A DNA stretch of 34,082 nt, from the sequence record NZ_CP045730.1. The stretch is one strand, 5' to 3'. The translations under genes were made by a program, and so were the position numbers. Source of the DNA: a plasmid. Numbering within the stretch: position 1 is the first letter of the stretch; every line of letters starts with the position of its first letter. The notes beneath the pieces are model-generated. The model saw only the letters and a list, made by a program, of their open reading frames with translations, ran no database searches and was not told the origin of the DNA. Below are positions 1 to 34,082 of the stretch, piece by piece.

Positions 1-18355: not shown

Positions 18356-18821
18356 TGACTGTGAAACCTTCCTGAAGATTATTCCATGTTCCCATGGGCC
18401 TCACCTCACAAGGGAAAAGACAGCCACCGCCCTTAAAACTTCTTGCTCAATCCATTATACAGGGAAATTAAAAATCAACCAAGAGCAATAAAACTGCTCT
18501 TGACAGCAAAGGAAAGCTACAACACTAGCAAGGTCAGCAAGCAAGGCTAATAATACTGCTGCAATGGGAAATGACAAGCGTCCAGTAGGGCGGTCCAAGA
18601 GCGGGCGCAAACCCTACCAGGCAGTACGATTATAAAAGTAAAGAAGGTCATAAAATCAGCTACTAGAGGGAAAACTGTGGTAAAAGACAAATAAGATGGT
18701 GAAATGATGACTATAAAGTCAAGTCAGATAAACAGGTGATTAAGCATACAAATTGCTTTTGACACTTTACTTACTTATAATAAGTACAATAACAAATGAC
18801 TAGTAAAAGGCGGGTAAAACA

Positions 18822-20171
18822 ATGGATAAATTTAAAAATATTATTATTGGATTTGGTAAGGCGGGTAAGACATTAGCTAAGTACTTGGCACAGCATGATG
18901 AGACCGTGCTTTTGATCGAACGATCAAAACAAATGTATGGAGGAACTTGCATCAATGTTGGCTGCCTACCATCTAAAAATTTAATTTTAAATGGTCAACG
19001 TGGCTTAGACCTTACTACGGCAGTTAATAAGCGTGGTGAGATGACTCGACAGTTGCGAAACAAAAACTATCACATGGTGGCTGATGAGCCACTAGCAACG
19101 GTTTGGGATGGGTCAGCCCGTTTTATCGACAATTATGTTTTGGCAGTCGTAATGAGTGATGGAACGACTAAGGAGGTGAGAGGTGAACGTATCTTTATTA
19201 ATACTGGAGCAGTTCCAAATTGGCCATCAATCCCAGGGTTAGAATTCAGTCAGCGGATTTTTACGTCTAAAGAAGCTATGGAGTTGGAGAAACAACCGAA
19301 ACGACTAGCAATTATTGGTGGTGGTTATATTGGCCTTGAATTTGCTGGAATGTTTAATTCCTTTGGTACGCATGTAACGATTTTCGACCAACATACCAGA
19401 TTGTTAGAGCGCGAAGATCCTGATATTGCGACCGAGGTCGTAGCAGATCTGACTGACGCAGGGATCGAGATTAAACTGGCGACTCAACTAACGCAAGTAA
19501 AAGATAATGGTGAGAAGGTTACGTTATATTATCAACAAGGTGATCAAACTAACACTGCGGAATTTGATGCGGTATTAGTTGCAGTCGGTCGGCGGCCTAA
19601 TGTAAGTAGTTTAGGACTAGAAAATACTGATATTGCTTTAACCAATCGCGGTGCTATTCAGGTCGATGATCATTTAAGAACTACAGTACAAAACATTTGG
19701 GCTTTAGGTGACGTTAATGGTGGCCCTATGTTCACTTATGTCTCATTGGATGATTTTCGTATTATCATAGATCAATTGTTTGGTAAGGGGAATCGCTCAA
19801 CGGCTGATCGATCGGTAATACCAACTGCTTCATTCCTAAATCCACCGCTGGCCAACGTTGGCTTAAATGAACGTCAAGCTAAGAGTGCAGGTTATGATTT
19901 TCAAACCTTCAAGCTATCAGTCAAGGCAATTCCCAAGGCCCGTGTCTTGGAGGATCAACGCGGGCTTTATAAGGTAATCGTTGATCAAAAAACACACCTT
20001 ATTTTAGGGGCAACATTGTATGCCGCTGAGGCTCATGAAACCATCAATCTAATTGCATTGGCAATGAAGGCCAAATTACCTTACGAAAGATTACGCGATA
20101 TGATCTATACTCATCCAACAATGTCTGAAGCCTTGAATGATCTTTTTAAGACCCCGGTTGTGAAAAGCTAA
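18822..20171 (+). CDS. Class I pyridine nucleotide-disulfide oxidoreductase (glutathione reductase / MerA-like family)
   Basis: FAD-binding motif GFGKAG; redox-active site GGTCINVGCLPSK; C-terminal HPTMSE dyad. 449 aa. Confidence 0.8.
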   Translation: MDKFKNIIIGFGKAGKTLAKYLAQHDETVLLIERSKQMYGGTCINVGCLPSKNLILNGQRGLDLTTAVNKRGEMTRQLRNKNYHMVADEPLATVWDGSARFIDNYVLAVVMSDGTTKEVRGERIFINTGAVPNWPSIPGLEFSQRIFTSKEAMELEKQPKRLAIIGGGYIGLEFAGMFNSFGTHVTIFDQHTRLLEREDPDIATEVVADLTDAGIEIKLATQLTQVKDNGEKVTLYYQQGDQTNTAEFDAVLVAVGRRPNVSSLGLENTDIALTNRGAIQVDDHLRTTVQNIWALGDVNGGPMFTYVSLDDFRIIIDQLFGKGNRSTADRSVIPTASFLNPPLANVGLNERQAKSAGYDFQTFKLSVKAIPKARVLEDQRGLYKVIVDQKTHLILGATLYAAEAHETINLIALAMKAKLPYERLRDMIYTHPTMSEALNDLFKTPVVKS

Positions 20172-20321
20172 CGCCCTAGAAACACAAAGCCGACTAGTTA
20201 ATCGAGGAAACAATCAAGAAATCACCGTTAAAATTATTACGCAATGTGATTAACAATGCCCTTAATCTAAAGGACCGGGGCTCCAGAAATTCAGGCCACG
20301 TGTCGTGTTTAATAGAGAAGC

Positions 20322-20370
20322 CAAAGCGGGCGACTAACGCAGAAAACTGCGTTGGTCGCCCGCTATTTTT
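20322..20370. terminator. Bidirectional terminator between the oxidoreductase gene and the convergent adhesin gene
   Basis: GCGGGCGACTAACGCAGAAAACTGCGTTGGTCGCCCGC followed by TATTTTTGTTT. Confidence 0.7.
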
Positions 20371-20455
20371 GTTTGAACCCAGGGATCTGAGATACCATCA
20401 ATGGTTAAGATTTAACCCGGTTCGTTGTGGAGTGCTTACGATCATTCAATCATGA

Positions 20456-23389
20456 TCAAATAGTAAATCTATTTATAACTACTAAACCCAAGCTTAGCAA
20501 TAACGTCACTAGTCCAATTAACATCATACCTATTGATGATTCATTACCTGTTTGAGGTAATTTACCTGTTTTTTCGTAGGTTTTACCTTGAGTGTAAGCT
20601 TTTGGTGTTACCTTATTCCCATTATTAGGAACTTGAGGTTTCTTGGGCGTTGTCGGGTTATTAGGAACCTGGGGCTTCTTAGGCGTTGTCGGATTATGGG
20701 TATTAGTAATATTGTAACCATCGACAGTACTGGTGTACCCCGCAACGGCATTTTCCGTTACCGTGTAGGTGATCTTCTGACCATTAGCATAAGCAGCTAA
20801 GTTGTCGAAACTGTATTGCCAGTTATCACTAGCACTAACCGTCTTACTTGCGACTTGCCGACCGTTAGCCAACAAGTTCACCGTGATTGAACTTGGGCGG
20901 ATTCCATCTTGATTGTTGTTATCCTTCCAAGTCTTGGTTCCGGATACCTTGACGGTGGCAGGAGTATGGTTGTTAGTTACGTTGTAACCATCAACAGTAC
21001 TGGTGTACCCCGCAACCGCATTTTCCGTTACCGTGTAGGTAATCTTCCGACCATTAGCGTAAGCGGCTAAGTTGTCGAAACTGTATTGCCAGTTATCACT
21101 GGCACTAACCGTCTTGCTTGCGACTTGCCGACCGTTAGCCAACAAGTTCACGGTGATTGAGCTTGGGCGGATTCCATCTTGATTGTTGTTATCCTTCCAA
21201 GTCTTGGTTCCAGATACCTTGACAGTGGCAGGAGTGTGGTTGTTGGTTACGTTGTAACCATCAACAGTACTGGTGTACCCCGCAACTGCGTCTTCCGTAA
21301 CTGTGTAGGTAATCTTCTTACCATTAGCATAAGCAGCTAAGTTGTCAAAGCTGTACTGCCAGTTATCACTAGCACTAACTTTCTTGCTTGCGACTTGTTG
21401 ACCATTGGCCAATAAGTTCACTGTGATTGAACTTGGGCGGATTCCATCTTGATTGTTGTTATCGTTCCAAGTCTTGGCTCCAGATACCTTGACGGTGGCA
21501 GGAGTGTGGTTGTTGGTTACGTTGTAACCATCAACAGTACTTGTGTACCCCGCAACTGCGTCTTCCGTAACTGTGTAGGTAATCTTCTTACCATTTTCAA
21601 ATTCAGGTAAGTTAGTAAAGCTGTACTTCCAGTTGTCTGATGCCTTCACTGTCTTACTCTGAACAACCTTACCATTAGCTAATAAGTTTACCTTGATTGA
21701 ATCAGGGCGCTTGCCGTCTTGATCATCATTATCTTTCCAAGTCTTTGTACCTGAAACGGTAGTAACAGCTTTCTTATCTGTGATCGTTGCTGTTGCTCCC
21801 TTAGAGTCAAAACTATCAGCTGAAACAGTAACATCTTTAGCCAATGTATATCCCGATGGAGCCGAAGTTTCACGTATAATATAATCATCTTTTAGAAGAC
21901 CATAAATTGTTCCTTTACCATCAGGACCAGTAGTTATGGTTCCAACAACCCCATTAGTTGACTTGCGAATAACAGAAAAAACAGCATTTGCAAGTGGGGC
22001 TCCAGATTCATCCTCTTTATTTATAGTTAAACTATAATTATATCCATTAGCTTTGCCATTAGCCTCTTGGTAAAGAACTCTATTTATAGAACTGTTTATT
22101 ACCTTCTTATTAGATTTATAGCTAACATCATTCTCGACCAGTTCGCCATTAAGTAATGGATGGTTTGACTTAACCCGGTAGACAATTGCATAACCCTCAG
22201 ATATATTGCCCAATTTCACTGTATAAGCACTATTGCTTGAATTAATATCAATGTTATATTGGCTTGTCACATCTTGTGGATTGCTCAATGTCCAATAGTT
22301 CTCAGAATTTCTTTCCCAATTCCCTTTAGAAATAGAAAAACTTCCGGGCACATAAGAAAAACCATCTGAAGCCAAACTATCAGAGATAACTACATTACTG
22401 ACACTTTGCATAGAGGCGTTAATGTTGACGTGATAGATAATTTCATTCTTGTTATTGTCATAATCAACATATCCGTACTTCCAAAAGTCTGTTGCTGTAT
22501 CACCCTTGGAAGGTATGTGTTTTATACCAGATCTATCAATCGTAACGGTGTGCCCATTAATCTTGATTTCCGCTGGTATGGTCTCTTCTTTATTAATTTC
22601 ACTTGTAGCGGCCGTTACTTGCATATCAATATGGCCACTTATTGAGTCATGTGAATCAACGTAATCGGTGTAGGTTAGAACAAGTGATTTGCTGGGCTTA
22701 TCGATAACTGCTGTAGCTACAACAGTTTTGCCATCAGGTGCATAAATATTAAACTTCTGAGATCGTTGGAAATCTAACTGATCCGGTAATGAAATAGTTG
22801 TTGTATCCCCAGATTTGGCTGAATCTGGAACTGAGAAATCAAAAGAGAATTCTGTAGTTCCTCCACCTGAGATCTCCTTAGTTGATGATCTCTGATTGGT
22901 AATTGTAATATCAACGCTAGTTCCTTTATTATATGCAGATGGGGAACTATTATTCTTAGAAATACTATTAACTGATGGACCCTGATTAGTATTAGCCCCA
23001 CTATTAGAAGTCGAGTATTGACTATTACTTATATAATTACGGTCCTCCTGAACTGGCTGATTATTGTCAGTTGGTGCTCTCGGTTGTGCTTCTGTATTAG
23101 TAACTTGTTTCTGAGACGTCTGATCGTCCGAAGAACTAGTATTATCTGTGGTATTACTATTAACGGTACTTATCTGCGGTTCTTCCTGTTGATTAATAAC
23201 AGTCCCGGACCCCGTACCGTTCTGAGTAATATTTGTCTTGCTATCAGCATATACGGTCATACCATTATTAGATGATATCCATATTGACCCTAATAACGAA
23301 AATAAGACTAGTCCCATCATAAATAAAAGTCGACGATGCCTAGATTTATTACTTATAATGTTGCCTCCTTCTTTGTTTTCTATGCGCAA
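20456..23389 (-). CDS. LPXTG-anchored surface adhesin: signal peptide, Ser/Thr-rich region, A-domain, four ~94-aa B-type (Cna B-like) repeats, Pro-rich stalk and an LPQTG sorting signal
   Basis: LPQTG plus a hydrophobic segment at the C-terminus; a signal-peptide-like N-terminus; four 282-bp DNA repeats (~20700-21830), three of them nearly identical. The start codon is uncertain (TTG at 23389 or a downstream ATT/ATA after a GAAGGAGG). Confidence 0.8.
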   Translation of the reverse strand: MRIENKEGGNIISNKSRHRRLLFMMGLVLFSLLGSIWISSNNGMTVYADSKTNITQNGTGSGTVINQQEEPQISTVNSNTTDNTSSSDDQTSQKQVTNTEAQPRAPTDNNQPVQEDRNYISNSQYSTSNSGANTNQGPSVNSISKNNSSPSAYNKGTSVDITITNQRSSTKEISGGGTTEFSFDFSVPDSAKSGDTTTISLPDQLDFQRSQKFNIYAPDGKTVVATAVIDKPSKSLVLTYTDYVDSHDSISGHIDMQVTAATSEINKEETIPAEIKINGHTVTIDRSGIKHIPSKGDTATDFWKYGYVDYDNNKNEIIYHVNINASMQSVSNVVISDSLASDGFSYVPGSFSISKGNWERNSENYWTLSNPQDVTSQYNIDINSSNSAYTVKLGNISEGYAIVYRVKSNHPLLNGELVENDVSYKSNKKVINSSINRVLYQEANGKANGYNYSLTINKEDESGAPLANAVFSVIRKSTNGVVGTITTGPDGKGTIYGLLKDDYIIRETSAPSGYTLAKDVTVSADSFDSKGATATITDKKAVTTVSGTKTWKDNDDQDGKRPDSIKVNLLANGKVVQSKTVKASDNWKYSFTNLPEFENGKKITYTVTEDAVAGYTSTVDGYNVTNNHTPATVKVSGAKTWNDNNNQDGIRPSSITVNLLANGQQVASKKVSASDNWQYSFDNLAAYANGKKITYTVTEDAVAGYTSTVDGYNVTNNHTPATVKVSGTKTWKDNNNQDGIRPSSITVNLLANGRQVASKTVSASDNWQYSFDNLAAYANGRKITYTVTENAVAGYTSTVDGYNVTNNHTPATVKVSGTKTWKDNNNQDGIRPSSITVNLLANGRQVASKTVSASDNWQYSFDNLAAYANGQKITYTVTENAVAGYTSTVDGYNITNTHNPTTPKKPQVPNNPTTPKKPQVPNNGNKVTPKAYTQGKTYEKTGKLPQTGNESSIGMMLIGLVTLLLSLGLVVINRFTI

Positions 23390-23575
23390 TACTAAAGATT
23401 ATCACATGCCCTTATATTACCATATTCTTATAGAAAATTTCACACTAACTTCATCAACCGTCAACAGTGATATCACTAGTATTAGCGTAGTTAGCAAACG
23501 TATGTTCCTTTAAGTTGCTAGGAAGCTGATTAAAAATAGTCGAAAGTCAGTTATAGTCATGCTATAATGTAAGAC

Positions 23576-23693
23576 AGAAAAAGGAAGCCCCGCGTGAACA
23601 GGACTTCCCATGTAGAGCCGTTTAAGACGGTGGCATAATTTAACGTTATTAAATAACCGCTAGCTTGCCAGAGCTAAGGCGGTTATTTTTTTT
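23576..23693 (+). ncRNA. Candidate antisense/antitoxin sRNA of Fst-like type I TA locus 2
   Basis: The same extended -10 element ATGCTATAAT (23560-23569). Conserved 5' stem GGAAGCCCCGC..CAGGACTTCC, a covarying second stem and a terminator hairpin plus T8. Confidence 0.5.
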
Positions 23694-23787
23694 GCTGACT
23701 TTTAATCAGCTCAACAATTAATGCAATTAAGGCCACGATAAAAGTACCGAAAGCCAGCATTAATTGTAAAGCGTCCGCAACGGACAC
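23683..23787 (-). CDS. Fst/Ldr-like type I toxin peptide (34 aa), paralogue of 18266..18355
   Basis: GTG start with an AAAGGAG ribosome-binding site. Encodes MSVADALQLMLAFGTFIVALIALIVELIKSQQKK, which aligns with the locus-1 peptide. The stop overlaps the sRNA terminator T-run. Confidence 0.5.
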   Translation of the reverse strand: MSVADALQLMLAFGTFIVALIALIVELIKSQQKK

Positions 23788-23945
23788 TTAGGCTACTCCT
23801 TTCATTAGGATTTATGGGCTTTAAAGGTTTAACACCATAAGCACCACCTCCGATCGGAAATAGCCACCGCCTTAACTTCTCTACAAAGAACTATTATACA
23901 GGCAACTCACTGCATGACCAAGCGCTTAAAAGGCTATTTTCAAAA

Positions 23946-24257
23946 TCAATGGTGCCAATTATCAATAATAGCCTTTAAAAGATTTGGAAATCTGTGATCT
24001 AGTTCTGCTTGTCGTAACGTAAGATAACTATGAATACCAGAATGTCTAACGGAAATTAAGCCATTTAAACGTAAATTTCGGTAATGTTGAGATAGATTGC
24101 TCTTCTTTCCTAGATCATTAAAAATGGCACATGAGCATTCCTTGCTTTCTTTAAACAACTTAGTGACAATCTCTAAACGAATAGGATCACTTAAGGATTT
24201 TAGTATTTGCGTAAGGGTAACTTTATTGAGATCAATATTAGGTAAGTTCTCTTTCAT
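23946..24257 (-). CDS. ArsR/SmtB-family transcriptional regulator
   Basis: Winged-HTH block LSDPIRLEIVTKLF..NLSQHYRNLRLNGLI. 103 aa. Confidence 0.8.
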   Translation of the reverse strand: MKENLPNIDLNKVTLTQILKSLSDPIRLEIVTKLFKESKECSCAIFNDLGKKSNLSQHYRNLRLNGLISVRHSGIHSYLTLRQAELDHRFPNLLKAIIDNWHH

Positions 24258-24280
24258 GCATAGCCGCTCCTTTTTTACTT

Positions 24281-24312
24281 TTCAACTGTTTAGTATATAC
24301 TAAACAGTTGAA
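24281..24312. promoter_or_regulatory. Perfect 32-bp palindrome TTCAACTGTTTAGTATATACTAAACAGTTGAA in the divergent arsR / NTF2-like promoter region; candidate operator
   Basis: Both arms were read directly from the sequence. It lies 24 bp upstream of the ArsR start and 14 bp upstream of the NTF2-like ATG. Confidence 0.6.
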
Positions 24313-24325
24313 AGAAGGTAAGTAT

Positions 24326-24688
24326 ATGGATTCAAAAACGCAAATCATTGAACAATACTTTAAGTTATTTGACTTGGCTTCTAATGATGAACAAGCATTG
24401 CATGAAATAATTCAACTCTTTTCAAAAAGGGCTGTGGTCAAGGGTGCTAATGGTTTTGTTGCTGATAATCCGACTAGAGTCGCCGAATTTTTCAAGAATT
24501 TTTTTAAAGATAACCAAGAATTAAGGCATCTTTTCCATGTAGTCGTCGATGATGGTAACTATCAAGCTGAGTGGGCCGTTGCTGGGCGTAAACGTAGTGG
24601 AAAAATATTTGCATTTCATGGTTTTGACACCTACCAATTTGACCAGCAAAACAAAATAAGCTTCTTGAAAGTTAAACTTGAAAAATAG
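24326..24688 (+). CDS. NTF2-like / SnoaL-like small protein of unknown function
   Basis: ~120 aa with a strong ribosome-binding site. The fold assignment rests on size and composition only. Confidence 0.35.
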   Translation: MDSKTQIIEQYFKLFDLASNDEQALHEIIQLFSKRAVVKGANGFVADNPTRVAEFFKNFFKDNQELRHLFHVVVDDGNYQAEWAVAGRKRSGKIFAFHGFDTYQFDQQNKISFLKVKLEK

Positions 24689-24792
24689 AAATAGAAACGG
24701 CCAATAGGGTATACCCTAATGGACTTTTTTATTTCTGTGCTATACTAGGAATTACAAGTGTTCATTAGAACTGTCCAAAAGGAGAATTGGAA

Positions 24793-25377
24793 ATGGCTAA
24801 AATCGGTTATGCGCGTGTGAGTTCCAAGGAGCAACATTTAGATCGACAGTTAGCGGCTTTAAAAGACGTTGATAAATTATTTACGGATAAATTAAGTGGG
24901 GCTAACACTAATCGGCCAGAACTGCAAAAAATGCTGGCCTATATTCGTGAGGGTGATATTGTAATGGTCACTGAATTAGATCGCTTAGGCAGAAACAACC
25001 AGGATTTAACTAAGATCATGAACACCATTCAAAATAAGGGTGCCACCCTAGATGTGTTAAATTTACCGTCCATGACGGGGATTGCGGATCCTAACTTACG
25101 TCAACTGATGACCAACTTGATTATTGAACTCTATAAGTATCAGGCCGAAAGTGAACGTAAGCGAATCATTGAGCGCCAGCAGCAAGGAATTGCCTTAGCT
25201 AAGCGGCAGGGTAAATATCATGGCCGCAAACCCCAATACACCCAAGACGATCCCCGCTTACAACATGCTTTTAAACTTTATCAGGCGGGCATGAGTGATG
25301 TAGACGTCGCCCGTAATACCGGGATTAAGCGGACGACCTTTATCAGATATCGCAAAAAGTTTAATATAAAAAGATAA
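24793..25377 (+). CDS. Serine recombinase (resolvase/invertase family) with a C-terminal HTH
   Basis: N-terminus MAKIGYARVSSKEQHLDRQ with the catalytic Ser. AAGGAG ribosome-binding site. A near-palindrome CCAATAGGGTATACCCTAATGG lies upstream at 24703-24724 and is a candidate res subsite. Confidence 0.85.
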   Translation: MAKIGYARVSSKEQHLDRQLAALKDVDKLFTDKLSGANTNRPELQKMLAYIREGDIVMVTELDRLGRNNQDLTKIMNTIQNKGATLDVLNLPSMTGIADPNLRQLMTNLIIELYKYQAESERKRIIERQQQGIALAKRQGKYHGRKPQYTQDDPRLQHAFKLYQAGMSDVDVARNTGIKRTTFIRYRKKFNIKR

Positions 25378-25573
25378 GACTTGTACACTTTTTATTCTAG
25401 GCCCATTTCTACGATATGAGATATAGGAATTTCAGTAGATATAAGTCCATGAATATCATCAAGTATTTTCATGAAGTTTCTTCCCTTCCTAAGTTTTTAT
25501 CGTTTATTTTCGAAATAGTTAATGGTTTATTAATAATTTCTATGGGGATATAGAGATATATAAGCAAACAAAG

Positions 25574-25849
25574 TTAAGAAAAGTTAACAGTTAATTTTTT
25601 ACCCAAAGCATTTGCAATTTTTGTTAAGGTATCAATGCTAGTGTTAGCCCCACTTTCAATGCGTGCAATTGTTGATTGTGGAACATCAGAAATAGTAGAT
25701 AAATCACGTTGAGAAAGGCCCGAATCTCTCCTTGCTTTTGTTAAAGCAATAGCACTTTCTAACTTAGTAGTCTCATTTTCGAACTCTTTCTTAAATTCAG
25801 GATCTTGTAACTGTTCATTTAAGTAGTCTTTAAAATTAATGTTACTCAT
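25574..25849 (-). CDS. higA: HTH XRE-family antitoxin (HigA-like)
   Basis: 91 aa with the HTH LSQRDLSTISDVPQSTIARIESG, encoded directly downstream of the Gp49/HigB-like toxin. Confidence 0.7.
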   Translation of the reverse strand: MSNINFKDYLNEQLQDPEFKKEFENETTKLESAIALTKARRDSGLSQRDLSTISDVPQSTIARIESGANTSIDTLTKIANALGKKLTVNFS

Positions 25850-25852
25850 GAG

Positions 25853-26215
25853 TTATTGCTCCTTTCGATTAGTAAAGTATTCATCACGTAAAGCTTTCGC
25901 ATGTTTAATTTCTCGTAGAGGGGTTTTCTGAGTTTTCTTAGTAAAACCGTGAGTAATTATATAATGGGTTCCGTCAACATGAAAATATAGTCCACGTTGT
26001 TGATTACTACTGATTCTAGAACGAATTTCATATAAATTCTTATCAAGAGGCTTAACCCAATTATGTTGAATGCTAATATTAATTCCTTTTTTTGCAACGA
26101 TATTAATACGGGCTAATAATTTTGCTCTACTTTTAACGTCAAGACTATCTAAATATTCTTTAAATTCAGTATGACCATTAGGCCGAGTATAAAATTCAAA
26201 ATCTAATTCTTCCAT
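25853..26215 (-). CDS. higB: Type II toxin, HigB / Gp49-like RelE superfamily
   Basis: 120 aa; the block GLYFHVDGTHYIITHGFTKKTQKTP is typical of Gp49-family toxins. The toxin-first gene order matches HigBA. Confidence 0.65.
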   Translation of the reverse strand: MEELDFEFYTRPNGHTEFKEYLDSLDVKSRAKLLARINIVAKKGINISIQHNWVKPLDKNLYEIRSRISSNQQRGLYFHVDGTHYIITHGFTKKTQKTPLREIKHAKALRDEYFTNRKEQ

Positions 26216-26622
26216 ACATTATACGATATCATATATTAGTTAAAATATCAATATGTGCTATCAAAAAGAAGAAACTAAATATTATATCCACAACGTATTA
26301 CTTTTTGGGGTTATCCAAGAACGAAAGAGAAAATTAATTATAAGCGATCGTAATACTGTTCTTTATATAGGAATGATTGAATTGGACCTATGTCTGAAGT
26401 TTATCAGAGATAGATCCTAATATTAAAGCTAATTAATCAAATTTAACTTCATCTAACATTTGTTCACGGCTAACTTGATCTAGGCCCAGATACTTGAGTT
26501 AGATTTAAATTGTCTATTTTATTGACAGGGGACCACCTATCGTGAAACCGTTAATGAGTTTAATATCTCCAAATCTTAAAAGAGAGTCCTATTAGTAAAG
26601 AATAGAGTGTAATTTTTGTAGC

Positions 26623-27183
26623 TTACGTAGTAGTGTACTTAAAAGGACAGTCTTCGATATGATCGTTAATTAGGCCTACCGCTTCAAGAAAGGAGTAGGT
26701 TGTTACTGGCCCCATAAATTGAAAACCTATTTCTTTAAACTCTTTTGCTAGGTTTCGAGATAGCCTATTCTGGGTCGGTATATCAGTAAACTGTTGAGGG
26801 TGGTTAACGATTGGCTGTGGAATTAAGGTTGTTAGTACTGTACACAATTGGTGCCCTTCACGGTGCATTTTAGTCATTACACGAGCATTATTAATGGCGG
26901 CATCAATTTTTCGCTGATTACGAATGATTCCTCGGTTTTTCAGTAATTGCTTACGTTGATTACTGGTAAATTTTGCAACCCGCTCCACATTAAAGCCTGC
27001 AAAGGCTTGTCGAAAATTTTCTCGCTTATCCAAGACTAATTGCCAACTAAGTCCCGATTGAAAGGATTCTAGAACCATCATCTCATATAAGTAATTCTCG
27101 TTGAGGTTCAGCTTACCCCATTCGTGGTCATGATACTTCGTAAGGAATGGAGCATCATCGTTTTTCGGAAAGCAGCGTTTCAT
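26623..27183 (-). CDS. tag: DNA-3-methyladenine glycosylase I
   Basis: Motifs YHDHEWG and GPVTTYSFLEAVGLINDH; Cys/His zinc-knuckle residues. 186 aa. Confidence 0.85.
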   Translation of the reverse strand: MKRCFPKNDDAPFLTKYHDHEWGKLNLNENYLYEMMVLESFQSGLSWQLVLDKRENFRQAFAGFNVERVAKFTSNQRKQLLKNRGIIRNQRKIDAAINNARVMTKMHREGHQLCTVLTTLIPQPIVNHPQQFTDIPTQNRLSRNLAKEFKEIGFQFMGPVTTYSFLEAVGLINDHIEDCPFKYTTT

Positions 27184-27375
27184 TTAATTCCTCCTAATAG
27201 TAATTTTGATCAATCAGAATTTGAACATAAAAAGGGCATCTTTTCAGATGTCCCACCGGTTCGGATAAGTAATCGACTGACTTGATTTATACATCAGCAT
27301 CATCGTTCTTGTATTGTTGCTACTTTCTAAGAAGCAGCTAAAAAAACTGATTAAGTCCATTAACATTTCAGCAAA

Positions 27376-27405
27376 ACAAATCAGTGCCTGTCGCGTGTGA
27401 CAGGT
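27376..27405 (-). terminator. Hairpin CCTGTCGCGTGTGACAGG with a T-rich tail downstream of the MFS gene
   Basis: Inverted repeat read from the sequence. It lies ~25 bp after the MFS stop codon. Confidence 0.45.
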
Positions 27406-27424
27406 GTTTTTGTTATTCTTAGAG

Positions 27425-28777
27425 TTATTTGAAACTATTTTTACTTAGGGCAAAATCTAGAGCTATTGCAATTATAATTAAGCATCCTGCAGTAATCCAA
27501 CCAAGTTTAATAGCTGTTACTAGTTCATGAGACCACATGTTTAAAAATACTGAACCTGTTGCTGTACCCATAGCAATAGCAACATTTTGAACCATTCGTT
27601 GGAGTGAACCAATACTACCCTGTGAAGTGATATCAGTAGTTTTCATAATTACAGATATGTTCGCCGGTTGGAAATAACCACCACCTACACCATAAATAAA
27701 CAAACAAATTGTAACTAAAATATATGGTAAAGATGTTTGATATAGGCTCAAGAGTAGTAATGAACAAAGAATAATAGATAATCCGACTTTAGAAAAGGAA
27801 TTATCTTTCAAACCATTATTATGTGCACTAGATATTCTAGAAAATAAAACTAGACCTATAGGTGCACCTAGTACCAGTATACCCGTCAATCCTGAATTTA
27901 ATTTAAAGACAGTTTCAAACAAATAAGGTGGCATAAGAAAGATTATGGCTGAAGCAAAGCCAAAGGCAATCGTTTCATATAGATATACCAGTAGCGATTT
28001 ATTCTGAATAAGATTTATTACATTGACAACAGGAGTTTCTTTATTTCTTTCTACTTTAAACAAGATAATTACAGCTATTAGACTAGCAATTATTAATGCT
28101 ATCCCAATAATACTATGTGAGCTTAGCAATGACAATCCACTAATAAGCAATATCACAAATAGTCCATTAGTAAGACTTCCAGGGTAATCAATGTGTTTAG
28201 CGTATTTATTCTCAGAGATCTCTGTAATTAATTTGTGATTACAAATGAGTCCCAGAAGGACGAACGGAATGTTTAACCAAAATATTCCTCTCCAACTATT
28301 TAATGATAGTAGCAATCCACCTAATGAAGGACCAAGTACAGGTCCGACACCAATCATAATTCCTAAAACTCCGATAGCAGAACTGGATTTTTCAGCAGAA
28401 ACTAAGGTAGTAATTAAAGAGGCTGATGTTGCTTGTAATGCAGCTGCACCAATACCTTGGAAAATTCGAAACATAATTAACATTTGAATATTAGCTGAAA
28501 GTCCGCAAAGTAATGAGCTAAGCCCAAAAATTATCAGTCCAATATATGAGAACGATAGTTTACCAAATTTATCACTAAGTAGTCCAAAAGGAAGAATAAA
28601 AACAGCAAGGCTAATAGTATAACCCGTAACTGCAATAGCAGCAATGTCTGCTGTAGTTTCAAAGTAAGATTTAAAAAATGGTAGTGCAACATTGATAATC
28701 CCTGTATCTAATGTTGATAATAACATTCCTATGCCAGCAACTATAACGACTAAATTATCTTTAGTTCTTATATTCAT
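27425..28777 (-). CDS. MFS transporter, 14-TMS drug:H+ antiporter-like (DHA2-like) exporter
   Basis: 450 aa and very hydrophobic with ~14 predicted helices. Its ATG overlaps the upstream gene's stop within ATGA. Confidence 0.75.
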   Translation of the reverse strand: MNIRTKDNLVVIVAGIGMLLSTLDTGIINVALPFFKSYFETTADIAAIAVTGYTISLAVFILPFGLLSDKFGKLSFSYIGLIIFGLSSLLCGLSANIQMLIMFRIFQGIGAAALQATSASLITTLVSAEKSSSAIGVLGIMIGVGPVLGPSLGGLLLSLNSWRGIFWLNIPFVLLGLICNHKLITEISENKYAKHIDYPGSLTNGLFVILLISGLSLLSSHSIIGIALIIASLIAVIILFKVERNKETPVVNVINLIQNKSLLVYLYETIAFGFASAIIFLMPPYLFETVFKLNSGLTGILVLGAPIGLVLFSRISSAHNNGLKDNSFSKVGLSIILCSLLLLSLYQTSLPYILVTICLFIYGVGGGYFQPANISVIMKTTDITSQGSIGSLQRMVQNVAIAMGTATGSVFLNMWSHELVTAIKLGWITAGCLIIIAIALDFALSKNSFK

Positions 28778-29616
28778 AGCGCATTCTCCAGAAAGAATGA
28801 AAGTCTACCATCTTTTAATTTTAACTTTGCTTTACTGGTTTGGCTCCAACTAACACTATTTACCTTGAATACATTATCGTTAATTTGGACGTAAGCATTA
28901 CCAGGAGCGCAAGCTTTTAGTTTTGCTAATGCTGATGATACAGTATCATTGTTGGTAATTGTTTTATCTGCCTGTGATGGGTTGCTATGATAATCTCTTT
29001 TCGTCATATCTTGCTTATGGGTTTTAAGTGGTCCCTGACAAATTAGATCTAAAACGTCATTAAATAGAGAAAAAGATGCTTTAAATAGCTTTTCTCTGAC
29101 CTCTAGTGAATTTTCATTTCCTGTTAACCTAACTTTCCTTTGGAGAACAATATCTCCACCATCTATTTCAGGTGTAACTTCTATACAGGAAACACCAGTA
29201 TTTTTTTCTCCATTTAGAGACATCCAAAAGAATGGTGCTAAGCCAGCATATCTTGGTAATGGACTAGGATGGAAATTTAATGTTTTAAGCTTAGGAAATT
29301 CGATTAGATTCTTTTTGAAAATCTTTTGATAATTAGCAATCAATATATAATCAGGGTTGAAATCGCTTAATTCATCTATAAATTTGGAAGAATTTATATT
29401 GTTGGGTCTAAATACTGGTATATCTTTTGATTCTGCATACTTTTCTAGGTCCACCGGATTATCTTCATTTATATAATAAGAGCATAGTTTTCCCTCGGGG
29501 GTTGTAACAAACGCTTTTATATTAAATCGGTCATCATGGTAAAGCATTTTAAAGATAGGCATGCCAAATTTAGAATTAACTTCCGAAAAGAAGATGATGT
29601 TAAATTTTTGTGTCAT
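28774..29616 (-). CDS. Formyltransferase-fold enzyme (Fmt/PurN/ArnA-like N-domain)
   Basis: LNFHPSPLPRYAG matches the N-x-H..SLLP..RG formyltransferase motif (Asn and His present). A catalytic Asp candidate lies in EIDGGDIV. Its start overlaps the E1 gene end by 17 bp. Confidence 0.6.
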   Translation of the reverse strand: MTQKFNIIFFSEVNSKFGMPIFKMLYHDDRFNIKAFVTTPEGKLCSYYINEDNPVDLEKYAESKDIPVFRPNNINSSKFIDELSDFNPDYILIANYQKIFKKNLIEFPKLKTLNFHPSPLPRYAGLAPFFWMSLNGEKNTGVSCIEVTPEIDGGDIVLQRKVRLTGNENSLEVREKLFKASFSLFNDVLDLICQGPLKTHKQDMTKRDYHSNPSQADKTITNNDTVSSALAKLKACAPGNAYVQINDNVFKVNSVSWSQTSKAKLKLKDGRLSFFLENAL

Positions 29617-30505
29617 CGGTCCACCATTTTCCTTTCTTAACTTCTGTAGTCCAATTTAATGTATCAAAATATACATATCCAGGTTGTGCTGGTACTTCAA
29701 TAGCACCAGGTAATTTATTAAGCCCTGTTATCTCTTGAGCTAAGCGTTCAGCTAACACACCTTCTGCGATAGGGGGACACGCTGCAAAAATGGGCATCCT
29801 ATGCATGTCTACAAACCAATGATCTAGAGTCTCTTTGCTTGGATACTTGGGCATGTGAGGAATAATTCTTTCCATTAAACGGTGAATTACCTTAGGGCTT
29901 AATTCAGAATCTTCTTTAATACCATACACATCCTCGATCTTCATTGAGTCTTTTGTATATTTGAAAATATATGTTCCGTGAGCAACCGTTGGAACTTTGA
30001 AAATAAGCTTTGCTTTTGATGACTTTCTAAATGCACGGTGTAGAGCATATCGATTTGCAATTTCGTAAAATTCCATTTGATCTAAAACATAATCACAATC
30101 TTGAACAAAATCTTCGGCTGTTTCCTTAGTAATACCTTCAGGGTAAACTGCTATATTTACATCATGATTCAAGCTGTAAGTCATTTCTGCAACAACTTCT
30201 GCCTTATTTTTTCCAATATGTTGCAGATCAGCACCCATTTGCCTATTCATATTTGAAATATCAAATGTATCTGGGTCTGCCAATTTTAGATTTCGAACGC
30301 CCATTCGAACTAACCGTTGTGCAAGTTGTCCTCCTATTCCACCAGTGCCTGCTATTCCAATTACAACATTTTTCAATTTTTCTTGCTTATTATGTTGTTC
30401 CTGTTTGGTGTCACCGAGCCAACCCAAACTACGATTTACCCTTTTCCAATACATCTCTTCGTCGGGGATTGCTGTGTATTTTAAGTGTTTTTTGTCGTGA
30501 ATCAT
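29600..30505 (-). CDS. ThiF/MoeB/HesA-family E1-like adenylyltransferase
   Basis: Rossmann motif VVIGIAGTGGIGGQLAQRLVRMGVRNLKLADPDTFDISNMNRQ. No CxxC zinc site and only a ~45-aa N-terminal extension. An AAGGAGG ribosome-binding site is present. Confidence 0.7.
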   Translation of the reverse strand: MIHDKKHLKYTAIPDEEMYWKRVNRSLGWLGDTKQEQHNKQEKLKNVVIGIAGTGGIGGQLAQRLVRMGVRNLKLADPDTFDISNMNRQMGADLQHIGKNKAEVVAEMTYSLNHDVNIAVYPEGITKETAEDFVQDCDYVLDQMEFYEIANRYALHRAFRKSSKAKLIFKVPTVAHGTYIFKYTKDSMKIEDVYGIKEDSELSPKVIHRLMERIIPHMPKYPSKETLDHWFVDMHRMPIFAACPPIAEGVLAERLAQEITGLNKLPGAIEVPAQPGYVYFDTLNWTTEVKKGKWWTDDTKI

Positions 30506-30601
30506 TCTATTAATCCTCCTTGTTAGATTGTGCTAATTATGCTAATATAAATCCAATTAACAATCAATCGATTCAAGAAATATCGAATCAAAGAGGACAA
30601 A

Positions 30602-31708
30602 ATGACTATTAGGATAAACTTTAGTAAATACTCTACTGTAACAGACGAGACACTAACTCAAAGATTTCAGTTTGTTTATTCACCACTGAATGAACTTCTT
30701 AGAAGTCTTCATGTCTTGATGAATCCTAGGCATCATGGGTTAGTTATAGATTGGGCCTTAAAGACAATGGAACAATTAGATAAAGAGGATATTGATAATT
30801 TGTACTACTTTAGTCCTGTATATGAATTAGGTGTTCCTCCCACTATACTTTGTAATTTTCAATACAATGCTAGTAATCTAAAGGATGAACTATCCATGCT
30901 TCGCGCTTTTCTTAGTAGGCAAAGTAATGTAAATGGACTAATTAATGAGTTATCCACCTTAAATCACGATAGAAGTAACACGTTCATTCCAAATTTAGCT
31001 AAAGGTCTTGAATGGCAGGATTTTTCTATTAACCGGAATTCATTACTTATAAAAGACCTTAGTGGTAACCCGCAAACTGTCATTAACCGTTTTTTTAAAT
31101 TTATCGTTAAGTATAATGACAATGTTTTTTCTGCGGTTTGGGAAAAAGATAATATTAAAAAACTGTTATTTCAGGAAATCAAGATACGGGCGAACTCAAT
31201 TAATATTCATGGTATTCGAAGTACTATAGACGAATTGCAAGTAGCCCGTATGCACTGGAAAAATGATACTTTAATTATTAATAAGCCTTTTGAGAGAGAA
31301 ATTGATCTTAAAGATACTGACACAATTATGCTCATACCAAGTTTTTTTACTTGGCCTCATCTATTCGTTGATACATTTAAAAATGGAGTGGTCATTACTT
31401 ACGGACTACAAAAAAGAGCAGATCTAATTTATACACCAAAAGAACTATTATTAACTTTTAAGGCTCTTAGTGAACCAACCAGACTTCAGATCTTGAAAAC
31501 CGTTTCGAAGTCACCTTGTACTACACAAGGACTGTCACAGCTTTTATCACTAGGTACCTCGACTGTATCCAGGCATTTACAAATATTAAAAGAAGCAAAT
31601 TTACTAAGAACCACAAAACAAAAAAAGTTCGTTCTTTATCAAATAACAAATAGAATATTTGAGTTAGTTCCTAATTTTTTAGATTTTATGAGAGATGATA
31701 ACAAATGA
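30602..31708 (+). CDS. Atypical ArsR-family regulator: ~270-aa N-terminal domain of unknown function (DUF5937-like) plus a C-terminal ArsR winged HTH
   Basis: C-terminal block LSEPTRLQILKTVSKSPCTTQGLSQLLSLGTSTVSRHLQILKEANLL. The N-terminal segment RFQFVYSPLNELLRSLHVL resembles DUF5937-ArsR proteins. The gene is divergent from the E1 operon. Confidence 0.55.
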   Translation: MTIRINFSKYSTVTDETLTQRFQFVYSPLNELLRSLHVLMNPRHHGLVIDWALKTMEQLDKEDIDNLYYFSPVYELGVPPTILCNFQYNASNLKDELSMLRAFLSRQSNVNGLINELSTLNHDRSNTFIPNLAKGLEWQDFSINRNSLLIKDLSGNPQTVINRFFKFIVKYNDNVFSAVWEKDNIKKLLFQEIKIRANSINIHGIRSTIDELQVARMHWKNDTLIINKPFEREIDLKDTDTIMLIPSFFTWPHLFVDTFKNGVVITYGLQKRADLIYTPKELLLTFKALSEPTRLQILKTVSKSPCTTQGLSQLLSLGTSTVSRHLQILKEANLLRTTKQKKFVLYQITNRIFELVPNFLDFMRDDNK

Positions 31709-32277
31709 GAGTTGTAAATAGTGCACTTACCTGTAATAAATGGTTGACTGTTAATGAACTGTCAAAAGTCTGCCATTTAAGCAGAGAAGAAGTAATAAGT
31801 CAACTTCAGTGTGATAAAACTATTATTTCATTACATTTTTACGGTAGATGGTATTACAAAAATAAAATGAGCTATAATGTAACGAAATTAGGTAATGCCA
31901 GTAATAACATGTTGGATAGTAGAAATACCATTAGTAATTTAGGAATTGCAAGAACTTGTTTACATCATCTTGGTGGAAAACTAGGGGTCACTATTTTTAG
32001 GTATGCTGAGCTTAAATATCTAATCTTCACTTCTGATAAAGTTAACTATTCTTTTACTGAAAAAGGGAAAAATATATTCAGCAAGTTTTGTAAAGTAAAT
32101 CAAGCTACCGTGCCCTGTTGCTTAGATTTCTCGGAGCGAAATTTCCACTTTGGAGGAAGAATAGGAAATGATCTTCTAAATTATTTATTGGAAGACGATT
32201 TGTGTAAGTTAACCAAAAGTCGAAAAGTAGAACTTTGTAAAGAGCCTGCTAGTATTGTTCAATCGGTTTTTACCTAA
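31705..32277 (+). CDS. Cys-rich (9 Cys) HTH-like protein, translationally coupled to the preceding regulator
   Basis: ATGA start/stop overlap with the upstream gene. N-terminal HTH-like segment LTVNELSKVCHLSREEV. An internal pair of C-L-x-H..GG+xG motifs (TCLHHLGGKLG and CCLDFSERNFHFGGRIG). Confidence 0.35.
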   Translation: MRVVNSALTCNKWLTVNELSKVCHLSREEVISQLQCDKTIISLHFYGRWYYKNKMSYNVTKLGNASNNMLDSRNTISNLGIARTCLHHLGGKLGVTIFRYAELKYLIFTSDKVNYSFTEKGKNIFSKFCKVNQATVPCCLDFSERNFHFGGRIGNDLLNYLLEDDLCKLTKSRKVELCKEPASIVQSVFT

Positions 32278-32317
32278 GTTAAGTTACGAAATAGGACTTT
32301 TAGTTTGATCGTTTAGG

Positions 32318-33675
32318 GAGTGTAAAATATTTTGTGTAAATTGATACCTTGAGGGTATTGAAAAAGGGAAAGCCTTCCCCGTATGATTGAAATCGCCAAA
32401 AACCAATCAGAATACGGAGGCTTTCCCCATGAACCAGTTTAACAAAGATATTATCGCAGCGCTATCTTCCAACAAAGATATTACCCTGAATGAAGTCTTA
32501 CGTCGTCAAATTAAAGTGGCCGCTAATCAGTTCCTTCAAAATGAACTGACTGCGGTGCTAGGCTACGAACCACATACTCGGATCGACCGATCAAAAGACG
32601 ACGTGAACTACCGGAACGGGACGTACACCCGCACGATCGACACTGAGTACGGTGAAATTAATCTGACGATCCCACGGGACCGGTTAAACAAGTTTCAAAA
32701 CGCCCTCTTCCCTCCTTACGTGCGTCGGACTGATGGACTGGAGGAAATGGTCATCAAGATGTACTCCAAGAGCGTCACAACTCGTGAAATCGCTGATATG
32801 GTTGAGAGAATGTACGGCCACTACTACTCACCAACCACGGTTTCAAACATCACTAAGCGGACGGAACACCTGGTTGAAGAGTTCCACGAGCGCAGATTCA
32901 AGTACTCACAGTACGTCTGTGTGTTCCTCGATGCTACTTACATTCCGTTACGCCGTGGTACCGTTGAACGAGAAGCCGTTAACGTAGCGATCGGAATTCG
33001 AAGTGACGGCGGTAAGGAAGCTCTTGACTACAGTATCGCACCGACCGAGAACGGAGCCGCTTGGTCTGAACTACTCCAGGGATTACGCGCACGGGGATTA
33101 AAGATATTCAGTTGTTCATCGTCGACGGTTTAGTTGTACTTCAATCTGCGATTGAGGCTAACTACCCGCAGGCGAAGTTTCAAAGGTGCTGGGTCCACGC
33201 AGAGCGCAACCTTTTAGGGTACGTTCGCAAAAACGATCGCAGGGAGATTATCACCGACTTTAAGGCTATTCGACAAGCAGAGAACCTACAAGCCGCCAAA
33301 GAACGATTGGCGGCTTTCAGTGCTAAGTGGGAGTCCAGTTATAAGCGTCGAATCAAGAATCTAGTCCAAATGGAGGAGCTATTCACGTTCTTCAGTTTTC
33401 CAACTGCGATCCGTCAGACCATCTACTCGACGAACCTAATTGAGTCGTTCAATAAGAGCCTGAAGAAGATGGTCCGACGTAAAGAGCAGTTCCCAAACGA
33501 AGGGGCCCTCGATCGCTTTATCATGACGCAAGTAATGGAGTACAACGATAAAGCGATCGAGCACATCGGGGATTCAAGGACTGTCACGACACGCTTGATT
33601 CGATGTTTTAGAATTGCCAATTCATGCGGGCGAAGTTTCCCTTTTTACACAACATTCTTGACACTCTCGAAAAAG
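32318..33675 (+). mobile_element. IS256-family insertion sequence; transposase broken by a 1-nt indel
   Basis: Terminal inverted repeats GAGTGTAAAATATTTTGTGTAAA (left) and TTTACACAACATTCTTGACACTC (right, inside the ORF read-through). Boundaries are approximate. Confidence 0.6.
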
Positions 33676-33705
33676 CGCCTCACAATGGTTAGAACTTTTG
33701 TCTAA
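32429..33705 (+). pseudogene. IS256-family (Mutator-like) transposase, frameshifted at ~33098
   Basis: The two ORFs 32387..33133 and 33112..33705 join as ..ARGLK|DIQLFIVDGL if one A is restored in TTAAAG. Motifs: N-terminal LTAVLGYEPH.., central DGLK, C-terminal CWVH. Confidence 0.7.
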
Positions 33706-33786
33706 CTATTATGAGACACTAGTAGTAGAAGCAACGTACATAATATAGTACAATATAATGTATAAAAAGAGAAAGGAGTCCTTATT

Positions 33787-34082
33787 ATGCCAATTGCTAC
33801 TACTCAAAGTGATTTCCGTAATCATATTAAAGACTACTTAGATAAAGTTAATGATGAAAATCAAACAGTACTAATTGCACGTTCTAATCAACGAGCAGCA
33901 GCTGTTATCTCACAAGAACAACTCAATACCCTTCTTGAAGCTGTTAATGCTAAAGAAGATTCACTAGATTATGCTATTGCCAGAGATAAGCTAATCGAAA
34001 TGCATATCTTACCTGATGATCCTATCGTTGAACCAACTGACGATTATTGGAACAGTTTTAAGCCAAAGGATAACAGTAACCA
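33787..34082 (+). CDS. Phd/YefM-family type II antitoxin; 3' end runs off the window
   Basis: Begins MPIATTQSDFRNHIKDYLDKVNDENQTVLIARSNQRAAAVISQEQ (Phd/YefM N-domain). A GAAAGGAG ribosome-binding site is present. No stop codon occurs before the window ends. Confidence 0.65.
   Translation, partial: MPIATTQSDFRNHIKDYLDKVNDENQTVLIARSNQRAAAVISQEQLNTLLEAVNAKEDSLDYAIARDKLIEMHILPDDPIVEPTDDYWNSFKPKDNSN

Follow-up and report, generated by a model that had tools for sequence, protein, structure and literature searches.

[quoted passage not shown] The window analyzed here is the whole stretch of 34,082 nt of plasmid DNA (record NZ_CP045730.1). A first-pass annotation had described locus 2 as an Fst-like paralogue of locus 1 and had taken covariation between the copies as direct proof of small-RNA structure. 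We found all of the features that it listed (promoter, stems, peptides, and upstream motif) in the sequence. Our own covariance model scored the small RNA at 89.6 bits (E = 6e-26) in locus 2 and 75.3 bits (E = 2e-21) in locus 1, and these two copies are true homologues rather than a chance match. A covariance-model search for more copies, which had also been proposed, was run on the whole window; it recovered loci 1 and 2 and no further small-RNA copy. With both the small RNA and the ORF homologous to those of locus 1, the sequences support the assignment of locus 2 as a second, paralogous type I toxin/antisense-RNA locus.

The small RNA of locus 2 is a RatA-type antisense RNA of about 120 nt (23574-23693, plus strand; matched by RF01776 and by our own covariance model), with its 5' end placed from the -10 box and its 3' end from the terminator T1. 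Its promoter (23540-23568, plus strand) has a -35-like TCGAAA, a 17-nt spacer, and an extended -10 TGcTATAAT. It scored 10/12 in the promoter scan, with the upstream TG, and locus 1 has exactly this -10 region, in agreement with the common promoter reported earlier (ATGCTATAAT at 23559-23568 in locus 2 and 18126-18135 in locus 1). T1, a hairpin followed by a T-run (23652-23693, plus strand), extends over the final toxin codons, including the stop, and was flagged by the terminator scan on the plus strand only. The T1 hairpin does not differ in stability between the strands; its T-run is found only on the plus strand in most loci, with a mean T count in the 8-nt tail of 7.1 on the plus strand and 3.0 on the minus strand. 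Type A and some enterococcal loci have 4-6 T in the 8 nt of the minus-strand tail, and T1 could end part of the toxin transcripts.

On the opposite strand, the toxin ORF of locus 2 (23683-23787, minus strand; present in the ORF list and matched by Pfam Hol_Tox) starts with GTG and encodes a 34-aa peptide, MSVADALQLMLAFGTFIVALIALIVELIKSQQKK, which aligns with the locus 1 peptide as had been claimed (52% identical). The Shine-Dalgarno sequence AAAGGAG (23796-23802, minus strand), read from the sequence and conserved in relatives, lies 8 nt upstream of the GTG, and the toxin promoter (23893-23920, minus strand; TGGTCA, 16-nt spacer, TATAAT) scored 10/12 in the promoter scan. The interval 23555-23880 in the first-pass annotation leaves out this promoter and the first ~6 nt of the toxin mRNA. 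The small RNA overlaps the end of the ORF at 23683-23693, a convergent arrangement of the TxpA/RatA type that is kept in the 20 plasmid loci compared, except for one L003 copy that has an IS3 between small RNA and toxin. The corresponding parts of locus 1 are a type B small RNA (18139-18268, plus strand; RF01776 and our own covariance model) and a 29-aa toxin ORF (18266-18355, minus strand; MSVFQTLSLMLLFGTFLIALLSYIDKHHK), also matched by Hol_Tox.

Database profiles place both loci in a known family. The peptides match Pfam PF16935 (Hol_Tox, the TxpA/SprG family) at 64.0 bits (E = 1.1e-17) for locus 2 and 50.3 bits (E = 2e-13) for locus 1, with a cutoff of 23.3, and neither matched Fst_toxin in the Pfam search, even at E<=10. 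Among the control peptides, TxpA and SprG1 matched Hol_Tox and Fst matched Fst_toxin only. Because BLASTP gave no pairwise alignment between the locus 2 peptide and TxpA, the family link to TxpA rests on the common Pfam profile. For the RNAs, RF01776 (RatA; gathering 49) scored 89.7 bits in locus 2 and 55.4 bits in locus 1, and RF01492 (rli28; gathering 45) matched 23905-23721 on the minus strand with 51.0 bits (48-103 bits in relatives). The 20 plasmid loci (L001-L020) gave 23 RatA and 11 rli28 matches above gathering, and each rli28 match was convergent to a RatA-type small RNA (identified by RatA at gathering or by our own covariance model). In database terms, locus 2 is a Hol_Tox peptide with a RatA small RNA and an rli28 toxin mRNA; judged by its sequence, rli28 would be the toxin mRNA itself and not a non-coding RNA. 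This type of locus is already catalogued, and the locus itself is ordinary, being one of hundreds of plasmid copies. Similar DNA was found in 862 PLSDB plasmids, copies in other genera share 96% identity with the locus 2 DNA, and relatives of the toxin ORF carry the annotation "putative holin-like toxin." The TxpA/RatA-SprG/SprF class is widespread on Lactobacillales plasmids.

The label "Fst-like" was not borne out, with both peptides in Hol_Tox, none in Fst_toxin, and a small RNA of the RatA family. In a par/Fst-like organization, RNA I and RNA II would meet on a shared bidirectional terminator, both 5' stems would be antitoxin structure under selection in the small RNA, and GCCACCGCC, the motif upstream of the toxin ORF, would be a target site or repeat. 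True Fst-type Lpt loci do occur on Lactobacillus plasmids (PMC5608710), and locus 2 resembles par (Fst, pAD1) and Lpt (Lacticaseibacillus) as a Lactobacillales plasmid type I TA system with convergent RNAs, a ~30-aa membrane peptide, and structure in the toxin mRNA 5' UTR; the convergent layout and the energetic symmetry of the T1 hairpin also fit. However, such an organization is largely refuted on family grounds, as the peptides lie outside the Fst family: the locus 2 toxin has neither the APxxVG core nor an Fst_toxin match (PMC11352940), and the core of Lpt reads AIIAPLLVGVFLLL instead, with promoters that differ as well (PMC5608710, PMC11352940). The terminator arrangement also appears to differ. 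In most loci, the T-run after T1 is confined to the plus strand. Furthermore, locus 2 has no direct repeats with 5' complementarity, such as the DRa/DRb repeats that pair both 5' regions in par, and the motif common to its two RNAs has the same sense in both. When the 5' domain of the small RNA was searched against the toxin 5' UTR and start region of 26 loci for par-like helices, the matches were all weak, inconsistent, and GU-rich. With no consistent complementary helix in these loci, a DRa/DRb-type mechanism was rejected. We consider a par/Fst-like organization improbable, and the two stems discussed below bear on it further.

The letters reported for stem 2 are present (GCCGTTT/AGACGG at 23617-23630 in locus 2 and GCCGCTT/AGGCGG at 18183-18198 in locus 1). 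The statement that both arms change together is correct as far as the change itself goes, but it concerns one base pair only, C-G in locus 1 and U-A in locus 2, and as first drawn the locus 2 stem has a 1-nt loop. A feasible stem 2 (GCCGUU-UAA-GACGGU, 23617-23631, plus strand; also in the Rfam RatA consensus) has 6 bp (G.U, C-G, C-G, G-C, U-A, and U.G) and a UAA loop. In a hand-registered alignment of 13 distinct variants (type B is out of register in the model-derived alignment), one pair shows a two-sided change, a number that 396 of 500 shuffles reach, and two of the variants have C.A or A.A at the compensatory pair. This part of the covariation argument, which is not significant, fell away, and its loss also weighs against the par/Fst-like organization. 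In favor of the latter, folding of stem 2 is energetically preferred on the small-RNA strand in 24/27 loci (-5.8 vs. -3.5 kcal/mol on the other strand in locus 2), and the RatA consensus of Rfam contains both hairpins. Stem 2 probably exists as a genuine, if small, hairpin that only the small RNA forms. When the locus 2 small RNA was folded alone, the minimum-energy fold joined the stem 1 region to the stem 2 region instead of forming two hairpins.

Stem 1 is identical in the two loci, as had been described (GGAAGCCCCGC at 23583-23593 and 18149-18159; CAGGACTTCC at 23599-23608 and 18166-18175). On the small-RNA strand, it pairs GGAAGCCCCG with CAGGACTTCC (23583-23608, plus strand) and contains two C.A mismatches. 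Its covariation is strong, with two-sided changes in 9/10 pairs. Covariation alone is silent on which strand is selected, but the direction of wobble (G.U vs. C.A) tells it, and the cells read on the small-RNA strand comprise 215 Watson-Crick pairs, 35 C.A, and 2 G.U. The hairpin is also more stable on the toxin-mRNA strand in 26/26 loci (-17.6 vs. -10.5 kcal/mol; in locus 2, -18.6 vs. -7.7 kcal/mol). A structure on the opposite strand thus offers the best explanation for the selection on this helix, and we reassign the best-supported stem to the toxin mRNA; the same asymmetry, shared by all 26 loci, disfavors a par/Fst-like organization. Thus, of the claim that covariation directly proves small-RNA structure, the covariation of stem 1 stands, but the excess of C.A places that stem on the mRNA strand, and covariation as direct evidence for small-RNA structure is weakly supported.

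Read on the minus strand, the antisense of stem 1 and the tail UUUUCUGUCU form T2 (23572-23609, minus strand), a GC-rich hairpin followed by a U-tract that we propose as the intrinsic terminator of the toxin mRNA. In the terminator scan, T2 was the sole minus-strand terminator-like site at each of loci 1 and 2; the locus 1 copy (18138-18176, minus strand) consists of the antisense of stem 1 and UUUUCUGUUU. Stem 1 thus looks like primarily a toxin mRNA terminator. With its 3' end placed at T2, as we infer from this arrangement, the full-length toxin mRNA would be ~315 nt long (23572-23886, minus strand) and would cover the whole small-RNA gene. The literature on the Enterococcus faecalis loci Ref8C/Ref8D and EF3263 offered no usable transcript-end detail.

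A transcript of this extent could fold back on itself. Over its first ~25 nt, the toxin mRNA can pair with the antisense of the linker/stem-2/GGUGGC segment of the small RNA, and this 5'-3' complementarity is upheld by compensatory and wobble changes across genera. In locus 2, the 5' strand of the predicted long-distance helix is UGUAGAGAAGUUAAGGCGGUGGC at the mRNA 5' end (23862-23885, minus strand) and the 3' strand is UGCCACCGUCUUAAACGGCUCUACA in the 3' UTR (23611-23635, minus strand); in locus 1, AGCAAGAAGUUUUAAGGGCGGUGGC (18423-18447, minus strand) pairs with 18179-18202 (minus strand) in the mRNA fold, with a duplex energy of -40.9 kcal/mol. The motif GCCACCGCC, which is kept in both loci as reported (23863-23871 in locus 2 and 18423-18431 in locus 1), is part of one strand of this helix. 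The locus 2 duplex has an energy of -34.4 kcal/mol vs. -13.2 kcal/mol for shuffled 5' ends; over the loci, energies range from -25 to -42 kcal/mol (shuffled 5' ends, -11 to -17), and means are -35.6 kcal/mol for cognate and -25.0 kcal/mol for non-cognate pairs. Unrestricted RNAduplex runs of the small RNA against the mRNA returned unrealistic end-to-end duplexes and were discarded. The fold-back was part of the minimum-energy fold of 20/20 modeled full-length mRNAs, and it leaves the Shine-Dalgarno sequence uncovered. It is weak in Melissococcus (L021, -12.4 kcal/mol) and Streptococcus salivarius (L024, -15.2 kcal/mol). In alignments registered by hand to the proposed structure, 94.9% of cells are paired, 7/7 outer pairs show two-sided changes, and 0/500 shuffles reach the observed count, although shuffle statistics are inflated here because many sequences are closely related. 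Taken with T2, these sequence patterns indicate that the conserved stems probably serve mainly the toxin mRNA, as terminator and 5'-3' fold-back, and less the small RNA.

For an independent test, we scanned genomes with a DNA pattern into which neither the outer helix nor the 3' strand entered, and obtained 41 loci from other species; no stretch of the peptide alignment was conserved enough to be used instead. The duplex reached -20 kcal/mol or better in 39/41 loci and a z-score below -3 in 37/41, and the fold-back was weak in a few. Helix counts were similar in this set (94.5% paired, two-sided changes in 7/7 outer pairs, and 0/500 shuffles). Nearly all loci with a duplex have the 3' strand 219-235 nt downstream of the 5' strand; beyond it, most of these loci continue with a hairpin and its U-rich tail, followed by the antisense of the small-RNA promoter.

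These data also bear on whether locus 2 may be an ordinary TxpA/RatA module with a short 3' overlap ending at T1, in which the 5'-end complementarity acts in trans or at the DNA level rather than within one molecule. The pairing partner could then be a separate transcript (read-through or antisense), or the sequence could be an inverted repeat bound by a protein. Published Gram-positive families do overlap partially at their 3' ends (PMC8594479, PMC6393307), and some loci have a reasonable minus-strand U-tract after T1. However, because the mRNA 5' end is complementary to the antisense of the small-RNA gene, the antitoxin contains the 5'-end sequence in sense orientation, and of the cells with a transition between the two, 43 are compatible with wobble pairing and 4 are not. 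This bias implies that pairing with an RNA antisense to the small-RNA gene is required; an inverted repeat acting as DNA would not be compatible with G.U-type differences that run in a single direction. The constant spacing from the 5' strand also speaks against a short overlap, as does the terminator-like hairpin that the plasmid loci and most scan loci have directly behind the 3' strand; we regard such an arrangement as unlikely.

It is very improbable that locus 2 is a decaying, non-functional TA relic carried passively on a mosaic plasmid. Degenerate relatives do exist, such as L003, which is split by an IS, L013, L015, and L002 45089, in which 5' regions are replaced, and L033 and L125, which have frameshifted ORFs. 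Locus 2 itself is intact, with its ORF, both promoters, both terminators, and a strong fold-back, and its 96% identity to copies in other genera does not suggest decay. The compensatory evolution implies ongoing selection, which also argues against a relic.

We consider it probable that locus 2 is a TxpA/RatA-SprG/SprF-class module with a ~315-nt toxin mRNA that ends at T2, folds back, and is subject to competition by the small RNA. The toxin mRNA would read through T1 and stop at T2, giving a transcript over the whole antitoxin gene, and its 5' end would fold onto its own 3' UTR (cf. hok fbi/tac and aapA1), making it compact and stable. The small RNA, perfectly complementary to the toxin mRNA 3' UTR, would bind there and displace the mRNA 5' end. 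The resulting long duplex would probably lead to RNase III-type decay, as for txpA/RatA; RatA acts by 3' duplex formation and RNase III (PMC8167048, PMC3531473). In cells that have lost the plasmid, the small RNA, being labile, would vanish, leaving the stable toxin mRNA to be translated. The part of this picture that would be new, namely a toxin mRNA that spans the antitoxin gene, ends at the mirror image of stem 1, and closes by a ~23-bp 5'-3' helix, with the antitoxin as a 5'-end mimic competing for the 3' UTR, is in our judgment evenly balanced between right and wrong.

TxpA/RatA of the Bacillus subtilis skin element and SprG/SprF of Staphylococcus aureus are among the known systems closest to locus 2. 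Locus 2 shares with them a Hol_Tox toxin, a convergent antisense RNA on the 3' side that overlaps the ORF end, and, by analogy, an expected 3' duplex followed by RNase-dependent decay, and the small RNA matches Rfam RatA. However, its peptide is far shorter than TxpA (34 vs. 59 aa), and the published 3' overlaps are partial (57-120 nt), whereas the locus 2 mRNA appears to cover the whole small-RNA gene. We found no description of a 5'-3' fold-back in the literature on TxpA/RatA and SprG/SprF, and it appears to be undescribed for the Hol_Tox/RatA family. The rli28/ratA pair of the Listeria plasmids pLM80, pLM7802, and pLM5446 (Anast and Schmitz-Esser, 2022; PMC9484302) has the same two Rfam families in convergent orientation, is likewise plasmid-borne, and has a small hydrophobic ORF inside "rli28"; it differs in hosts and subtype. 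That pair is highly expressed, and rli28 was taken there as a possible cis regulator, with no structural analysis (PMC9484302). The fold-back itself recalls hok/sok (fbi-tac) and aapA1/IsoA1, in which the toxin mRNA pairs its extreme 5' end with its 3' end and compensatory changes keep the helix; in aapA1, this long-distance interaction provides stability and a translation block (PMC8167048). Those systems have unrelated peptides and RNAs and Gram-negative hosts; in them, the antisense RNA acts on the 5' region and the mRNA becomes active through 3' trimming. In contrast, the target of the locus 2 small RNA would be the very part of the 3' UTR with which the 5' end pairs, and the long-distance helix does not include the Shine-Dalgarno sequence. 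Overviews give full overlap and long-distance interactions for Gram-negative families only (PMC8594479).

The assignment to the TxpA/RatA-SprG/SprF type rather than the Fst/Lpt type means that different experimental precedents apply to this locus. More than 800 sequenced plasmids, from Lactobacillales of food, probiotic, and clinical origin, carry the Hol_Tox/RatA family. If true, the fold-back would extend a hok/aapA-like mRNA lock to a Gram-positive family (Firmicutes), and, if confirmed, it would bear on plasmid stability, on the annotation of rli28, and on possible cross-talk between paralogues that reside on one plasmid.

All of the features that the first-pass annotation listed for locus 2 are present in the sequence. 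A rightward small-RNA promoter with an extended -10 element (TGcTATAAT; 23560-23568, plus strand) is followed by stem 1 (GGAAGCCCCG at 23583-23592 with CAGGACTTCC at 23599-23608), the short hairpin GCCGUU-UAA-GACGGU (stem 2; 23617-23631), and the small-RNA terminator T1, a hairpin with a T-run (23652-23693). On the opposite strand, a 34-aa toxin ORF with a GTG start runs from 23787 to 23683, preceded by AAAGGAG and, upstream of this, by the GCCACCGCC motif (23863-23871). Just beyond the annotated interval of 23555-23880 is the toxin promoter (TGGTCA-16-TATAAT; 23920-23893). Locus 1 (18126-18460) has the same arrangement with a 29-aa ORF. A repeat finder paired 18123-18179 with 23556-23612, and the proposed second copy was borne out by a covariance-model search of the window, which returned exactly two copies (E-values of 6e-26 and 2e-21). 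The convergent promoters are approximately 330 bp apart, a layout that allows for transcriptional interference.

Several repeats were found elsewhere in the window. Next to locus 1, on its upstream side, an ArdC N-terminal-domain ORF (16917-17222) has at its end a tandem duplication of 77 nt (17102-17255), perfect and not a multiple of three, and the C-terminal metallopeptidase-like part is in a separate ORF (17351-18109). This ArdC-like gene thus looks frameshifted, and may be either a pseudogene or an assembly artefact. Directly left of locus 2, a gene for a Cna B-type surface protein (977 aa; 20456-23389, minus strand) contains four tandem 270-nt repeats with 68-93% identity (20691-21800). 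The repA gene (3051-4187; RepA_N and Bac_RepA_C domains) contains a 54-nt direct repeat in two perfect copies and one more that is 72% identical to them (3503-3676); these may be iteron-like sequences embedded in a coding region.

The label "Fst-like" did not hold. Both peptides matched Pfam Hol_Tox (PF16935; 64 and 50 bits, cutoff 23.3), and the Pfam search gave no other match, Fst_toxin included, even at E ≤ 10. TxpA and SprG1 matched the same Hol_Tox model, and Fst matched only Fst_toxin. Matches to PepG1 and ComI in NCBIfam were sub-threshold. At Rfam gathering thresholds, both small RNAs are RatA (RF01776; 89.7 and 55.4 bits), and the toxin mRNA of locus 2 is rli28 (RF01492; 51 bits). Fozo et al. 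(PMC2887945) assigned Lactobacillales peptides of this kind to the TxpA family, and the same rli28/ratA pair was reported on Listeria plasmids by Anast and Schmitz-Esser (PMC9484302). Lpt, the characterised "Fst-like" toxin of Lactobacillus, is a different peptide with the core AIIAPLLVGVFLLL and the promoters TATACT and TAAAAT (PMC5608710, PMC11352940). Based on these matches, the earlier papers, and the difference from Lpt, the locus type is a known one and the label is wrong.

The rli28 match (23721-23905, minus strand) spans the 186 nt nearest the promoter in the toxin mRNA, taking in the Shine-Dalgarno sequence and most of the Hol_Tox ORF; similar matches occur in the homologous plasmid loci L004-L011, L018, and L019 and the whole-plasmid loci L001-L003. 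Rfam catalogues rli28 as a Listeria small RNA; in the window and these relatives it is a toxin mRNA rather than a non-coding one. The Rfam RatA model begins within the -10 box (UAAUG).

Similar DNA was found in 862 PLSDB plasmids, mostly from Lactiplantibacillus, Enterococcus, Lacticaseibacillus, Pediococcus, Levilactobacillus, and Leuconostoc, where the ORF is annotated as "putative holin-like toxin"; locus 2 is 96% identical to annotated copies elsewhere. Among 20 plasmid loci, 23 RatA and 11 rli28 matches were above gathering thresholds. All 11 rli28 matches lie opposite a RatA-type small RNA (by RatA at gathering or by our own covariance model), and each small-RNA copy lies opposite a Hol_Tox-type ORF, except for one cut off from its toxin by an IS3-family element. 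In this type A locus (L003, plasmid pSF118-20; 14241-15951), the insertion (14418-15797) parts the toxin gene (14241-14345) from the small RNA (15877-15944) and also removes the small RNA's terminator, thus uncoupling the toxin gene from its cis antitoxin; the plasmid has two further copies of the module. Alignment of 27 small-RNA copies revealed two subtypes, namely, type A (locus-2-like, 34-aa toxin) and type B (locus-1-like, 29-aa toxin). Start-codon annotation is inconsistent across records: the conserved type B ORF with a Shine-Dalgarno sequence encodes 29 aa (MSVFQTLSLMLLFGTF...), and many PGAP annotations of type B toxins begin at an internal Met, giving a 20-aa product from a 63-nt CDS (L002 11377-11439, L003 17486-17548, L012, and L016-L018). 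The module repeatedly adjoins ArdC-like anti-restriction genes (locus 1, L005, L007, L017, and L018), ssb (L010 and L011), or MobQ relaxase genes (L001 5287, L014, and L015). These sites are in or near plasmid transfer or leading regions, a neighbourhood that recalls the hok-family loci in the F leading region.

The covariation proposed as evidence for a structured small RNA fared differently in the two stems. In stem 2, the compensatory change between the paralogues is real but involves one base pair alone (a C-G pair at locus 1 that is U-A at locus 2). The model-derived alignment placed type B out of register here, and the hairpin was registered by hand. Among 13 distinct variants, the CCG/CGG core is invariant and a single pair shows two-sided change (U-A in eight, C-G in three, and unpaired C.A or A.A in two). 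The number of covarying pairs was equalled in 396 of 500 shuffles, and the covariation score (0.191, compared with 0.152 when shuffled) was reached in 27 of 500. As a structure, the hairpin is plausible: pairing holds in 84% of cells, compared with at most 57% with a slid partner; the small-RNA strand gives the greater stability in 24 of 27 loci (-5.8 vs. -3.5 kcal/mol at locus 2); and the hairpin is already annotated in the Rfam consensus. Covariation contributes almost nothing to this assessment.

Stem 1 has two-sided changes in nine of 10 pairs, with observed values reached in none of 500 shuffles. Its non-Watson-Crick cells are one-sided, with 35 C.A and two G.U on the small-RNA strand. 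A C.A mismatch on one strand corresponds to a G.U pair on its complement. In each of the 26 loci, the toxin-mRNA strand gives the more stable hairpin (mean of -17.6 kcal/mol, compared with -10.5 on the small-RNA strand). On the toxin-mRNA strand the hairpin is followed by UUUUCUGUCU, and it is the sole terminator-like minus-strand site at loci 1 and 2. By comparison, the T-run of T1 is on the plus strand only in most loci (7.1 vs. 3.0 T in 8 nt). The T1 stem covaries, and its loop (23667-23673 in locus 2 and 18239-18245 in locus 1) is conserved as GCCARAG or GCUAAAG across subtypes and genera. On the mRNA strand the loop sequence is CUYUGGC, with a YUNR-like U-turn motif in it; by analogy with par, kissing-loop pairing may start at this site.

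The toxin mRNA 5' end, which contains the GCCACCGCC motif, resembles the linker/stem-2/GGUGGC segment of the small RNA in the same sense, such that the two RNAs cannot pair at these segments. The two co-vary from locus to locus (mRNA and small RNA, respectively: GUAGAG and GUAGAG, ACAGUA and ACAGCA, GAUAGU and GAUAGC, GCAGAA and GCAGAG, and GCAAGA and GCAAGC). From sequence comparison, such joint change would be expected if the mRNA 5' end pairs with its own 3' UTR, which is antisense to the small-RNA gene. For mRNAs modelled from 7 nt past the -10 box to T2, the terminator proposed at antisense stem 1 (approximately 300-320 nt), the helix appeared in 20 of 20 minimum-energy folds. Duplex energies were -25 to -42 kcal/mol, compared with -11 to -17 with shuffled 5' ends, and the cognate mean was -35.6, compared with -25.0 for non-cognate pairs from other subgroups. 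Of the transition differences between the same-sense copies, 43 cells were wobble-compatible with mRNA(5')-mRNA(3') pairing and four were not (21 to four by unique context). In the hand-registered alignment, 94.9% of cells are paired (84.6% in shuffles and 29-67% with slid partners), all seven outer pairs have two-sided changes, and two-sided cells number 51, compared with 19 in shuffles (0/500). A conserved 2x2 internal loop sets AA of the mRNA 5' end opposite GG (CC in the small RNA), involving the same bases that enable stem 2.

For an independent scan of one genome per species, we used the pattern CGGTGGC-N(8-22)-GGTGGTG-N(0-4)-CTTATG, which excludes both the outer helix and the 3' strand. 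This yielded 120 stretches, 41 with a Hol_Tox-type ORF, from varied Lactobacillales (Enterococcus spp., Vagococcus, Tetragenococcus, Marinilactibacillus, Alkalibacterium, Liquorilactobacillus, Companilactobacillus, Furfurilactobacillus, Levilactobacillus, and Lactococcus). A 5'-3' duplex of -20 kcal/mol or stronger was found in 39 of the 41 (mean -29.5), with z < -3 in 37. In nearly all duplex-bearing loci, the distance downstream to the 3' strand is 219-235 nt; in most of these loci, a hairpin that has a U-rich tail comes next, and after it TTATAGCA, which is antisense to the small-RNA promoter. New outer-helix versions were found (ACAGAG/CUCUGU, GCAGAG/CUCUGC, GGCAGAA/UUCUGCU, and UGCAAG/CUUGCA); 94.5% of cells are paired, seven of seven outer pairs are two-sided, and further pair types number 29, compared with 21 for shuffles (0/500). 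The complementarity has been maintained in evolution. S. acidominimus, Melissococcus, and S. salivarius have a weak helix.

We infer that the toxin mRNA passes T1 and stops at T2, and would thereby overlap the entire small-RNA gene. Its 5' end would be sequestered in the long-distance helix; the analogous hok and aapA1 suggest that the transcript would then be compact and stable (PMC8167048). Perfect complementarity exists between the small RNA and 23574-23693 of the toxin-mRNA 3' UTR; binding of the small RNA would displace the 5' end and create a duplex cleavable by RNase III, and both duplex formation and RNase III cleavage have been shown for txpA/RatA (PMC3531473, PMC8167048). The predicted fold places the start codon within a local hairpin of 9 bp and leaves the Shine-Dalgarno sequence with only weak pairing. 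Two stretches, one of 20 nt (ACAGAAAAAGGAAGCCCCGC) and one of 13 nt (AACAGGACUUCCC), are identical in the two small RNAs of the window (18140-18178 and 23574-23612), so either small RNA could base-pair with the toxin mRNA of the paralogous locus at its T2 region. The paralogues may engage in cross-talk; the energy of non-cognate duplexes is roughly half that of cognate ones.

According to overviews, overlap in the Gram-positive families, including TxpA/RatA and SprG/SprF, is partial and at the 3' ends; complete overlap and 5'-3' interactions are recorded there for Gram-negative families alone, namely Hok, AapA, Ibs, and Ldr (PMC8594479). For SprG/SprF, the overlap is 57-97 nt (PMC6393307). In a non-exhaustive literature search, we found neither the fold-back nor the mirror-image terminator described for the TxpA/RatA-type family. 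The 5' regions are replaced in three plasmid loci (L013 640-, L015 617-, and L002 45089-), which keep the small RNA and ORF and no longer have the helix's 5' strand in the mRNA; two scan loci (L033 and L125) have frameshifted ORFs and replaced 3' regions. As natural "mutants", such loci could reveal what the fold-back is needed for.

Follow-up and report, generated by a model that had tools for sequence, protein, structure and literature searches.

Five open reading frames occupy positions 27425-32277 of the window, the whole 34,082-nucleotide stretch of plasmid record NZ_CP045730.1 that was analysed (Table 1); they encode an MFS permease, a formyltransferase-like protein (Fmt), an E1/ThiF-family enzyme, a DUF5937-ArsR regulator and a 190-aa protein, as the original prediction had described. 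Read from the sequence, the E1 and Fmt genes overlap by 17 bp (ATGACACAAAAATTTAA) and Fmt is translationally coupled to E1; the Fmt stop and the MFS start overlap within ATGA, as do the genes of the two coupled regulators. The overlaps and family assignments predicted earlier all held, with ThiF, Formyl_trans_N, DUF5937 and HTH_5/HTH_20 matched by Pfam. No short ORF with a ribosome-binding site occurs in the three flanking and intergenic gaps of the block, in agreement with the earlier remark that no precursor-peptide ORF is visible next to the E1 gene. The predicted IS256-type border also stands, except that the transposase is divided between two ORFs (32387-33133 and 33112-33705); similarity to related plasmids stops at 32315. 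The block had been called markedly AT-rich. It is indeed the lowest-GC 4.85-kb stretch of the window (33.3% against 38.2% for the window), yet it falls only about 5 points below the whole window, and the adjoining 21501-27424 has 36.2%.

Table 1. Features of the E1-Fmt locus and its border, with positions in the window.
Feature	Coordinates	Strand	Remarks
MFS efflux permease, DHA2/EmrB type, 450 aa	27425..28777	-	MFS_1 4e-43; TIGR00711 4.5e-42, under cut-off
Formyltransferase-fold enzyme (Fmt), 280 aa	28774..29616	-	Pfam Formyl_trans_N 1.5e-24
Segment absent from closest relatives	28808..30150		1343-bp deletion shared by four relatives
E1/ThiF-family adenylating enzyme, 301 aa	29600..30505	-	First gene of the operon; RBS AAGGAGG; Pfam ThiF 9e-33
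Divergent control region, 96 bp	30506..30601		Dyad and candidate promoters
DUF5937 N-domain + ArsR/SmtB wHTH regulator, 368 aa	30602..31708	+	DUF5937 1.8e-18; HTH_5 7e-12; HTH_20 also matched
Two-domain ArsR-like regulator, 190 aa	31705..32277	+	Alignment to ~226-aa ArsR/SmtB family; no Pfam match
IS256-family element	32316..33705	+	Transposase_mut 2.9e-62 and 3.8e-35; outside the system

The control region was originally described as holding a direct repeat that could be an operator. Both copies exist (ATCGATTCAAG at 30567-30577 and ATCGAATCAAAG at 30582-30593), but they are better read as a dyad, CGATTC-N10-GAATCA, at 30569-30590. The position of the dyad is kept in Streptococcus, Lentilactobacillus and Bacillus loci with matched changes in its arms (CGATTC/GAATCG versus CGATTT(C)/(G)AAATCG); conserved across genera in this way, it is the candidate operator. 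Consensus matches suggest a promoter for E1 on the minus strand (-35 at 30563-30558, -10 at 30541-30536) and another for the regulators on the plus strand (-35 at 30520-30525, -10 at 30543-30548). The 368-aa regulator scores 63.9 bits against NF033788 (HTH_metalloreg), above the cut-off of 55. In the AF2 model of the 190-aa protein (pLDDT 71), an N-terminal wHTH matching SmtB/NolR is followed by winged-helix-like repeats. This protein had been termed Cys-rich; Cys residues are present, but only two Cys and two His are conserved, the invariant motifs being RxC85xxH88 and C139LDxxER-x2-H148. E1 cassettes of Corynebacterium, Brevibacterium, Curtobacterium, Propionibacteriaceae, a Bacillota MAG and Streptomyces have a homologue of it divergently upstream; in Acidithiobacillus a homologue is found nearby, and in B. 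cereus it is encoded about 3 kb downstream. The divergent regulator pair is present as predicted, but orthologues of the DUF5937 protein are found only in Firmicutes loci, and judged by homology it is the 190-aa two-domain ArsR-like regulator that is broadly conserved as a partner of the operon.

Co-conservation of the operon genes, the lack of which had been named as a possible refutation, was found across phyla. In every fetched locus whose E1 is at least 57% identical to that of the window (about 35 loci spanning Firmicutes, Actinobacteria, Cyanobacteria and Proteobacteria), Fmt is encoded directly downstream of E1; an MFS gene usually comes next, with an ArsR-type regulator gene divergent upstream. 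MFS homologues follow E1-Fmt in Firmicutes, Gammaproteobacteria, Acetobacteraceae, Actinobacteria and unclassified metagenome contigs, the MFS gene lies upstream of E1 instead in the single cyanobacterial locus (L066), and an adjoining MFS is missing in many Streptomyces loci. The three-gene operon is conserved in at least four bacterial phyla, and the E1-Fmt pair is no local accident. The closest relatives, from L. plantarum, Lactobacillus sp. 3B, L. oris and L. antri (L001, L002, L044 and L045), share one deletion, identical in its junction, that removes E1 residues 119-301 and nearly the whole Fmt gene, and derivatives without E1 and Fmt that still carry the pump and regulators have disseminated through plasmids of Lactobacillaceae. 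The cassette often lies on mobile DNA, and across the loci it was found on plasmids, near ICE genes and beside transposases.

The ATP-binding and adenylation residues of E1 are invariant. Loss of the catalytic residues of Fmt had been named as a possible refutation; Asn-His (in NFHPSPLP) and Asp (in IDGG) are intact and conserved in orthologues, whose consensus reads NxHPSPLPxYAG and I/LDxG, and the triad is retained in 13 of 14 of them. The C-terminal (tRNA-binding-type) subdomain of Fmt is missing in the Corynebacterium and Brevibacterium orthologues; its dispensability in these actinobacterial proteins favours a small-molecule acceptor. NCBIfam assigns the exporter to the DHA2/EmrB subfamily, and RGI labels it mdeA-like in PLSDB; the 14 TMS of the original prediction are a putative count, judged here by the DHA2 match and a crude hydropathy scan. 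Every NCBIfam match of E1, Fmt and MFS falls under its cut-off (TIGR00460 fmt, for example, gives 137.8 bits against a cut-off of 201.5), PADLOC returned only generic E1-domain matches for the cassette, and no paper on the E1-Fmt pair was found in the literature searched for the pair or its regulator. No curated pathway model thus fits the gene set, in line with the earlier view of it as a candidate uncharacterised system.

In more distant E1 subclades, the position of Fmt is occupied by another N-acyltransferase: a T_hemolysin-like partner where E1 is 45-49% identical (L038, L040, L041, L043, L046 and L059), and in Pseudomonas, at 41-44% identity, a FeeM-like GNAT together with an MFS (L048-L058). 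These loci again encode a member of the two-domain ArsR-like family of regulators as well as an exporter (EamA or MFS). The nearest non-orthologous relatives of the window E1 are natural fusions, which among its nearest 50%-cluster representatives comprise FeeM-ThiF (P0172, P0185), ThiF-T_hemolysin (P0148) and ThiF-Acg/FDO (P0208, P0258) proteins, and which score 98-142 bits against it, whereas TcdA, ThiF, MoeB, PaaA and MccB reach at most 45 bits with the same query and method. In NCBIfam, PRK08223 ranks above PRK14851 for the window E1, as it does for the FeeM-ThiF, ThiF-T_hemolysin and ThiF-flavin-oxidase fusions, and P0258 matches PRK14851 end to end. These acyltransferase swaps and acyltransferase or flavin-oxidase fusions, in a comparison made through proteins that share the architecture of OxzB, TyzB and TrzS and through the ranking of models, place the window E1 putatively with these three small-molecule ThiF enzymes.

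We tentatively propose, as a plausible reading, that the cassette is a self-contained, mobile unit for small-molecule biosynthesis and export that combines formylation, E1-dependent activation and cyclisation, MFS export and ArsR-type control. What the analysis shows directly is the order of the genes and their coupling, the catalytic residues, the joint conservation across phyla, the kinship of E1 to ThiF enzymes coupled with acyltransferases, and the conserved dyad. At first, Fmt would use 10-formyl-tetrahydrofolate to formylate the amino group of some common amino-carboxylate metabolite, a substrate class that we infer to be most simply an amino acid. E1 would then adenylate the carboxylate of the N-formyl product at the expense of ATP, and intramolecular attack of the acyl-amide on the activated carboxylate (cyclodehydration), as in OxzB, TyzB, TrzS and TcdA, could close the ring to a 2-unsubstituted 5(4H)-oxazolone, or to a derivative formed with a further nucleophile. 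Published biochemistry shows that OxzB, TyzB and TrzS use ATP to cyclise N-acyl amino acids supplied by a partner acyltransferase, and that with TrzS a saturated cyclised intermediate arises before desaturation (bioRxiv 10.1101/2020.06.11.147165; PMC10404671; PMC12856293). No flavin desaturase is present at any locus, and since a 2-H oxazolone that stays saturated would be labile, the real end product may differ. The product would presumably leave the cell through the DHA2-type pump, and the two ArsR-type proteins may control transcription by binding the conserved dyad in their shared control region. The earlier interpretation, in which E1 and Fmt act on one substrate within an uncharacterised, horizontally acquired system with MFS export and divergent regulators, is supported.

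The mobile DNA, drug-efflux-type pump and ArsR-type regulators also fit a resistance module, and together with the spread of pump/regulator-only derivatives and the many Streptomyces loci lacking an adjoining MFS they count against the biosynthetic reading. The cassette may accordingly be an inducible detoxification and efflux system, in which an incoming toxic compound with an amine or carboxylate (an antimetabolite, antibiotic or organometalloid) sensed by the ArsR-type proteins is N-formylated and/or adenylylated and pumped out. The mdeA-like label of the pump, the conserved C-H-C-H motif in one regulator and the intact pump and regulators in deletion derivatives of several species are consistent with this. 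However, the FeeM-type N-acyl amino acid synthases of the sister cassettes are biosynthetic, E1 is about 60% identical across phyla, the Streptomyces copies are chromosomal without an adjoining pump, and no resistance phenotype is reported in the literature searched for the pair or its regulator. Two successive modifications that consume ATP and folate ahead of efflux would be an uncommon design for a resistance determinant. We consider detoxification rather unlikely.

Like microcin C (MccA/MccB/MccC), the cassette holds an E1-type adenylating enzyme and an MFS exporter in one operon on a mobile element. An MccB-like E1 might convert a free (N-formyl) amino acid such as Asn to a stable aminoacyl-adenylate-type antimetabolite exported by the MccC-like MFS, with formylation protecting the producer by masking the amine, in the manner of acetylation by MccE. 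This is very unlikely: the E1 has no N-terminal peptide-clamp domain, its family profile covering MccB residues ~81-190 only; its MccB similarity of 35-50 bits is far under that to acyltransferase-coupled ThiF enzymes; and a short precursor ORF and MccE- or MccF-type immunity genes are absent from the cassette. The cassette also differs from microcin C in having neither an MccA-like ORF nor MccD, and in its formyltransferase partner.

The substrates of most characterised ThiF-family enzymes are proteins, peptides or tRNA, and Fmt is closest to Met-tRNA formyltransferase and ArnA, so that E1 could activate a RiPP, a ubiquitin-like or sulfur-carrier protein, a tRNA or an aminoacyl-tRNA, with Fmt acting on the same polymer. 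Yet no Ubl partner or precursor peptide is encoded in the cassette, no beta-grasp, GG-ended or short conserved ORF lies in or beside it in the loci of any phylum, and RRE/clamp, E2, JAMM and rhodanese domains and a CxxC zinc site are absent by Pfam, E1 alignment and PADLOC; with a dedicated small-molecule exporter and the C-terminal domain of Fmt lost in Actinobacteria, a macromolecular substrate is very unlikely indeed. Extremely improbable is an exported isonitrile formed by E1- and ATP-dependent activation and elimination of the formamide oxygen of an N-formyl amine made by Fmt. Only chemical logic speaks for this idea: a ThiF enzyme of the ATP-dependent dehydratase type would act after formylation, TcdA being a dehydratase, and the metal-regulator-like partners could suit a metal-binding isonitrile. 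Against it, the long-chain acyltransferases of sister cassettes give amides incapable of becoming isonitriles, no precedent is known, and all characterised ThiF enzymes adenylate carboxylates as far as is known. Such carboxylate adenylation is also stated in bioRxiv 10.1101/2020.06.11.147165.

Several other described systems differ from the biosynthetic unit proposed here. AclA of Tenacibaculum discolor (PDB 9egb, released 2025), whose function was not found in the searchable literature, shares only 18% identity. In pantocin A biosynthesis (PaaP/PaaA/PaaB/PaaC), PaaA has an extra N-terminal domain and acts on a 30-aa precursor peptide; the present cassette has neither a precursor gene nor a 2OG oxygenase. 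The cyclodehydratase TcdA/CsdL is the best single-domain solved match of the E1 family profile (64 bits), but only the N-terminal ~105 residues align, and it modifies tRNA (t6A) without an acyltransferase or exporter partner. The closest known analogues, overlooked in the original prediction, are OxzA/OxzB of Pseudoalteromonas rubra, TyzA/TyzC/TyzB and TrzA/TrzS of Mycobacterium tuberculosis. They likewise couple an N-acyltransferase to a ThiF-family enzyme that activates the carboxylate of a small molecule with ATP, TyzB being a stand-alone ThiF of ~318 aa (PMC10404671), and proteins built like OxzB/TrzS, as well as FeeM-ThiF fusions, give far higher scores with the window E1 than classical ThiF, MoeB or TcdA do. 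Their acyltransferases are of the FeeM/GNAT type and use acyl-CoA or acyl-ACP, whereas the acyl donor enzyme here has a folate-dependent formyltransferase fold, so that the acyl group would be C1; a formyl variant is not mentioned in the oxazolone papers examined (0 occurrences in PMC12856293). In addition, a flavin-dependent desaturase (nitroreductase superfamily) is neither fused nor nearby, and the cassette includes a dedicated MFS exporter and ArsR-type regulators. The predicted novelty stands insofar as the gene set fits no curated pathway model; since OxzAB, TyzABC and TrzAS already combine a ThiF cyclase and an N-acyl amino acid synthase, the present architecture varies a known logic rather than being unprecedented, and the cassette resembles an undescribed "formyl" counterpart of the acyl-oxazolone pathways that were recently discovered.

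The window is a mobilisable plasmid-like Limosilactobacillus contig carrying ParA, RepA, a MobA/L relaxase, IS elements and an LPXTG adhesin, and the genes of the block under study are listed below. Their overlaps (17 bp; ATGA), as described in the original prediction, are present in the sequence, and all of its family assignments were confirmed by Pfam and NCBIfam. The AT-richness that it ascribed to the block holds, no other 4.85-kb stretch of the window being as low in GC, yet the gap amounts to only about 5 points (33.3% GC, vs 38.2% for the window and 36.2% for the neighbouring 6 kb). The transposase copy of the IS256 family is probably frameshifted and inactive; related plasmids match the window only as far as 32315. 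Elsewhere in the window, a 600-aa ORF for a P-type (E1-E2) ATPase (13822-16118) stops inside its hydrolase domain with a 164-aa ORF adjoining it, and is possibly a frameshifted cation pump. At 23946-24688, another ArsR-like protein, small at 103 aa, is encoded divergently from a SnoaL-like 126-aa protein, and the two form a further regulator-enzyme pair of the plasmid.

Features of the E1/formyltransferase/MFS block and its border in NZ_CP045730.1
Feature	Coordinates	Strand	Remarks
E1	29600-30505	-	ORF call; overlaps Fmt-like gene by 17 bp
Fmt-like	28774-29616	-	ORF call; ATGA overlap with MFS gene
MFS	27425-28777	-	ORF call
DUF5937-ArsR	30602-31708	+	Divergent to operon; ATGA overlap with 190-aa gene
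190-aa protein	31705-32277	+	Divergent to operon
IS256-type (Transposase_mut) element	32387-33705		Transposase split; the two ORFs (248 aa, 197 aa) overlap

The E1 protein belongs to the ThiF/MoeB/E1 superfamily (PF00899) and has a Rossmann-type adenylation domain with the GxGxxG motif, Arg finger, Lys and Mg-binding Asp present. Outside the set of orthologues, its closest relatives in a full HMMER scan against 1.84 billion cluster representatives include natural ThiF fusions with three kinds of partner: a FeeM/autoinducer-synthase-like N-acyltransferase (P0172 and P0185), a T_hemolysin-like acyltransferase (P0148) and an Acg-family flavin oxidase (P0208 and P0258, the latter matching NCBIfam PRK14851 end to end). 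In phmmer comparisons the window E1 scores 98-142 bits to these five proteins and at most 45 bits to TcdA, ThiF, MoeB, PaaA and MccB, and the NCBIfam ranking of PRK08223 over PRK14851 is common to the window E1 and all of the fusions. Judged through these ThiF-flavin oxidase and acyltransferase-ThiF proteins, its sequence similarity is that of a predicted oxazolone-synthetase-type enzyme (OxzB/TyzB/TrzS clade). A T_hemolysin-like gene follows E1 in a subclade of 45-49% identity, and a Pseudomonas subclade of 41-44% identity is accompanied by an MFS gene, a FeeM-like GNAT and a class-III aminotransferase; the two-domain ArsR-like regulator family of the window is met again in these 41-49% identity loci, as is an exporter. 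Each E1 branch is so tied to an N-acyltransferase, and in the window branch the formyltransferase takes that place beside E1. The Pseudomonas syringae group loci (L048-L058, about 5900-12150) hold a conserved operon of an alpha/beta hydrolase, E1 (41-44% identity), MFS, FeeM-like GNAT and class-III aminotransferase with a PEP-mutase-family gene adjoining it; this uncharacterised sister cassette could be a metabolite pathway of these phytopathogens.

The Fmt-like protein keeps the HPSxLP folate-site motif and the NxH...D catalytic triad, whose Asn, His and Asp are present on alignment, as the formyltransferase-fold assignment of the original prediction demanded. It scores 137.8 bits against TIGR00460 (methionyl-tRNA formyltransferase; cut-off 201.5). 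Its C-terminal domain is divergent and is missing in the Corynebacterium and Brevibacterium orthologues, which argues against a tRNA acceptor. By sequence, we regard the protein as a member of the formyltransferase fold and not Fmt proper. The MFS protein scores 144.4 bits against TIGR00711 (DHA2, EmrB/QacA; cut-off 230.2) over profile positions 4-409 of 485, and a crude hydropathy scan gives a TMS count compatible with 12-14.

The pairing of E1 and Fmt, which the original prediction took to act on one substrate, is conserved beyond the window and across phyla: a Formyl_trans_N gene lies directly downstream of E1, often overlapping it, in about 35 loci whose E1 is at least 57% identical. Conservation of the E1 is unusually high: the window protein is 84% identical to orthologues from Streptococcus gallolyticus and Enterococcus faecium and about 60% identical to proteins from Streptomyces, other actinomycetes, a cyanobacterium and gammaproteobacteria. 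An MFS gene comes after E1-Fmt in Firmicutes, a gammaproteobacterial MAG, Acetobacteraceae, Corynebacterium, Brevibacterium, Curtobacterium and several metagenomic contigs; an adjacent MFS gene is absent from many Streptomyces loci. The full five-gene block is found in S. gallolyticus in two distinct chromosomal contexts, one of which adjoins Rep_trans, integrase and MazEF genes, and the block therefore moves as a unit.

Several of the fetched loci hold additional genes. On a metagenome contig (L068, 4808-10492), the genes flanking E1-Fmt-MFS encode an AMP-binding enzyme, a MatE pump, a PGA_cap (CapA-like) protein and a Haem_oxygenase_2+Cupin protein whose architecture resembles that of SznF. 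In Streptomyces loci (L007-L009) PGA_cap, O-methyltransferase and RidA genes lie downstream. In such loci the E1-Fmt pair may form part of a larger pathway. Two database proteins, P0034 (454 aa, from Logan) and P0003 (446 aa), are 99% identical to the window E1 and longer than it; P0034 has both ThiF and Formyl_trans_N domains, and reflects either an assembly error or a fusion of E1 and Fmt produced by a frameshift.

In the region between the divergent genes, a direct repeat had been put forward as a possible operator. Both repeats are present (30567-30577 and 30582-30593), but they belong to a dyad, CGATTC-N10-GAATCA, at 30569-30590. The dyad keeps its position in loci from Streptococcus, Lentilactobacillus and Bacillus, with matched changes in its arms (CGATTC/GAATCG vs CGATTT(C)/(G)AAATCG), and it lies just 5' of the -35 element of the candidate E1 promoter and within the predicted leader of the regulator transcript, both promoters being assigned by consensus match only. 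The 368-aa DUF5937-ArsR protein exceeds the cut-off of NF033788 (ArsR/SmtB wHTH; 63.9 against 55). The 190-aa protein has no Pfam match, and a word-indexed homology search with it returned only 5 matches; alignment of locus ORFs and a query with a B. cereus homologue revealed that it aligns with a family of two-domain ArsR/SmtB regulators of about 226 aa (more than 7,900 matches), and that its C85, H88, C139 and H148 are invariant. Its structural model, of moderate confidence (pLDDT 71), has a wHTH at the N-terminus and then winged-helix-like repeats, and a fold search with the model found generic wHTH matches alone. Across phyla, the companion of the E1 cassette is a regulator of this type and not the DUF5937 protein.

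OxzB, TyzB and TrzS catalyze the ATP-dependent cyclisation of N-acyl amino acids, the products of partner acyltransferases, to oxazolones (bioRxiv 10.1101/2020.06.11.147165; PMC10404671; PMC12856293); TrzS closes the ring before it desaturates, and the saturated cyclic form can be detected (PMC12856293). The D217A variant of TrzS, which corresponds to D142A in the window E1, was without cyclase activity (PMC12856293), and hydroxylamine and methanol adducts are reported for the oxazolones (bioRxiv 10.1101/2020.06.11.147165). By analogy, Fmt would N-formylate an amino-carboxylate, E1 would adenylate or cyclodehydrate the carboxylate of the N-formyl product, and the MFS protein would export the result. 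No flavin-dependent oxidase (nitroreductase superfamily) of the kind that desaturates the ring substituent, fused or adjacent, was found in 68 loci by tblastn with the oxidase domains of P0208 and P0258, nor in the Pfam neighbour lists of the loci, and the product thus cannot be a classical unsaturated acyl-oxazolone; one possibility, by the same analogy, is a labile 2-H oxazolone that undergoes further reaction. We tentatively suggest, as a possibility on balance doubtful, that from an amino acid, 10-formyl-THF and ATP alone the cassette makes a new class of secreted compound, a heterocycle or activated species that derives from the amino acid and carries a C1-acyl (N-formyl) group, the candidate products being a 2-H oxazolone or a peptide-free antimetabolite of the aminoacyl-adenylate type. 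If so, the product would serve as a signal, a metal-responsive effector or an antimicrobial, and mobile elements would spread its cassette among gut, oral and skin commensals (Limosilactobacillus, S. gallolyticus, E. faecium, Corynebacterium and Brevibacterium), with further copies in Streptomyces and cyanobacteria. Human-associated commensals and opportunists have the cassette on mobile DNA, so that a product with bioactivity could bear on the chemistry of the microbiome; the known reaction space of the E1 and formyltransferase folds would also be widened. Requiring three genes and primary metabolites only, the cassette is directly testable in a heterologous host.

A detoxification and efflux module is the rival that survives best, and we consider it unlikely. 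A decay variant found in the closest plasmid relatives bears on it: a 1343-bp deletion (window 28808-30150) removes most of the E1 and Fmt genes and leaves a 118-aa matching E1 stub, the pump, both regulators and the Tag gene. Pump, both regulators and Tag are 98-99% identical in plasmids or contigs of six Lactobacillaceae taxa (L. plantarum, L. gasseri, L. portuensis, Lactobacillus sp. 3B, L. oris and L. antri). The deletion junction is identical in all four loci examined (L001, L002, L044 and L045, from L. plantarum, Lactobacillus sp. 3B, L. oris and L. antri), which suggests a single event followed by horizontal spread; the L. gasseri and L. portuensis plasmids give the same two-piece match. 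In three Corynebacterium loci (L063, L064 and L065, about 8001-8441), matches are limited to the N-terminal ~100 residues of E1 and the C-terminal ~59 of Fmt, beside an MFS gene and a regulator that are intact, and the loss appears to be an independent internal deletion in the two enzyme genes. Loss of E1 and Fmt is compatible with the shedding of a costly biosynthetic function; the deletion relatives also fit a pump useful alone, and the detoxification reading is therefore retained beside the proposed N-formyl pathway.

Several other candidates were rejected. A curated pathway is not indicated, the NCBIfam matches of E1, Fmt and MFS all lying under their cut-offs. A precursor peptide was rejected as well: no short ORF with an RBS exists in any of the three gaps of the block, the 96 bp upstream of E1 among them, in agreement with the original prediction that none is visible near E1, and no conserved small gene accompanies the cassette across phyla. 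In Mastigocladus laminosus (L066, 6975-7184), a 69-aa ORF without a Pfam match lies between the E1 and Fmt genes; it is missing from the other phyla, whose E1 and Fmt genes overlap. A sulfur-carrier ThiF/MoeB role is opposed by scores under the cut-offs of PRK08644 (88 vs 159), TIGR02356 (80 vs 275) and PRK05690 (64 vs 266), by the absence of CxxC zinc motifs, C137 and C243 being the only invariant Cys of E1, and by the lack of a small beta-grasp (ThiS/MoaD-type) gene among the neighbours in the loci. An anti-phage E1 (CBASS Cap2, Bil, 6A-MBL), which would be joined to or accompanied by an E2, JAMM, CD-NTase or Ubl component, was dismissed since the PADLOC matches span just the generic E1 core of ~100 residues in E1-E2 models of 430-780 aa; none of the other four proteins has a defence-specific match, three having no match at all and the DUF5937-ArsR protein hitting generic wHTH models alone, such as Csa3/CARF. 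Literature searches on the E1-formyltransferase pair and on its regulator turned up no publication on the pair. With no curated model, defence-system match or paper found, the system is uncharacterised as predicted; the original observation is confirmed and its interpretation as a modification and export system is supported overall.

Recognition of small-molecule ThiF/E1 enzymes dates only from 2020-2025 and came through OxzB, TyzB and TrzS. The cassette defines a sister group that is large, spans phyla and is highly conserved, with a folate-dependent formyltransferase as acyl donor and a product that is apparently exported. OxzB (of P. rubra) and TrzS (Rv1355c) have the ThiF-flavin oxidase architecture, whereas TyzB (UniProt P95234; Rv2338c, 'MoeW') is a stand-alone ThiF. 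The partner in those pathways is a GNAT-like enzyme (FeeM/OxzA/TyzA), whereas in the window it is a Formyl_trans_N protein, FeeM-like and T_hemolysin-like partners being confined to the E1 subclades of 41-49% identity. MccB of microcin C differs in having an N-terminal peptide-clamp (RRE-like) domain, whereas the window E1 begins about 40 residues before GxGxxG and its family profile aligns to MccB residues 81-190 only; the upstream short precursor ORF ending in Asn that microcin C possesses was not found beside the window E1. As a variant of the N-acyltransferase/ThiF small-molecule pathways, coupled to a formyltransferase and linked to an exporter, the system has precedent.
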